Assembly (NCBI GenBank): GCA_963789955.1
Contig: CAWBMV010000037.1
Span: 160,001 to 224,000, forward strand
Direction of reading: 5' to 3'
DNA: 64,000 nucleotides
From: an uncultured Candidatus Rokubacteria bacterium
GTDB taxonomy: Bacteria; Methylomirabilota; Methylomirabilia; Rokubacteriales; CSP1-6
Shown: piece by piece, positions 1-64,000 of the stretch
How positions within the stretch are numbered: position 1 is the first letter of the stretch
Layout of the letters: every line of letters starts with the position of its first letter
The notes under the pieces: model-generated
What the model saw: only the letters and a program-made list of their open reading frames with translations
Database searches by the model: none
Told to the model about the DNA's origin: nothing
Made by a program: the position numbers and the translations under genes

Positions 1-853
1 GTTCAAGGTCCCGGTGTTCTCCACCCAGGCCTCGGCGCGTCAGGTCACGGAGAAGCACCTGAACTTCACGTTCCGCACGCACGTGATCGATCCCGATCGC
101 TGCGTAATGTGGACGCGCTGGGCCAAGGAGCGCGGCTTCAAGCGGGTCGCGCTGATCACGGAGAACACCGACTACGGCGTGGGCCTGGTCGACGAGACCA
201 AGAAGGCGTTCGCGTCGCTGTACCCGGGCGCTGAGCTCAAGACGATCATCTTCGACCGCGCGGTGGTCGATCTCACGCCGCAGCTCCTCGAGATCAAGAA
301 CTGGAAGCCGGACGCGCTGTTCAACGGCGGGATCGGCACGCCGACGTACCTGATCGCCAAGCAGGCCTGGGACGTGGGGCTGACGCCGGCGGTGCCCACG
401 CTCATCTCCTACGACGCGCCGTCGCGGCCGGAGTACTGGAAGAACCTGGGCGAGAAGGGCAACTACGCCTCGTTCATCGTCTACTACCATCCGACGATGC
501 GCCTGACGACGCGCGGCGAGGCCTTCCGCAAGAAGTACATGGCCGAGTTCAAGGAGGATCCGATCTACGGCGCGCTGAACGGCTACGCTCAGGTCGTCCT
601 GCTCGCCGACGCGCTCAACGCGGCCAAGAGCGACAACACCGACGCTCTGGTCAAGGCGCTGCTGGCCGGCAAGTTCGAGGGCTGGAACGGCACGATCAGC
701 TTCACGCACGGCGAGGGCCCGTACTGGCAGCAGTGGTCGCCGCCGATGCTGGTGGTTCAGTACACCAAGCCGGAGATGCCGTTCGCCGATGCGAAGATCG
801 TCTACCCGGCCGAGCTGAAGACGGGGGAGTGGATGGCAACGCCCAAGCAATAG
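1..853 (+). CDS. Branched-chain amino acid (HAAT) ABC transporter substrate-binding protein, 5' truncated by window edge
   Basis: LivK-type motifs (ENTDYG, D(L)TPQLLEIK, FEGWNGTISF); followed by a LivH-type permease. Confidence 0.85.
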   Translation, partial: FKVPVFSTQASARQVTEKHLNFTFRTHVIDPDRCVMWTRWAKERGFKRVALITENTDYGVGLVDETKKAFASLYPGAELKTIIFDRAVVDLTPQLLEIKNWKPDALFNGGIGTPTYLIAKQAWDVGLTPAVPTLISYDAPSRPEYWKNLGEKGNYASFIVYYHPTMRLTTRGEAFRKKYMAEFKEDPIYGALNGYAQVVLLADALNAAKSDNTDALVKALLAGKFEGWNGTISFTHGEGPYWQQWSPPMLVVQYTKPEMPFADAKIVYPAELKTGEWMATPKQ

Positions 854-869
854 TTGCTGAGCGCCGTCC

Positions 870-1760
870 TTGGACGCGCTGCTCCTCTCCCAGTACGTGC
901 TCTCCGGGCTGGTCATCGGCGTGATCTACAGCCTGATGGCCCTCGGGATCACCTTCATCTACAGCATCATGAAGATGATCAACTGGGGGATGGGCGAGTT
1001 CTACATGATCGGCAGCTACGTGCAGTACGCGCTGATCGTGAACCTGGTTGGCCCCCGTCGCTGGTACCTGGCGCTCCCGCTGGCGATGGGGGCCGTGTTT
1101 CTGCTCGGGCTGGTCGTCCAGCGGTTTCTCCTGCGGCCGATGTTCGTGGGCGGCATCGAGCGCCGCGACGAGTACGCGACAATCATCACGATCGCGTTGA
1201 TGGTCTTCTTCCGCAACCTGGCGATCGTCCTCGGCGGGCCGAACCAGTACGCACCGCCCGACTACGCCCGGCCCGTGACGCTCGGCACGCTACCGATCTC
1301 GGGAAACCGCTTCGTCGCGCTGATCGCGACGCTCGTGCTGCTCGGCCTCTTCTATCTGGTGATCAAGAAGACCTGGATCGGCCGCGCGCTGCGAGGCGCC
1401 GCTCAGAACCGCGTGGGCATCCAGACGGCCGGCATCGACGTTCTCCGGCTGGACATGCTGGCGTTCGGCATCGGCGTGGCTCTCGCGGCCGCGGCCGGCG
1501 CGCTCCTGGCGCCCGACTTCCTCGTCTATCCCGAGAACGGCGCGATCTCGACCTTCAAAGGCTTCGAGATCATCGTCATCGGCGGCCTCGGCTCGATCCT
1601 CGGCAGCATCGTGGGCGGCGTGCTGTTGGGCGTGATCGAAGCGCTCGGCTCCGTTTTCATCTCGGCCGCCTACAAAGACCTCTACGGCTTCCTGCTGCTC
1701 ATCGCGCTGCTCGTCTTTCGTCCCACCGGGCTCTTCGGCGAGCGCGAGCGGAGCGTGTGA
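870..1760 (+). CDS. livH: HAAT ABC transporter permease (LivH-like)
   Basis: GLVIGVIYSLMALGITFIY...INWGMGEFYM; IGGLGSILG; FRPTGLFG C-terminus. Confidence 0.9.
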   Translation: MDALLLSQYVLSGLVIGVIYSLMALGITFIYSIMKMINWGMGEFYMIGSYVQYALIVNLVGPRRWYLALPLAMGAVFLLGLVVQRFLLRPMFVGGIERRDEYATIITIALMVFFRNLAIVLGGPNQYAPPDYARPVTLGTLPISGNRFVALIATLVLLGLFYLVIKKTWIGRALRGAAQNRVGIQTAGIDVLRLDMLAFGIGVALAAAAGALLAPDFLVYPENGAISTFKGFEIIVIGGLGSILGSIVGGVLLGVIEALGSVFISAAYKDLYGFLLLIALLVFRPTGLFGERERSV

Positions 1761-1794
1761 GCCGGCTGATCTTCGTCGAGGGCTTCCCTGGCGG

Positions 1795-3038
1795 CTCAAG
1801 ACCGGCCTGAACGCGGCCGGGAGTCGCTTGATGCCGTGCACGAAGTTGGAGCGGAGCTTCTCGGGCTTGCCCGTTGCTTCGATGTCCGGGAGCCGCCGGA
1901 GCAGCTCGGTCATCATCACGACGACTTCGCGGCGCGCGAGATGCGAGCCGAGGCAGAAGTGCGGGCCCCCGGTCCCGAACCCGCCCTGATGATTCGGCTC
2001 GCGCGTGATGTCGAAGCGGTAGGGATCCTTGAAGTGCGCCTCGTCGCGGTTGGCCGAGATGTACCACATCGCGACCTTGGTGCCCTTGAGCATCTCGACG
2101 CCGCCGAATGTGACGTCGCGCGTGAGCGTCCGGCGCATGTGCATGACCGGGCTGCCCCACCGGACGATCTCCTCAGCCGCGGTGATCGCGTGCCCCTCGA
2201 GATCTTGCAGCCATCGCCGCTTCTCGTCCGGGAACTGGGTGAGCGCCCAGAGCCCGTGGCTGATCGCGTTCCGCGTGGTCTCGTTGCCGGCGGCGATGAG
2301 CAGCAGGATGAACGGCCCGAGATCCTCCGGCGGCAGTGCTTCGCCGTCGAGCTCGGCGTGGACGAGCGTCGTCGCGATGTCTTCCTGCGGGTGCTCCAGG
2401 CGGCTCTTGCCGAGCCAGAGGCCGTAGTCGCGCAGCTCGTGACCCGCTTGCGCCAGTGACTCCTTCGTCCCGCCGTACTCCGGGTCGCCGCCCGCCAGCA
2501 GCCGGTTCGTGAGGTCGAGCACCCGCGGGCGGTCGGCCTCGGGCACCCCGACCATGTCGCAGATGATCGCGACCGGCAGGGCCGCGGACACCTCGGACAC
2601 GAACTCTACCCTGCCCTTGGGCGCGATCGTGTCGAGGATCTCGCGCGCCCGGCGCCGCACTGAATCCTCGGCCTTCGCGACCATGCGGGGCGTGAAGCCG
2701 CGATTCACGATCGAGCGGAGCTTCGTGTGCTTCGGCGGATCGGTGGAGATCATCGATCGAATGCCGATGCGATCCGTGTCCTCCGGATCCGTCAGCACCT
2801 GGATGCCGTAGGCCGAGCTGAACGTCTCCCAGTCGCGCGAGGCGGCGACGATGTCGTCGAAGCGGGTCAGCGACCAGAACCCGCGCCCGGAGTCGGGGTG
2901 CTGATGCCAGGCGATCGGCCGCTCCCGGCGCAGGCGGGCCAGCGCGCCCTCGACGTCGTCCCGGAGCCAGAAGTCGAAGCTCCCCGGATTGATCTCGTCC
3001 AGGGCAAGGCTGGTCGTGGGAGTGGGAACGTCGCTCAT
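1795..3038 (-). CDS. Cytochrome P450 (CYP125/142/124-like); stop probably hidden by a 1-nt indel near 1798
   Basis: AGNETT I-helix, EEIVR (ExxR), FGTGGPHFCLG heme motif; homology ends at KRLPAAFRPV. Confidence 0.92.
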
Positions 3039-3094
3039 AGGCCCTCCAATCGAGTACCCCATTCGCTACACTCTGGTCAAGGACGGTACCTGAC

Positions 3095-3289
3095 ATGCGA
3101 GTGGTGGTCGACTACACGCTGTGCGAGAGCAACGCAGTATGCATGCGCCTGGTGCCCGAGGTCTTCGAGGTGCGCGACGATGACCGGCTCTACCTACGGA
3201 CGGAACGCCCGCCCGAAGCTCTGAGAGCCCGGGTGGACGAAGCCGTTCGCCGCTGCCCAAAGCAGGCGCTCTCGCTGATCGACGACTAG
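3095..3289 (+). CDS. Ferredoxin ([3Fe-4S] type, likely P450 partner)
   Basis: CESNAVC...CP motif, 64 aa, divergent from the P450. Confidence 0.88.
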   Translation: MRVVVDYTLCESNAVCMRLVPEVFEVRDDDRLYLRTERPPEALRARVDEAVRRCPKQALSLIDD

Positions 3290-3306
3290 GGACCGTCGCC
3301 GGACCT

Positions 3307-4141
3307 TCAGCGCATCTTCCACACCGGCTTGCGCTTCTCGCGGAAGGCGCGCGGGCCCTCGGCGCCATCCTCGCTCTCGGCGATCTCCTGATCGAGCTGA
3401 CGCGCGTAGGAGACGAGGGACGGATCGAACGCCGCGGTCAGCCGGTAGAGACGGACCGCGGCCTGCACGGCGAGCGGCGAGCTGTCGCAGATCATCTCCG
3501 CCATCTCCTCGCACGTGGCCATCAGCTTCCCTCGCGGGACCACCTTGTTGACGATGGCCTGGCGGTAGCACTCGTCGGCGGTGAGCTTGCCGTTGCACAA
3601 GGTCAGGTAGGCCGCGGTGGTACGCGGCAGCGCCGCATAGAGGTTGTGCGCCGAGCCCAACCGCCCGACCTTGGTGTGGGTATCGCCGATCTACGCGGTG
3701 TCCGCCATAACGCGAAGCTGGCATTGCAACGCCAGCGACAGACCGACGCCGACCGCGAAGCCATTGATCGCGGCGATCAGCGGCTTCTCCAGATTCGCGT
3801 CGCTCGGCTGGCCGCCGCCGCCCCAGTGGAACAAGCGGGTTGTTGGGATCCTCGTGCGGAGTCCGCTTGCCCTGGGCCTGATACCCGGCCAGGAACTTCA
3901 CGTCGCGGCCGGCGCAGAACGCCTCGCCCGTGCCGGTAACGATCCCGACGTAGATGTTCGGATCGAGGCCGATGTCCCGCCAGCAGGACCGCAGCTCGGC
4001 GTAGGCGTAGCTGTGCAGCGCGTTGCGCACCTCGGGGCGGTTGATCGTCACGAACGCGACGTGCCCCTTCTTCTCGTAGATCACGTGCTCGAGGCTCTTG
4101 GGCATCGTCGAGGGATCGTACGGCGACTCATATCTCGGCAT
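3307..4141 (-). CDS. Enoyl-CoA hydratase/isomerase (crotonase family), frameshifted
   Basis: [30 protein letters not shown] and [12 protein letters not shown] pieces spread over three frames. Confidence 0.85.
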
Positions 4142-4190
4142 CGCGAAGCTCCATCAGTAGCAGGTGAGCTGCATCTGGCACGCCGGCCGA

Positions 4191-5171
4191 CTAGTCCGAT
4201 TGTCGCTCAGGCCTGAACACGGGCGCCAGCGCGGGGACACGCGCAACGAGGCGCACGCCAACGGCGCGGAAGATTCCGACCAGGCCGTTGGGGTAGCCGC
4301 GAGCGATGAGGATCACGAGCAGGGCGAAGAGCACCATGCGGACCTCGCCCCAGGCTCGGAGCGCTTCCGAGAGCCCCTCGATGAACACCGCGCCGAGGAT
4401 GGGTCCGGCGAAGGTGCGCAGGCCGCCCACGATCACCATGACGACGATCATGGCCATCTCGTTGAACTTCATCGGCGTCGGCGAGAGCAGGCCCACGTAG
4501 TGGCCCTGGAACCCGCCGGCGACCGCCGCGAAGACGGCGGAGATCGCGAAGACGAACCGTTTCCACCTGAACGTGTCCACGCCCATGACCGAGGCCGCTT
4601 CCTCGTCGTCGCGGATCGCGCGCATGTACGAGCCGATTCGCGAGTCCATCAGCTCGCGCGCGGCGAGGGCCGCCACGATCGCGAGGCCCAGGAAGAGGAA
4701 GTAGTACGGCGTCGGGCGCGGAGTGCCGAACAGGAATGGCGCGGCCAGTCCGAGATCGCCTCGGGTGATCTCGTACTCGACCGTGATCAGGAGCCGCATC
4801 GACTCGGCAAAGGCCCAGGTGGCAAGCGCCAGGTAGATCGCGCGCATCCGCAGGCACAAGGTGCCGAGGCCGTATCCCATCGCGGCGGCCACCACGGCCC
4901 CGGCGGCGATGCCCACGAGGATCGGCACATGCGCGTAGAGCACGAGCAACGCCGAGGTGTAGGCGCCGATACCCGCGAACGTGTGATGAGCCAGCGAGAA
5001 CTGGCCGGTGTAGCCGGCGAGCAGATTCCAGCCGATGGCCAGAATCACGTAGTAGAGGCTGATCACGAGGACGTGCGTGTGATATTCCGAGGCGGCCCAC
5101 GGCACCCAGGCGAGCCCCGCGTACGCGAGCAGGCACCAGCCGAGGCGGCGAACGCGCCGTGACAGGCTCAG
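4191..5171 (-). CDS. livM: HAAT ABC transporter permease (LivM-like); start approximate
   Basis: GWNLLAGYTGQFSLAH, AIRDDEEAASVMGV, VIVGGLRTFAGPILG. Confidence 0.88.
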   Translation of the reverse strand: MSLSRRVRRLGWCLLAYAGLAWVPWAASEYHTHVLVISLYYVILAIGWNLLAGYTGQFSLAHHTFAGIGAYTSALLVLYAHVPILVGIAAGAVVAAAMGYGLGTLCLRMRAIYLALATWAFAESMRLLITVEYEITRGDLGLAAPFLFGTPRPTPYYFLFLGLAIVAALAARELMDSRIGSYMRAIRDDEEAASVMGVDTFRWKRFVFAISAVFAAVAGGFQGHYVGLLSPTPMKFNEMAMIVVMVIVGGLRTFAGPILGAVFIEGLSEALRAWGEVRMVLFALLVILIARGYPNGLVGIFRAVGVRLVARVPALAPVFRPERQSD

Positions 5172-5890
5172 GCTCCGAGGAGCGCGTCGCGAATGATCTC
5201 GCGAAGCTGGTCGGCGAAGGCTTGCCGCGGTCCCTCGCGGCCCACCCGGCCCATCTCGAGCATGTAGAGATAGTCGGAGATCTCGACGGCCTTCGTGATG
5301 TTCTGGTCGACCAGCAGGATGGTCACGCCGGCGGCCTGGACCTCGCGAAGCCGCTCGTAGACCTGGTCGGCGATGCGGGGCGCCAGCCCTGCCGAAGGCT
5401 CGTCGACCAGGAGCAGGCTCGGCGCCGTCACCAGCTCCTTCGCGACCGAGAGCATCTTCGCCTCGCCGCCCGAGAGTACCGTGGCGCGGAGCCGGCGCTT
5501 TTCCGCCAGGCGCGGGAACGCCGTATAGGCGCGCTCGAGCATCGCCGCCACCCGCGCGCGATCGCGGCGGAAGATCCACGTCCCGATCTGGAGGTTTTCC
5601 TCGACCGTGAGCTGGGGAAAGATGTTCGCGCTCTGCGGCACGTAGCCGATCCCGAGCCGCTTCAGCGCGTGGGGCGCCAGACTTGCGATGTCGCGTCCGT
5701 CGTAGACGATCCGGCCAGTCCGCGGACGCAGAAAGCCGAAGATCGTCTTGAGCGACGTCGATTTCCCGGCGCCGTTAGCCCCGATGATCCCGGTCACGGT
5801 GCCGCGGGCGACGCCGAGGGTCAGGCCGTTCAGGATGTCGATGCCGTCGACGTACCCCGCGACGACCCGGTCGAGCTCGAGCAGCGCCAC
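5168..5890 (-). CDS. livF: HAAT ABC transporter ATP-binding protein (LivF-like)
   Basis: GANGAGKST Walker A, LSGGE, LLLVDEPSAGLAP. Confidence 0.9.
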   Translation of the reverse strand: MALLELDRVVAGYVDGIDILNGLTLGVARGTVTGIIGANGAGKSTSLKTIFGFLRPRTGRIVYDGRDIASLAPHALKRLGIGYVPQSANIFPQLTVEENLQIGTWIFRRDRARVAAMLERAYTAFPRLAEKRRLRATVLSGGEAKMLSVAKELVTAPSLLLVDEPSAGLAPRIADQVYERLREVQAAGVTILLVDQNITKAVEISDYLYMLEMGRVGREGPRQAFADQLREIIRDALLGA

Positions 5891-6646
5891 CTAGCGCCCC
5901 AGGTAGGCTTCGAGCACCACGGCGTGGTTGGCGACTTCTTCGAAGGATCCCTCGGCAATGAGCTTGCCCTCGTGCATGACCGACACGCGCCGGCACAGCC
6001 GGCGCAACGTCGCCATTTCGTGCGAGACGATGAGGAACGTCACGCCCTCCGTGCGATTCATCCCAAGGATCGTCTCCATAATCGTGTCCTTGATCGTCGG
6101 GTGCACGCCCGCGAAGGGCTCGTCCATCAAGAACAGGCGGATCGGGTGCACCATGAGGCCGCGCGCAATCTGCAACAGCATGCCCTGCCCGCCCGACAGC
6201 TCCTTGGCCGGCGCGTGGCGATGCCCGTCGAGCGTCACGAGCTCGAGCAGCCGGCGCGCGCGGTCGCGGATCTCCCGCATCGGACGGTGGCCTTCGCGGC
6301 CGAGCTCGGCCAGGGCCGGCAGCAGGACATTCTCCATCACGGTCATGCTGCCGAAGACTTTCGGCGTCTGGAAGGTCCGCGCGACACCGCGCGCGGTGAT
6401 CTCGTGCGGCCGCAGCCGGTCGATGCGCTCACTCGCGAGCCGGATCTCACCCGCGTCGGCGTGGTAGAGCCCCGACATCAAGTTGACGGTGGTCGTCTTG
6501 CCGGAGCCATTGGGCCCGATGAGCCCGCGGATCTCGCCGGAACGAATCGCGAGCGGGAGATCGTCCACCGCGACCAGCCCTCCGAATCGCTTCGTGAGGC
6601 CGCGCGTCTCGAGCAGCCATCCGTTCGAGCCGCCGGCGCCGCTCAC
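5891..6646 (-). CDS. livG: HAAT ABC transporter ATP-binding protein (LivG-like)
   Basis: KRFGGLVAV, GPNGSGKTT, ARTFQ, EAYLG; GTG start overlaps the upstream stop. Confidence 0.9.
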   Translation of the reverse strand: MSGAGGSNGWLLETRGLTKRFGGLVAVDDLPLAIRSGEIRGLIGPNGSGKTTTVNLMSGLYHADAGEIRLASERIDRLRPHEITARGVARTFQTPKVFGSMTVMENVLLPALAELGREGHRPMREIRDRARRLLELVTLDGHRHAPAKELSGGQGMLLQIARGLMVHPIRLFLMDEPFAGVHPTIKDTIMETILGMNRTEGVTFLIVSHEMATLRRLCRRVSVMHEGKLIAEGSFEEVANHAVVLEAYLGR

Positions 6647-7002
6647 TGAAGCGGCTCCCAGAAGCGCTGGATCTCGATCAGGTAGCCGTTCGGGTCCCGG
6701 ACGAAGGCGTTGTAGATGCGATAGGGCGGATTGTCGGCAGGCTCCTTGACGAGCTCCACGCCCTCGCGCTCGAGCTGCGCGCACCACTCGTCGACCCGGT
6801 CGGTCACGAAGGTCAGGGTGATGCCGCGCGGCTCCGCCGGCGCGTCCGCTCGCTGGCAGAAGCCGACATACGCGTTACCGCTGACGTGGTAGATGCGGCA
6901 GCTCCCCTGATCGCGAGCCAGCCGCAGACCGAGAACGCGCTCGTAGAATTCACAGGTGCGCGTGAGATCGCGCGTGTCGAGAAAGGTAATCTGCTGAATC
7001 AG
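6643..7002 (-). CDS. VOC/glyoxalase family protein (missed by the ORF track; non-ATG start)
   Basis: Manual translation LIQQITFLDTRDLTRTCEFYERVLGL...YNAFVRDPNGYLIEIQRFWEPLQ*. Confidence 0.8.
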   Translation of the reverse strand: MIQQITFLDTRDLTRTCEFYERVLGLRLARDQGSCRIYHVSGNAYVGFCQRADAPAEPRGITLTFVTDRVDEWCAQLEREGVELVKEPADNPPYRIYNAFVRDPNGYLIEIQRFWEPLQ

Positions 7003-7006
7003 ATGA

Positions 7007-7741
7007 TTACGCGGGCCGGGGCGCCAGGCCGGCGGCGAGCCCGGCGTGGACCATGTTCACGAGTGACACGATGTCGAACACGACGAGCCCGGTCTCGCGC
7101 TGGATATCCGCGGCGTACGGCGGCATGTTGGTGCACTCCAGCACGATCGCCCCGACGTCGGGATGCTCCGCGACGAGCCGGCGCGCGACGCGCACGTGCT
7201 CCTCGCGCGCGATGTCGACGTCGAGCACCATCTCGTTGTCGAGCATCACGCGGGTGAATTCCTTCTCGGTCTCCATCCCCGCGACGGCGATCGGGATGTC
7301 GCCGATGCCCGCGCCGGCGAAGTGCTCCGGCGTCAACCCGGCCGCGTTGACGGTCATGATGCCGACCCGGCGTCCCGGCCCGAGCAAGCGGTGCACGAGC
7401 GGGACCAGGAGCAGGCTCGACGTGAACACGGGCACGCGGACCGACGCGGCCAGCTCGCGCTGGAACTTCACGAGGAAGCCACAGTTGGTCGTGATCGCGC
7501 CGACCCCCTCGTGCTCGAGCCGCCGCGCGCCGTCGATGAACGCCGGCAAGAGCCCAGCGGCACCACGGCGCACGACCAGATCGGGCGCGGCACCGTCGAC
7601 GCGCTGGTAGCGCACCGGGAACGGGAAGGTCGTCGCGTTGCCCATGTCGCCCGGGATACGCGGAAATTGCGTGTCGAGCATGAGGATGCCGACGGTGAAC
7701 CCGAACTGATTGAAGCCGCCCTGGACTCGGCCGGATGTCAT
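7007..7741 (-). CDS. Aspartate/glutamate racemase family protein
   Basis: FPRIPGDMGNATTF, TTNCGF and LECTNMPPY catalytic-Cys motifs. Confidence 0.85.
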   Translation of the reverse strand: MTSGRVQGGFNQFGFTVGILMLDTQFPRIPGDMGNATTFPFPVRYQRVDGAAPDLVVRRGAAGLLPAFIDGARRLEHEGVGAITTNCGFLVKFQRELAASVRVPVFTSSLLLVPLVHRLLGPGRRVGIMTVNAAGLTPEHFAGAGIGDIPIAVAGMETEKEFTRVMLDNEMVLDVDIAREEHVRVARRLVAEHPDVGAIVLECTNMPPYAADIQRETGLVVFDIVSLVNMVHAGLAAGLAPRPA

Positions 7742-7826
7742 GGCCCCATACTCTACCCTGCTTCTTCCTTTCGGGGCCGGGTGAGCTTATCCTCGTCCGG
7801 CGGAGGGCCAGTCGCCCCTGAGCCAG

Positions 7827-8843
7827 ATGAAGATCGATATCTTCCCCCACGTCATGCCGCGCCGGTACTTTGACCGGATGCTGCAGGTGGCGCCGCCCGG
7901 GATGGCGCTCCAGAAGCGGATGTCGGGGATCCCGGTCCTGGTCGACGTCGAGCTGCGCCTGCGGATCATGGACCGCTACGAGGGCTACGTGCAGGTGCTG
8001 ACCCTGGCGAACCCTCCGATCGAGGTCGCCGGCGGCCCGGCCGTGAGCCCCGAGCTGGCTCAGCTGGCTAACGACGGGATGGCGGAGATCGTCGCCAAAT
8101 ACCCCGAGCGCTTTCCCGGGTTCGTCGCCTCGCTACCGATGAACAATCCCGACGCCGCGGTCCGCGAGATCGACCGCGCGATCGACCACCTGCACGCGAC
8201 CGGTGTCCAGATCTACACGAACGTCGCGGGGCGGGCGCTCGACGCGCCGGAGTATCGTCCGATCTTCGATCGAATGGCCCAGCGCGATCTGCCGATCTGG
8301 ATGCATCCGGCGCGCCCGGCCGCCTTCGCCGACTACGCGGGCGAGGCGCGCTCGAAGTTCGACATGTGGTGGGCGTTCGGCTGGCCGTACGAGACGTCGG
8401 TCGCGATGGGGCGTCTGGTGTTCTCGGGTATCTTCGACCGCCACCCCGGGCTGAAGATCATCACGCATCACCTGGGCGCCATGGTCCCGTTCTGCGCCGG
8501 GCGCGTGGGTGGCGGCCTCGACCAGCTCGGGAGCCGCAGCGACGATGCCGAGGACGCTCAGGCGCTCGCGCGACTCCGCAAGCGCCCGATCGACTACTTC
8601 AAGATGTTCTACGGCGACACCGCGCTGTTCGGCGCCTGGCACGCGATGGAGTCCGGGCTCGCGTTCTTCGGCGCCGACCACGTGCTGTTCGGGACCGACA
8701 TGCCGTTCGACCCCGAGAAGGGCCCGGGATTCATCCGCGATACGATCGAGGCGATGACGCGCATGCGCGCCACTGAAGAAGAGAAGGCGCAGATCTACGA
8801 CGGCAACGCGCGCCGGCTACTCCGGCTGCGGTTCAAATCATAG
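7827..8843 (+). CDS. Amidohydrolase_2 family protein (ACMSD/decarboxylase-like)
   Basis: IDIFPH, PIWMHP, ITHHLG, LFGTDMPF. Confidence 0.88.
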   Translation: MKIDIFPHVMPRRYFDRMLQVAPPGMALQKRMSGIPVLVDVELRLRIMDRYEGYVQVLTLANPPIEVAGGPAVSPELAQLANDGMAEIVAKYPERFPGFVASLPMNNPDAAVREIDRAIDHLHATGVQIYTNVAGRALDAPEYRPIFDRMAQRDLPIWMHPARPAAFADYAGEARSKFDMWWAFGWPYETSVAMGRLVFSGIFDRHPGLKIITHHLGAMVPFCAGRVGGGLDQLGSRSDDAEDAQALARLRKRPIDYFKMFYGDTALFGAWHAMESGLAFFGADHVLFGTDMPFDPEKGPGFIRDTIEAMTRMRATEEEKAQIYDGNARRLLRLRFKS

Positions 8844-8853
8844 GGAGACCACG

Positions 8854-10566
8854 ATGACCACCAAGCGAGCGAGCGTCGAAAGCACGGCCGATGCGTATCT
8901 CGAGCTCCTGGCCGCCCGCGGCGTCGAGTATTTCTTCGCCAACTCCGGGACCGATTTCGCACCGCTGATCGACGCCTACGCGCGGCGGCTGGCGCAGGGC
9001 CTGCCCGTGCCGCGGCCGATGACCATCCCGCACGAGGTGCCGGCGGTCGGCATGGCGCACGGCTACGCGCTGGTCACCGGTCGGCCTCAAGTGGTCATGG
9101 TTCACGTGATCGTCGGCGCCGGTAACGCCGTCGGGGGCATCATCAACGCCGCACGCTCGAACGTGCCGATCCTGTTCAGCGCCGGGCGCAACCCGCTCAC
9201 CGAGTCGGGCATGCACGGCAGCCGTAATCGCCCGATCCATTGGGCGCAGGAGTCCTTCGATCAGGCCGGGATGATCCGCGAATACGTGAAGTGGGATTAC
9301 GAGCTCAGGAACTTCTCCCAGCTCGAGACGGTCGTCGACCGCGCGCTGGCGGTCTCGCAGGCCGAGCCGCAGGGGCCGGTCTATCTGACCTTGCCGCGCG
9401 AAGTGCTCGCCGAGAAGCACGAGGTGTTCGAATATTCGGCGGCGAGTCGCGCCCCGAAGCCGGGCGCCGTCGTCGCGGCGCCAGAGACCATCGCCGAGAC
9501 AGCCCGGCTGCTGGTCGAGGCGCGCAACCCGATCATCCTCACGAAGGCCGCCGGCCGCGATCCGCTCGCCGTGCCGGCGTTGGTGAAGCTCGCCGAGGCG
9601 CTCGGCGCGCCCGTGATCGACCAGTTCCACACCTACATGAACTTCCCCCAGGATCACCCGCTGCACGCGGGCTTCGACGCGGCGCCGTACCTCGACGACG
9701 CCGACTGCATCGTGGCCGTCGAGTCCGACGTGCTGTGGTTCCCGGCGATCAAGGCACCGCGTCCCGAGACGAAGATCGTCCAGATCGCGGTGGACCCGCT
9801 CTACGCGCGCTATCCGATCAGGGGATTCCCGGCCGACGCGGCCCTGTCCGGCACGGTCAGCCTGAACCTGGCGGCGCTCGCGGACGCCGTGCGCCAGCGC
9901 GCCGACGGCCGCGCCGTGGCCGAGCGCGCGCAGCGCTGGCACGCCGAGCACCGGCGGCTGCGCGAGGCGTGGGCGGCCACCGCGAAGAAAGCCCAGAGCG
10001 AGAACCCGCTCGAGATGGTCTGGGTGTCGAAGTGCATCGGCGACCTCGTGGACGAGAACACGATCCTGGTCGACGAGTACGACTTCGACCCGACGCAGGG
10101 CTGCTTCCGTACGCCGCGGAGCTACTTCGGCTCCTCGCCGGCCGGCGGCCTCGGCTGGGGCATGGGCGCCGCGCTCGGCGCCAAGCTCGCGGCGCCGGAC
10201 AAGACCGTCATCTGCTGCGTCGGCGACGGTGCGTACATCTTCAGCGCGCCGACCGCAGCGCACTTCGTCGCGCGCGCCTACAACCTGCCCGTGCTGTTCG
10301 TCATCTTCAACAACCGCGCGTGGAACGCGGTCAAGCGCGCGGTTCACAGCCACGCGCCCGATGGCCTCGCCGCCACGACCAGACAGATGCCGCTCTCGGA
10401 CCTCGAGCCGGCGCCGGACTACGAGCTGATCTGCCGGGCCTCCGGCGGCCACGCCGAGAAGGTCGAGGACCCGGCGGCGCTGCCCGACGCGCTGGCGCGC
10501 GCGCTCAAGGTCGTCCGCGACGAGAAGCGCCAGGCGCTCCTGAATGTGATCTGCAAGAAACCGTAG
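8854..10566 (+). CDS. Thiamine pyrophosphate-requiring enzyme (acetolactate synthase-like family)
   Basis: ANSGTDFAP, HEVPAVGMAHG, GDGAY...NNRAW TPP motif. Confidence 0.9.
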   Translation: MTTKRASVESTADAYLELLAARGVEYFFANSGTDFAPLIDAYARRLAQGLPVPRPMTIPHEVPAVGMAHGYALVTGRPQVVMVHVIVGAGNAVGGIINAARSNVPILFSAGRNPLTESGMHGSRNRPIHWAQESFDQAGMIREYVKWDYELRNFSQLETVVDRALAVSQAEPQGPVYLTLPREVLAEKHEVFEYSAASRAPKPGAVVAAPETIAETARLLVEARNPIILTKAAGRDPLAVPALVKLAEALGAPVIDQFHTYMNFPQDHPLHAGFDAAPYLDDADCIVAVESDVLWFPAIKAPRPETKIVQIAVDPLYARYPIRGFPADAALSGTVSLNLAALADAVRQRADGRAVAERAQRWHAEHRRLREAWAATAKKAQSENPLEMVWVSKCIGDLVDENTILVDEYDFDPTQGCFRTPRSYFGSSPAGGLGWGMGAALGAKLAAPDKTVICCVGDGAYIFSAPTAAHFVARAYNLPVLFVIFNNRAWNAVKRAVHSHAPDGLAATTRQMPLSDLEPAPDYELICRASGGHAEKVEDPAALPDALARALKVVRDEKRQALLNVICKKP

Positions 10567-10579
10567 GTACAATGAGCTG

Positions 10580-10903
10580 GTGAGGACGCGCCGGATTATT
10601 CTGCTCCTGACCGCGTGGCTGTCGTTCGACCTCGCCACGCCCCTGCCCGGCGCCTTCGAGTTCGAGATCCAGGACTCCGAGATCGAGCACTCCGTCCAGG
10701 CCGGGCGCGAAACTCACGCCAAGCGCGCGACCGCCTCGGCCCGGTCGACCGCGCGCGAGCGCGTCGAGCCTGACCGACCGGCGCGGCCGTCCGCCGTGCC
10801 CGCGTCGTTGATCGGCTCGGCCGCCGTCGACCTCTGGGTCAGGCAGGTCAGGCTCGCGCATCGACCGTCCGCCAGTCGCGCCTCGTCTCCCGAAGATCAC
10901 TAG
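10580..10903 (+). CDS. Hypothetical protein with N-terminal hydrophobic segment
   Basis: 107-aa ORF filling the gap; TACAAT just upstream. Confidence 0.5.
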   Translation: MRTRRIILLLTAWLSFDLATPLPGAFEFEIQDSEIEHSVQAGRETHAKRATASARSTARERVEPDRPARPSAVPASLIGSAAVDLWVRQVRLAHRPSASRASSPEDH

Positions 10904-11015
10904 CTCCGTCGTCCCGCTCGTCTCCTGACTCACGCCGCTTTCGGGCGGCGGGGCCCCAGCCCCGCGACGGCCCGCGGCGCGCACTTCGCACGTTTTTTAC
11001 CCGGGGAGACACGAG

Positions 11016-11111
11016 ATGACAGTCAATCGCATCGAGGGCCTGGCGATCGCCGTCATGCTGATCGTGGTGGGGCGCCTGCTGGTCGCGCTGCTCAAGGCGT
11101 TGGTGGAGTAA
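11016..11111 (+). CDS. 31-aa single-pass membrane peptide
   Basis: GGGGAG RBS, ATG, MTVNRIEGLAIAVMLIVVGRLLVALLKALVE*, ends 3 nt before the terC-like gene. Confidence 0.6.
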   Translation: MTVNRIEGLAIAVMLIVVGRLLVALLKALVE

Positions 11112-11114
11112 CGT

Positions 11115-11807
11115 ATGATCTTTTTGATGGACCCGGAATTCTGGGCGAGGGTGCTCGGCATCATCATCATCGATCTCACGCTCGCCGGCGACAACGCGCT
11201 CGTCATCGCCCTCGCCGTCAGAAACCTGCCCAAGCGTCAGCAGTTCTTGGGCCGGATCTGGGGCACCGCCGGCGCCGTCGGCCTGCGGCTGGCGTTCATC
11301 GCGATCGCCACGCAGTTGCTGCGGATTCCGTTCCTCCAGCTCGTCGGCGGCCTGCTGCTCCTCTGGATCGCATTCAAGCTCGTGCGTCACGAGACGGGCC
11401 CCGAAGGACACGTCCGTGAGGGCGGATCGCTTCGCGAAGCCATCTGGATCATCATCGTTGCCGACGCCATCATGAGCCTCGACAACGTGCTCGCCGTCGC
11501 CGCCGCGGCCGACGGCGACATGAAGCTGGTCGTCTTCGGCATCGCGCTGTCGATCCCGATCGTCGTCTGGGGCAGCGGGATCCTCGCCACCCTGATGAAT
11601 CGATTCATCTGGATCATCTGGATCGGCGGCGGCATCCTTGGCTACGTCGCGGGCGCGATGATCATGAAGGACAAAGGGTTCGGCTGGATCGACCACTCGT
11701 CGCCGGTCGTGCAGTGGCTGCCGGTAGTGCCGGCCGTGATCATCTTCGTCCTGGGCTGGTGGTTCAACTCTCAGAACGGCAGAAAGAAGGTGCCGGGCCA
11801 CGCCTGA
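11115..11807 (+). CDS. TerC family (YjbE-like) membrane protein
   Basis: IDLTLAGDNALVIALA and ADAIMSLDNVLAVA motifs. Confidence 0.92.
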   Translation: MIFLMDPEFWARVLGIIIIDLTLAGDNALVIALAVRNLPKRQQFLGRIWGTAGAVGLRLAFIAIATQLLRIPFLQLVGGLLLLWIAFKLVRHETGPEGHVREGGSLREAIWIIIVADAIMSLDNVLAVAAAADGDMKLVVFGIALSIPIVVWGSGILATLMNRFIWIIWIGGGILGYVAGAMIMKDKGFGWIDHSSPVVQWLPVVPAVIIFVLGWWFNSQNGRKKVPGHA

Positions 11808-11826
11808 TTCAGTATCCTAGGCGCCT

Positions 11827-13182
11827 ATGGCGCAAGACCTCCGCAGCTATCTCGATCTCGTCAAGCGGCGCAAGCCCGGCGATTTCGAGATCGTCTCGAA
11901 GCCCGTCGACCCGCGCTTCGAGATCACGGCGCTCGTCGTCAAGCTCGAGCGCGAGGGCAAGCGCCGGCCGGTCATCCTCTTCGAGAACGTCAAGGGCACG
12001 CGCTTCCCCGTCCTGACCAATCTGCACGCCAGCCGCCCGCGCCTGGCCGCCGCGATGAACGCGGCGCCCGAGGCGACGCAGGCGACCTACCTGCGCGCGA
12101 TGGACAAGCCGCTTATCCCGAAGGTCGTGCCGAGCGGCCCCGTGCACGAGGTGGTGCTCGAAGGGGATCAGGTCAACCTCTACGATCTGCCCCAGATCGT
12201 CCATCACGAGGGCGACGCCGGCCCGTACGTCACGGCGGCGATCTCGTTCGCGAAAGACCCGACGCGCGAGATCTGGAACTGCGCCTACAACCGCCTGCAG
12301 ATCAAGAGCCGCAACACGACGTCGATTCACCTGACGACGGGCAAGCACCTGTGGGAGTTCCAGCGGATCGCCGAGGCGCGCGACGAGCCCCTGCCGCTGG
12401 CACTCGTGATCGGCGTCCATCCGGCGATCGCGCTCGGCGCCCTCGCGATCGGCTCGATCGACGAGGACGAGCGCGGCATCATGGGCGGGCTCCTCGGTGA
12501 GCCGCTCGAGCTCGTGAAGTGCCGCACCTCCGACGTGCTGGTGCCGGCGCACGCCGAGCTCGTGCTCGAGTGCGAGATCCTGCCGCGCCAGCGCACACCC
12601 GAAGGGCCGTTCGGCGAGTTCACCGGCTACAGCCTGGGCGAGCGCCAGCGGGAGATCGTCAACGTGAAGGCGATCACGCACCGGCGGGACGCGATCTTCC
12701 AGGACATCACGGTCGCCCATCTGGATCACATGCTCCTGTCGACGATCCCGATGGAGGCGAACCTGTTCCGCGCGGTGCGCGCGATGGTGCCGTCGGTCAA
12801 GGCGGTCCGCGTCCCCGGGCCGTTCACCTGCTTCGTCTCGATCGAGCAGCGCATTCCCGGCCAGGCGAAGAACGCGATCCTCGCGGCGCTCGGCGCCGAT
12901 CTCTACATGAAGCGCATCGTGGTGGTCGACGAGGATGTGGACGTGTTCGACGACCGCCAGGTGAACTGGGCGATCGCGACGCGCTGCCAGCCCGACCGCG
13001 ACATCACGATCATCACCAACGCGCGCGGCTCCGATCTCGATCCGTCGGCCCGCGATGACGGCCACACCGCGAAGTGGGGCGTGGACGCCACGGCCAAGCC
13101 CTCGCTCGCGTCGTACACGCCGCGTCACCGCGTGCCGCCCGACGTCTGGAAGCGGATCGACCTCAAAGACTTCTTCGCCTGA
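11827..13182 (+). CDS. UbiD family (prFMN-dependent) decarboxylase
   Basis: DLRSYL, ILFENVKG, EGPFGEFTGY, VDEDVDVFD..VNWAIATR, KWGVDAT. Confidence 0.92.
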   Translation: MAQDLRSYLDLVKRRKPGDFEIVSKPVDPRFEITALVVKLEREGKRRPVILFENVKGTRFPVLTNLHASRPRLAAAMNAAPEATQATYLRAMDKPLIPKVVPSGPVHEVVLEGDQVNLYDLPQIVHHEGDAGPYVTAAISFAKDPTREIWNCAYNRLQIKSRNTTSIHLTTGKHLWEFQRIAEARDEPLPLALVIGVHPAIALGALAIGSIDEDERGIMGGLLGEPLELVKCRTSDVLVPAHAELVLECEILPRQRTPEGPFGEFTGYSLGERQREIVNVKAITHRRDAIFQDITVAHLDHMLLSTIPMEANLFRAVRAMVPSVKAVRVPGPFTCFVSIEQRIPGQAKNAILAALGADLYMKRIVVVDEDVDVFDDRQVNWAIATRCQPDRDITIITNARGSDLDPSARDDGHTAKWGVDATAKPSLASYTPRHRVPPDVWKRIDLKDFFA

Positions 13183-13190
13183 ACCGCTCC

Positions 13191-14579
13191 GTGGCGGAGA
13201 ACTTCGCCCGGCGCCTCGAAGTCACCGCGCGCCACACGCCTGAAAAACTCGCGCTCGTCTGGGACGACGGGGCGCTCACGTTCGGCGAGCTCGACCGGCG
13301 GGCGAGCGAATTCGCCGAGAACCTCGCCGCCGGCGGCGTGAAGGCCGGCGACAGCGTCGCGCTTTCGATCGGAAACCATTGGGCCTTCGCCGTCGCGCTC
13401 ATCGCGGGCTGGAAGCTCGGCGCGACGGTGGCGCCGCTCGACAAGCTTCTGAAGGAAGAGGAGCGCGCGGAGATCCTTGACGACCTCGCGCCAGCCCTGT
13501 TCATCGACGAGGCGGACGTCCCGGTCCTCCGGCCTCGTGCGGCCGCCAGGCCGGCGGCCACGGGAGCCGCGTCCGGCGCGGCGCTGATTCTCTACACGTC
13601 CGGCAGCACCGGGCGCCCGAAGGGCGCGGTGCTTTCCCACACGGCGCTCGAGCTGGCGATCGAGTCGTGGGCGGGACCGGTCATGGCACTGGTGGCCGCA
13701 GATGTCGTGCTGGCGACGCTCCCGCTCGCGCACTCGTTCGGTCTCAACGGCGCGTTGCTCGCTCCCCTGCTCGTCGGCGCCACCGTCGTGCTGGCAGACA
13801 GGTTCGCGCCCGATCGGGTGGTCGAGGCGATCCGTCGCCATCGCGTGACCGTCTTTCCCGGGGTCGCGACGATGTTTCGCCGACTCCTGGACACAACGGA
13901 GCTCGCGTCCGCCGATCTCAGCTCTGTTCGCATCGCGGTCTCCGGCGCGGCCCCCTGTCCGTGGGAGCTCGCCGAGCGCTGGCGCGGCCGGACGGGAATC
14001 CGGATCGTACGCGGCTACGGGATGACCGAGCTCTTTCGGCCGATCTCCTATCAGGCGGCGAGCCCGACCGAGTCACCTGACTCGATCGGCTGGCCGGTAC
14101 CCGGCGTCGAGATTCGAATCGTCGACGACGAGCTCTGGATCAAGAGCCCGTCGGCGATGGACGCCTACATCAATGCGCCCGACGATACGCGCGACGTGCT
14201 GGTGGATGGCTGGTTCCGTACCGGCGATCTGGCGACGGTCAGCGCCGACGGCTTGGTCACCATCGTCGGCCGCAAGCGCGAGCGCATCCTCCGCGGCGGC
14301 TATTCGGTGTTCCCTCCGGAGGTCGAGGCGGTGCTTCTCACGCACCCGGCGGTGGCCGAAGCCGCCGTCCTCGGCATGCCCCACCCAGAGCTCGGCGAAG
14401 ACGTCGCCGCCTTCGTCGCGCTTCGTCCTCACCAGGTGGCCACCGCCGATGAGCTGATCGCCCACTGTCGCGATCGGCTGGCGGCGTTCAAGTACCCGAG
14501 ACGGCTCATCATGCTCGACGCGCTGCCGAAGTCGCCGACCGGCAAAGTCTTGAAGTCCAAGCTCACGTCCCGGCTGTAG
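13191..14579 (+). CDS. Class I adenylate-forming enzyme (acyl-CoA ligase)
   Basis: YTSGSTGRPKG, GYGMTE, GWFRTGD, LPKSPTGKVLK. Confidence 0.9.
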   Translation: MAENFARRLEVTARHTPEKLALVWDDGALTFGELDRRASEFAENLAAGGVKAGDSVALSIGNHWAFAVALIAGWKLGATVAPLDKLLKEEERAEILDDLAPALFIDEADVPVLRPRAAARPAATGAASGAALILYTSGSTGRPKGAVLSHTALELAIESWAGPVMALVAADVVLATLPLAHSFGLNGALLAPLLVGATVVLADRFAPDRVVEAIRRHRVTVFPGVATMFRRLLDTTELASADLSSVRIAVSGAAPCPWELAERWRGRTGIRIVRGYGMTELFRPISYQAASPTESPDSIGWPVPGVEIRIVDDELWIKSPSAMDAYINAPDDTRDVLVDGWFRTGDLATVSADGLVTIVGRKRERILRGGYSVFPPEVEAVLLTHPAVAEAAVLGMPHPELGEDVAAFVALRPHQVATADELIAHCRDRLAAFKYPRRLIMLDALPKSPTGKVLKSKLTSRL

Positions 14580-14582
14580 GTT

Positions 14583-15026
14583 ATGCGGAGCCCCTTGCGC
14601 CCAGTGCCCGCCGCCGTCGAGCGCTGGATCTTCGCGGCGCGCGCGCTGCGCTGGCTCGACACTCTCGCCGCGTGGCTCGCCCTCTGGGTCGTCGCGGCGA
14701 TGGCTTTCCCGGAGGTGGCGCGCTCGCGGCTGGCGGTCGCGGCCGCCCTCGTCGTCGGGGTCGGGGCGCTCATTCGTCCGCTTCGGACGCGCTGGCGTCC
14801 GGCGAGCGGAACCGTCGCGCTCGTCCTGAGCGCGCGGCTCTCCGCAGGCGATCACGCGTGGTACGTGCGACCTGGCCGCGCCGAGCGCGTCCTGATCACG
14901 GCACGCCGCCGGACACGCATCGTGATCGTGCGCCTCAACGACGAGGGCGCCGAAGGGCTCAGCGTGCGCCGCACGCGAGTCCTGCTCGTGCCGGCCGACG
15001 AGCCGGCTTCGCATCCTCCCGGCTAG
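14583..15026 (+). CDS. Hypothetical membrane protein
   Basis: ORF 3 nt after the ligase; two hydrophobic segments. Confidence 0.55.
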   Translation: MRSPLRPVPAAVERWIFAARALRWLDTLAAWLALWVVAAMAFPEVARSRLAVAAALVVGVGALIRPLRTRWRPASGTVALVLSARLSAGDHAWYVRPGRAERVLITARRRTRIVIVRLNDEGAEGLSVRRTRVLLVPADEPASHPPG

Positions 15027-15048
15027 GCCGACCGCGAGCGACCGATCA

Positions 15049-15873
15049 TCAGTTTCGCTCGGCCAGGGTCTGACGAACTCGCCGCAGCTCTTCCTTGAAC
15101 GCCGCGGCGTCGCGGGCTTGAGGATATCGCGTCAGGTAGCGCTCCCATTCCGAGGCGCCCCGGTGCAGCTCACCGAGCTTGACGAGAACGGTGCCGCGAT
15201 CGCGCACGTGCATCGGCGCGTCGGTTTCGACGAGGAGCAGACGGTCGATGACGGCGAGCGCCTTCGCCCAGTCCTCGCGGCGCGCGTAGATACTCTGGAG
15301 GTTCCGGAGCATGCGCACGACGATCTGGGCTTTCGTCGCCGGGACGAAGTGCGCGTCGGTGAGCTCGACCTGGCGCCCCACGGCGCGCGAGGCGATCGCC
15401 TCGGCCTCGTCGCGCTCGAGCCGCCGGCCGCCGCCGAACGGGTCCAGTAGCACCAGCTCGTCGCCGACGCGAGCCCCCACACAGAAATGACCGGGCAGGC
15501 CGATCCCCTGGATCTCCAGGCCCACCCGACGGCCGACCTCCATGATCAGGACCGAGAGGGTGATCGGGATACCGAGCTGGCGATCGAGGACATCGTTGAG
15601 GCAGCTGTTGCGCGGGTCGTAGTAGTCGTCGGCGTTACCGCGGAAGCCGGCTTCGTCGAACAGGAAGTCACGCAATCGCTCGAGCGCGCGGCGGCGATCG
15701 CCGAGCTTCGCCGCGGCGGAGCGGGCCGCGAGCTCGTCGAGCCTCGTGAGCGAGTGCTCCGGCACCAGGTCGGGATACTCGATCCGCGCCACCGCGAGCG
15801 CGGCGCCGCCGAGATCGATCTCGGAGCCACTCACGAGGTCCCGGAAGTCGTGGAGCGCGCGGTCGACGTCCAC
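15049..15873 (-). CDS. SirB1-family transglutaminase-like protein with TPR C-terminus
   Basis: GFRGNADDYYDPRNSCLNDVLDR.LGIPITLS, GLPGHF, RMLRNL. Confidence 0.9.
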   Translation of the reverse strand: MDVDRALHDFRDLVSGSEIDLGGAALAVARIEYPDLVPEHSLTRLDELAARSAAAKLGDRRRALERLRDFLFDEAGFRGNADDYYDPRNSCLNDVLDRQLGIPITLSVLIMEVGRRVGLEIQGIGLPGHFCVGARVGDELVLLDPFGGGRRLERDEAEAIASRAVGRQVELTDAHFVPATKAQIVVRMLRNLQSIYARREDWAKALAVIDRLLLVETDAPMHVRDRGTVLVKLGELHRGASEWERYLTRYPQARDAAAFKEELRRVRQTLAERN

Positions 15874-15880
15874 AGCTCTC

Positions 15881-16540
15881 TTAGCAGCCCGGGGCGTGGT
15901 GGATGCCCGCGGTCGCCAGCGCCTTCTTCTGCAGCTCGTCGGCGAGCTCCAGGGTCCGGCGGGCCGCACGGGACGCCGCCGCCTGAGCGTCCGGCGTGGT
16001 CGCGAGCCGGAGCAAGAGCGTCCGCCCGAGCTCGTGGTGATAGCGCTCGTCGGGCTCGATCACGTCGCGATACATCGCGGCCGTCTCGCGATCACCCGCG
16101 TGGTCGCAGAACTCGATGAACTGCCGGTTCTTCACGACCGCGATCGCCTCGCGGGTGAACTGGCCGGCCGCGATCCGCTCGACCGTCGACGTGAGCGTAT
16201 CGAGGTACTGAAAGAGAGGGCCGTAGCCCTTCGCCAGCGGATCGAACGATTTCGCATCGAACCCGAGCGCGCGCAGCCGCTCGGCGATCATCCGGTAGTG
16301 CTTCGCCTCGTCGCCGACCTGCCGGGCGAGCGCCAGCTTCACGTCGACGTCGTCGGTGGTGACGAGCCAGCGCGCCGCGATCTCGGTGGCCTCGATCTCG
16401 TTCCGGAGCGCCACCTTGAGGAGATTGAGCACGTTGAGGTCGCCCTCGACTTCGGGCTTCAGGGTGTCGGCGGGCGCCAGCAGGCTGAGGCGCTTCTGGT
16501 TCTCGCCGTCGAGCTGGGCGACGAACTCCTGGGCAGTCAT
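15881..16540 (-). CDS. Ferritin-like (diiron four-helix) domain protein
   Basis: Paired DEAKH and DERYH iron-ligand motifs. Confidence 0.75.
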   Translation of the reverse strand: MTAQEFVAQLDGENQKRLSLLAPADTLKPEVEGDLNVLNLLKVALRNEIEATEIAARWLVTTDDVDVKLALARQVGDEAKHYRMIAERLRALGFDAKSFDPLAKGYGPLFQYLDTLTSTVERIAAGQFTREAIAVVKNRQFIEFCDHAGDRETAAMYRDVIEPDERYHHELGRTLLLRLATTPDAQAAASRAARRTLELADELQKKALATAGIHHAPGC

Positions 16541-16920
16541 GCGGTCACTCCTTCTTTCAGCAAGCGCGGCAGGTCCTGGGTCAGCGTCTCTTTCGTCACG
16601 ACGCGATCGCAGCGCGAGTGCCAGGGCTGAGTCTGCCGCCCCAGCGCGTGGGTCGTGTAGCCGAGCACGGGCGGGCGGGCGCCGGCGAGCGCGGTGAAAA
16701 TCCGCTCGTAGTCGTAGCCGGCGGTCAGGTCGATCAGCACGAGCCGCGGCGCGTGCGCCAGTGAGGCCTCGATCTGCTCGGGAGTTCGCGCGAACTCGAC
16801 CCGCACGCCAGCGAGCCGGCCGGTTTCCCGGATGCGCGCCACGAAGAAAAGGTCGGTGACGACGGCGAGGACCGGCGCCTCACCATCCCCGGCCTGGCCG
16901 GGATCAGTCGTCTTGTTCAC
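16537..16920 (-). CDS. Atypical receiver-like single-domain protein
   Basis: VTDLFF..RI, PRLVLIDL, PVLGYTTH pattern of a CheY-like fold. Confidence 0.6.
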   Translation of the reverse strand: MNKTTDPGQAGDGEAPVLAVVTDLFFVARIRETGRLAGVRVEFARTPEQIEASLAHAPRLVLIDLTAGYDYERIFTALAGARPPVLGYTTHALGRQTQPWHSRCDRVVTKETLTQDLPRLLKEGVTA

Positions 16921-17452
16921 GGATGCCGAGCCAGTGCTTGTTCCACTCGGCGACGTAGGAAAGGGTGGCGAGGTTGCGCATGCGGTCGAGGTAGACCATC
17001 CCGTTCAGATGATCGGTCTCGTGCTGGCACACACGTGCGAAGAAGTCCTTCGCGATGACGTCGACCGTCTGGCCCTCTCGGTCGAGGCACTGCAGGCGCA
17101 CCGAGGTGTAGCGAGGAACCATTCCGCGCATGTCGGGGACCGACAGACAACCTTCCCAGCCCTCTTCCATCTCGTCGGTGAGCGGAGTCACGACCGGATT
17201 GACCAGGACCATCAGGGGCACCGCCGGCGCGTCCGGGTAGCGGGGGTTGCCGAGCACCTCGAGGACGGCGATCTGCTTGAGGGTGTGCACCTGGGTGGCC
17301 GCCAGCCCCGCGCCGTCGTACTCGCGCATCGTCTCGATCATGTCGTCGATGAGGCGCTGCACCGCCGACGTGCGGAGCGACGCGGGATCGACGCGCTCGG
17401 CGACTTTCCGAAGCACCGGATGGCCGAGCCGCGCGACTTTCAGAATCGCCAT
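16904..17452 (-). CDS. def: Peptide deformylase
   Basis: GAGLAATQV, EGCLSVP, QHETDHLNG. Confidence 0.95.
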   Translation of the reverse strand: MAILKVARLGHPVLRKVAERVDPASLRTSAVQRLIDDMIETMREYDGAGLAATQVHTLKQIAVLEVLGNPRYPDAPAVPLMVLVNPVVTPLTDEMEEGWEGCLSVPDMRGMVPRYTSVRLQCLDREGQTVDVIAKDFFARVCQHETDHLNGMVYLDRMRNLATLSYVAEWNKHWLGIREQDD

Positions 17453-17481
17453 AGTCCGTTTAATCCTACCATGGCCGGCGG

Positions 17482-19788
17482 CTAGCCCTTCGCGGCCAGC
17501 GCGCGCCAGATCTTTTCGGGGGTCAGCGGCATGTCGAGATGGGTCACGCCGAACGGCGCCAGCGCGTCGACGACGGCGTTCACCATCACCGGCGGAATCC
17601 CGATCGTGCCGGCCTCGCCGATCCCCTTGACGCCCAGCGGATTGTTCGGCGACGGCGTGTGGGCATGCCCGATCTCGGCATGCGGGACGTCGTCCGCCCG
17701 TGGAACGGCGTAGTCCATGAGCGTGCCGGCGAGCAGATGCCCGTCGCGATCGAGCACCGCGTCTTCCATCATCACCTGGCCCCAGCCCTGGGCGAGCGAG
17801 CCCTCGAGCTGACCGTCGGCCAGCAGCGGGTTCACGATCGTGCCGGCGTCGTCGAGCCATACGATGCGCTCGGGCGTCACGGTGCCGGTGTCGCGGTCGA
17901 TGCGCACCGAGACGACGAAGGCGCCCGCGCTCCACACCTCGCCCTCGGCGGTGAAAAAGCGCGTGGCCTCGAGCCCCGGCTCGGTGCCGGGCGGCAGTCC
18001 GGTACCGCGGTAGGCGAACTCGGCCACCCGCGCCCAGGTGACGTGACGCCCAGGCGCCCCGACGACTCCGAAGCCGCCGTCGACCGGGACGATATCTTGT
18101 GGACTGGCCTCGAGCATGCTCGCCGCGAACCTCCGCGCCTTCTCGCGCACGTCGCGCGACGCCAGCGCGAGCGCCGAACCGCCGAGCGCGGTGCTCCGGC
18201 TCCCGAACGTGCCGATCCCTTGCGGCGCGCCGTGCGTGTCTCCGTGGCGAACGGTCACCGCCTCCGGCGGCACGCCGAGCTCGTCGGCGATGATCTGCGC
18301 GAACGTCGTCTCATGGCCCTGGCCGTGGGCGCTCGAGCCGGTGACGGCGAGCACGGCGCCGGTCGACTCGACCCGCACCTGCCCGCTCTCCCAGCCGAGG
18401 CCCGACGGCTCGACGTACGTCGCGACGCCGACGCCGACGATCTCGCCGCGGGCCCGTCGCGCCGCCTGCGCGCGGCGAAGCCCGGAATAGTCGGCCATGG
18501 CGAGCGTGCGGTCCAGCAGATCGGCGTAATCGCCCGAGTCGTAGACCTGTCCCGTCGCGGTCTTGAACGGAAAGCGCTCCTTGGGGATGAGATTGCGCCG
18601 GCGCAGCTCGACCGGATCGACCTTCAAGGTGCGCGCGGCCTCGTCGACGAGCCGCTCGATCAGGAACGCCGCCTCCGGGCGCCCGGCGCCACGATAGGCG
18701 CCGATCGGCGGCGTCGTGGTGAACACGCCGACCGACTCGATGTCCACGTGCTCGATCAGATAGGAGCCCGGCAGGCACCGGCCGTGGTTCTGCGGCGTGC
18801 CGCCCACCGTGACGGCGAGGCTCGACCCGAGAGGCTGGCGGATTCGCGCACGCAGCCCGGTGATCCGGCCGTCGGCGTCGAGCGCCAGCTCGCCGGTCGA
18901 TTTGCCGCCGCGGCCGTGGTTGGTCGTGAGCAGATCCTCCGAGCGGGTCGACATCCACTTGACCGGCCGGCCGAGCCGGCGTGCGAGCCACGCGACGAGA
19001 ATCTCCTCGCGATAGGGACCGCCCTTCACGCCGAACCCGCCGCCCACATCGGGAGCGATCACGCGAACGCGCGCCTCGTCGAGACCGAGCATGCGGGCCA
19101 AGGAGGCGCGGATCCGGAAGGGCGACTGCGTCGACGTCCACATCGTGAGCTCGCCGGTGTCGGCATCCCAGCGAGCGAGGGCGCCGCGCGGCTCCATGGG
19201 CACGCCGCACAACCGCTGCTGCTGGACGGTCAAGGTCACGCGGTGAGCCGCGTCGCGGAACGCGCGCTCCGCATCGCCATGACGCCAGGCCACTGTGAGC
19301 GCCCGGTTGTCGCGGCTCACCGGCACGACCTGCGCGGCGCCCGCCGCCAGCGCGCCATCGGCGTCGGAGACGCCCTCGAGCGGCTCATACTCGATCGCGA
19401 GCCGATCGACTCCGTCCACCGCCGCGTAGGTCGACTCCGCGACCACCGCGGCGACGGGTACGCCCTGGGCCCGGACCACGTCGCCCGCGATCAGCGGGTA
19501 GTCGGGAACGAGCGTGCCGGGCGCCAGTCGCATCAGTGGGACCGGGCCGACCGAGTCGAGATCGCCGGCGACGACGACCGTGACGACACCCGGCGTCTTT
19601 TTCGCCGCAGCGGTGTCGAGCGAGCGAATCCGCGCATGGGCGTGCGGGCTCCTGGCCAGGATCAGGTGCAGGACGCCGGCGACTTTCAGATCGTCGACGA
19701 ACCGTCCGCGACCGGTGACGAGCGTCCGGTCTTCCCGGCGCTTCATCGGTCGTCCGACCCATCCGGTTGGCTCGGCCCCGTGCGTCAC
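17482..19788 (-). CDS. Xanthine dehydrogenase family molybdopterin-binding large subunit (CoxL form II-like)
   Basis: DVGGGFGVKG, AYRGAGRPE, HGQGHETTFAQI, GVKGIGEAG. Confidence 0.9.
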   Translation of the reverse strand: MTHGAEPTGWVGRPMKRREDRTLVTGRGRFVDDLKVAGVLHLILARSPHAHARIRSLDTAAAKKTPGVVTVVVAGDLDSVGPVPLMRLAPGTLVPDYPLIAGDVVRAQGVPVAAVVAESTYAAVDGVDRLAIEYEPLEGVSDADGALAAGAAQVVPVSRDNRALTVAWRHGDAERAFRDAAHRVTLTVQQQRLCGVPMEPRGALARWDADTGELTMWTSTQSPFRIRASLARMLGLDEARVRVIAPDVGGGFGVKGGPYREEILVAWLARRLGRPVKWMSTRSEDLLTTNHGRGGKSTGELALDADGRITGLRARIRQPLGSSLAVTVGGTPQNHGRCLPGSYLIEHVDIESVGVFTTTPPIGAYRGAGRPEAAFLIERLVDEAARTLKVDPVELRRRNLIPKERFPFKTATGQVYDSGDYADLLDRTLAMADYSGLRRAQAARRARGEIVGVGVATYVEPSGLGWESGQVRVESTGAVLAVTGSSAHGQGHETTFAQIIADELGVPPEAVTVRHGDTHGAPQGIGTFGSRSTALGGSALALASRDVREKARRFAASMLEASPQDIVPVDGGFGVVGAPGRHVTWARVAEFAYRGTGLPPGTEPGLEATRFFTAEGEVWSAGAFVVSVRIDRDTGTVTPERIVWLDDAGTIVNPLLADGQLEGSLAQGWGQVMMEDAVLDRDGHLLAGTLMDYAVPRADDVPHAEIGHAHTPSPNNPLGVKGIGEAGTIGIPPVMVNAVVDALAPFGVTHLDMPLTPEKIWRALAAKG

Positions 19789-20177
19789 GTGCGTCCACCT
19801 TTCGGGCGATAGCCGACGAGCTCGAGCAGGTTGCCGTCGGGATCGAGGAAGTAGAGGCAGTCGTGGTCACCCCAGTCGATCGGCGCGTGGTACGGCACGC
19901 CGCGCGCGGTGAAGAGCGCCTCGGCAGCCTTCAAATCGTCCCAGCCGACCTCGAAGGCGTGGTGGCTCTTGCCGAGCGGGTGGCGCACGTGCTCGAGGTC
20001 GGCGGGCGCGCGATCCGGCCGGAGGAAGAGCGCGCACGACGTCTCGCCGCCACGCATGACCACCTGATCGGCGAGGCGCATCTGGACGGACATCCCGAGG
20101 ACGTCGCGATAGAAGCTCTCGGCTCGTCCGAGATCGGCGACGTCGACACCGAAGTGATCGAGTCGCTTGACCTTCAC
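19785..20177 (-). CDS. VOC family protein
   Basis: LDHFGVDV, HHAFEV, YFLDPDGNLLEL. Confidence 0.85.
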   Translation of the reverse strand: MKVKRLDHFGVDVADLGRAESFYRDVLGMSVQMRLADQVVMRGGETSCALFLRPDRAPADLEHVRHPLGKSHHAFEVGWDDLKAAEALFTARGVPYHAPIDWGDHDCLYFLDPDGNLLELVGYRPKGGRT

Positions 20178-21219
20178 GGCGCCACCTCACGCGCGGTGTC
20201 GAGCTTCTCGAGCGCCCACGCGGCGGCGTGACGCACCACCGCGTCCTCGTCACCGAGCGCCCGGGTGAGCACCCCGGCGGCGCGCCGCTCGCCACGGTTC
20301 GCCAGCACGATCGCCGCGTTTCGGAGAAGGCCGGCGCGCTTCGTCCGCGTGATCGCCGAGCCACGGAACCGCCTGCGAAATGCCTCGGGATCGAGCTCGA
20401 GCAAGGCCTCCAGCGTCCCGAACGATCCGGACGGCCCGAGGGCCGGCTCGTGACCGGGCTCGGCCTTGCGGTTCCACGGACACACGTCCTGGCACACGTC
20501 GCAGCCGAACAGCCACTCGCCGATCTGATCGGCGAGCTCGCCGGCGATGTCGCCGCGGTGCTCGATGGTCAGATACGAGATGCAACGGCGCGCGTCGAGC
20601 ACGTACGGTGCGACGAACGCCCGCGTCGGACAGGCGTCGAGACAGGCCGTGCAGGTGCCGCAGCGGTCGGCCTCGCGCTGATCGACCGGCAGCTCGGCGG
20701 TCGTGAGCACGATGCCGATGAAGAAGTAGGAGCCGAGCGCGGGTGCCAGGAGATTCGTGTTCTTGCCGACCCAGCCGAGACCCGCCCGGGCGGCGAGATC
20801 GCGCTCGAGCACCGCACTCGAGTCGACGGCGGCCCGGCTCGCGACGTTGCCGCCCGCCGCCGAGCCGATGAACTCCCCGAGCTCGACCAGGCGCGGTCGG
20901 ATCACGTCGTGGTAGTCGCGGCCGCGCGCGTAGCGCGAGACGGGCCGCCAGTCGTCGTCGACGCTCGAACGCCCGGGTTGTAGCTCATCGCGACGGCGAC
21001 GACCGAACGACACCCCGGCAGCAGGCGGGCCGGATCGAGCCGGTCGGCGCGACCGCGATCGAGATAGCCCATCGTGCCCGCGTACCCGGCATCGAGCCAC
21101 GCCTCGAGCGCGGCGCCGTGCTCCGGTGGCTCGGCCGGACCGATCGCGACTCGATCGAAGCCGAGTGCGCTCGCCCGCGCCTTGACGACCGAGCCGAGGG
21201 CGAGGCCGACCAGGCTCAC
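20174..21219 (-). CDS. queG: tRNA epoxyqueuosine reductase, frameshifted near 20970
   Basis: SRYARGRDYH, LERDLAARAGLGWVGKN, CGTCTACLDACPT, FGCDVCQDVCPWN. Confidence 0.92.
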
Positions 21220-21887
21220 GCCTTGCGTGCCTTGACGACCAGCTGGGCGCGCGTCAAGGTACGCCCGCCGTCCTCGAGGAACTTCACGTACTTGAACCAG
21301 CGGCCGTCCACCTTCCAGCGCTCCTGGAGCCCGACCGCCGCCGCGAGGCCTTCTTCGACCGACGCGAAGGCTTTGACGTCGCGCTCGACCTCGAGGTGCT
21401 CGACCGTGAAGCCGGTCCGCTTCAGGAGCCGGCGCACGCCCGTCTCGCCGTACGCGAAGCGCGAGGGCCGGCCCGTCTCCTTCCACTGATCGTTGTGCAG
21501 GGCGACGAACGCCAAGACCTGGCCGGCACGGAGCGCGCGACTGGCCCGCTCGGCGATCGCGTCGGACATGCAGAGGTACGCGACGACCGCGTCGGGCTTG
21601 AACGGTATGTACTCTTCGACCTCGATGTCGCCGACCACGAACCGGACGTTGGTGAGCTTGGCCGCGGCGGCCTTGCGGCGCGCCTCGTCGATCGCGCGCG
21701 CGTCGCGATCGACTCCGACGACGGCGCGGCAGAGCGGCGCCAGCGCCAGCGCCACCCGGCCCGAGCCGGTCCCCGCGTCCAGGACGGTCAGCTCGCGGAG
21801 CGGCTCGCTCTTGAGTCGCTCGAGGAACGCCGCGCTGAGCTCCTCGCCCGAATCGGCCGGTCGGCTTTCAGCCGGTGACGGCGCCAT
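21216..21887 (-). CDS. Class I SAM-dependent methyltransferase
   Basis: VLDAGTGSG motif I, VGVD. Confidence 0.8.
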
Positions 21888-23544
21888 CGGATGCACTCCC
21901 GACGAGGCGCGCGTACTTCGCCAGGGCGCCCCAGGTGTAGCGCGGCTTCGGGCGCTTGACGCTCTTGAGCCGCTTCTTGATCTCGGCGGCCGAAAGCTCC
22001 ACGTCGAGCTTGCGCTTCTTGATGTCGATCACGATCGTGTCGCCGTTGCGGAGCGCCGCGATCGGTCCGCCCTCGGCGGCTTCCGGCGCGATGTGGCCGA
22101 TCATGAATCCGTGCGTCGCGCCCGAGAAGCGCCCGTCGGTCATCAGCGCGACGGTGTCGCCCAGGCCCGCGCCCTGGAGCGCGCCGGTCACGTGCAGCAT
22201 CTCGCGCATACCCGGCCCGCCCTTGGGACCTTCCCAGCGGATGACGATGACGTCGTTCGGCTTGATCTTCCCGGCCTTCACGGCCGCGAACGAATCCTCC
22301 TCGCGCTCGAACACCCGGGCCGGACCGCGATGGAAATCGCGCTTCTGGCCCGAGATCTTGGCCACGCACCCCTCGGGCGCGAGATTGCCCCGGAGGATCG
22401 CGAGGCCGCCCTCGGGCTTGATCGGATCGGACAGCGGCCGGATGACCTTCTGGCCCGGCGCCTCGCGGCCGGCGCGCGCTTCCTCGGCGATCGTCCGGCC
22501 GGTGACCGTCGGCGCGTCGCCGTTCAGCAGGCCCGCCTCGAGCAGCCGCTGGGCCACGACCGCCATGCCCCCGGCGTCGTGCATCTCCGGCGCCGTGTAG
22601 TTGCCCCACGGCCGCATGTCGGCCAGCAGCGGCGTCTTGCGCGAGACCTTGTCGAACTCGTCGATCGTCGAGCTTGACGCCCGCCTCCTTGGCGACGGCG
22701 AGCAGGTGCAGGACCGCGTTGGTCGAGCCGCCGGTGGCCATCACGCCGGCGATCGCGTTGTGCAGCGACTTGCGCGTGATGATCTGACGCGGCAGCAGGC
22801 CCTTGCGCAGGACGTCCATCGACGAGCTTGCCGGTCTCGAACGCGACCTCTTCCTTGCGAGGGTCGGTGGCCGTGACGCCGTTGAACCCCATCGGCGACA
22901 CGCCGAGCATCTCGAACGCGGTGGACATCGTGTTGGCGGTGAACTGGCCGCCGCAGGCCCCGGCGCCCGGGCAGGCGCGGCTCTCGATCTCGTTCAGCTC
23001 CTTCGCGTCGATCTTCTTGGCGTTGAACGCGCCGATCGCCTCGAACACCTCCTGGATGGTGAGGCGCCGGCCCTTGTACTCGCCGAAGGCGATCGAGCCC
23101 CCGTAGAGCATGACGCTCGGCAGGTTGAGCCGCGCCATCGCCATCACCATCGCCGGGATGGTCTTGTCGCAGCCGGAGATGCCGACGAAGCCGTCGAGGA
23201 GATGGCCGCGCACGACCAGCTCGACGGAATCCGCGATCGCCTCACGGCTGATCAGCGAGGCCTTCATGCCCTCGGTGCCCATCGCGATGCCGTCGGTGAT
23301 GCTGATCGTGTTGAACTCGATCGGCGTGCCGCCGGCGGCGCGGATGCCTTCCTTCACCTTCTCGGCCAGCTTGCGGTGGTTCCAGTTGCACGGGGTGATC
23401 TCGATCCAGCAGTGGGCGACGCCGACCAGCGGACGCTTGCAGGTCCTCGTCGGTGAAGCCGATCGCCTTGAAGTACGAGCGGGCGGCCGCGCGGTCGGCG
23501 CCGTCCACGAGGCCACGGCTCTGGTGTCGGGGATCGAACGTCAT
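21868..23544 (-). CDS. ilvD: Dihydroxy-acid dehydratase, several frameshifts
   Basis: [59 protein letters not shown]. Confidence 0.95.
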
Positions 23545-23952
23545 GCGGATGCCTCCTTCTGTCGCTTGGCGACGAGGAACGTGAACTTGCCCTGCTGCAC
23601 GACCTCGCCGTGTTGATCCAGATATCGTGCGCTCGTCGACGACCAGCCCGCCGTCGCGCAGCGGGCGCTTCGAGACGATCCGCGAGCGGCTGTGCATCGT
23701 GTCGCCCACGCGCAGCTCTTTCATGATCTTCCAGTCGAGACCGACGAAGGCCTGCACCGCCATCGGCGGCGCCTTGACCCGCCAGCCGAGCCCGATGGCC
23801 ATGCACAGCGGCAGGACGTCCGGGATCCCGCCCGAGCCCATCTCGCGCGTCAGGCCCTCGTACATCTCGACGTGGGCGGCGGTCACGGTGATGGCGGGCG
23901 TCAGCTGGACCTGGTCGACCACGACGTCCTCGAAATAGGTGGCGGCGGTCAC
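23541..23952 (-). CDS. MaoC-like hotdog-fold protein, frameshifted
   Basis: YFEDV, LRVGDT, NQHGEVVQQG pattern; tandem with the upstream MaoC gene. Confidence 0.7.
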
Positions 23953-24396
23953 GGACGTTTCTGCACGACCAGGTCGGTCTGGCCCTGCTGGACGACCTCG
24001 TCGCGCTGGTTGAGGATCGTGCGGTCGAGCGTGATCTGTCCGCGATCGGGCTTGTCGAGCGTCCTTCTTGTCCACGACCTTCGCCCGCAGCCTGATCGTG
24101 TCGCCGATCTTGACCGGCGCCTTGAACTTCCAGCGCAGCCCGCCGAACCCGAGCGTGGCGTACGGCGCGGTGGCGCGCGTGAAGAGCCCGGACTGGATCG
24201 CCAGGCACAGGAGGCCGTGCGCGATGCGCTCACCGAAGATCGTCTGCTTCATGAACTCGGCGTCGGTGTGCAGGACGTTGTAGTCGCCGGAGAGTCCGGC
24301 GAACATCACGATGTCGGCCTCGGTCACCGTGCGCCCGGGGGACTCGTACTCCTCGCCGAGCTCGATCTCGTCGAAGTAACGCCTCGGATCGGCCAT
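23949..24396 (-). CDS. MaoC family dehydratase, frameshifted
   Basis: GRTVTEADIVMFAGLSGDYNVLHTDAEF, FGERIAHG, PVKIGDTI. Confidence 0.88.
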
Positions 24397-24802
24397 GGGC
24401 GCCGCCAAGAATAGCACAGGGGCGCGCGGGGTTCGGCCTCGCGCAGAAGTTTGCGAGCCTGCCCGGCGGACCATGGAATTTAATTCGCGCGTGACGTGGT
24501 CTACGTCCTGCTCGGGGGCCCGCCCGGCGACGCAGATCCTGAGCGTCGCGTTCTCACCGGATCCTCGGCGGCGCGCGATCTCCTGACATCTGGTGCGTCG
24601 ACCGCTCGTCATCCCGATGTCCGGCATCGTGGGACCCTCGCCCAAGACATCGGGCGCGGCGTGGCATCCGTCGTCATCTTCGTTCTGCGTGGGTTCACGT
24701 GGGCCTCATCACGTCGAGCGGCAAGACGTTGAGGGGGGGCGATGGTACGGGGCACGTCGGGGCCGCGATGCGTGCAAGCATCATGGCCCTCTCTCCGACG
24801 CA

Positions 24803-24834
24803 TCTCGGGCTTCACCGTGGGCGCGATCAAGTAG
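24803..24834. repeat. 32-bp direct repeat, copy 1
   Basis: tctcgggcttcaccgtgggcgcgatcaagtag identical to 26434-26465. Confidence 0.9.
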
Positions 24835-25178
24835 TGGACTAAGGCTCGGAAGAATGGACTCCGGGGCACTTGCAGCACGACATCTCGTCGTACCCTGCGG
24901 TCAGCATGGTTGCCGCGCGAGCGCGGGTAGGGCGCGCTTTACGCTCGAACAAACGCGCTCGCGGGCTTGTCGGAGTGACAATTGGTCCGTTTCAATGACC
25001 ACTTCTGTCATAACCGTGCCGTGCCAGCCGCGCGGTTTCGTCAACCGTGCGATAGGTCAGGGGTCGAGGGCGCCGACGGCACGTGGCGAAGATCTTGAAG
25101 GTCGCGAACGGCGGAATGGTGTTTGCGCGCATTTGGCACATAGTCGCCCGCAAGAGGCGACGGTCGACGAGCGCCCAG

Positions 25179-25896
25179 ATGTTCCGACAGGCGCAGACGG
25201 CTTCGGGATGAGGCACGCTACAAGCGTGCGGTCCTGGTCGTCGAGGACGCGTTGCTCCAGGATCCGAGGAGCGTCGTCGGACATCTACTGGCGGCCTCGC
25301 TCCACATGGTTCTGCGCGAGACCGGCCAGGCCAGGGCCTCGTTCGAGCGAGTCCTCGCGCTCGAGCCGACGCAACCCCGCGCTCTGCTGGGGCTCGCGCG
25401 CATCGCGCTCGAGGAAGGCGATGCCGCGGCGTGCCTTGAGCTGCTCACGCGAGCGCTGACGCGATATCCCGATTTCCCGGAGGCACGCGCCCTGCTGGAG
25501 GTCGCCCGAGGACTCGTGGCGACCGCCGACGCGAAGCGCACGGTCGCATCGAACGGAGCGATCCCTGCCGACCGGCTGCGCCTGCCGGCCGAGAGCCTCG
25601 AAGCGCTGTTCATTCGAGCCGATGCGACCGTGGTCTTCGCCGAGCCGCATGGACCGCGTACCAACGCGGTCGCCGGTAGCGCCGTGAAGCTCGCGACAGT
25701 CGCGACGGCGATGCTCGCGGGAGCCGGGCTCGGTCCGTTGCGCCACGCCGTCATCGAGGGAGTGGCCGACACGACGTATCTCCGCGCCGACGACGCGGCG
25801 CTCCTCACCGTGTCGTTCGACCGCGACCTGAAAAGCGCGACCGCAGTCGAGCACCTTAAGCGGGTATGGGACCGCTGCCGCTCGGAGCTCGTATGA
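25179..25896 (+). CDS. TPR protein with C-terminal roadblock-like domain; 5' part frameshifted, start uncertain
   Basis: TPR helices (ARASFERVLALEP, ALTRYPDFPEARALLE); C-terminal AGLGPLRHAVIEG roadblock-like region. Confidence 0.65.
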
Positions 25897-26288
25897 GCCC
25901 CGCCGCCGTCATCGCGCGGCCCGCGCTCGGCCGCGACCTCCGCGATGTGCTCGCCGAGCTTCTGAAGCTCCAGCACATCATCGGCGGGCTCGTCGTCGCT
26001 CCGGACGGGCTCGTGATCGCCGCCGATCTTCCACGCGAGATACAGGCCGAGCCCCTTGCCGCGCTGGTGGCGACCGTCGGACGCGAGCTCGAGCGACGCG
26101 GTCCTCGGCTCCGGCGCGGAGCGTTCCCGACGGCGCAATTCGCGAGCGTGAGCGGGGCCGCCGCGTTTATCGGCAGCACTCCCGTGGGTTTCATCGTGCT
26201 GCTCGGTGGGCCGCGCGCGGACTACGATACGATTCGCGCAGCGCTGCGCGAGGCGGTCGAAGCCGTCTATCGCGCCTGGGCGGGCTAA
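25893..26288 (+). CDS. Roadblock/LC7 (MglB-like) protein
   Basis: IIGGLVVAPDGLVIAADLP...LAALVA signature; ATGA overlap with the upstream gene. Confidence 0.82.
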   Translation: MSPAAVIARPALGRDLRDVLAELLKLQHIIGGLVVAPDGLVIAADLPREIQAEPLAALVATVGRELERRGPRLRRGAFPTAQFASVSGAAAFIGSTPVGFIVLLGGPRADYDTIRAALREAVEAVYRAWAG

Positions 26289-26433
26289 TCCGCCCCGGCA
26301 CGAGCGGCGCGCCGCCGCCACGCGCTCGAGGAGCGTCTGGCACTGTCGCCACCCCGAACAGGGTGGGCTCCAAGTGCGCGGAAGACCTAACTAGCGGGAC
26401 TGAGCGGGACTACCGTAGAAGACCGCCGGGAAT

Positions 26434-26465
26434 TCTCGGGCTTCACCGTGGGCGCGATCAAGTAG
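26434..26465. repeat. 32-bp direct repeat, copy 2 (overlaps the stop codon of the methionine synthase gene)
   Basis: Identical to 24803-24834. Confidence 0.9.
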
Positions 26466-27483
26466 CGCCGAGCTCGCGGCGGACGAGCGCCGCCCCGAGC
26501 ACGAGCGCCCGCAGCTTGCCTTGGGCGACCTTACGCGTGAGCGGGACCATCCCGCAGTTCGTGCAGGGATAGAGGCGCTCGGGCGGCACGTACGGAAGTG
26601 CCCGGCGGATGACGTCGGCCACCTGCTCGGGCGTCTCGATCGCGTTCGTCGCGACGTCGACGGCCCCGACGAGCACGTCCTTGCCGCGCAGGAGGCCGAG
26701 CAGCTCGATCGGCACGCGGGAATTGGCGCACTCGAGCGACACCTGATCCAGGCGGCTCGCCGCCAGCAGGGGGAACGTCTTCTCGTACTGGCGCCATTGC
26801 TGGCCCAGGGTCGCCTTCCAGTCGACGTTCGCCTTGATCCCATAGCCGTAGCAGATGTGCACCGCGGTCCGGCAGCCGACGCCCTCGATCGCGCGGTGCA
26901 GCGCCTCGATCCCCCATGCCTCGACGTCGTCCATGTAGACGTTGAAGGCCGGCTCATCGAGCTGGAGCACGTCGAGGCCGAGCGCGGCGAGCTCTCGCGC
27001 CTCTTCGTTGATCACGCGCGCGAACTCGAGCGCGAGCCGCCGCCGGTCGCGGTAGTACTCGTCGGCGAGCGTGTCGACGATCGTCATCGGCCCGGGGATC
27101 GTGAACTTGAGGGCGCGCGCGGTGCCGGCGCGCGCGAAGCGAACCTCGTCGCCGTGGATCGGGCCCCGGCGCCTGATGGGCGCGGTCACCGTCGGCACCT
27201 CGGCCTTGTAGCGATCGGCCCGGATCCCGATCGTGACCCGCCGCGAGAAGTCGACGCCCTCGAGCCGCTCGAGGAATCCGTGGACGAAGTGCTGGCGCGA
27301 CTGCTCGCCGTCGGTCACGATGTCGATCCCCGCCAGCTCCTGATCCTTCAGGGCCAGCAGGACCGCGTCGCGCTGGGCCTCGGCGAGCGCCTCGCCGGTG
27401 AGGCGCCACGGCGCCCAGAGGGTGGCCGGCGTGGCGAGCCACGTGGGCTTGGGCAGGCTTCCGGCGATCGTCGTGCGGAGCAT
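26458..27483 (-). CDS. Core (catalytic-domain-only) cobalamin-independent methionine synthase, MesD-like
   Basis: AGSLPKP, DGEQSRQHFV, QLDEP, HICYGYGIKAN.DWK, PCTNCGM. Confidence 0.85.
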   Translation of the reverse strand: MLRTTIAGSLPKPTWLATPATLWAPWRLTGEALAEAQRDAVLLALKDQELAGIDIVTDGEQSRQHFVHGFLERLEGVDFSRRVTIGIRADRYKAEVPTVTAPIRRRGPIHGDEVRFARAGTARALKFTIPGPMTIVDTLADEYYRDRRRLALEFARVINEEARELAALGLDVLQLDEPAFNVYMDDVEAWGIEALHRAIEGVGCRTAVHICYGYGIKANVDWKATLGQQWRQYEKTFPLLAASRLDQVSLECANSRVPIELLGLLRGKDVLVGAVDVATNAIETPEQVADVIRRALPYVPPERLYPCTNCGMVPLTRKVAQGKLRALVLGAALVRRELGAT

Positions 27484-27587
27484 GGGGTGGTTCTAACACG
27501 CTCACACCCTCGGACCCAAATCTCGACGGCGCGAGCGCCGGCCCGTATAATTCGGTCGACCGAGACGCCTCACCCCGGGAGGAACGA

Positions 27588-28684
27588 TTGCACTTTTCCG
27601 ACACGCGTCTGGCGGCCGTCTGGGACAAGGTCCGCGACGGCGGGCGCCTGAGCCGTGAGGACGGCCTCTTGCTATTCGAGACCGAGGATCTGCTGGGCCT
27701 CGGACGCATGGCCGACCACGTCAAGACCGCGCGCGAGGGCGACCGCGCCTATTTCGTCCTCAACCGGTACATCTCGCCGACCAACATCTGCGTGCTCTCG
27801 TGCGCCTTCTGCGGCTTCGCCCGAAAGAAGGGCGAAGACGGCGCGTTCGAGTACACGGTCGAGGACATCGTCGGCATGGTCAGCGAGGAGGTTCGCGAGG
27901 TCCACATCGTCGGCGGCCACCATCCGGACTGGCCGTTCGAGTACTACGAGCGGATCATCGGCGGCCTCCACGCGGCGCGTCCCTGGGTGCAGATCAAGGC
28001 CTTCACCGCCGCCGAGATCGATTACTTCTGGCGGCGCTGGAAGGTCGAGCCGGTGGAAGCGCTCACGCGGCTGAAGGCCGCCGGGTTGCAGACGATGCCG
28101 GGCGGCGGCGCCGAGATCTTCTCGTCGCGCGTGAGCAAGCTCTTGCGCTATGCGGGCAAGGCCGACGGCGACCGCTGGTGCGAGATCCACGGGATCGCCC
28201 ACTCGCTCGGGATCCGCACCAACGCCACCATGCTCTACGGCCACGTGGAGACCCACGCCGAGCGGGTCGATCACCTGATCCGCCTGCGCGAGCAGCAGGA
28301 CCGCTCCGGCGGCTTCCTCACCTTCATCGCCCTGCCCTATCAGGTCGGGACGACGACGCTCGTGCCGCGCTCGACGCCGCCGGCCGACAACTTGCGCACG
28401 ATCGCGGCCGCGCGTCTGCTGCTCGACAATTTTCCGCACATCGAGGCGTACTGGGTGCTGCTCGGCGAGGAGACGGCGTCGATCGCGCTGCACTTCGGCG
28501 CCGACGACGTGAACGGCACGCTCGAGGACGAGCGCGTGCAGCACATGGCGGGCGCCGAGACGCCGGCCGGCCTCGCGCGCGAGCAGCTCTTCCGGATCAT
28601 CCGCGATGCGGGCAAGGTGCCGGTCGAGCGCGACGCGCTGTACAACGTGATCCGCGTCTGGGATCGCGAGGGGTGGCGGCCTAG
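27588..28684 (+). CDS. mqnE: Aminofutalosine synthase (radical SAM)
   Basis: PTNICVLSCAFCGF, EVHIVGG, MPGGGAEIF, TNATMLYGHVET; appears fused to mqnC, probably through an indel. Confidence 0.85.
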
Positions 28685-28688
28685 CCCG

Positions 28689-29762
28689 ATGCTCGAGACT
28701 ATTCGGGACAAGGTTCTCGACGCTAAGCGGCTCGATCGCGCTGAAGGTCGCTGGCTCCTCGCCGAGGCGCCGCTGCTCGCGCTGGGCGCCCTCGCCGCCG
28801 AGGCCCGCTACGCGCGCTTCCCCGAGAAGGTCGTCACGTTCGTGATCGACTCGAATCCCAACTACACGAACGTCTGCATCACCGACTGCCAGTTCTGCGC
28901 CTTCTACCGCAAGCCGGGCGATCCCGAGGCCTACACCCTGACGGTCGAGGAGGTGCTGGCCAAGATCGAGTTCGCGGCGTCCAAGGGCGCCACGACCGTG
29001 CTGCTGCAGGGCGGTCACAACCCGGCGCTGCCCCTCGACTACTACACGACGATCGTGCGCGAGACGCGGCGCCGGTTCCCCGAGGTCACGCCGCACTTCT
29101 TCACCGCCTCGGAGATCCGCACGGTCGCGCAGGTGGAGAAGATCTCGGTCGGTGACGTCCTCGATCGCCTCTGGGAAGCCGGGCAGCGGACACTGCCGGG
29201 CGGCGGCGCCGAGGTGCTGTCAGAGCGCGTACGCCGGCGGATCGAGCCCAAGAAGGGCGGACCGGAAACCTGGCTCGAGGTGCACCGCGAGGCCCATCGC
29301 CGCGGCTTCAAGTCGACGGCGACGATGATGTACGGCCACGTCGAGGAGGTCGACGACCTCCTCGAGCACCTGGACGTGATCCGCGAGCTCCAGGACGCGT
29401 TCGGCGGCTTCACGGCCTTCGTGCCGTGGTCCTTCAAGCCCAACAACACCCTGCTCGAGAAGTGGATCAAGCATCCGAAGGGTCCGAACATGTACCTGCG
29501 CATGCTCGCGGTCTCGCGCCTCTATCTCGACAATTTCCCTCACGTCCAGGCCTCGTGGTTCTCGGAAGGCAAGCGCACCGGCCAGATCGCGCTCCACTTC
29601 GGCGCCGACGACTGGGGCGGCACCTTGCTCGAAGAGAACGTGCACAAGGCCGCGGCGTTCGTGAACACGATCGGCGTCGACGAGATCGTCACGTTGATCC
29701 GCGACGCCGGCTTCACCCCCGCCCAGCGCACGACCGAGTACGAGATCCTGAAGCGTTACTGA
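28689..29762 (+). CDS. mqnC: Cyclic dehypoxanthinyl futalosine synthase (radical SAM)
   Basis: NYTNVCITDCQFCAFYR, LLQGGHNP, STATMMYGH, HVQASW, GGTLLEENV. Confidence 0.9.
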   Translation: MLETIRDKVLDAKRLDRAEGRWLLAEAPLLALGALAAEARYARFPEKVVTFVIDSNPNYTNVCITDCQFCAFYRKPGDPEAYTLTVEEVLAKIEFAASKGATTVLLQGGHNPALPLDYYTTIVRETRRRFPEVTPHFFTASEIRTVAQVEKISVGDVLDRLWEAGQRTLPGGGAEVLSERVRRRIEPKKGGPETWLEVHREAHRRGFKSTATMMYGHVEEVDDLLEHLDVIRELQDAFGGFTAFVPWSFKPNNTLLEKWIKHPKGPNMYLRMLAVSRLYLDNFPHVQASWFSEGKRTGQIALHFGADDWGGTLLEENVHKAAAFVNTIGVDEIVTLIRDAGFTPAQRTTEYEILKRY

Positions 29763-29782
29763 GCGGCGGGGGCGACGCCCCG

Positions 29783-30195
29783 CTACTTGATCACTTCGTC
29801 GGCGCGACCCAGAATCTCTGGCGAGATCGTCACGCCGAGCGCCTTCGCGGTCTTGAGGTTGATGACGAGCTCGAAGGTCGCCGGACGCGCGACCGGCAGC
29901 TCCTCCGGCTTGGTGCCCTTCAGAATGCGATCGACGTAGCTCGCCAGACCTCGGAACATCTCGGTCATGCTTGGACCATAGGACATGAGCCCGCCGTCTG
30001 CTACGTAGTCCCGGAACTCGTAGATCGCGGGTAGTCGATACTTGGCGGCAAGCTCGATCAGCACGCGGCGCTGCGCGCCGAAGATCGGGGACGGCAACAC
30101 TTGAATGGCGCCGGCGCGCTCGCGCTGTGCCGTCTTGAAGGCGTTCTCGTATTCCCCGACCGCGGCGACTCTCAACGTACGGACCGTGAGATCGC
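29783..30195 (-). pseudogene. C-terminal fragment of a PF04392-type ABC substrate-binding protein
   Basis: GGLMSYGP, YVDRILKGTKPEELPV..P..FELVINLKTAKALG; the N-terminal ~60% is absent. Confidence 0.8.
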
Positions 30196-30225
30196 AGTCC
30201 AGCCGACCGTTCCGACGCTTCCCGG

Positions 30226-31055
30226 CTAAATCGGGTCGATCGGCGGAATCTCGGCGATCACGCCCCTTGGCGTGCGCCATCGCGAAGAGACGCTCGATCG
30301 CCGCGCGACCGTCTCGGCCGAGCGCGAGCGTGTAGTCGTTGACGTACATGAGCACGAACCGGCGGCACGTTTCCTTGTCGATTCCGCGGCCGTAGCGCAT
30401 CGCGTAGTCGAGCGCCTCGTCGATGTTCGCGTAGGCCCAGGCGATCGAGTCGCGCAGCCCCTGCGAGAGCGCGCGATGGAGATCCTCACCCATGTCCCGG
30501 CGCATCACGTTGACACCGAGCGGCAGCGGCAGACCGGTGTCCCGTTGCCATTCTTCGCCCAGGTCGAGAACCTTCGTCAGCCCCATCGTCTGGTGGGTAA
30601 TCTGGCCTTCGTGAATCAGTAGAGCCCAGATCGGCCTGCCCGTCCAGCACGGCTTGAGGAATCTTGTCGAAGGCGACCTCGATCAACGGCGGATCGCCGA
30701 CGTACAGGCTCAGGAGCAGCGCCGACGTCGTGTGCTTGCCGGGGATCGCCACCACGCGATTCTCGAGCTCGGCCCGTGGCACCGGCCCGCGGGCGACCAG
30801 GATCGGGCCGTAGCCCTTCCCCATCGACGAGCCGGGATCCATCATGCGGTAGCGATCGGCGATGAGCAGGTAGGTCGCGAAGGACACCGCGGTCACCTCG
30901 AGCTCGGCGGTGCGCGAGCGGCGATTCAGCGATTCGATGTCCTCGAGCACGTGCTCGATCGTCACCCCGGGAATCTTCACCTTCCCGGCCGTGAGCGCAT
31001 AGAACATGAACGCGTCGTCCGCGTCGGGGCTGTGACCGATCCTCACCGTGGTCAT
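30226..31055 (-). CDS. mqnD: 1,4-dihydroxy-6-naphthoate synthase (MqnA/MqnD family), frameshifted
   Basis: GHSPDADDAFMFYAL, DIESLN, GYGPILVA, DLGEEW...GLPLPLG, MYVNDYT. Confidence 0.88.
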
Positions 31056-31129
31056 CGAAGACTCCTTGATAGGGTCGTGCCGTGGCACGTGCTCCTGCGA
31101 TTGTAGGTCAGCGGGCGGGTCCGAGGAAA

Positions 31130-31687
31130 CTAGGCGCCGGCAAAGCCGAGCCGAAACTCGCCGGCCCGGATCGCGCGGATGATCGCGTCGCGGCTGCGCT
31201 TGGCGTCGACTTCGACCCACGCCTGGCCGAAATGAATCGAGCCGTGCGCGTCGTCGGTCGCGACCTTCACGAGCGGGATCTCGGACGACTCGTAGATCGG
31301 GTGGCGCCGGCCGGTCTCGGTCACTTCGATCGCGTCGAGCTTGAGCCCCCCGGCGCCGATGCGCCGGATGCGCTCGAGCGTCTGGGCCACGCTGAGGTGG
31401 TAGCGCGCCGGATGGTTCAGCACGTGCAGCGTCTCGCGCTCGCCGGACACCTTGCCGATGTGCTGGTCGAAGCGCGACCAGTTCAGCTCGACGCCGTGGA
31501 ATAGCAGGAGCTTCGACGAAACACGGGGAATCGCATCCCAGTAGCGCTCGTCGATCCAGTTCTCGTGATCGGTGATGGCGAGGAAGTCGTAGCCGAGCGC
31601 TTCGTAGGCGGCGACGAGCTGCGCCGGTTCCTTGACGCCGTCCGAGAACGTGGTGTGCGCGTGGAGGTTACCCCGGAGCCAGGGCAT
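31130..31687 (-). CDS. PHP domain protein
   Basis: GNLHAHTTFSDG, AITDHE, NHP, DDAH. Confidence 0.85.
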   Translation of the reverse strand: MPWLRGNLHAHTTFSDGVKEPAQLVAAYEALGYDFLAITDHENWIDERYWDAIPRVSSKLLLFHGVELNWSRFDQHIGKVSGERETLHVLNHPARYHLSVAQTLERIRRIGAGGLKLDAIEVTETGRRHPIYESSEIPLVKVATDDAHGSIHFGQAWVEVDAKRSRDAIIRAIRAGEFRLGFAGA

Positions 31688-31721
31688 CAGCCTCTCGCTT
31701 CCCGGGAAGCGTCCGGTCGCG

Positions 31722-32135
31722 TCACGGATTCAGGGCTTCGGATTGGGGGCGGGGCGGCGGGCGGGCGGTGGGCCATCCCACGTCATCGAGAACCCGAACG
31801 CGAAGACACCGTTGCTCTCGGGCCAGCCAGTGGCCGCCGCCCCGATCGGCGTGGTCGGCGACATCCACCCGGAGATACCGTAACGCCCGGTCGACTTCGG
31901 AGTCTCGTAAGGCTTGGACGACCGGTCCGACGAACGCGGGATCGTACTGGACCTGGCCGCCTCGCGGATACTTGTCCGCATCACCCGGCCGTGTCTCCTC
32001 CTGGAGCCCGGGCGGGATGATGACTTCCCGTTCCTCACGCGGAGTCGCAGGGGTGCCCTTCTTGATCTCGACGTCTTGCGACCAGGCGGGCGTCGCGAAG
32101 AGCGCCAGGAGGCCGATCAGCAGACCGCGCTTCAT
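31722..32135 (-). CDS. Hypothetical secreted protein, probably frameshifted
   Basis: Signal peptide MKRGLLIGLLALFATPAWS; coding sense continues in an alternate frame. Confidence 0.55.
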   Translation of the reverse strand: MKRGLLIGLLALFATPAWSQDVEIKKGTPATPREEREVIIPPGLQEETRPGDADKYPRGGQVQYDPAFVGPVVQALRDSEVDRALRYLRVDVADHADRGGGHWLAREQRCLRVRVLDDVGWPTARPPPRPQSEALNP

Positions 32136-32336
32136 ATATTTGATTGTAACCGTCCCACCGACCGCCGCAACACCTCTCGTAACCTCAGCGATAACGCTCG
32201 TGAGAGCTGCGTCGGATTCCGAAGCTTCCGGTCACACGCGACAGGCGGTCAGCACGTGTGGCGACGCTGTCGAGCGAGTCGAGCGAAAGAGCCGCGCGCT
32301 CGATGCGCCGCGCACGGTCGGCGTCCGGCCAGGACG

Positions 32337-33233
32337 CTATCCGGGTAGCGCGATGTTGCCGTCGGGCTCTCGGACGTTGCCGTCGGGCTCTCGGCTTCGG
32401 ATCGCGGTGACGCTGCGGCCCTCCGTGTCCTTGACGTCGAACTCCTCGGCGAGGCCGGCCGCGATCAGCTGCTGCACGAGCGCTTCGCGGTCGGTGCCGA
32501 CCGGCGGCAGCTGGTGAGACTTCCAGCGCATGACGAAGTAGCCGCGGCTCACGTGCGGCAGGCGCGCCTCGGCGCGCTGCAGCTCCTGAAGCGCGCGCTC
32601 GAGCGCCACGCCGGTCACCGGCTGCGCCGTCGGACGCGCCAGACGCGAGGGCGCCATGCGGGTCGGGGCGCGCTCGAACGGTCGCGGCCGCTCGACCTTG
32701 AACGCCGGGATGCCCTCACTCAGATGGATCTGGCCGAAACAGCGCACGCGCAGATCCTTGGACAGCTCTTCGGCCGACCACGTCGCCACCCAGACCTGCT
32801 TGCCGAGCGCGTTGACCGCCTCGACCGCCGGCACGAAGTCGTCGTCGCCCGAGACGAGCACCGCCGCATCGAACGCGCCGATCGCCGCGTACTGGATGAT
32901 GTCGGCGACGAGCCGCGTGTCCACGCGCTTTTCGGTGGTGTACTCGTAGTCAGCGCTGCACGCCGGACAGCGTCCGGAGCGGCGCACGCGCAGCTCGCGC
33001 TTGACGAAGTAGCCGGGGCGCAGCTCGAGGCCCTTGAGGAAGCCTTCGACCAGCGGCGGCGCATCGGACGACACGCCGACGTAGTAGTGCGCGCCGGCGA
33101 AGATCGCGCCGGGTCCGCCGGCGGCCTGGGTGATCCAGGCGGCGAGTCGATCGTAGTCGACACGCAGCGATTCGTCGTAGCGTTGAAGAGACCGGTAGAA
33201 GTTCTGACCGTCAAAGAAAACGCTGACCTTCAT
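32337..33233 (-). CDS. NYN (PIN-like) domain protein
   Basis: VFFDGQNF, EKRVDTRL, LVSGDDDFVPAV. Confidence 0.9.
   Translation of the reverse strand: MKVSVFFDGQNFYRSLQRYDESLRVDYDRLAAWITQAAGGPGAIFAGAHYYVGVSSDAPPLVEGFLKGLELRPGYFVKRELRVRRSGRCPACSADYEYTTEKRVDTRLVADIIQYAAIGAFDAAVLVSGDDDFVPAVEAVNALGKQVWVATWSAEELSKDLRVRCFGQIHLSEGIPAFKVERPRPFERAPTRMAPSRLARPTAQPVTGVALERALQELQRAEARLPHVSRGYFVMRWKSHQLPPVGTDREALVQQLIAAGLAEEFDVKDTEGRSVTAIRSREPDGNVREPDGNIALPG
32355..32394. repeat. 21-bp tandem duplication inside the NYN C-terminus (REPDGN x2)
   Basis: gttgccgtcgggctctcgg at 32355 and 32376. Confidence 0.75.
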
Positions 33234-33283
33234 GGGCGGCCCCCGCGGGCGAAACACAAACCGTTAATTCTCTACCGCGTTAA

Positions 33284-33360
33284 TGGTGGACGATACTGGA
33301 TTTGAACCAGTGACCTCTGGCATGTGAGGCCAGCGCTCTAACCAACTGAGCTAATCGTCC
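33284..33360 (-). tRNA. tRNA-Val (anticodon CAC)
   Basis: GGACGATTAGCTCAGTTGGTTAGAGCGCTGGCCTCACATGCCAGAGGTCACTGGTTCAAATCCAGTATCGTCCACCA folds as a cloverleaf, with encoded CCA. Confidence 0.97.
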
Positions 33361-33369
33361 GTGGCGGGG

Positions 33370-33398
33370 ACGTTAACCACTTACAGACACGGTTGCAA
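33370..33398 (-). promoter_or_regulatory. Sigma70-type promoter for tRNA-Val
   Basis: Minus strand TTGCAA-N17-TAACGT, about 9 nt upstream of the tRNA 5' end. Confidence 0.7.
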
Positions 33399-33412
33399 GA
33401 GCTTCCTGCTCG

Positions 33413-33432
33413 TGTCACCAAGTTTGTAACTA
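33413..33432. other. Putative integrase arm-type binding sites (left)
   Basis: TGTCACCA-N4-TGTAACTA, mirrored by TGTCACCA-N4-TGTAACCA at 40096-40115. Confidence 0.65.
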
Positions 33433-34575
33433 GCGGGCCGCCGGTCCTAGCCCATGATGGGCCACCCCTTGCGGCGTCGCGTCACCAGCCAGCTTGAGCG
33501 CGGCCGCGCGAAGGTCCGCGGGCGACACGATCGCGTAGCGCCGGTAGACGTTCTCCGTCTTATGGCCGGTCAGTTTCATCGCGACGGAGCGCGGCACTGC
33601 GGCCTGCTCCATGTTCCGCACCGCAGTACGCCGCAGATCGTGGCGCAGCATCCCGGGATTCCCTGATTTCCGGCACGCCGTCGCCCATGTTCTCCGGAAA
33701 TCACGCCGTGGCTGGCCTGTAAAGCGCCCTGACGGGTGCGGGAACAGCGCGGGAATGATCCGCTCGAGTTGGCGCTCTAAGGTTTTTACGCGGGCCACCT
33801 GTTCCGTCAGCAGCAGTTTCAGGTCCGGGGTGAGCACCACCACGCGGCCCTCGCCGTTCTTCGTCTGGCCCGGGTCCAGCGCCAGCGTGCCGGCGTCGAG
33901 GTTCAGCTGGCGCTGCTCGAGGGCGAGCACTTCGGACTGCATCCGCCAGCCGTAGACGTAGGAAATCGTGACGGCCACTTGCAGATCCGGCGAGAGCCGG
34001 CGCCGCACGGCCGCAAACGCCTCGGGCTCGAAGAATCCCTGACGCGGCGCCGACTCCTCGAGCTTGCGGAGCATGGGCAGTCGCGCGAGCCGGTTGTGCT
34101 CATACGCCAGCTTCAGCATCCGACCGAGCACCGCGAGCTCGCGGTTGATGCTCCCGTTGCTGGCCCCCTGCCCTTGCCGTTTCAGCGCGTAGGCTTCGCT
34201 GTCGCGCGTGCCAATCGACGCCAGGCGCCGACTCTTGAAGTAGTGGTCGAGGTGCGCGAGCCGATAGCCCGCTTCGGTCAGGTCGCGGGCGCCGGTCACG
34301 GTGTAGTGGTCGCGCAGCGCCTTCGCCGCGTCGTCGTAGGTCACACGATCCAGGCGCGGCATCACCGGCTCGCCCTTGTCGATCTTCACGAGCCGCTCGC
34401 GGAGAATCTTCCGCGCGGCGGGCTCGTGCGTCGTGCCGGTGCTTTCATAGAACGCGCGGCCGTTCTGGTGGTACTTGATCCACCACGTTTCGCCGCGCTG
34501 GTAGAGCATGCCGCTCCCCGGCTTCGCACGGGGTTTCTTCGTCTCGGTCGTCGTCGGGGTCGCCGTCTCGCTCAT
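33430..34575 (-). CDS. int: Tyrosine recombinase / phage-type integrase
   Basis: YGWR (catalytic R), TKNG (K), HDLRR (HxxR), GHKT (H), YRRY (Y); N-terminal LYQRGETWWIKY arm-binding domain. Confidence 0.95.
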   Translation of the reverse strand: MSETATPTTTETKKPRAKPGSGMLYQRGETWWIKYHQNGRAFYESTGTTHEPAARKILRERLVKIDKGEPVMPRLDRVTYDDAAKALRDHYTVTGARDLTEAGYRLAHLDHYFKSRRLASIGTRDSEAYALKRQGQGASNGSINRELAVLGRMLKLAYEHNRLARLPMLRKLEESAPRQGFFEPEAFAAVRRRLSPDLQVAVTISYVYGWRMQSEVLALEQRQLNLDAGTLALDPGQTKNGEGRVVVLTPDLKLLLTEQVARVKTLERQLERIIPALFPHPSGRFTGQPRRDFRRTWATACRKSGNPGMLRHDLRRTAVRNMEQAAVPRSVAMKLTGHKTENVYRRYAIVSPADLRAAALKLAGDATPQGVAHHGLGPAAR

Positions 34576-34602
34576 GTGTCGCCCCCTCCTCGTGAGGCAA
34601 GG

Positions 34603-34634
34603 GCATTGTATACCGATCGGTATACAATGGTCAA
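34603..34634 (-). promoter_or_regulatory. Integrase promoter overlapped by a perfect 26-bp palindrome (putative operator)
   Basis: TTGACC-N18-TACAAT on the minus strand; CATTGTATACCGATCGGTATACAATG at 34604-34629. Confidence 0.75.
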
Positions 34635-34650
34635 AGGGCGCGCGCGTGGG

Positions 34651-34992
34651 TCACGGCGTCACGTCCTCGAGCTTGGTCCAGCCGGCCACGAGGGCACCCT
34701 CGAGCCGTTCGGCGGGCTCGGCGCCCGTGCGGATCTCAACGGCCACCGGATAGACACCAGGCGGTCTGGGCGACGGCCACGCCCGTAGCCGCATCCCGGC
34801 CACGCCCGCCTCGCCGGAGCCGTCCTCGAACTCCAGCACGTAGCCGTGGGGCGGCAGCATCGGCAAGTCGAGCAGGCGCGCGGCCTCCACGACGTGCGCG
34901 GCGCCGTTCGTCTTGACGGTGAAGCGCCGGATGACGAGCGCGCTAATCAAGTGCGCTCGGCACTCCTCGAGCGTCTCCGACGTGTCGATCAT
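34651..34992 (-). CDS. Hypothetical protein
   Basis: 113-aa ORF co-oriented within the element. Confidence 0.6.
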   Translation of the reverse strand: MIDTSETLEECRAHLISALVIRRFTVKTNGAAHVVEAARLLDLPMLPPHGYVLEFEDGSGEAGVAGMRLRAWPSPRPPGVYPVAVEIRTGAEPAERLEGALVAGWTKLEDVTP

Positions 34993-35016
34993 GCGACTCT
35001 GACTCGAGTTTCAATC

Positions 35017-35403
35017 TCACGGAAACTCTGGTCCCCAGGAATTCCGGCCCCACACGTCTTCGGCGGCCCGCCGCCGCTCGTCGTCCAGTCGGCGTTCCGT
35101 CGCGAGACGCTGATACTCGGCGTATTCTTTGGAGCCGCCGAGGTACACGCACCGGCAGTTATCGGGATCGGCGTAGGTGTACTGCACCGTCCCGTCCTTG
35201 GTGCGGCTCACCAGCCGGTAGGGCGGCCCCGCGTCCAGAGGCTTCGTGTCGGCGGCGTCGACAAGTTGTTTCTTGAACCCGGCCGCCGTCAACAATTCCT
35301 CGGTGTCGCGCGCCTGCAACCCGCGGATCGTCGCGCAGCCTGTGAGAAGCACCATTGCCGCGATAGTCAATCGCGCGATGTTCGTAACCGAGCGTCTCTC
35401 CAA
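35017..35403 (-). CDS. Putative lipoprotein
   Basis: GGAGG RBS + TTG; lipobox LLTGC; LTAAGF, YADPDNCRCVYLG motif. Confidence 0.7.
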   Translation of the reverse strand: MERRSVTNIARLTIAAMVLLTGCATIRGLQARDTEELLTAAGFKKQLVDAADTKPLDAGPPYRLVSRTKDGTVQYTYADPDNCRCVYLGGSKEYAEYQRLATERRLDDERRRAAEDVWGRNSWGPEFP

Positions 35404-35550
35404 TATCCTCGTCCTCCGTTGCGCAGTGTGCTGCGCCGACAAGACGAGCAGGCTGTCAATCGACCTAACGCCTACTGTTTGGCGACCCGACTGTCAATCT
35501 TCAACTTTTCATCACTCAGGGGGCGCGCCGCGAGCCGTTCGCCGGGGCGT

Positions 35551-35676
35551 TCACATGCCGTCCGTCGCGCCGCAGCGGGGGCACCTTTCCTCATGCACGA
35601 GAAAGACTCCGGCGCAGCGCGGACAGGTCCAAAGCCGCGGCGGCACCCAGTTCCACGGCGACGGCGCGGCGTTCAT
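35551..35676 (-). CDS. Small zinc-ribbon protein (41 aa)
   Basis: MNAAPSPWNWVPPRLWTCPRC...CPRCG; ATG overlaps the upstream stop. Confidence 0.55.
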   Translation of the reverse strand: MNAAPSPWNWVPPRLWTCPRCAGVFLVHEERCPRCGATDGM

Positions 35677-36708
35677 TGCAACGGTCTCGTCGCGGCCTGG
35701 AGATAGCCCTCGACCTGCGCGCGCCGCTGATCGATCCGGTCGAGCTCCGCGGCGAGGGTCGCCGTCGCGTCGCCCGCGCGCTCGGCGGCCTCGAATTCGT
35801 CCGCCACGCGGGCGCGGCGTTCGGCAAGACGAGCGAGCTGACGCTGGGCCTCGGTAATGCGCCCCTCGCGACTCTGGCGCTCGCGGCGCTGCGCTTGCTC
35901 GGCCCGGGCCTCCCGCATCGGCTGCTGACCGGCCACGTGCGCGAAATCGAGGCCGCATGGCGACGTCGGCGCTCTGGTTCACGAACGGCAGGATGGCGTC
36001 GTGATCTTCGGGCGAGTGGCGCTTGAGCCGCGAGAGGTAGGTGTTGATCGTCTTGATGTTGCTCGCGGCCTGCGCGCCCCACAGGGTGTCGAAGTCGAGC
36101 GTGGTTTCTCCGCCGAGCGTCAGATCCACGGCGCCGGTCATCTGCGCCGTCTGGAGCACGGCGTTGAACTCGGCGCCCTGCCACGGGGTCAGCCCCATCG
36201 CCTGCACCGCGGATTTATAGCGGTCGCGCTCCGGCTGCATCCAGTGTTTCGGCAGCACACCATCGAGGTCTTTCTCACTGAAGGTTTCCGTGATCGACGG
36301 CGGGCGCGGGAGTGGCCCCGGCCGCGCGGCGGCTTCCTGGGCTTCGCGGAGTCGGATCGCTTGATCGAGGTTCTGTGCGTCGTCCGGTGTGATCGTGCCG
36401 TCGCGCCAGCCCTCGGCGTCGGCCATCATCGCCTTGTATTGCTCCTTGAGGTCTTTCACGCTCGGCCCCTCGGGCAGTGACACCGGCACGCGGGCAGGCT
36501 GGGCGTGGGCCCGCATCTCGAGCGCCCACACCTGCTCGCACGCCGGCACATGGTTCGGTCGCCACGAGTGGTGAAAGTCGTGGTCGGGGTTGCTCCTGAT
36601 GGCCTGGAGCTGGGCGCGCGCCGCTTCGGGCGTGAGGCGCTCCGCGGCGTGCACCACGTCAGGGCTCAAGTTCAGGGCGGCGGTGGTGGAGATCGGCGTC
36701 TCGTCCAT
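35673..36708 (-). CDS. Hypothetical protein, phage scaffolding-like with coiled-coil C-terminus (frameshift near 35950)
   Basis: GGAGG RBS; LTPEAARAQLQAIRSNPDHDF, MGLTPWQG, LWGAQAASNI motifs; heptad C-terminus. Confidence 0.55.
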
Positions 36709-36719
36709 GGGGTCCTCCG

Positions 36720-36998
36720 TTAGTCGAAGCACGTGGCCAGTCTGCTTCCATGGCCCGACGTGGGCACGGTGGCGCTGCTGCCGAAGACGGTCGGCAAGAT
36801 GCCTTGCGCCCTCGGCGCCGCGCGTCGCGAGCCGGCCCACCAGGCGAAATGGTCGGGCGTGAGCACGTCGGGGAGTTCGACGAACTCGACGCGGGATTCG
36901 CGCTCGGCTTGCTTGATCGCGCGGATTTGCGCGGCCTTCGCCTCGGCGTCGGCGGTCGGCCTGGTCGACGTCGCGACGCGCGCGCGTTTCTTGTTCAT
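36720..36998 (-). CDS. Hypothetical protein
   Basis: 92-aa ORF translationally coupled to the upstream gene. Confidence 0.55.
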   Translation of the reverse strand: MNKKRARVATSTRPTADAEAKAAQIRAIKQAERESRVEFVELPDVLTPDHFAWWAGSRRAAPRAQGILPTVFGSSATVPTSGHGSRLATCFD

Positions 36999-37444
36999 GC
37001 CAACGCCTTCTCAGCCGCATACCGCTGCGCGAGTCGCGCGCGCACCTCAGAATCCTCGCGCTTGGCGTCCGCGATCTTCGCCTGGATCTCGCTCAGCGCC
37101 TGCTCCAGCTCGGCGAGTTGACGCGCCAGACGCGCTTTCTGCTCGTCGTGCGCGCGCTGAGCGTCGGCGAGCGCCTGCTCGAGCCGCTGCGTCTGGCCGG
37201 CGATGTTCGCTTCGAACGAGGCCCAGTCGGACCGCGCGCGATTGATCTTCTCCTCGGACTGCTTGGCGCTGTGCTCGAGGTCATACGTCCAGTCAACCAG
37301 GTCGACCTCGAGCTCCCAACCGGCAAGCTTCCGCTTCGCTGGGCCGCTCTGCATGTGATCGCGGACCTCGGCCGCCGTCGCGGCGATCCGGGTGCGCGCT
37401 GCGGTGACCTCGGTGGTGGATGGAATTTTAAAGGGCTCGGTCAT
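36995..37444 (-). CDS. Coiled-coil hypothetical protein
   Basis: AAGGAGGT RBS; long A/E/Q/L/R heptad C-terminus. Confidence 0.7.
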   Translation of the reverse strand: MTEPFKIPSTTEVTAARTRIAATAAEVRDHMQSGPAKRKLAGWELEVDLVDWTYDLEHSAKQSEEKINRARSDWASFEANIAGQTQRLEQALADAQRAHDEQKARLARQLAELEQALSEIQAKIADAKREDSEVRARLAQRYAAEKALA

Positions 37445-37509
37445 GACATTACCTCCTTGGGTCTTGGGATCACGCGCGTCGCGTCGATTCGGTTCGTGGT
37501 CGCCGACGC

Positions 37510-37698
37510 TCATACGCGCTCCCGCACGGTGTGGTCGTCGTGGCGGCGGCCTTCGACGTGGACGCGAGACTCGTCGCGCGGATCGTCCGCCACGATCCGA
37601 AACTGATCGTACGTGTTGTCACCGGCCGTGCGACGGGCCATCAGCTCGTCGACGTGTTGTTGGGCTTCTGGGAATGATCGAAAGGACTGCTTGCTCAT
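37510..37698 (-). CDS. Hypothetical protein (62 aa)
   Basis: AAGGAGG RBS before MSKQSFRSF. Confidence 0.6.
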   Translation of the reverse strand: MSKQSFRSFPEAQQHVDELMARRTAGDNTYDQFRIVADDPRDESRVHVEGRRHDDHTVRERV

Positions 37699-37700
37699 GG

Positions 37701-38062
37701 TCAATCCTCCTTCAAGGCTTCGTTCGCGTACATGAGATGCGAGAGCGGACACCACGCGAACCGCTGATGCGGGAACTGCCGACACGCGGCGGGCCGGTCC
37801 GGGTGGATGCCGCAGCGCTGGTCCGCGGTCAAAAAATCGCAGCCGGTCGGCGGGCGGACCCATCGCCACTCCACGCGCGAGCCGGGCAGACGATCCGCCG
37901 GCGGTCGATTCAGAAACTTCAGGCGTGCGCCGCGCTCGCGGCGCGCTGCTGCAGGCGTCGCAGCTCGGCGGTATCGACGGTGAGCATCACGTTGGCGTCG
38001 TGGCAGCACCGGCCCCGACACTCGCGGGAGCAGATCCGCAGCACCTCGGCGTCGGGAATCAT
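37701..38062 (-). CDS. YkgJ-family (CxxCxxCC) cysteine-cluster protein, frameshifted
   Basis: CSRECRGRCC ... CDFL...RCGIHPDRPAACRQFP. Confidence 0.75.
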
Positions 38063-38277
38063 GGTTCGAGGCTCGCGCCGACGATCTGCACGACCGCGAC
38101 CGAGCTGCTGCCGTCGCCTGTGTCGAACTCGACGATCTCGCCCACACGCGCATCGTGGCGGCGGACCAAGGTCCCCGGCTTCACCGCGTACTTCCCACCG
38201 CCGGCGAGGAATAATGCACGGACGCGGGCGTAGCACCCCGCGGGCACCAGCAGGTCGAAGACAGAGGTCGTTGTCAT
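38059..38277 (-). CDS. Hypothetical protein
   Basis: RBS and ATGA coupling on both sides. Confidence 0.55.
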   Translation of the reverse strand: MTTTSVFDLLVPAGCYARVRALFLAGGGKYAVKPGTLVRRHDARVGEIVEFDTGDGSSSVAVVQIVGASLEP

Positions 38278-38498
38278 GCGCGGCAATCTCCTTGCTCGGC
38301 GAAACAGTCCGCGAACGTTGACGCCGACCTCATTGAATCGGCCTCAGCACGGAAGCCGGCGCGCCTTTCCTCGTCGGCGGCCGCTCTCGCCTTCAGGAAA
38401 TCGCGATCGGCCGCGCTGAGTCCTCGTCGCCGGCGGCTCCCTGGCAGCACCCAGTTCCGCGCCGCGGTCCATCGAAACTCGGGACGTCGGCGCGCCAT
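38274..38498 (-). CDS. Hypothetical basic protein
   Basis: 74-aa Arg-rich ORF at the head of the coupled cluster. Confidence 0.45.
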   Translation of the reverse strand: MARRRPEFRWTAARNWVLPGSRRRRGLSAADRDFLKARAAADEERRAGFRAEADSMRSASTFADCFAEQGDCRA

Positions 38499-38599
38499 TA
38501 TGTGTGTGTTGATTTAATGCGCAGTACTTATCCGCGGCGCGGTTAGCCACTCAATCACGCAAACCCCAGCCATAAATCTACTGCGGCTAAAAGAGTTCA

Positions 38600-39615
38600 T
38601 CTCATCCAGCACGTTCACCGACTGGAGACGACGCCAATTCGGCCCGGCTTCTTGGAAATCGATCTGGTCGCCTGTGGCACGAGCACGCAGGGTTGTATGA
38701 TGTTTTATGTTGTTGAGAGAATAATAATGATGATGTAGGTTAAGTATGGTTATAATTAGAATGAGTTTAGTGGAGTATTTATTATGGAGATTGTAGTGAG
38801 ATAAGTGAAATTAGAGATGTTGTGATGGTATTAGAATTATTGAGATAGAAGTATTAGTTAGGATGATTGAGAATTGTGAGTTTAGATTAGGATATTGAGC
38901 AGTGTAGATAGAGGAGAGTTTAGAGTTAGATATTATAATTGAAACTTCAGTACGGCTCTGTACGCTCTGCGCAGATAGTGGACATGAAGGTCACATAGTG
39001 AGATAGACGGCGTGATCGATCGATTGCTGGATTGACGTCGGTCAAAGTGGGGTCAAGACGATCAAGAGCGGGTCTGGGTTTGAGCTGAGCGTACGTGCAT
39101 CGACTCGTGCGAGAGCGCTTGCCAGTAGGAGAGATGAATAGATGTAATTTGAGATGAGTTGTATGTATATAGGAAGAAGGAAGAAAAGGGTATGATGTAG
39201 GAGGAATTCGTGCTCGATGCGCGCGGCTGCCCGCTCGGATGCGGCTCGACCAAGTCGACAACGTTTTGCGGAGCAGTTCATCAAGCGCGCCACCTCTTGG
39301 CGAATAGTATGAGATAGAATGTGAATGTGGTTATGAATTAAGATGTGTAGAAGTATAATTAGGCAGAGTTAGGAGTTATGAGAGTAAGATGATATGATGG
39401 TGAGGGAGTATGTTGAAGGATGAGTATGATGAGTATTTAATGGAGTGATTTAAAGTGATTGATGTTTAAAGTGAATGAGTAAGAATGTTGAGTTGTTGTG
39501 TAATGGGGTTAGTGTGAATGTGATATGGTTAGGGAAGGTTGTTATGTGTAGATAGTTGTGAAAATAATCGGCACCGAGTGGATTGAACGTAGAATCCTCT
39601 TCTGACTCGACGCAT
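38600..39615 (+). pseudogene. Degenerate rve/DDE (ISNCY-like) transposase fragment interrupted by C-free tracts
   Basis: Ordered remnants TFTDW, PGFLEIDLVA-CGTSTQG, LCTLCA.VD, WG..QERV, VRERLP, LD.DN..EFI..HL. Confidence 0.65.
38689..39568 (+). other. Three cytosine-depleted A/G/T tracts (38689-38944, 39124-39208, 39302-39568)
   Basis: Direct count: 1, 0 and 1 C in 256, 85 and 267 nt. Confidence 0.95.
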
Positions 39616-39639
39616 CAAGTCGTTACTGTCGCGGCGACG

Positions 39640-40031
39640 TAGTTAACCCGAAGCGGAATTCTCGTCAGTAAGTGGCCGTCGACCTCTAAGTCGAGCCAAT
39701 AGAGGCCTTCTTCCTGCAGGATCGTTCGCACCTGTAAAGCGAGCGTGACCCATGCTCGTCCCCGTTAAGCTGGACTTCCCAGGAGTGGCAAGGCGAACCC
39801 TTGCTGCCCTGGGCGGATGAAGAAGAAATTCGAGGTGGTACGTTCCCTTAGCCGGTCCGGATTTCAGGCCTATCAGGGCCGTGAGTTCTACGGTTTGACC
39901 TTGCGCTTGCGGCGGTATTTTGACGGTGTCAATCACTCTGATCACGTTCAGAACGCCGTCCACCTCGTTCAAGACTTTCTCGCAAAACGTCGCAAGGGCG
40001 ACAAACGGGAGCGGACGCTAGGGTCTGGCAT
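39640..40031 (-). CDS. DUF6941-like hypothetical protein, frameshifted
   Basis: PFVALATFCEKVLNEVDGVLNVIRVID ... LKSG pattern. Confidence 0.55.
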
Positions 40032-40206
40032 TAGGCCCCCTCAACTTTGCTCTCCATCGTGCCTTGACGTTTTGCAAGCTGGCTCTCCCGCGTCCTGTCA
40101 CCAGCGTTGTAACCAAAGCCGCCACAAGATACCGCATTACCGCCCCCCGCCTATCGGTGTCACCGGAGAAAAGTGTGCGAGAAGTATGTGGACTCGTAAA
40201 AACAAA

Positions 40207-40266
40207 AGCGCCGGCCTCAGTCATGTGAGGCCAGCGCTCTAACCAACTGAGCTAATCGTCCGTGGC
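40207..40266 (-). repeat. att junction: displaced 5' half of tRNA-Val with a 13-bp inverted core repeat
   Basis: 40222-40266 equals 33321-33365; AGCGCCGGCCTCA-gtcatg-TGAGGCCAGCGCT. Confidence 0.88.
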
Positions 40267-40329
40267 CCGGAAGTTAAGCACTTGGAAGACACGTTTGCAA
40301 GAGCTTCCTCGCGACTGTCACCACGATTC

Positions 40330-40776
40330 TCGCCAGCGAGCTTGAATGCCCCCGCCTTAAGGTCTGCCGGCGACACGATCGCGTACCGGCGGTAGACGTT
40401 CTCGGTCCGGCGGCCGGTCAGTTTCATCGCCACCATCGCGGAACAGCGGCCCGCGCCATGTTTCTGACGGCCGTCCGCCTGAGATCGCAGCGCAGCATTC
40501 CGGCATTCCCCGATTTTTTGCAGGCCGTCGCCCATGCTCTCCGGAAATCCCGCCGGGGGTGCCCTGTAAAGCGCCCTGACAGGTGCGGGAACAGCGCGGG
40601 GATCGATTCAGCTTGAGCTCGCGCTCTAAGGTTTCGCCCGAGCCACCTGCTCCGTCAGCAGCAGCTGAGGTCCGACGTGAGGATCACCATGCGGCCCCCG
40701 CCGTTCTTCGTCTGGCCGGGGTCCAGGCTGAGCGTACCTGCCTCAAGGTTCAGCTGGCGCTGCTCGAGGGCCAGCA
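40330..40776 (-). pseudogene. Decayed tyrosine integrase (3' part), paralog of 33430-34575
   Basis: AMKLTGRRTENVYRRYAIVSPADL; DNA colinear with about 33490-33930; frameshifts; catalytic His replaced by Arg. Confidence 0.88.
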
Positions 40777-40862
40777 CCACGCTGCCTCGAAGAAGCCTTG
40801 ACGCAGCGCGCTCTCGTCGAGCTTACGCAGCACCGGCATCCGGGCCAGGGTCGCCGCACGCG

Positions 40863-41840
40863 CTACTCGATCAGCTGATCGGCGCGCCCGAGCATCGATG
40901 GGGGAATCGCCAACCCAAGCGCTTTCGCGGTCTTGACGTTGATCACCAATTCGGGACGCTCGTACGCCTCGACGGGCAGGTCAGCGGGCTTGGCGCCCTT
41001 GAGGATCTTGTCAACGTAACTCCCGGCCGCGACTCGACCAACCTCACGGATGTTCTCGGCGTAGGAGAACAGCGCGCCCTGCTCCACCCACTCGCGACGG
41101 TGGCCGGCCACCGGCAAATGCTGCTTTGTGGCGAGGCGAATGATCAGCGAGTGAAACTTCACGCGAAGGTTCAGTGAGGCGATGAAGACACCATCCGTGT
41201 TGCTCCGCGTTAGTGACTCGAAGATCTGTTCGAGTTCCTTCTGCGTTCGCGCGCTGCGCTCCATAGTCGTGATCTTCAACGCGGAGGCGGCCTGCCGCAC
41301 TGCACGCTTGAACTGCGGGACGCCCGGATCGTCCGGATCGACGAGGACGAGCATGCGATGAAGACCGGGAACGATCTCCTGGAAGAGCTGCACTTCCTTG
41401 AGCGGCGCGTTCCCGAGCGCCACGAAGCCGGTCATGTTACCGCCCGGATGGGCCAGACTTTTCACGACGCCGGCCGCGACAGGATCCGTGACATGAAGGA
41501 AGACGACCGGAATGTCCGTGATCGTTCCATGAGCAGCCCTGATCGTCTGGTTCTCGAACGCGACGACGAGGTCCGGCCGCGTGCGCGCGAATTCGGCGGC
41601 CGTGACGCGAGCGGCGGCCTCGTCGGGCAGGTTGCGGAAGTCGAGCCGGAGGTTCTTGCCTTCCTCGTAGCCCAGTGTCTTGAGTCCGTCGCGCAGACCG
41701 TCGAGTGACGGCGGCACATGATCGAGGCCCACGTGAAAGAGGGAGATTCGGTAGACCTTCCCCGCCTGCTGCGCCTCGGCGGCGAGTGGCGCGGCGAGCA
41801 GACCGACCAGCAGGGCGAACGTGAGCGATCTGCAGATCAT
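40863..41840 (-). CDS. PF04392-type ABC transporter substrate-binding protein
   Basis: Signal peptide AAPLAAEAQQAGKVYRI, SLAHPGGNMTG, YVDKILKGAKPADLPVE, VINVKTAKALGL. Confidence 0.9.
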   Translation of the reverse strand: MICRSLTFALLVGLLAAPLAAEAQQAGKVYRISLFHVGLDHVPPSLDGLRDGLKTLGYEEGKNLRLDFRNLPDEAAARVTAAEFARTRPDLVVAFENQTIRAAHGTITDIPVVFLHVTDPVAAGVVKSLAHPGGNMTGFVALGNAPLKEVQLFQEIVPGLHRMLVLVDPDDPGVPQFKRAVRQAASALKITTMERSARTQKELEQIFESLTRSNTDGVFIASLNLRVKFHSLIIRLATKQHLPVAGHRREWVEQGALFSYAENIREVGRVAAGSYVDKILKGAKPADLPVEAYERPELVINVKTAKALGLAIPPSMLGRADQLIE

Positions 41841-42050
41841 CGAGCGCTCTCCAGCTTCGTCAGGGCCGCGTGAAGCAGCGATTTCACGTCCTGAATCTGT
41901 GCCTGCCGCCTGTCGTCTCGACGCTGCCGGCGGCGCTTCGCCCGGCAGGCGCGGCGCACACGGTCTGCCGTCCCGAAGGGATACGCCGCACACCGAGCAG
42001 GGAGAGCCTATTAAAAGCCCGTCGGACAGCGTGCGCACGCTTTTTGGCGA
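41837..42050 (-). CDS. Small zinc-ribbon/coiled protein, frameshifted; start uncertain
   Basis: PCSVCG...RQTVC...CRAKRRRQ...LLHAALTKLESAR*; stop overlaps the ATG of the binding-protein gene. Confidence 0.45.
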
Positions 42051-42241
42051 GACTTGGCCGGCGGAGAGGAGCGTTCGCCCCCGTTCCGCGCCGCGGTCCG
42101 TCAGAAATTGCGAGCCGGCACGCCCTGCTCGACTACCATCTCCTACAGTGAAACACCTGATTGACAGCGCTGGTCGAGCGTAAAAGACTCGGAGAGTTGG
42201 TCTCAATCCAAGTCGAGTGGCGATAGAGGGAGGCGCTGCCG

Positions 42242-42535
42242 GTGGCGTCGAGCAGTCCGGCTAGGTATTCCTTCACTCACATATCGATCGTCCTGAACGC
42301 GCCGGAACAGTCGGGCGTCTATGCTCTGCACTATCAGACGTCGTGGGTCTACGTGGGCGAGAGCGCCAATATTCGCGCGCAGCTCCTGCAGCATCTCAAC
42401 GGGGACAACGCGTGCATCGCGGTGTATCCCCACCTGAGCTTCAGCTTTGAGATGATCCCCGAAGCGGTGCGCGCCTGGCGACAGGACGAGCTGATCAGGG
42501 AGTTTCGTCCGACTTGCAATCCCCGGCTGGGCTGA
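42242..42535 (+). CDS. Small GIY-YIG-like nuclease domain protein
   Basis: APEQSGVYAL...WVYVGES.NIRAQLLQH...ELI....P.CN. Confidence 0.7.
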   Translation: MASSSPARYSFTHISIVLNAPEQSGVYALHYQTSWVYVGESANIRAQLLQHLNGDNACIAVYPHLSFSFEMIPEAVRAWRQDELIREFRPTCNPRLG

Positions 42536-42737
42536 ATCCCACCCCGTCGATCTTGCCCGTGAGCCGGTGAAAATACACGTCCAGACCGTTCACGCTCACC
42601 ACCGAGAACAGCGGGCCCAGGTGCACGCGCACCTTCGCCCGGGTGTTCACGGCCTCGTACGACTGGTTGACGACGACACCAGGGATACCCAGCACGACTA
42701 GCAGCTTCCCCAACCACAGCCGAACCAGGGTCCGCAT
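42495..42737 (-). CDS. Hypothetical protein
   Basis: 80-aa ORF; no recognised motif. Confidence 0.45.
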   Translation of the reverse strand: MRTLVRLWLGKLLVVLGIPGVVVNQSYEAVNTRAKVRVHLGPLFSVVSVNGLDVYFHRLTGKIDGVGFSPAGDCKSDETP

Positions 42738-42907
42738 ATCACGCTCTTCTTCAAGAAGTTGGCCAAGCGCGGCCGGGCAATGGATTCCTGCGCTTACCGA
42801 TGCCGCCGCTCGTCAGTGTCGAGAAAGTGTGTAGAAACGACAGGGTCAGTGAACGCAACAAGTTCCCGGCGGAAAGGACGCCAGAAGCCGGGCACCGGTG
42901 ATTTAGG

Positions 42908-43294
42908 ATGCGGGCGATGGTGCGCGACCTCGTGATCGTGGCGGCGCTCGTGGTGCTCGCCGTGCTGCCGCCGGGCTCGGCCCAGGCCGCCGGGATCACG
43001 TCACTGCCGGCCACGCCGGTGACGGAGTGTCTGAAGCCGGAAGACACGACGTGGTCGTTCACCGCGAACTGGGATCCGATGATCGTGGACCAGAGGCCCT
43101 GGCCCACCTACGTCGTCGAGGCCAAGGGCTGTAGCAAAACGATTTTCGATTGTCGCGGCGCTCCCCACTGCAGCGCCGACATCACGTGCTCCGTGAGAGA
43201 AGGGAGAACGACCGTCTGGATCCAACCGTCCGGCATGGCCGGCAGCCGCGCCACGACCGGCGGAGCCTGGAAGCCGCGGGTGTGCAAGAACTAG
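42908..43294 (+). CDS. Secreted cysteine-rich hypothetical protein
   Basis: Signal peptide ending AQA; six Cys. Confidence 0.6.
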   Translation: MRAMVRDLVIVAALVVLAVLPPGSAQAAGITSLPATPVTECLKPEDTTWSFTANWDPMIVDQRPWPTYVVEAKGCSKTIFDCRGAPHCSADITCSVREGRTTVWIQPSGMAGSRATTGGAWKPRVCKN

Positions 43295-43306
43295 GTGCGC
43301 CCCGAA

Positions 43307-43341
43307 TATCACGAAATGACATGAGTTATCACGACGTGATA
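43307..43341. promoter_or_regulatory. Putative MarR operator pair
   Basis: Perfect TATCACG-A-CGTGATA at 43327-43341 and imperfect TATCACGAAATGACA at 43307-43321, just upstream of the marR-type gene. Confidence 0.65.
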
Positions 43342-43356
43342 CGGTCCTCTGTCGGG

Positions 43357-43830
43357 ATGGGCAAAGGCCACCCGCGCCGGCGATCGACCCCGCGAGTGGA
43401 CTACGAGACGCTCGCCGATCTCCGCTACCACGTCCGACGCTTTCTCCGCGTCCGCGAGGACGCCGCGCGCGCAGCCGGGGTGGAGCCCCAGCAGTACGTC
43501 CTCCTCTTGCAGATCAAGGGCTTCGAGCTACGCCAGCCGGCGACGATCGGCGCACTGACCGAGCGTCTCCAGATCCGTCATCACGCGACCGTGCAGCTGG
43601 TCGACCGGCTACAGCAGCGCGGCATGGTGCGTCGACGGCGGGCCGAGACGGATCGGCGCGGGGTCGTCGTCGAATTGACAGCGCGAGGCGAGTCCGTCCT
43701 GCGTAAGCTGGCGCTGTATTCGCTGGCCGAGCTCCGGACGGGCGGGCCCGCCCTGGCCTCCACCCTGACTCGTGTCATCGAGCTGAGCGGAGGCCGTCCG
43801 CGCCCGAAGCCACGCGGCCGGAAGCGCTGA
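43357..43830 (+). CDS. MarR family transcriptional regulator
   Basis: TIGALTERLQIRHHATVQLVDRL...DRRGVVVELTARG. Confidence 0.9.
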   Translation: MGKGHPRRRSTPRVDYETLADLRYHVRRFLRVREDAARAAGVEPQQYVLLLQIKGFELRQPATIGALTERLQIRHHATVQLVDRLQQRGMVRRRRAETDRRGVVVELTARGESVLRKLALYSLAELRTGGPALASTLTRVIELSGGRPRPKPRGRKR

Positions 43831-43865
43831 CCCACGTTCACGGAAGGACCGAGGGAGGGCCGACA

Positions 43866-44114
43866 TTGACGACGCGGGTGATTGCCATCGGGGTGGGCGC
43901 GCTGCTCGTAGGCGTGCTCGCCGGATTCCTCTGGTGGGGCACGTCGGCGAATCGCCTGCGCGACGAGGTCCGCGCGCTACAGAATCAGCAGGCCGACGCG
44001 GACGCCGCGCTCAAGGGGCTGCAGACCAAGCTCAAGAAGACGGAGGAGGAGCTGCAAAGTGAGCGCGAGCGCCGAGCTCGTCTGGAGCTGGTCATCAGCG
44101 AAGGCCGCAAATAG
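43866..44114 (+). CDS. Hypothetical membrane-anchored coiled-coil protein
   Basis: GGAGG RBS, N-terminal TM helix, heptads. Confidence 0.6.
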   Translation: MTTRVIAIGVGALLVGVLAGFLWWGTSANRLRDEVRALQNQQADADAALKGLQTKLKKTEEELQSERERRARLELVISEGRK

Positions 44115-44150
44115 ACCGACCCACCGGGTCGATTGAGGGAGGATCACGCA

Positions 44151-44738
44151 ATGAGAGGTGCTCTGCTGGTTCCCGCAGCGCTGATGTTCCTGGTCGTGAG
44201 CGGATGTGCGAAGCAGCCCGCGACGATGCCCGCCACGGCGACACCCGCCCCGGGAGCCTCCTCGGGCTCGACCGTCGGAAGCCGGCCCGCGGCCGCGCAG
44301 TCCGGCATGGGTGCCGGAGGCGCGGGCGCCGCGGCGACCGCCGGCGGCGCCGCCGCGAGCGCGAGCACGGCACGGCCGTTACCCCGTGACTTCATGGCGA
44401 ACCCGGCCATCAAGGACATCAACTTCGATTTCGACAAGTACGACATCCGTCCGGTCGACACGAAGATCCTCGACGCCAACGCCGCCTGGCTCAAGAGCAA
44501 CCCGAGAAGCCTCCTGCTGATCGAAGGGCATACCGATGAGCGCGGGACGCCCGAGTACAACCTGGCGCTCGGCGAGCGGCGCGCCAAGGCGGCGATGGGC
44601 TATCTGGTCGCGCTCGGCATCCAGGCCAACCGCATCTCCATCATCAGCTACGGCCAGGAGCAGGGGCTCTGCAAGGAACACGGCGAAGCCTGCTGGGCCA
44701 GGAACCGGCGCGACCACTTCCTCGTCAAGCCGGAGTAA
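44151..44738 (+). CDS. pal: Peptidoglycan-associated lipoprotein (OmpA family)
   Basis: Lipobox VSGC; INFDFDK, IEGHTDERGTPEYNLALGERRA, ISYG, NRR. Confidence 0.92.
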   Translation: MRGALLVPAALMFLVVSGCAKQPATMPATATPAPGASSGSTVGSRPAAAQSGMGAGGAGAAATAGGAAASASTARPLPRDFMANPAIKDINFDFDKYDIRPVDTKILDANAAWLKSNPRSLLLIEGHTDERGTPEYNLALGERRAKAAMGYLVALGIQANRISIISYGQEQGLCKEHGEACWARNRRDHFLVKPE

Positions 44739-44844
44739 GCTCGCGCGCCGTCGTCACGCTCGCCGCCGGCGCGAGCGGTTCCGGGGAGCCGCAGCCGGCG
44801 CGAGCGTATAATCCAGGCCGAAATCCAGGCCAGGAGAGAACGAC

Positions 44845-46251
44845 ATGACGCAGCCGGAAGGCGCCAAGCCCGCTCACGTCGACGGCCGCGCGGCCGTGGT
44901 CAGACAAGACCTCGACAACGTGCTGCATCCGGTCGTCGCCCACCGGCAGCTCGAGGCCGAGCCCATGGTGATCGTCGAGGGCCATGGCTCGACCGTGGTC
45001 GAAGCCGACGGCACCGAGTACCTGGACGCGATGGCCGGCCTCTGGTGCGTGAACGTCGGCTACGGCCGAGGCGAGCTGGCCGACGTGGCCGCCGCCCAGA
45101 TGCGCACGCTCCCCTACTATCCGCACACCGCGATGAACGAGCCGGCCGCGAAGCTCGCGCAGCGCGTGAACGGCCTGCTCGGCGGCGACAATCACGTCTA
45201 CTTCGTCGCCTCGGGCTCCGAGGCGAACGAGGCCGGGTTCAAGTTCGCGCGGCAGTACACCAAGCACGAGAATCCCGGCCAGTACCGTTACAAGACGATC
45301 AGCCGCTACCTCGGCTATCACGGGACGACCTTGGCCACCCTGGCCGCCGGCGGCATGGGCGACCGAAAGATGAAGTTCGAGCCGCTCGGCGGCAACGACT
45401 TCGTCCACGTGGCCCCGCCCTACTGCTATCGCTGTCCCTTCGGCCTCACCTACCCGTCGTGCGAGCTCGCGTGCGTGAAGAACATCGAGGCGACGATCCA
45501 GGGCGAAGGGCCGGACACGGTGTCGACGGTCCTGGTGGAACCGATCATGAGCGCCGTCGGGGTCGCGGTGCCGCCCGACGACTATCTGCCCGAGGTCGCC
45601 GCGATCGCGAAGAAGTACGGCTGCCTCCTGCATATCGACGAGGTGATCAACGGGTTCGGTCGTACCGGCAAGATGTTCGCGCACCAGCATTCGGGAGTCC
45701 GGCCCGACATCGTCGCGATCGCCAAGGGCATCGTGAGCGCCTACCTGCCGATCGCCGCGACCGTCGTCCGCAACGACGTGTTCAAGTCCTTCGTCGGCGA
45801 GGCCGCCGAGAACCGTCAGGTGTTCCAGATCTCGACGTACGGCGGCCATCCCGTCGCCGCGGCGGTCGCCGATCGCAACATCCAGATCATCCTCGAGGAG
45901 CGGCTGGTCGAGCGCTCCGCCGAGAACGGCGCCTATCTCCTCGACGGCCTTCGTATCCTGCTGAAGCATCCGTGGGTGGGTGACGTGCGGGGCAAGGGGC
46001 TCTTCGCGGGGATCGAGCTCGTACGCGATCGACGCACCAAGGAGGCGATGCCGGCGGACAGGATCAAGGGCGTCGTCGACTTCGCCCGCCGCAACGGCGT
46101 GCTCGTCGGACGCTCGGGCGGCGGCCGCCATCTCGGCAGCACGATCGTCCTCTCGCCGCCGCTCGTGATCACGCGCGCCGAGATCGATCGCGTCGTCGCG
46201 GTGCTCGACAAGGCCATCGCCGAGATGGGCGGCCTGCTCGGCGCGAGCTGA
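44845..46251 (+). CDS. Class III aminotransferase (omega-amine type)
   Basis: YLDAMAGLWCVNVGYG, SGSEANE, DEVINGFGRTG, IAKG. Confidence 0.92.
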   Translation: MTQPEGAKPAHVDGRAAVVRQDLDNVLHPVVAHRQLEAEPMVIVEGHGSTVVEADGTEYLDAMAGLWCVNVGYGRGELADVAAAQMRTLPYYPHTAMNEPAAKLAQRVNGLLGGDNHVYFVASGSEANEAGFKFARQYTKHENPGQYRYKTISRYLGYHGTTLATLAAGGMGDRKMKFEPLGGNDFVHVAPPYCYRCPFGLTYPSCELACVKNIEATIQGEGPDTVSTVLVEPIMSAVGVAVPPDDYLPEVAAIAKKYGCLLHIDEVINGFGRTGKMFAHQHSGVRPDIVAIAKGIVSAYLPIAATVVRNDVFKSFVGEAAENRQVFQISTYGGHPVAAAVADRNIQIILEERLVERSAENGAYLLDGLRILLKHPWVGDVRGKGLFAGIELVRDRRTKEAMPADRIKGVVDFARRNGVLVGRSGGGRHLGSTIVLSPPLVITRAEIDRVVAVLDKAIAEMGGLLGAS

Positions 46252-46252
46252 C

Positions 46253-47311
46253 GTGGCGATCCCTCGGTTCGGGCTCAATCGCTTCGACGCGCGCACCGTC
46301 GACGCCTTCGCCGCTGACGTGCGCCGGGCCGAGACGCTCGGCTGGGACGCGGCGTTCCAGCCCGACTCCCAGCTTCGTCGCCGCGACACGTACGTGCTGA
46401 TGGCGGCCGCGGCGCGCGTCACCGAGCGCATATTGCTGGCCACGCTCCTGTCCAATCCGGTGAACCGGCATCCCACCGTCACGGCGTCGTCGATCGCGAC
46501 GGTCGACGAGCTCGCGCCGGGACGCACCCTGCTGGGCTGGGGCGTCGGCGACACCGCCGTGCGCCTGGCCGGGCTCAAGCCGGCCCGCGTCAGCGAGCTC
46601 GAGGCCAGCACGCGCCTGATGCGCGCCTTGCTCGACGGCCAGGCGGTCGACGTCGGCGCGCGCGAGCCGGCGCGGCTGCCGCATCATCGTCCCGTTCCGA
46701 TCTGGATCGCCGCCGGCGGTCCTCGCACGCTCCGGATGGCCGGCGGCGTCGCCGACGGAGTCTTCATCCGTGTCGGGACTCACCCGGCGAACATCAAGAA
46801 ATCGGTCGATGAGATCCGCGCGGGGGCGGTGGCGGCCGGCCGCGACCCCTCCACGGTCGGGCTCGGCGCCGTGTTCCACACCGTGCTCGTCGAGGATCCC
46901 GGTCGAGCGCTGACGATGGGCAAGTCGATGGCCGCGGGCTACTACGAGTACTCGCCGATGCTCTTCGAGCCACCGCGTCTGTCCTGGACCGGTCCCGATC
47001 CCGAGAAGCTCAAGCGCGAGCGCAACGTGTTCCCGGACTTTCACCACGCGGTCGATCTGGTCGCGAGCGGCCGGGCCGTCGACTTCTTGCCCGACGCCGC
47101 CGCCGACGCGTTCTGTCTGCGCGGCGGGCCGGCCGAGATCGTCAAGCAGCTGCTCGGCGTGCTCCGCGCGTCGCCGGCGACGTTCGACTACATCTGCCTG
47201 CATCCGATCCCGAACCCGGCCTCGCCGGACGATCCCGAGCGAGGGTTCATGGCGCGTGTCGCTCGCGAGGTGCTGCCGTCCGTGCGCGCCGCCCTCGCCT
47301 CCGGCGGCTGA
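46253..47311 (+). CDS. LLM class flavin-dependent oxidoreductase
   Basis: NPVNRHP, LGWGVGD, PIWIAAGGPRTLRMAGGVADG. Confidence 0.88.
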   Translation: MAIPRFGLNRFDARTVDAFAADVRRAETLGWDAAFQPDSQLRRRDTYVLMAAAARVTERILLATLLSNPVNRHPTVTASSIATVDELAPGRTLLGWGVGDTAVRLAGLKPARVSELEASTRLMRALLDGQAVDVGAREPARLPHHRPVPIWIAAGGPRTLRMAGGVADGVFIRVGTHPANIKKSVDEIRAGAVAAGRDPSTVGLGAVFHTVLVEDPGRALTMGKSMAAGYYEYSPMLFEPPRLSWTGPDPEKLKRERNVFPDFHHAVDLVASGRAVDFLPDAAADAFCLRGGPAEIVKQLLGVLRASPATFDYICLHPIPNPASPDDPERGFMARVAREVLPSVRAALASGG

Positions 47312-47325
47312 CAGGAGCTCGACCG

Positions 47326-48513
47326 ATGCCGAGCCCTCCTCCCGGCCTCAACGTGCGACAGCGCACTCCGGTGTCGGCGCGGGCGCGCCAGGCGGAGCTC
47401 CCGCCGCCGCTTCAGAAATACGTCGAGACCGGCGAAGCCCTGATCGCGGAGCCCTTCAAGGGCATCACCGCGGGCGGCCCCGCGGCGCCCGGCCTCTTCC
47501 CGCTCAAGAAGACCGGCGTCTCTACCCGGCAGATCACCGACGCGGCCCGCGCGTTCGTCGATTCACTGAGCGAGCCGCAGCGGGAGCGAGCGCTGTTCCC
47601 GCTGGAGAGCGACGCGTGGCGGCGGTGGAGCAACATCCATCCGTTCCTGATGCGCCACGGCGTCTCGCTCGACGAGATGAGCGCGGCGCAGCGGGAGCGG
47701 GCGCTCGCGCTGCTCCGCGAGAGCCTGAGCACGCAGGGATTCAAGACGGCCCGGGACGTGATGCGGCTCAACGAGCTCGTCCTGGCGATCACCGGCAGCC
47801 AGGCCGAGTACGGCGAGTGGCTCTACTGGCTCAGCATCATGGGTCTCCCGTCGTTCGACGGCCCGTGGGGCTGGCAGATCGACGGCCACCACCTCATCGT
47901 CAATTGTTTCGTCCTCGGCGATCAGGTCGTGATGACCCCGATGTTCATGGGCTCCGAGCCGGTCGCGGCGCACGAGGGCCCGCACGCCGGCACGCGCGTC
48001 TTCCAGGCCGAGGAGCGCCAGGGCCTGGCGCTCATGCGGTCACTCACGCCCGAGCAGCGCCAGCGCGCGATCATCGGCACGGAGCTTCCCGGCGAAGTGT
48101 TCACCGCGGCGTTCCGCGACAATTTCGAGATGAAGTTCCAGGGCATCGCCTCGGGCGACCTGACGACCACCCAGCAGCGCATGCTGCTCGACGTGCTCGA
48201 CACGTACGTCGGACGGATCCGGGCCGGTCATTCCGAGGTGAAACGCAACGAGATCAAGCGTCACCTCGCCCAGACCTTCTTCGCCTGGATGGGCAGCGCG
48301 GACGACGGCGGCGTCTTCTACTACCGGATCCACAGTCCGGTGATCCTGATCGAGTTCGACCACCAGCGCGGGATCGCGTTCGACAACGACGCGCCCTCGC
48401 GCCAGCACATCCACACTGTGGTCCGCACGCCGAACGGGAACGACTACGGGCGGGATCTACTCCGCCAGCACCACGCGCGGTTCGACCACACGCAGCCCGA
48501 CCATAGCCACTGA
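47326..48513 (+). CDS. DUF3500 domain protein
   Basis: WGWQIDGHHL, TPMFMGSEP, YYRIHSPVILIEFDH, HIHTVVRTPNGNDYG. Confidence 0.85.
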   Translation: MPSPPPGLNVRQRTPVSARARQAELPPPLQKYVETGEALIAEPFKGITAGGPAAPGLFPLKKTGVSTRQITDAARAFVDSLSEPQRERALFPLESDAWRRWSNIHPFLMRHGVSLDEMSAAQRERALALLRESLSTQGFKTARDVMRLNELVLAITGSQAEYGEWLYWLSIMGLPSFDGPWGWQIDGHHLIVNCFVLGDQVVMTPMFMGSEPVAAHEGPHAGTRVFQAEERQGLALMRSLTPEQRQRAIIGTELPGEVFTAAFRDNFEMKFQGIASGDLTTTQQRMLLDVLDTYVGRIRAGHSEVKRNEIKRHLAQTFFAWMGSADDGGVFYYRIHSPVILIEFDHQRGIAFDNDAPSRQHIHTVVRTPNGNDYGRDLLRQHHARFDHTQPDHSH

Positions 48514-48518
48514 CGAAG

Positions 48519-48559
48519 ACGGCGCCGCGCGTCGTCGGCGGAGACGACGCGGGCGCCGT
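48519..48559. terminator. GC-rich hairpin between convergent genes
   Basis: acggcgccgcgcgtcgtc-ggcgga-gacgacgcgggcgccgt; no U-tract. Confidence 0.45.
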
Positions 48560-48579
48560 TCAGTGACCGAACGCGCCGC

Positions 48580-49346
48580 TCAGCTCTTGTACGAGGGATC
48601 GATACGGTCGAGCCGCCGAAGCAGCCCCGGCCAGATCGTCTCGCCACGACGGCGCGGCTGGGCCGGGCCGGCGTAGGCCGCGTCCAGGACCTCTTTCGGC
48701 ACCGGGATCAGCTCACCGCCGCCCGACTGGGCGCGCACCTGGATCGCGCAGGACGATTCGAGGAAGTACATCGCCACGAAGGCGTCCGCGACGGTCTCCC
48801 CCACCGTGATCAACCCGTGGTTGCGGAGAATCAGGTGGGTGTTGTCGCCGAGGTCGGCGACCAGGCGCGGCTTCTCGTCGTCGCGCGTCGCGATACCTTC
48901 GAAGTCGTGGTAGCCGAGGCTGGGGATGACGGACATCGCGTGCTGCGAGATCGGCAAGAGCCCGGCCCGTTGCGTCGACACGGCGATGCCGCTCACCGTG
49001 TGCGTGTGCAGCACGCAGCGCGCGTCGTGGCGCGCGGCGTGGATGGCGCTGTGGATGACGAAACCCGCCTGGTTCACCGGGAACGGCGAGTCGCCGATCT
49101 TCTTTCCCTGCAGGTCGATCTTGACCAGGCTCGAGGCCGTGATCTCGTCGAAGAAGAGCCCGTACGGATTGATCAGGAACTGATCGTCGGCGCCCGGCAC
49201 CCGCACGGTGATGTGCGTGAAGGTCAGATCCTCCCAGCCGAAGCGCACCAGCAGCCGATAGCAGGCCGCCAGATCGACGCGAACCGCCCACTCTTCCTCC
49301 GACACCTTCCCCTTGAGCGACGGAATCTCGATCCCGTGGGCGTCAT
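48580..49346 (-). CDS. Class II aldolase/adducin family protein
   Basis: RVDLAACYR, FLINPYG, GFVIHSAIH, HTH, LRNHG. Confidence 0.9.
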
Positions 49347-49356
49347 CACCGGTCCT

Positions 49357-50505
49357 TTACTTGATGTTGTAGAGGCGTGCCGCGTTCTCGCACGTGATCT
49401 TCTTCTGCACCCGCTCCGAGATCCCGACCAGGTTCTTGCCGAGTGTGCTGCGCGAGTTCGGCCAGATGCAGTCCGGGTGCGGGTAGTCCGCGCCCCAGAT
49501 GATGTTGTCCTCGCCGATGAGCGGGATGATCGGCTCCAGGTACTGATCCTGCTGATAGGTGACGTAGCCCTGGCGGCGGAAATAGTCGCTCGGCTTCAGC
49601 TTGAAGTTCAGCGACCGGGCCCGGTCGAAGTACTCGGTGTCGAGCCGGTCGAACACGTACGGCAGCCAGGTCACGCCCGACTCGCCCAGGACGAAGTTGA
49701 AGTCCGGGTACTTCTCGCAGGCGCCCGAAGCCAGAATCGACACCAGCACTTCCATGGTGTCCAGCTGGAACAGGGCCGACCGCACCAGCCGCCACTGGGT
49801 GAAGAACTGCTTCTCCATCTCCGGCGTGTCCGGCGCGCGCAGCGCCTTGAAGCCGGTCGAGTGGAAGGCGATCGGGAACTTGCACTCGGCGGCGGCCTCC
49901 CAGAGCGGATACCAGCCGGAGTGATAGAGCGGCGGCGTCATGCGCTTGAACGAGAGGTCGCCGCCCCGCAGCCCCATCTTGGCGCACCGGCGCACCTCGG
50001 CGGCGGCCTCGACCGGATCGGTGTTGGGGATGATCGCCAGCGGGAACACCCGCTTGGGATCCGAGCGCTTCGCGAAGTCGGCCGCCCAGTCGTTGTAGAT
50101 CTTGTCGGCCCAGATGCGCATCGACGCGTCGCTGATATGGTCGTTGATCATCAGGCAGCCGTAGACGATCTCGGCGTCGATGCCGTCGCGGTCCAGGTCG
50201 GCCAGCCTGAGCTCGGGCGTGGTCGGCCGCGGCCGCGCGCCGGGGCGAGAGTCCCACTCGAAGCCGATGTCGTGCATCTCGTCGATGTGGCCGAACATCC
50301 CCGGGGTGTACGGGAGGAACCCCGGCCCCACGCCGTTCCACATGCCCTTGTCCTGGGCGTCCACGAACCAGTGGCAGCCGTCCTCCAGCTCCTCCACGCG
50401 CGGCACCATCAGCTTCCATTTCCCCGGCGCCTGCGACGACCAGAGGTCGGGCGGAAGGTAGGTCAGATCGATGTGGTTGTCGCCGGAGATCAGGTTGTAC
50501 GGCAT
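49357..50505 (-). CDS. Amidohydrolase family protein
   Basis: ISGDNH, DRDGIDAE, ESGVTW, IWGADYPH. Confidence 0.88.
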   Translation of the reverse strand: MPYNLISGDNHIDLTYLPPDLWSSQAPGKWKLMVPRVEELEDGCHWFVDAQDKGMWNGVGPGFLPYTPGMFGHIDEMHDIGFEWDSRPGARPRPTTPELRLADLDRDGIDAEIVYGCLMINDHISDASMRIWADKIYNDWAADFAKRSDPKRVFPLAIIPNTDPVEAAAEVRRCAKMGLRGGDLSFKRMTPPLYHSGWYPLWEAAAECKFPIAFHSTGFKALRAPDTPEMEKQFFTQWRLVRSALFQLDTMEVLVSILASGACEKYPDFNFVLGESGVTWLPYVFDRLDTEYFDRARSLNFKLKPSDYFRRQGYVTYQQDQYLEPIIPLIGEDNIIWGADYPHPDCIWPNSRSTLGKNLVGISERVQKKITCENAARLYNIK

Positions 50506-50521
50506 GACGCCTCCCCTATGG

Positions 50522-51421
50522 CTAGCCTTGACGCCGGAGCTTCGGATCCCACGCGTCCCGAAGCGTATCACCGAAGAGGTTGAAGCCCAAGACGGCCAGG
50601 CTGATCGCCAGGCCGGGAAAGATCGCGAGCCACGGCGCCTGCTCCATGAAGGCCCGGCCGGTGCTCGACAGCATCAGGCCCCACGACGGCGTCGGCGGCT
50701 GAGTGCCGACACCGAGGAAGGAGAGCGTCGCCTCGATCAGGATCGCGTTGCCGAGCCAGATCGACGCGATGACCAGGATCGGCGCCGTCACGTTGGGCAG
50801 GATGTGGCTCAGGATGATCCGCGGATGGCGACAGCCCATGGCCTGCGCCGCTTCCACGTACCGGTTCTGCTTCGCCGAGAGTACCGCGCCGCGCACGATG
50901 CGCGAGTTGCCGGGAATGATCACCATGGCGATCGCCAGCATCGCGTTGGTCGTGTTCGGCTTGAGCACCGAGACGATCGCCAGCGCGAGCACGAGCCCCG
51001 GGATCGCCTGGATCGCGTCCATGACACGCTGGACGATCAGGTCGAGCCGTCCCTCGCAGTAGCCGCAGAGGAGGCCGATGACCATGCCCACCGCGGTGCC
51101 GATGCCGACGGCGAGCAGCCCGACCCAGAGCGAGATGCGGGCGCCGTAGATGATCCGGCTCAAGACGTCGCGGCCGATGTCGTCGGTCCCGAACGGGTGC
51201 GCGCGGCTCGGCGCGGACAGCCGGATCTCCGGCTGCGTCGCCAGCGGATCGTAGGGCGCCAGCACATCGGCGAAGATCGCCATCAGGACGATCACGACGA
51301 GGAGGGCGGCCGAGATGGCCCCCAGCGGCTTCTTCCTCATCGTCCGCCAGAGCGCCTCCGCCCGGCTGATACCGGCAATCGCCGGATCGTCCAGGGGCAC
51401 GTGGAGTGGGACCGTCGCCAT
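50522..51421 (-). CDS. Peptide/nickel ABC permease (DppC-like)
   Basis: HPFGTDDIGRDVLSRIIYG, HILPN, LSFLGVG..PP.PSWG. Confidence 0.92.
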   Translation of the reverse strand: MATVPLHVPLDDPAIAGISRAEALWRTMRKKPLGAISAALLVVIVLMAIFADVLAPYDPLATQPEIRLSAPSRAHPFGTDDIGRDVLSRIIYGARISLWVGLLAVGIGTAVGMVIGLLCGYCEGRLDLIVQRVMDAIQAIPGLVLALAIVSVLKPNTTNAMLAIAMVIIPGNSRIVRGAVLSAKQNRYVEAAQAMGCRHPRIILSHILPNVTAPILVIASIWLGNAILIEATLSFLGVGTQPPTPSWGLMLSSTGRAFMEQAPWLAIFPGLAISLAVLGFNLFGDTLRDAWDPKLRRQG

Positions 51422-51428
51422 CAGGAGC

Positions 51429-52380
51429 TCACTGGTAACGGATCCGCGGATCGAGCCATGCGTACGTCAGATCGACGAGCAGGTTCAAGCTGACCAGGAT
51501 CGCCGCGACCAGCATCACGTTGGTCTGCACGACCGGATAGTCGCGGTACAGGATCGCCTCCACCGTGAGCCGGCCCATCCCCGGCAGCGCGAAGATCTGC
51601 TCGACGACGAACGTCCCGGCCAGCAGGGTCCCGAGCTGGCCGCCGACGATCGTGACGACCGGGATCAGCGCGTTCTTCGAGCGCGTGCTTGTAGACGACG
51701 ATCCTGCCCGCGAGGCCCTTGGCCCACGCCGTGCGCACGTAGTCCTCACGCAAGGTCTCGAGAACGGTCGAGCGGGTCATCCGCATCGTCGCCGAGGAGA
51801 GGCGATAGCCGAGCACGGCCGCCGGCAGCAGGAACTGCTGCAGGTTGCGCCACGGCGCGTCCCAGAAGCTGACATAGCCGATCGGCGGGATCCAGTGGAC
51901 CCAGATCGCGGCGAAGGTGATGACGAGCGTCGCGAGCCAGAAGTCGGGAATGGAGAGGCCGGCCACCGCGACGACCCTGCCCGCGTAGTCGGCCGGCTTG
52001 TCCTGTCGCGTCGCCGACAGGACACCGATCGGCACGGCGATGACGAGTCCGATGACCATCGCCAGGGTCGCGAGCTCGAGCGTGACGGGAATCGCCTTGC
52101 CGAGCGAGACCATGATCGGCTCGTTGGTGAAGATGGAGTCGCCCGGATTCAAGCTCACCATCTGCCAGAGCCAGAGCAGATATTGCTCGTGGTAGGGCCG
52201 ATCGAGACCGAGATCCTTGCGGACCTTCGCCAGCTCTTTCTCGCCGACGTTGCCGGACTCGCCCATCAGGAGGATGAGCGCGTCGCCCGGCATGACGCGC
52301 ATCAGGCCGAAGACGATCAGCGACGAGAGCAGTAAAACCGGGACGGCCAGCAGGAGGCGTCGGATCACGTACTTCTGCAT
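51429..52380 (-). CDS. Peptide/nickel ABC permease (DppB-like), frameshifted
   Basis: YVIRRLL, DYVRTAWAKGL, RDYPVVQ, DPRIRY. Confidence 0.9.
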
Positions 52381-52413
52381 GGCCGTCCGTGCCCTCTCCT
52401 GTCCGGTTCTCCG

Positions 52414-54110
52414 CTACTTGTCCATCCAGGCGCGCGCCAGGGTCGGCGAGCCGTAGCCGTCGGTGCGGCGAGCGCGCCGGCGGCGACGTTGCGCATGTGG
52501 GGCTGGAAGACCAGGAAGCCGTTGTCGTACGGCATCCACAGCCTGCAACGCCTGATCGAATTCGCGATCGACGATCTTCTTGGCCAGCGCGCGCTGCTCG
52601 GCGCTGATCGGGCGTCTGCCGGAGCTTCGTCGTCAGCTGGTCGATGACCGGATCGTTGACGCGGAAGAAATTCTTCGGGGATTTCGAATGCATGTACTGA
52701 TAGGACCGCTCGTCGAGACCGATCGCGTGTCCGGACTGGAATCCCCAGGACATGCCGTCCCACTTGCTGTCGACGTAGCGACCGTAATAGGTGGTGTAGT
52801 CGAGCTTCTGGATCTTGATGTCGATGTTCAGGTTCTTCTTGAGGTCTTGTTGCACGAGCTGCACCTGCGAGCTCATCTGCGGAAAGTACTCATAGTAGAA
52901 CAACGTCGTCTCGAAGCCCTTGGCTTGTCCCGCCTCGGCCATGAGCTTCTTGGCCTCGTCAGGGCGGTACTGCCACCAGGGACCGAGCTCCTTCAGGGTC
53001 GGCGCCTTGTCCTGGTAGTAGATATACGGTATGCCCCAGCCCGGAATCCCGTGGCCCTCGAAGACCGTGTCCACCTGCTTCTGGCGGTCGATGGCCATCG
53101 AGATCGCGCGTCGCACCCGCACGTCGTTGTAGGGCGGCTTGTCCTGGGCGAGGGCCAGCCCCCAGGGCGCGAGAGTGTTGTGGAACGACTGCACGAGCAC
53201 GTTCGGATTGGTCTTGCGAGCGGTCTCCACCTCGGACGGGCTCGCCAGCCAGATGAAGTCGCTCTGGCCGGTCCGGAACGCCGCCAGGCGCGTTGCGGCG
53301 TCCGGCGTGGAGAGGATGATGTACTGGTCGATGTACGGGCGGCCCTGATCGAAGTAGTCGGGATTGCGCTGGAGCACCACGCGCACCTTGCGGGTGTGCT
53401 CCTTCATGATGTACGGCCCGGTCCCGATCAGGCGCTTCTTGAGGTCGCCGTCCTCTTCCAGAACTTCCTTCGCGAAGATGAGGGCGATTGGCTCGGCGAC
53501 ATTGTGGGCGAAGAGGGCGTTCGGCGTCTTGAGGTGCACCCGGACGGTGTACTTGTCGGGTGTCTCCGTCGCCTCAATTTCCTGGAAGGTGAGCGTCTGC
53601 ACGCCCTCTTTCGCGTACTGCTTCGAAGCAGTACTTGATGTCCGCTGCGACGAGCTCGCGCCCGTTGACCGGCGGCAGGTTCTGCCACTTCACGCCCTGG
53701 CGGAGCTTGAAGGTCCACACGCGCTGGTCGGGGCTTGCGGTCCACGACTCGGCCAGGTCGCCGCGCAGGCTCAGGTCGCCTGGATTGGCCGTCTCGTCGG
53801 AAAACAAGTAGCGGACCAGACGGTTGCTGGTGAGCCCGGCGAACTGAAAGGTCCCGACCGACTGGGTCAGCCGGGGATCGATCATCGGCGGGTCCCACTG
53901 CGAGGCGCGCGTGAGCGTTCCGCCGCGTTTCGCCGGCTTCGTGCTCGCCGCGATCCACTCGGGGTAGTTGGCGCCCTGCTGGGCGGCGGCCCGTCGGGCC
54001 GGAACGCCCGCGACCAGCGCGGCGGCACCGGCACTGGCCCACCCGGCGCGCTCGAGGAAGACACGTCGCGACACGCGACGAGAACGTTTGCGAGGATCGG
54101 TGGCGGGCAT
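52414..54110 (-). CDS. Family 5 ABC substrate-binding protein with Tat signal, frameshifted
   Basis: SRRVFL, GDLAESW, TFKLRQGVKW, IGTGPY, DVRVRRAISMAIDR. Confidence 0.88.
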
Positions 54111-54264
54111 CGAAAAGTCTCCTTGTCTCTCGGAGAATTAATGGAGCAAACCGGCCACGAGTGCGGCGAAACTCCCATAAGGCACCAGTTGAAGTCAAGC
54201 GAATCCTGGGTCATCCTCGGCCCATCGCGCGCAAGCTCGAAAACAATCCCGCACGGGAGGCTTT

Positions 54265-55814
54265 ATGCGGCCCACACACCGCCGAATCGCGCTGCTCCTC
54301 TTCTTCGCCGTCCTGGTATCCGGGCTCTTCCCACAGAACAGCGCCGCCCAGTCGGGTCCGGCCGGCGAGGTGATCGTCGCCTGGCACGTTACGATCGCGC
54401 CGACCTGGTTCGACCCGTCCACGGCGCCGCCGCAGATCACACCCTTCGGCACGCTGTACGCGATCCACGACGCGCTCGCGCGTCCGCTGCCCAACCAGAA
54501 GATGGGCGCGAGCCTGGCGGAGTCGTGGACGGAGAGCCCGGACGGGCTCGTGTACGAGTTCAAGCTTCGGCGCGGCCTCAAGTTCCACAACGGCGACCCC
54601 CTCACCGCCGAGGACGTGAAGTTCAGCTTCGAGCGGTACAAGGGCGCGGGCGCCAGGGAGTTCCAGACACGCGTGCGCGCGGTCGAGATCGTCGATCCGC
54701 TCACGGTGCGGTTCCGGCTGAACTCCCCCTGGCCGGACTTCATGACCTTCTACGGCACGACCGCCACCGGCGCCGGGATCGTCGTCCCGAAGAAGTACCT
54801 CACGCAGGTGGGAGACGACGGGTTCCGGAAGCACCCGATCGGCGCCGGGCCCTACAAGTTCGTGAGCCACACGCCGGGTGTCGACGTCGTGCTGGAGGCG
54901 TACACGGGTTACTGGCGGCGCGTGCCGAACGTGAAGCGCCTGATCCTCAAGAGCGTGCCCGAGGGCACGCACGCGTCTGGCGATGCTGAAGACCGGCGAG
55001 GCCGATATCGCGGTCGCGCTCGACGGCCCGGAAGGACATCGAGGTCAAGCGCGACCCGCGGCTTCAGCTGGTGGCCACACGACACGCGTCGATCTTCTGG
55101 ATCGAGTTCGCCGATCAGTGGGATCCGAAGTCGCCGTGGCACGACCTGCGCATGCGCCAGGCGGTCAACTTCGCGCTCGATCGCAAGACCACGAACGAAG
55201 CGGCGTGCCTCGGCTTCTGTCCGCCGGCCGGCGTCATCGTGCCGCGCGTGATGGACTTCGCGCTCCAGGTGGAGCCGTCGCCGTACGATCCGAAGAAGGC
55301 CAAGCAGCTGCTCGCCGACGCCGGCTTCCCGAACGGCCTCGACGCCGGCGACTTCGTGCCGATCCCCGGATTTCCCACGGTGGCCGAGGCCGCGGTGAAC
55401 TATCTGAACGCGGTCGGCATCCGCGTGAGGATGCGGCCGATGGAGCGCGCGGCCTTCTACGCCACGTGGCGCGAGAAGAAGCTGCACGGGCTCTTCATGA
55501 CCGCGGTCGGCAACTCCGGTAACGCGGCCAGCCGGGTGACCGAGTTCATCAGCTCCAAGGGCGCGTACGCCTACGGCGGCTACCCGGACATCGACGACCT
55601 CGTCCAGCAGCAATCCGGCGAGCGTGACGTCAAGAAGCGCGAGGCGATGCTGTTTCGCATCCAGCAGCTGACCATCGACCGGGCGATGTTCGCGCCGATC
55701 ATGGACCTCCGGGCCCTGATGGGCATCGGCCCGAAGATGGCCGACCACACGATCAACCTCGTGCCGATGACGGTGTGGCCGTCGTACGAGGACATGACGA
55801 TCAAGAACCAGTAA
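54265..55814 (+). CDS. Family 5 ABC substrate-binding protein, frameshifted
   Basis: SLAESW, FKLRRGLKFHNG, IGAGPYKF, RQAVNFALDR. Confidence 0.88.
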
Positions 55815-55832
55815 CGCGGCCGACCGGAGCTC

Positions 55833-56885
55833 ATGGACTTCGGGATCTTCATGGAGTTCGAGATCCGCCGCGGTGGCGACCAGGCCACCGCGTTCCGCGA
55901 GGGCTTCGACGTCGTCGACGCCGCCGAGGCGTGGGGGCTCGACGGCGTGTGGCTCGGCGAGATGCACTTCACGCCGGCCCGATCGGTGCTGTCGGCACCG
56001 ATCGTGGTGGCGAGCTCGATCGCGACGCGCACGAAGCGCCTGCGGATCGGGATGGCCGTTCAGGTGCTTCCGCTGAACAATCCGTTGCGCATCGCCGAAG
56101 AGGCCGCGACGGTCGATCAGATCAGCGCCGGGCGCTTCGATTTCGGAATCGGCCGCAGCGGCTTCCCGCGCGTCTACGACGTGTACGGCATCCCCTACGC
56201 GGAGAGCCAGGCGCGCTTTCGTGAGGCGCTCGAGATCATCCTCGAGGCGTGGAAGGGCGAGCCCTTCAGCTACAAAGGTCAGTACTTGGAGCTTCGAGAA
56301 CGCGACCGTCGCGCCGCGCCCGTATCAGTTGCCCCACCCGCCGCTCCGCATGGCCGCCACGACCGAGGAAACATTCCCGCGGGTCGGGGCAGATGGGTCT
56401 GCCGATCTTCGTCGGCCTGCGCGGCATGGACATCTCGACTCTGCGCCACCACGTGCTGGCCTACCGCAAGGCGTGGCGCGATGCCGGGCACGCCGGCGAG
56501 GGCAACGTCTATCTGCGCATCCCCGTGTACGCCGCGGACACGGAGAAGGCGGCGCTCGAGGAGCCGTTCGAGAGCGCCACGTTCTACTTCAGCCGCCAGG
56601 CCGACTTGCAGCAGACCGCCGTGGGACGCACGGGCGCCGGGCCCGCCGAGCGCTTGCAGGCCCGCGTCGAGCGGCTCGCCGGACTGTCGTACGAGCAGAT
56701 CCTGGCCGAGCGCGTCGCGTTCGGTAGCGCCGCCGGCCTGATCGACCGGTTCGCGCAGCTTCGCGAGGAGCTGAGCCTCGACGGTGTCGTCGCCGAGCTC
56801 GACGCGGGCGGGCTCATCCCGGCCGACGCGCGTGAAGCGGAGTCTCGCGATCCTGACCCGCGAGGTCATGCCCGCGTTCAAGTAG
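55833..56885 (+). CDS. LLM class flavin-dependent oxidoreductase, frameshifted
   Basis: WLGEMHF, PLRIAEEAATVDQIS.GRFDFGIGR, EVMPAFK*. Confidence 0.88.
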
Positions 56886-56948
56886 TCGAGGAAATCGGGC
56901 TGGCGTCGGGCCGGGGGCGCAGTACCATGCAGAGCCAGGAGGACCACG

Positions 56949-57248
56949 ATGACCATCGATCGCTACACGAAGGCTGTTCTGACCGTCATCGCCGTCGCGC
57001 TCGTCGTGATCGCCGTTCGGCCGTACGTCTCCGGATCGGCGCTGACCACCGCGCTCCAGGTGGCGCCGGCGCAGGCCCAGAGCATGGCCGCGCGGGAAGC
57101 GACGATCCCGAAGACCTGGGGCAAGTACGTGTCCTACAGCGGCGGAAATCTACAGCTCGAGGGCCCCGACAAGTCGATCCGCATCGTCGACCTCGACGGC
57201 AAGCCGCCGGAGTATCCGAAGCTGAAGTGGATCATTAAGTTTGAGTAG
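56949..57248 (+). CDS. Hypothetical membrane-anchored protein
   Basis: GGAGG RBS; DRYTKAVLTVIAVAL N-terminus. Confidence 0.65.
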   Translation: MTIDRYTKAVLTVIAVALVVIAVRPYVSGSALTTALQVAPAQAQSMAAREATIPKTWGKYVSYSGGNLQLEGPDKSIRIVDLDGKPPEYPKLKWIIKFE

Positions 57249-57262
57249 CCGAGAACAGCGCT

Positions 57263-58466
57263 TCAGGCCGGGCGGGTCGCGCCGACGGCGCCGACCTGGA
57301 AGTGCGGGAAAGCGCGCTCGCAGGCTCGGGATATCCGGTAGCATCCGGACGTCGACGAACCCGGCGGCTTCCATCGCGCCCTGCCACTCCTCGGGCGCGA
57401 GGAAGCCGCCGTTCGGTCGATACGGCGGGTGGAGCACCGGTGACCGGAACGTCTCCATCAGGTTGAAGATGAACTCGATGTAGATCGCCTGCGCCGGCGC
57501 CGTACGAATGCACTCCGAGACGACGAGCCGGCCGCCCGGCGCGAGCGCGTCGAAGATCTCGCGCAGGGTGAAGTCGAGATCGCGCGCGACGTGCAAGGTG
57601 TTCACCGCATAGACGACCGACGCGCTCCCCCGCGCGACCCCCTGCCCCGCGAAGGGCAGGTTCATGTCGAGCCCTCCGAACTTCAGGAACGATGCGTCCG
57701 GGAAGCGTGACTCGAGCGCCTGCTGGCCCCGCCGCATGAAGAACGGCACGAGCTCGGTGAAGCGATACTCCCGAACGTCCGCCCAGCGTTCTGAGCGGCG
57801 GAGCTCGTCGAGCAGCGCCGCGGCGCCGCTGCCGAGCCCGCCGCCGAGCTCCATGATGGCCACTGGACCGGGCGGCATCAGCTCGGCCACCGCGGCGGCG
57901 CCGACGAGATTGTTCACGACGTAGAGGCCGTTGTCGTTCGAGAAGAAGTTCACCCAGAGGCGAAGCCGGCTCGGGGAGAAGAGCACCTCCTCGCCGGTTC
58001 GCTCGCCGCGCAGGAACACCGGATAGTCCTGGGCGACCGTCTCGGCCAGGAGGTACGACGGCTGCCATGAGGTGTCCAGGCGCCGCTGCGCCTCGAGAAT
58101 CTCTACGGGATCGAGCTCTGGCACCTCACCGCGAAGATGGAAGCGCGGCCCGCCCTCCGCGTCGCGCTGCTCGATGATCCCGCGATGGCTCAACCGGCGC
58201 AGCATCCAGTCGACGGGCACGCGCGCGCGGCCGGCCTCGAAGCCGGCGCGTGCGACCAGCTCGTCGGTGGTGCCGGGCGTCTCGGCAGCCTTCGCGAGCC
58301 CGCTCGTGCGAAAGATGCCGAGGGTCAAGCGCAGGACGTATTCGTCGTAGAGGGTCGCGGACCGGATGAACGGGCCCGTGAACGGAGGGCTGATGCGGGC
58401 CGGCAGGATCGCGGCGAGCTCGCGCGACCGTCGCTCCGCTTCCTCGAGCTCGACCACCTCGCTCAC
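57263..58466 (-). CDS. Class I SAM-dependent methyltransferase (PKS-MT-like); 3' frameshift
   Basis: MELGGGLGSG, YRFTE, YAVNTLHVA.DL, LAPGGRLVVSE. Confidence 0.8.
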
Positions 58467-59359
58467 AGGCCGAAGGGATTCCACACGTCGAAGAAATTGA
58501 ACCACTGGGTCGGCTTCTCGGCCACGATCTGCTCGAGCGTGCCCACCCAGGCGGCGAGCGCCTCCTCCTCACGGCCGCGCGTGATCGTCATCGGCGGGAG
58601 CACCCGGAGCGCGTAGCGGCCGTCACCGTCGAGCGTGCAGAACGCGGGAAGCACGGGCACCCCGGCGGCGCGCGCCAGGTGAAACGGACCCACCGGAAAG
58701 GGCGCCGGCCGTCCGAAGAACGGGATCAGCACGTCGCCGCGATTGCCGAGCGCGCGGTCACCCTGCAGCGCCACCGCGTCGCCGCGCCGGAGGGCCGCGA
58801 TCAAGGTCAGCGAGACCGTCGGATGCGACCGGGGCACGAAGCGAAGGCCGCTTCCGTCGCGGCGCAGCCAGCGCTCGAGGGCGCGCGCCTCCTCGACCGC
58901 CACCACCACGTGCGTGGTGCGGGCGGAGTGCTGGGCGAGCACACGGCCGGCGAGCTCCCAGTTGCCGACGTGGGCGGTGAGCGAGATCAGCGGGCCGTCG
59001 AAGCCCTGCAGATGCTCGCGTCCGCGGATGGCGCCCAGGTACGAGCCGATCCGCGCCGGCTGGCGGCTGGCCGTGATCAGATCGCTGAAGCACATGGCGA
59101 ACTCACCGAAGACTTCCGCGGTCAGCTCGTCGAGGCGCCGGCCGCTGGCGCCGGTCATCACCTCCAGCGTTTTCTGCGTCGCGGCGCGCTCGGCGGGAAG
59201 AAATGACTGGGCGAGGCGCCCGAGACGCCGAGCCAGCCCGAGCCGCAGCCGCCGCGGCAGCCAGCCCATCGCCGCCGCCAGGCGATAGAGCTCGGCTCGG
59301 TTGTAGCCGTGGGCATACCACTGGGGCCGCGCGCCCTCGGTCAGCGCCGAGCTTTCCAT
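58463..59359 (-). CDS. Lysophospholipid/lipid A-type acyltransferase
   Basis: TAHVGNWE, LQGDR, FFGRPAPFP.GP, PTQWFNF. Confidence 0.88.
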   Translation of the reverse strand: MESSALTEGARPQWYAHGYNRAELYRLAAAMGWLPRRLRLGLARRLGRLAQSFLPAERAATQKTLEVMTGASGRRLDELTAEVFGEFAMCFSDLITASRQPARIGSYLGAIRGREHLQGFDGPLISLTAHVGNWELAGRVLAQHSARTTHVVVAVEEARALERWLRRDGSGLRFVPRSHPTVSLTLIAALRRGDAVALQGDRALGNRGDVLIPFFGRPAPFPVGPFHLARAAGVPVLPAFCTLDGDGRYALRVLPPMTITRGREEEALAAWVGTLEQIVAEKPTQWFNFFDVWNPFGL

Positions 59360-59418
59360 GGAATCGAACGCAGTCTAACCACCCGGCGGGTGCGAGACAA
59401 GGTAGGATGAGGCAGCCG

Positions 59419-60537
59419 ATGACCCGCGTTCTGATCGTCACCGCCAGCTACGGCTCCGGCCACAACGTCGCCGCCCGGTGTCTCGCCGCCGCGTTCGAGC
59501 GTGAGAAGGTCGAGGTCACCGTCGTGGACCACTTTCGCGAGATGGTCCATCCGCTCTTCGATCGCTCGAGCCGGGCGCTCTATCACGCGCTCCTGCGGCG
59601 CGCGCCGTTCGTCTGGGGTCTCGGCTACGCGTTCGGCGACTGGGTCGCCAGCGACTCCGTCCTGACGTGCGGCGTCACGCGCCTCGGCACCCGGCGCCTG
59701 GGCGCGCTGCTGGAGCGGCTGGCGCCCGATCTCGTCGTCACGGTCCACGCGACTCCCGCGGTGGCGCTCTCGTCGCTCGCGCGGCAGGGCGTGCGCGTGC
59801 CCCCGCACACGACGGTGGTCACCGATTTCGTCGCGCACAGCCAGTGGATCGCGCCCCACATCGACCGCTATTGCGTCGCCGACCCCGAAGTGCGGCACGA
59901 GCTGATCGCGCGCGGCATTCCCTCCGAGCGCATCCTCGTCACGGGGGTGCCGGTGCGGCCGGAGTTCACCCATCCGGTCACGCCGGCCACCGCGCGCGAA
60001 GCGCTCGGGCTCTCGACGCATGCGCCGGTGGTCCTGGCGATGGCGGGCTCTCAGGGACAGCTCGGGCGCCTGCCCGACGTCGCTCACGCGCTGGCCGCGA
60101 TGCGACGGCCGCTGCAGGGGCTGGTGGTGGCGGGGCATGACGCGCGGCTCAAGGCAACTCTGGCCCGGATCACCGAGGGCACGACGATCCGCACGCTCGG
60201 CTACGCCGCCGACGTCCGGCGCTTGATGGCCGCCGCGGACGTCCTGGTGACCAAGGCCGGCGGAATGACGCTCGCCGAGGCCATGGCCGCGGAGGCTCCG
60301 CTGCTCCTCTACGGCTCGCTCCCGGGCCAGGAGCGCCGCAACGAGCGGTTCGCCGCGCGAGCCGGCATCGCCCTCGTGGCCCGGCGCCGCTCGGACCTGA
60401 CGCCACTCCTCGAGCGCGCCCTCGACGAGCCGGAGCTGCTCGAGGACCTGCGCGCCCGGATGCGACGGCTCCGCCGACCCGACGCGACCCGCCGGATCGT
60501 CAGCGCCATCCTGGACCGCGGCGTGCGCGCGCGATGA
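59419..60537 (+). CDS. Diacylglycerol glycosyltransferase (MGDG synthase/UgtP-like, GT28)
   Basis: ASYGSGH, VVTDF..HSQW, TGVPV, TKAGG.TLAEA, PGQE..N. Confidence 0.88.
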   Translation: MTRVLIVTASYGSGHNVAARCLAAAFEREKVEVTVVDHFREMVHPLFDRSSRALYHALLRRAPFVWGLGYAFGDWVASDSVLTCGVTRLGTRRLGALLERLAPDLVVTVHATPAVALSSLARQGVRVPPHTTVVTDFVAHSQWIAPHIDRYCVADPEVRHELIARGIPSERILVTGVPVRPEFTHPVTPATAREALGLSTHAPVVLAMAGSQGQLGRLPDVAHALAAMRRPLQGLVVAGHDARLKATLARITEGTTIRTLGYAADVRRLMAAADVLVTKAGGMTLAEAMAAEAPLLLYGSLPGQERRNERFAARAGIALVARRRSDLTPLLERALDEPELLEDLRARMRRLRRPDATRRIVSAILDRGVRAR

Positions 60538-61251
60538 TCGTCGCGCGGCTGGCGCTCGGCGCGGCCGCCGCCTGGGCCGCGTACGCGTGGGGCGCGCACC
60601 TGCTCACGGCGGGCTGCGTGTGGCGCGGACCGTCGACCGGCCGGCGCATCGCGCTCACCTTCGACGACGGCCCCGACGCCGACCTGGACCGAGCGCACGC
60701 TCGCCGTGCTCGACCGCGAAGACGTCACCGCGTCGTTCTTCCTGGTCGGCGAGCGCGCGGTGCGCGCGCAGGACACGGTCAAGCGGATCGCGGCCGCCGG
60801 GCACGAGATCGGCAGCCACGGCTGGTCGCACCGGAGCCTCTGGCTCTGCGGGCCGCGCCGCACCGAGGACGAGATCGGCCGGGCGCATCGCGTGCTCTTC
60901 GACGCGGTCGGCCGCCCGATTCGCCACTTCCGTCCGCCCTGGGGCATGGTGAACGCGGCGATGTTCCGCGCCCTCCGGCGTCACGACCAGCGCTGCGTGT
61001 TCTGGTCGATCCAGCCTGAAGGCCTGCGCGCGACACCGCCGTCCCGGCAGGTCGAGCACGTCGTGCGCCGCGCCCATCCCGGCGCCATCGTGGACCTGCA
61101 CGACGCCGAAGGCGTGCGCGACGCGCCGGAGCGGCTGCTCGCCGCCCTCCCGCCGATGATCGCGGGGCTCCGCGAGCTGGGCTACGAGTTCGCGACGGTG
61201 AGCGAGCTGCTGGAGACGCCGGGCCGCGGCGACGCGGGCAGGAGCGGGTAA
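60534..61251 (+). CDS. Polysaccharide deacetylase family protein, frameshifted
   Basis: IALTFDDGP, GHEIGSHGWSH, FRPPWG, IVDLHD. Confidence 0.88.
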
Positions 61252-61257
61252 CGCCGT

Positions 61258-62686
61258 CTACGACGACGAGTGGCGCCGCGCCAGGAACTTCAAGAACTCG
61301 CGCCCCTCGGCGAGGCGCCGCCGGCAGACGGCCATGTCGCTCGCCATCTCCTTGAGGAAACCGAAGAGCTTGCGCGGGCGGAAGTAGAAGCGCCGGTAGA
61401 AGCGCTCGACCGAGGCGAAGATCTCGTCGCGCGAGAGGTGCGGATAGCCGAGCACGCTGGTCTGCGTGCCGCCGGCATCGACCAGCTCCGTCCGCTCGAG
61501 CCAGCCTTGCTCGAGCGCCTCCCGATAGAGCGCGGTGCCCGGATACGGCGCCGCCAGCGAGACCTGGAGCGAATCGGGGTCGATGTCGCGCGCGAAGCGG
61601 ATCGTCTCCTCGATCGTCTCGCGCGTCTCGCCCGGCAGTCCCATGATGAACGTGCCGTGGATCTTGATGCCGAGCGCCTTCGCGTTCCGCGTGAACTGGC
61701 GCGCGACGTCGAGCCGGATGCCCTTCTTCACGCGGTTCAAGATCTCCTGGCTGCCGGACTCGTAGCCGACCAGGAGGAGCCGCAGCCCGTTGTCGCGCAG
61801 CACCCGGAGCGTCGACTCGGGCACGTTCGCCTTCGCGTTGCAGGACCACGTGACGCCCAGGCGCCCGAGCCCGCGCGCGATCGCCTCGGCACGCGGCAGA
61901 TCGTCGGTGAAGGTGTCGTCGTCGAAGAAATACTCCTTCACGTTCGGGAAGTGGCGCGTGGCCTGCGCGATCTCGGCGACGACGTGCTCGACCGAGCGCG
62001 TGCGGTAGCGATGGCCGCCCACGGTCTGCGGCCACAGGCAGAACGTGCACTTCGACCGGCAGCCGCGGCCCGTGTAGAGCGACACGTACGGGTGCAGCAG
62101 GTAGCCGATGAAGTACTGCTCGATCACGAGGTCGCGGTGGTACACGTCGACCACGAACGGCAGCGCGTCCATGTTCTCGAGCGGCGCGCGCTCGGGCGTC
62201 CGCTCGAAGTGGCCGTTCACGCGGTAGCTGAGGCCGGCCACCGACGGCGAGCGCGCGCCCCTGCGCGATCTCCTGGATCGTGAAATCGAACTCGTTCCCG
62301 GCGACGAACTCGATCGCCGGCGAGGCGCCGAGCGCGCGCTCGCGCTCGACCGCCACGTGGGCCCCGACGAAGCCGATTCGCAGGTGCTTGTTCTCGCGCT
62401 TGAGCGCCTCGGCCACGCCGACGTCGTGCGCGAACGACGCCGCGCTCGTGTGCAGGATGGCCAGCTCGTACTCCCGCGCGAGCGGCGCCACGTCGTCGAG
62501 CGTGAGGCCCGCCGGCGGCGCGTCGACCAGGCGGCTCCCCGGCACCAGCGCCGCGGTCTGCGCGAGCCAGGTCGGATACCAGAAGGAGCGGATCTCGCGG
62601 CGCGCCTGATAGCGCGCGCCGGCGCCGCCGTCGAAGCCCTGGAACGATGGTGGATGCAGGAACAGCGTCTTCAGGTGGGCGACCAT
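61258..62686 (-). CDS. hpnJ: Hopanoid biosynthesis-associated radical SAM protein, frameshifted
   Basis: PPSFQGFDGGAGARYQARREIRSFWYPTWLAQ; GRGCRSKCTFCLWPQTVGGH. Confidence 0.9.
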
Positions 62687-62692
62687 TCGCGC

Positions 62693-64000
62693 CTATCTTA
62701 TCTCATTCACCCAGAGGGTACGGCCGCCGCCGGCGCCGAGGAGCCGGGCGCCCGGGAGACCGGCGACCACGCTGTGCGCGGGGCTGCGCACGCTCACCAC
62801 CCAGACGCGCCGGCCGCTCGTCCAGGCCTCTCGCAGTCGATCGGCGTCCCAGAACAGCTCGCGTGATTCCGGTCGCTCGGCGCCGAAGCCGAGGACGCTC
62901 CGGCGGCCGTCGACGATGACCGGCCTGCGTCCCGAGTACCATTCGAGAGCGCCGGAATTCTCGATCGGCCCTTCGTGCGCCAGGACGTCCTCCGGCCCCG
63001 CGAGCTGCGCCACGCGCTCGGCCAGATCCCGCACCGCCCGGTTCTTCGCGACGACCCGGAGCGAGCGCGACACGCCGGGCATCGTCGCCACCATCGCCAC
63101 CGCGACCACGAGGACGCCGAAGGCGCGCCGGCTCTCGGAAGAACGGGCGAGCGCGAGCACCGCCGCGATCGCCAGCGCGCAGAGCACAAACGTGAGGGCG
63201 GCGGCCCAGAAGACCGGCCGGAACTCCTCCCACGGCGGCACCGGTAGCGGCAGGCCCGCGGCGGCGCTCTTCATCGTCGCCACGTCGGTCACGTCCATGA
63301 CGCTCGTGAGCACGCCGCCGTCACCCATCCAGGTAACCGCGCACCCCACGGCGGCCGCCGCGAAGAAAATCAGATGGACCCCGAGCATGGGCCGGCCGCC
63401 GTGGCGCTCCCAGCCGCGCGCGGCGAGCAGCGCGATCCCGAAAGACGCCGGCAGCCCGTAGTGCGGCAGCCGGAACGGCGACAGGGCGGTGATCCCGAGC
63501 ACGCCGAGGACCCAGATCGTCAGCGCGATCCAGCCGATCTCGTCAGGATCGCGCCAGGCCCGGTGGCGCGCGAGGGACCAGACCGCGACACCCGCGGCGA
63601 TCACCCACGGCAGCGCGCTGCCGATCGCGACCGCGAGAAACTCGAGCGCCGTCAGGGGAATGTCCTCGTCGGCGAAGCGGCGGGCGCGCGCGACGTTGAG
63701 CAGATGGTTGTCGATCGTGGTGTACCAGCCGAATCCCGGCGTGCGCAGCTCGGCGCCGATCCACCAGCCGAAGCCGATCACCAGACACGCGGCGATGCCC
63801 GTCCACGGAAGCCACGCCGACAGCGGCCGCGCCCGTCCGGCCAGCACGAGCGCCAGGCCGATCGCCAGCGGCGGCAAGAGCGCGCCGAGCGGATCCTTCG
63901 CCAGCGCGGCGAGGCCGAAGACCGCCAGGCCCGCCGCGCAGAGCCCGCGTCGCCCGTCGCGGATCCCGATCAGGCACAGCGCGAAGCCGCCGGCGAGCGA
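62693..64000 (-). CDS. ArnT-like (GT39/83) membrane glycosyltransferase, 5' truncated by window edge
   Basis: GLAALAKDPLG, ALPW, FRLPHYGLP; many TM helices. Confidence 0.75.
   Translation of the reverse strand, partial: SLAGGFALCLIGIRDGRRGLCAAGLAVFGLAALAKDPLGALLPPLAIGLALVLAGRARPLSAWLPWTGIAACLVIGFGWWIGAELRTPGFGWYTTIDNHLLNVARARRFADEDIPLTALEFLAVAIGSALPWVIAAGVAVWSLARHRAWRDPDEIGWIALTIWVLGVLGITALSPFRLPHYGLPASFGIALLAARGWERHGGRPMLGVHLIFFAAAAVGCAVTWMGDGGVLTSVMDVTDVATMKSAAAGLPLPVPPWEEFRPVFWAAALTFVLCALAIAAVLALARSSESRRAFGVLVVAVAMVATMPGVSRSLRVVAKNRAVRDLAERVAQLAGPEDVLAHEGPIENSGALEWYSGRRPVIVDGRRSVLGFGAERPESRELFWDADRLREAWTSGRRVWVVSVRSPAHSVVAGLPGARLLGAGGGRTLWVNEIR

Follow-up and report, generated by a model that had tools for sequence, protein, structure and literature searches.

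The window, by which we mean the whole 64,000-nucleotide stretch of DNA analysed here, contains a single tRNA gene, a minus-strand tRNA-Val(CAC) at 33284-33360, called by ARAGORN in the place where the earlier note had put it. An exact 45-bp repeat, made up of five upstream nucleotides followed by tRNA positions 1-40, is found at 33321-33365 and again at 40222-40266, and between the two copies lies a tyrosine integrase gene oriented toward the 5' end of the tRNA. The features around the two copies are the following.

32337-33233, minus strand: NYN-domain gene, host flank outside the element, downstream of the tRNA in many relatives
33284-33360, minus strand: intact tRNA-Val(CAC), with positions 1-40 on the repeat (element) side and positions 41-77 forming the host 3' half
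33321-33365, minus strand: proximal 45-bp att repeat, the junction that rebuilds the tRNA gene
33370-33398, minus strand: candidate element-borne, sigma70-like tRNA promoter, TTGCAA-17-TAACGT, recognized by eye and below the scan threshold
33413-33431, minus strand: imperfect tandem AGTTACA-n5-GGTGACA, predicted arm-type sites of the integrase-side arm
33430-34575, minus strand: tyrosine integrase, 381 aa (PF00589, E 2.6e-10; phrog_1, E 1.4e-37)
34604-34629: perfect 26-bp palindrome, candidate operator, overlapping the predicted integrase promoter
34605-34634, minus strand: predicted integrase promoter, TTGACC-18-TACAAT, 10/12 consensus matches
40096-40164, minus strand: second arm of predicted arm-type sites, GGTTACA-n5-GGTGACA at 40096-40114 and a single GGTGACA at 40158-40164
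40198-40240, minus strand: predicted intrinsic terminator, a 15-pair hairpin at 40205-40240 and then a T run
40222-40266, minus strand: distal 45-bp att repeat, the displaced tRNA 5' half

The exact copy 6.9 kb away, already claimed in the earlier note, was reproduced and passed a shuffling control: a 22-mer derived from the repeat has two matches in the window at ≤3 mismatches, a number reached by none of 100 shuffles. The repeat terminates one base past the anticodon loop, and we infer that the crossover site lies within the 7-nt loop (33322-33328). The integrase is placed just upstream of the tRNA and transcribed toward it, as had been described. Its residues R211, K239, H312, R315, H338, and Y347 are all present and invariant in 20/20 aligned integrases, and it is not of the Xer or integron type (PF00589 scored above its cut-off, the XerC, XerA, and integron models far below theirs).

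Four of the five GGTGACA copies in the window are found within 130 bp of an anticodon-loop copy. The candidate tRNA promoter sits where the tRNA-Val(CAC) of relatives has TTG-17-TAxxxT upstream, and it shares bases with a YAAS motif, at -58 relative to the anticodon, which presumably resembles an IHF site. At the far end, the terminator hairpin is formed by the displaced tRNA half paired with element sequence (-34.2 kcal/mol and z -5.5 for the 72-nt region). Terminators were called behind the displaced half in the window and in two loci of related integrases (L002, L065); the same hairpin can be seen by eye in L067, yet without a terminator call, and no terminator hairpin was found within the first 95 nt in L073, L225, or L080.

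A search of public soil and rhizosphere sequencing runs gave 24, each sharing ≤11% of the window's words, of which four were compared, as contigs of other strains. In three of the four (X1, X2, and X4) the contigs join position 33320 to 40222, an exact skip of 6901 bases in which the 45 letters at the joint fit either side. The 6.9-kb block is thus a true insertion, and the precise rejoining at the 45-bp core is the empty site that the earlier note had wanted looked for. Given this exact empty site, the element replaces the 5' half of the tRNA and its upstream region, and the 5'-side geometry that had been claimed is supported by repeats and empty site alike. The circular attP junction was not found among the joints listed for the contigs of the four runs, which belong to other strains. 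Comparison of the NYN-tRNA-Val locus pointed the same way: among 30 tRNA-Val loci examined, four from genomes of the same genus (G094, G095, G097, and G098) lack an integrase within the 3-kb locus, with marR lying 0.4-0.6 kb upstream of the tRNA. The element cannot be told by its GC content, which at 0.674 is close to the 0.678 and 0.677 of the flanks.

We therefore hold with high confidence that a ca. 7-kb tyrosine-integrase element lies upstream of tRNA-Val(CAC), between identical copies of the 5' half of the gene, and that a circle carrying a promoter and a 5' half at its attachment site was its likely source, inserted by crossover in the anticodon loop. The attachment site of such a circle would read, in order, integrase end, tandem arm repeats, promoter, tRNA 5' half, anticodon loop, terminator, and arm repeats. 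Integration would place the promoter and 5' half of the element ahead of the host 3' half, so that the tRNA would be transcribed from the element, while the old promoter and 5' half would be shifted 6.9 kb upstream and the predicted terminator behind the displaced half would halt transcription into the element. The earlier note had spoken of a hybrid tRNA. This stands for the gene, in which an element-side 5' half is joined to a host 3' half, but not for its product: both 5' halves are identical and the mature tRNA is therefore unchanged, the part really swapped being the upstream promoter region.

The interior of the element consists of two parts.

34651-38498, minus strand: ca. 11 small co-oriented ORFs
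38519-39568, plus strand: insertion-riddled internal piece (ca. 340 nt) of a DDE transposase gene from contig C1, with three cytosine-free stretches

The cargo includes a gene for a lipoprotein-like protein of 133 aa, copies of which occur at other places in two same-genus genomes with 93-96% identity. It also includes a 41-aa zinc ribbon, an all-helical protein of ca. 261 aa, coiled coils, and a CxxCxxCC protein with a frameshift. The cargo ORFs gave no sign of a primase, relaxase, or capsid. Nor did we find, among the ORFs scanned, the relaxase, coupling protein, or T4SS of an integrative mobilizable or conjugative element, or the capsid, terminase, portal, and tail genes of a prophage, for which there were only weak coiled-coil matches (E 0.004-0.04). 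The gene set of a phage satellite (PICI- or P4-like) was not found either, as the integrase alone was matched in Pfam, PHROGs, and NCBIfam, and the noisy join described below may hide genes. With replication, transfer, and capsid genes all undetected, the element most likely travels between cells as a helper-dependent satellite. The 261-aa protein had no family match and no relatives in 250 other genomes of the class or in viral contigs, and its structural model (pTM 0.37) gave no fold match at E ≤ 0.001; a reading as a T7-type capsid scaffold had a sub-threshold atlas score (0.82, low recognition) and was left as a weak lead.

The element is 6901 bp long in the assembly, within the 2-200 kb range of Islander-type islands, with its exact length uncertain. 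The cytosine-free tract at 38.5-39.6 kb is most likely unpolished long-read noise, and as the middle of the element thus looks like raw-read noise, its exact size and content are uncertain, and its continuity and length rest on one imperfect assembly. It is a real possibility, if the lesser one, that the geometry is right but that the interval is mis-joined by a noisy read, linking ends that belong either to one longer element or to two related elements of strains that occur together; genes such as a primase or a regulator would then be missing from the assembly. Region 38519-39301 aligns to the C1 transposase with 309 matches and four mismatches, but also with 70 inserted nucleotides spread over 30 events and, in addition, three long insertions free of C. 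The tract is the sole region below 45% GC in 6.8 Mb, it is spanned by no listed contig piece, depth is zero over 38523-39156 in all four runs, and a frameshift close to the end sets the 261-aa ORF apart from a database protein to which it is otherwise identical. Against such a mis-join, the same pair of arm repeats is found at both ends of the element, and both ends are continuous with the correct flanks, in the order NYN, tRNA, marR seen in relatives. In any case, a mis-join would alter size and cargo and leave the geometry unaffected.

It is improbable that the C-free stretches are real DNA, for example untemplated repair insertions or the melting region of an origin. The five C-free runs (44-211 nt) have no equivalent elsewhere in the genome, but they interrupt a transposase piece that is nearly free of substitutions and rich in short insertions, homopolymer pairs are depleted (GG 0.55, AA 0.68), phages and plasmids gave no match, and the C-free parts were unmatched in 250 other genomes of the class. 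Among related loci L001-L082 there was one other C-free run of at least 40 nt (45 nt, in L041). Two further ideas were discarded: the tract is stop-rich in every plus-strand frame, unlike a coding or conserved feature, and a simple C-to-T conversion does not fit a sequence inserted into, rather than aligned with, the transposase and containing 34% A. Caution is in order with long-read metagenome assemblies, where a striking anomaly of composition may be no more than noise from the reads.

Beyond the distal repeat the similarity between the two ends continues far past 45 bp, into the promoter region and ca. 520 bp of a second integrase (76-85% nucleotide identity, in pieces).

40271-40322, minus strand: displaced promoter-like region, TTGCAA-18-TAACTT (by eye), and one GGTGACA of the older element
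40330-40850, minus strand: decayed integrase of the same family, reduced to residues 163-183 and 214-365, with several frameshifts and without the N-terminal part
40863-43316, strand not assigned: ABC substrate-binding gene, GIY-YIG-like ORF, and others, a stretch that four same-genus genomes lack between tRNA and marR

An origin of the two ends other than site-specific integration, through tandem duplication of an integrase-promoter-tRNA segment or its homologous recombination, could explain the ca. 600 bp of similarity beyond the core common to both ends, but it is very improbable, as identity is confined to the 45-bp core while the integrase copies are only 76-85% alike, the empty allele rejoins precisely at the core, and loci with other cargo and other tRNAs break at the same loop. 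We prefer site-specific integration into a locus probably already occupied. The empty-site contigs, too, have the decayed integrase upstream of their intact tRNA, and because a decayed integrase of the same family precedes the displaced 5' half, we read the arrangement as a probable tandem array. Its inner member has an integrase and a tRNA fragment, and its outer member a decayed integrase, with no third tRNA half found. A search for a third 5' half gave nothing in the window (≤3 mismatches) or in the genome (blastn-short). The source of the displaced 5' half is most likely an older family member rather than the original host locus, which would mean that the array grows at its tRNA-proximal end; 40863-43316 is likely the remainder of the older island.

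How this geometry compares with that of related integrases was examined at 152 integrase loci, of which 51 were kept (at least 45% identity and a tRNA ≤260 nt from the integrase end). These comprise 36 same-strand loci of 5' layout, on 12 isotypes, and 15 convergent loci of 3' layout, on 10 isotypes; the relatives with a 3' layout include L080, L189, L231, L232, L247, and L255. A broader set (33-100% identity, n = 74) gave 26 same-strand, 28 convergent, and 20 unlabelled loci. Of 18 same-strand loci extended to ≤21 kb, four (L002, L065, L067, and L073) have a displaced 5' half that ends at the anticodon loop; one was also seen in L225. None was found in the other 14, several of which reach the contig end, and most 5' labels thus rest on orientation only. 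By these labels, assigned mostly by orientation, the 5' layout is the commoner one within the close relatives of the integrase. A 3' tRNA fragment was also looked for at a convergent integrase paralogue of the same genome (contig C16) and was not found. Contig C34 gave a second tRNA-Val(CAC) call, a structure of 102 nt with poor pairing that is probably false.

The two layouts have much in common. A tandem 7-mer with a period of 11-13 was found in 31/36 loci of 5' layout and 13/15 of 3' layout (controls 4/36 and 0/15), a strict test that the imperfect arm pair of the window itself fails. YAAS at -62 to -50 occurs in 31/36 and 9/15, respectively (controls 3 and 1). What differs is the promoter, TTG-17-xAxxxT between integrase and tRNA being present at 23/47 same-strand and 0/43 convergent loci. 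The integrase phylogeny that the earlier note had proposed was built within the integrase's own family, and 5' and 3' types interleave on it, with eight label changes over 50 rows, at least five of them forced by branches with ≥95% support; a single clade for the 3' type was rejected (p-AU 2.8e-8). Both integrase trees are quick trees with near-duplicates included.

The spacing from arm repeats to anticodon is similar whichever half is carried, and the 5' layout is therefore likely the same recombination complex re-targeted to an oppositely read tRNA, with a promoter added. On balance, and by a narrow measure, we favor the idea that the family is ambidextrous, keeping one attachment-site layout while repeatedly changing which half it carries, 5' or 3', even on the same tRNA, with a promoter and often a terminator in the 5' form, and that it is a widespread, uncharacterised family of Rokubacteria-like soil bacteria and Nitrospira. 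The layout kept would be the tandem arm repeats ca. 108 nt and YAAS ca. 58 nt from the anticodon; flips would have taken place on Val-CAC, Arg-CCT, Arg-TCT, Asp, Met, and Val-TAC; and in the 5' form the promoter would be written over the same spacer, often with a terminator behind the half-gene. As the loop is at almost equal distance in both tRNA halves, a switch would need the capture of new host sequence and no new enzyme. Published work on this integrase family or on orientation switching was not found in a search that covered papers outside subscription.

Among known systems, the Islander database catalogues 125 tandems and a 5' tDNA fragment class of 159/3919 islands, or 4% (Hudson, Lau, Williams, PMC4383910). 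Islands of this class resemble the present element in their onboard tyrosine integrase, anticodon-centred site, upstream 5' fragment in the same orientation, and size of 2-200 kb (PMC4383910), and the element is a clean example of this already known class. The account of the class in that paper is one of counts, with nothing found there on promoters, terminators, or the integrase clades using the 5' layout (PMC4383910). An element recombining with the 5' region of a tRNA gene, called much less frequent, had been described before (Zhao and Williams 2002, J Bacteriol 184:859, per PMC6563490); judging by its title and the citing passage, this reverse-orientation element likewise uses the tRNA 5' region (PMC6563490). 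The geometry had been presented in the earlier note as the rarer one, which holds overall at 4% (in the account of PMC4383910), but it is known, catalogued, and commoner among the close integrase relatives.

Mycobacteriophage attP cores are 30-45 bp long (PMC10865867). With standard 3'-restoring tRNA islands and prophages, as outlined there, the element shares a tyrosine integrase, arm-type sites around the core, and one junction that rebuilds the tRNA (PMC10865867). The difference is that the half it brings is the 5' one, and that a promoter has to come with it. There is a parallel in tRNA-dependent lysogeny, where host tRNA expression is likewise reliant on element DNA, but those phages, as described, bring a whole separate tRNA and do not rebuild the gene, whereas here the gene is rebuilt in place and no whole tRNA is carried (PMC10865867).

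The comparison within the family offers a possible reason for the existence of the 5' layout, and as it supplies natural matched pairs, one integrase of 5' type and one of 3' type for the same tRNA, the rule of target orientation becomes testable. Island finders that scan only downstream of tRNAs would miss many such elements. For these soil bacteria, the comparison would also mean that mobile-element DNA repeatedly replaces their tRNA promoters.

The only tRNA in the window, found with ARAGORN, overlaps one copy of an exact 45-bp repeat and is adjoined by an integrase gene, so that the repeat at tRNA-Val and the neighboring integrase claimed in the earlier note are borne out. The features are:

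33284-33360, minus strand: tRNA-Val(CAC)
33321-33365: 45-bp repeat, tRNA copy
33430-34575: tyrosine integrase ORF, matching family profiles
40222-40266: 45-bp repeat, distal copy (displaced half)
40330-40850: decayed integrase (residues 163-183 and 214-365, several frameshifts, N-terminus missing)

The repeat consists of five upstream bases plus tRNA positions 1-40, ending one base beyond the anticodon loop. A 22-mer taken from it occurs twice in the window, and twice in none of 100 shuffles. The integrase carries all six catalytic residues, invariant across 20 aligned sequences. The NYN protein adjoining the tRNA shares 96% identity with its counterpart in a Ca. Rokubacteria assembly, which makes a soil bacterium of Rokubacteria type the probable host.

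Twenty-four public runs contain part of the stretch (each at most 11%), and we examined four soil or rhizosphere runs (X1-X4) for joints. In contigs of X1, X2, and X4, position 33320 runs straight on to 40222: 6901 bases are absent, and 45 letters at the joint fit either side; the X3 contigs had no such joint. The empty site rejoins at the 5′-half repeat, which supports the earlier suggestion that the element entered the tRNA from its 5′ side. The earlier note would have been refuted if relatives showed the block as fixed core sequence. Of 30 tRNA-Val loci compared, those of four same-genus genomes lack an integrase, with marR lying 0.4-0.6 kb upstream of tRNA-Val, and in locus L002 another island, of 8.5 kb, separates this tRNA from a displaced 5′ half. 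With the empty site in contigs and empty or alternative loci in relatives, the fixed-core alternative therefore fails and the block is an insertion. Loci L038/L002 and L039 have extra DNA between tRNA-Val(CAC) and the NYN gene, including a degenerate copy of the tRNA's 3′ part, a sign of 3′-type insertions downstream at the same gene.

The distal repeat is followed by a close duplicate of the promoter region and then by the decayed integrase. The empty-site contigs retain 40222-40662 and the sequence from 40850 on, and in them the decayed integrase stands before the intact tRNA; it is therefore older than the element. No third 5′ half was found in the window or the whole genome, so the displaced half is likely also element-derived and the original host half gone. 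The interval 40863-43316 is probably the remainder of the older island. The element, which lies in tandem with an older relic, is a further case of a known minority class, the 5′-fragment islands. Islander counts a 5′ fragment in 159 of 3919 islands, and 125 tandems (PMC4383910), and PMC6563490 calls recombination with the tRNA 5′ part considerably less frequent (citing Zhao and Williams, 2002). PMC10865867 describes the standard 3′ layout and an alternative strategy, carriage of a whole tRNA, which differs from the layout seen here.

The heptamer GGTGACA occurs five times in the window, equal to chance overall (mean 4.8), but four copies are no more than 130 bp from a copy of the anticodon loop. 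In the young element, each arm has GTTACA followed by GGTGACA with a 12-bp period. Lambda-type integrases use arm-type sites, and by analogy we read these pairs as predicted arm-type sites. Nine nt before the tRNA is TTGCAA-17-TAACGT, which keeps register with the pattern that precedes the same tRNA in relatives; it was not among the calls of the promoter scan. The displaced half is followed immediately by a 15-pair hairpin with a T run, called as a terminator (z -5.5). A different, conserved hairpin occupies the equivalent place in L002 and L065, where a terminator was also called, and in L067, where it is visible by eye and the scan made no call; in L073, L225, and L080 no such hairpin was seen in the first 95 nt. 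A perfect 26-bp palindrome (34604-34629) that spans the integrase promoter's predicted -10 box is a candidate operator; no repressor gene was recognized in the element.

Five cytosine-free runs of 44-211 nt lie at 38689-39568 and are unmatched elsewhere in the 6.8-Mb genome. What flanks and separates these runs is an internal stretch of a DDE transposase from contig C1; its alignment has 309 matches against 4 mismatches, with 70 inserted bases over 30 events. Uncorrected single-molecule reads typically show many insertions and almost no substitutions. The tract is very probably an assembly artefact of raw long-read noise, and 38519-39568 may be a mis-join. The length and middle of the element are uncertain owing to this tract; its geometry is unaffected, because both ends match the flanks and have common arm repeats. 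Elsewhere, a 724-aa ORF (27588-29762) resembles two radical-SAM menaquinone genes in one frame, parts that we take to be MqnE-like and MqnC-like, and reflects either a genuine fusion or an indel error. Frameshifts are also suspected in several further ORFs of the window.

The element has some 11 small ORFs, all co-oriented, among which profile scans found no primase, relaxase, or virion families. For a 261-aa protein the database holds four further relatives (54-85% identity); the protein's resemblance to T7-type scaffolds was sub-threshold only, and a fold search gave it no backing. Spread as a helper-dependent satellite appears most likely. A 133-aa lipoprotein-like gene (34984-35510) recurs as 96%-identical DNA at other loci of two same-genus genomes (G100, G108), and therefore moves independently of the element.

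Relatives of the integrase are present in 75 of 251 class genomes. We gathered 30 of the matching genome loci, 40 further matches picked for near-full length, 80 metagenome loci, and 78 from viral collections. When labels were given by any tRNA lying no more than 400 nt from the integrase end, a broad genome set of 74 proteins gave 26 same-strand (5′ layout), 28 convergent (3′ layout), and 20 without tRNA; on a quick tree these labels require 13 changes, at least 7 of them forced. Of 152 loci from genomes and metagenomes, 51 passed a stricter filter (45% identity, tRNA within 260 nt), 36 being same-strand and 15 convergent; these include the window's own locus and two pairs of identical entries. 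On a 50-row tree the labels require 8 changes, at least 5 forced, and a single clade for the 3′ type was rejected (quick tree, simple model). Of 18 same-strand loci that were extended, 4 have their orientation confirmed by a displaced 5′ half, as does L225, and a displaced 3′ half confirms it in L080, L189, L231, L232, L247, and L255; all these fragments end or begin near the anticodon loop. Measured from integrase residue 364, the anticodon lay at a median of 106 nt in 36 same-strand loci vs. 117 nt in 14 convergent ones. A tandem 7-mer plus a YAAS motif near -58 stood well above controls in both groups alike; in the window itself the 7-mer pair is imperfect and did not pass the strict test. 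A promoter-like pattern was found in 23 of 47 same-strand loci and 0 of 43 convergent loci.

Some individual loci deserve mention. The source genome has a 51%-identical integrase paralogue (G000:C16:11049-12243) convergent with tRNA-Met, so the same genome contains both layouts; a displaced 3′ half of this paralogue was not found. It also holds a tandem 3′-type array (G000:C36 9009-19402), in which tRNA-Ser(TGA) is accompanied by two 3′ fragments, both displaced, and by a distant relative of the integrase (33%). In L080 (G228:C60) a tRNA-Arg(CCT) is targeted from both sides, with two displaced 3′ halves downstream and one 5′ half 0.8 kb upstream. L065 (5177-5571) has three consecutive tRNA-Pro(GGG) 5′ fragments inside 0.4 kb; the two shorter ones extend to position 27 and are set in repeated units.

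The simplest reading is that the family has repeatedly switched target orientation while keeping its recombination layout constant, a claim resting partly on orientation labels and quick trees; the tree is unrooted, and therefore assigns no direction to the change. This switching of orientation with conserved spacing is, in our view, the most interesting part of the finding, and it is open to testing.
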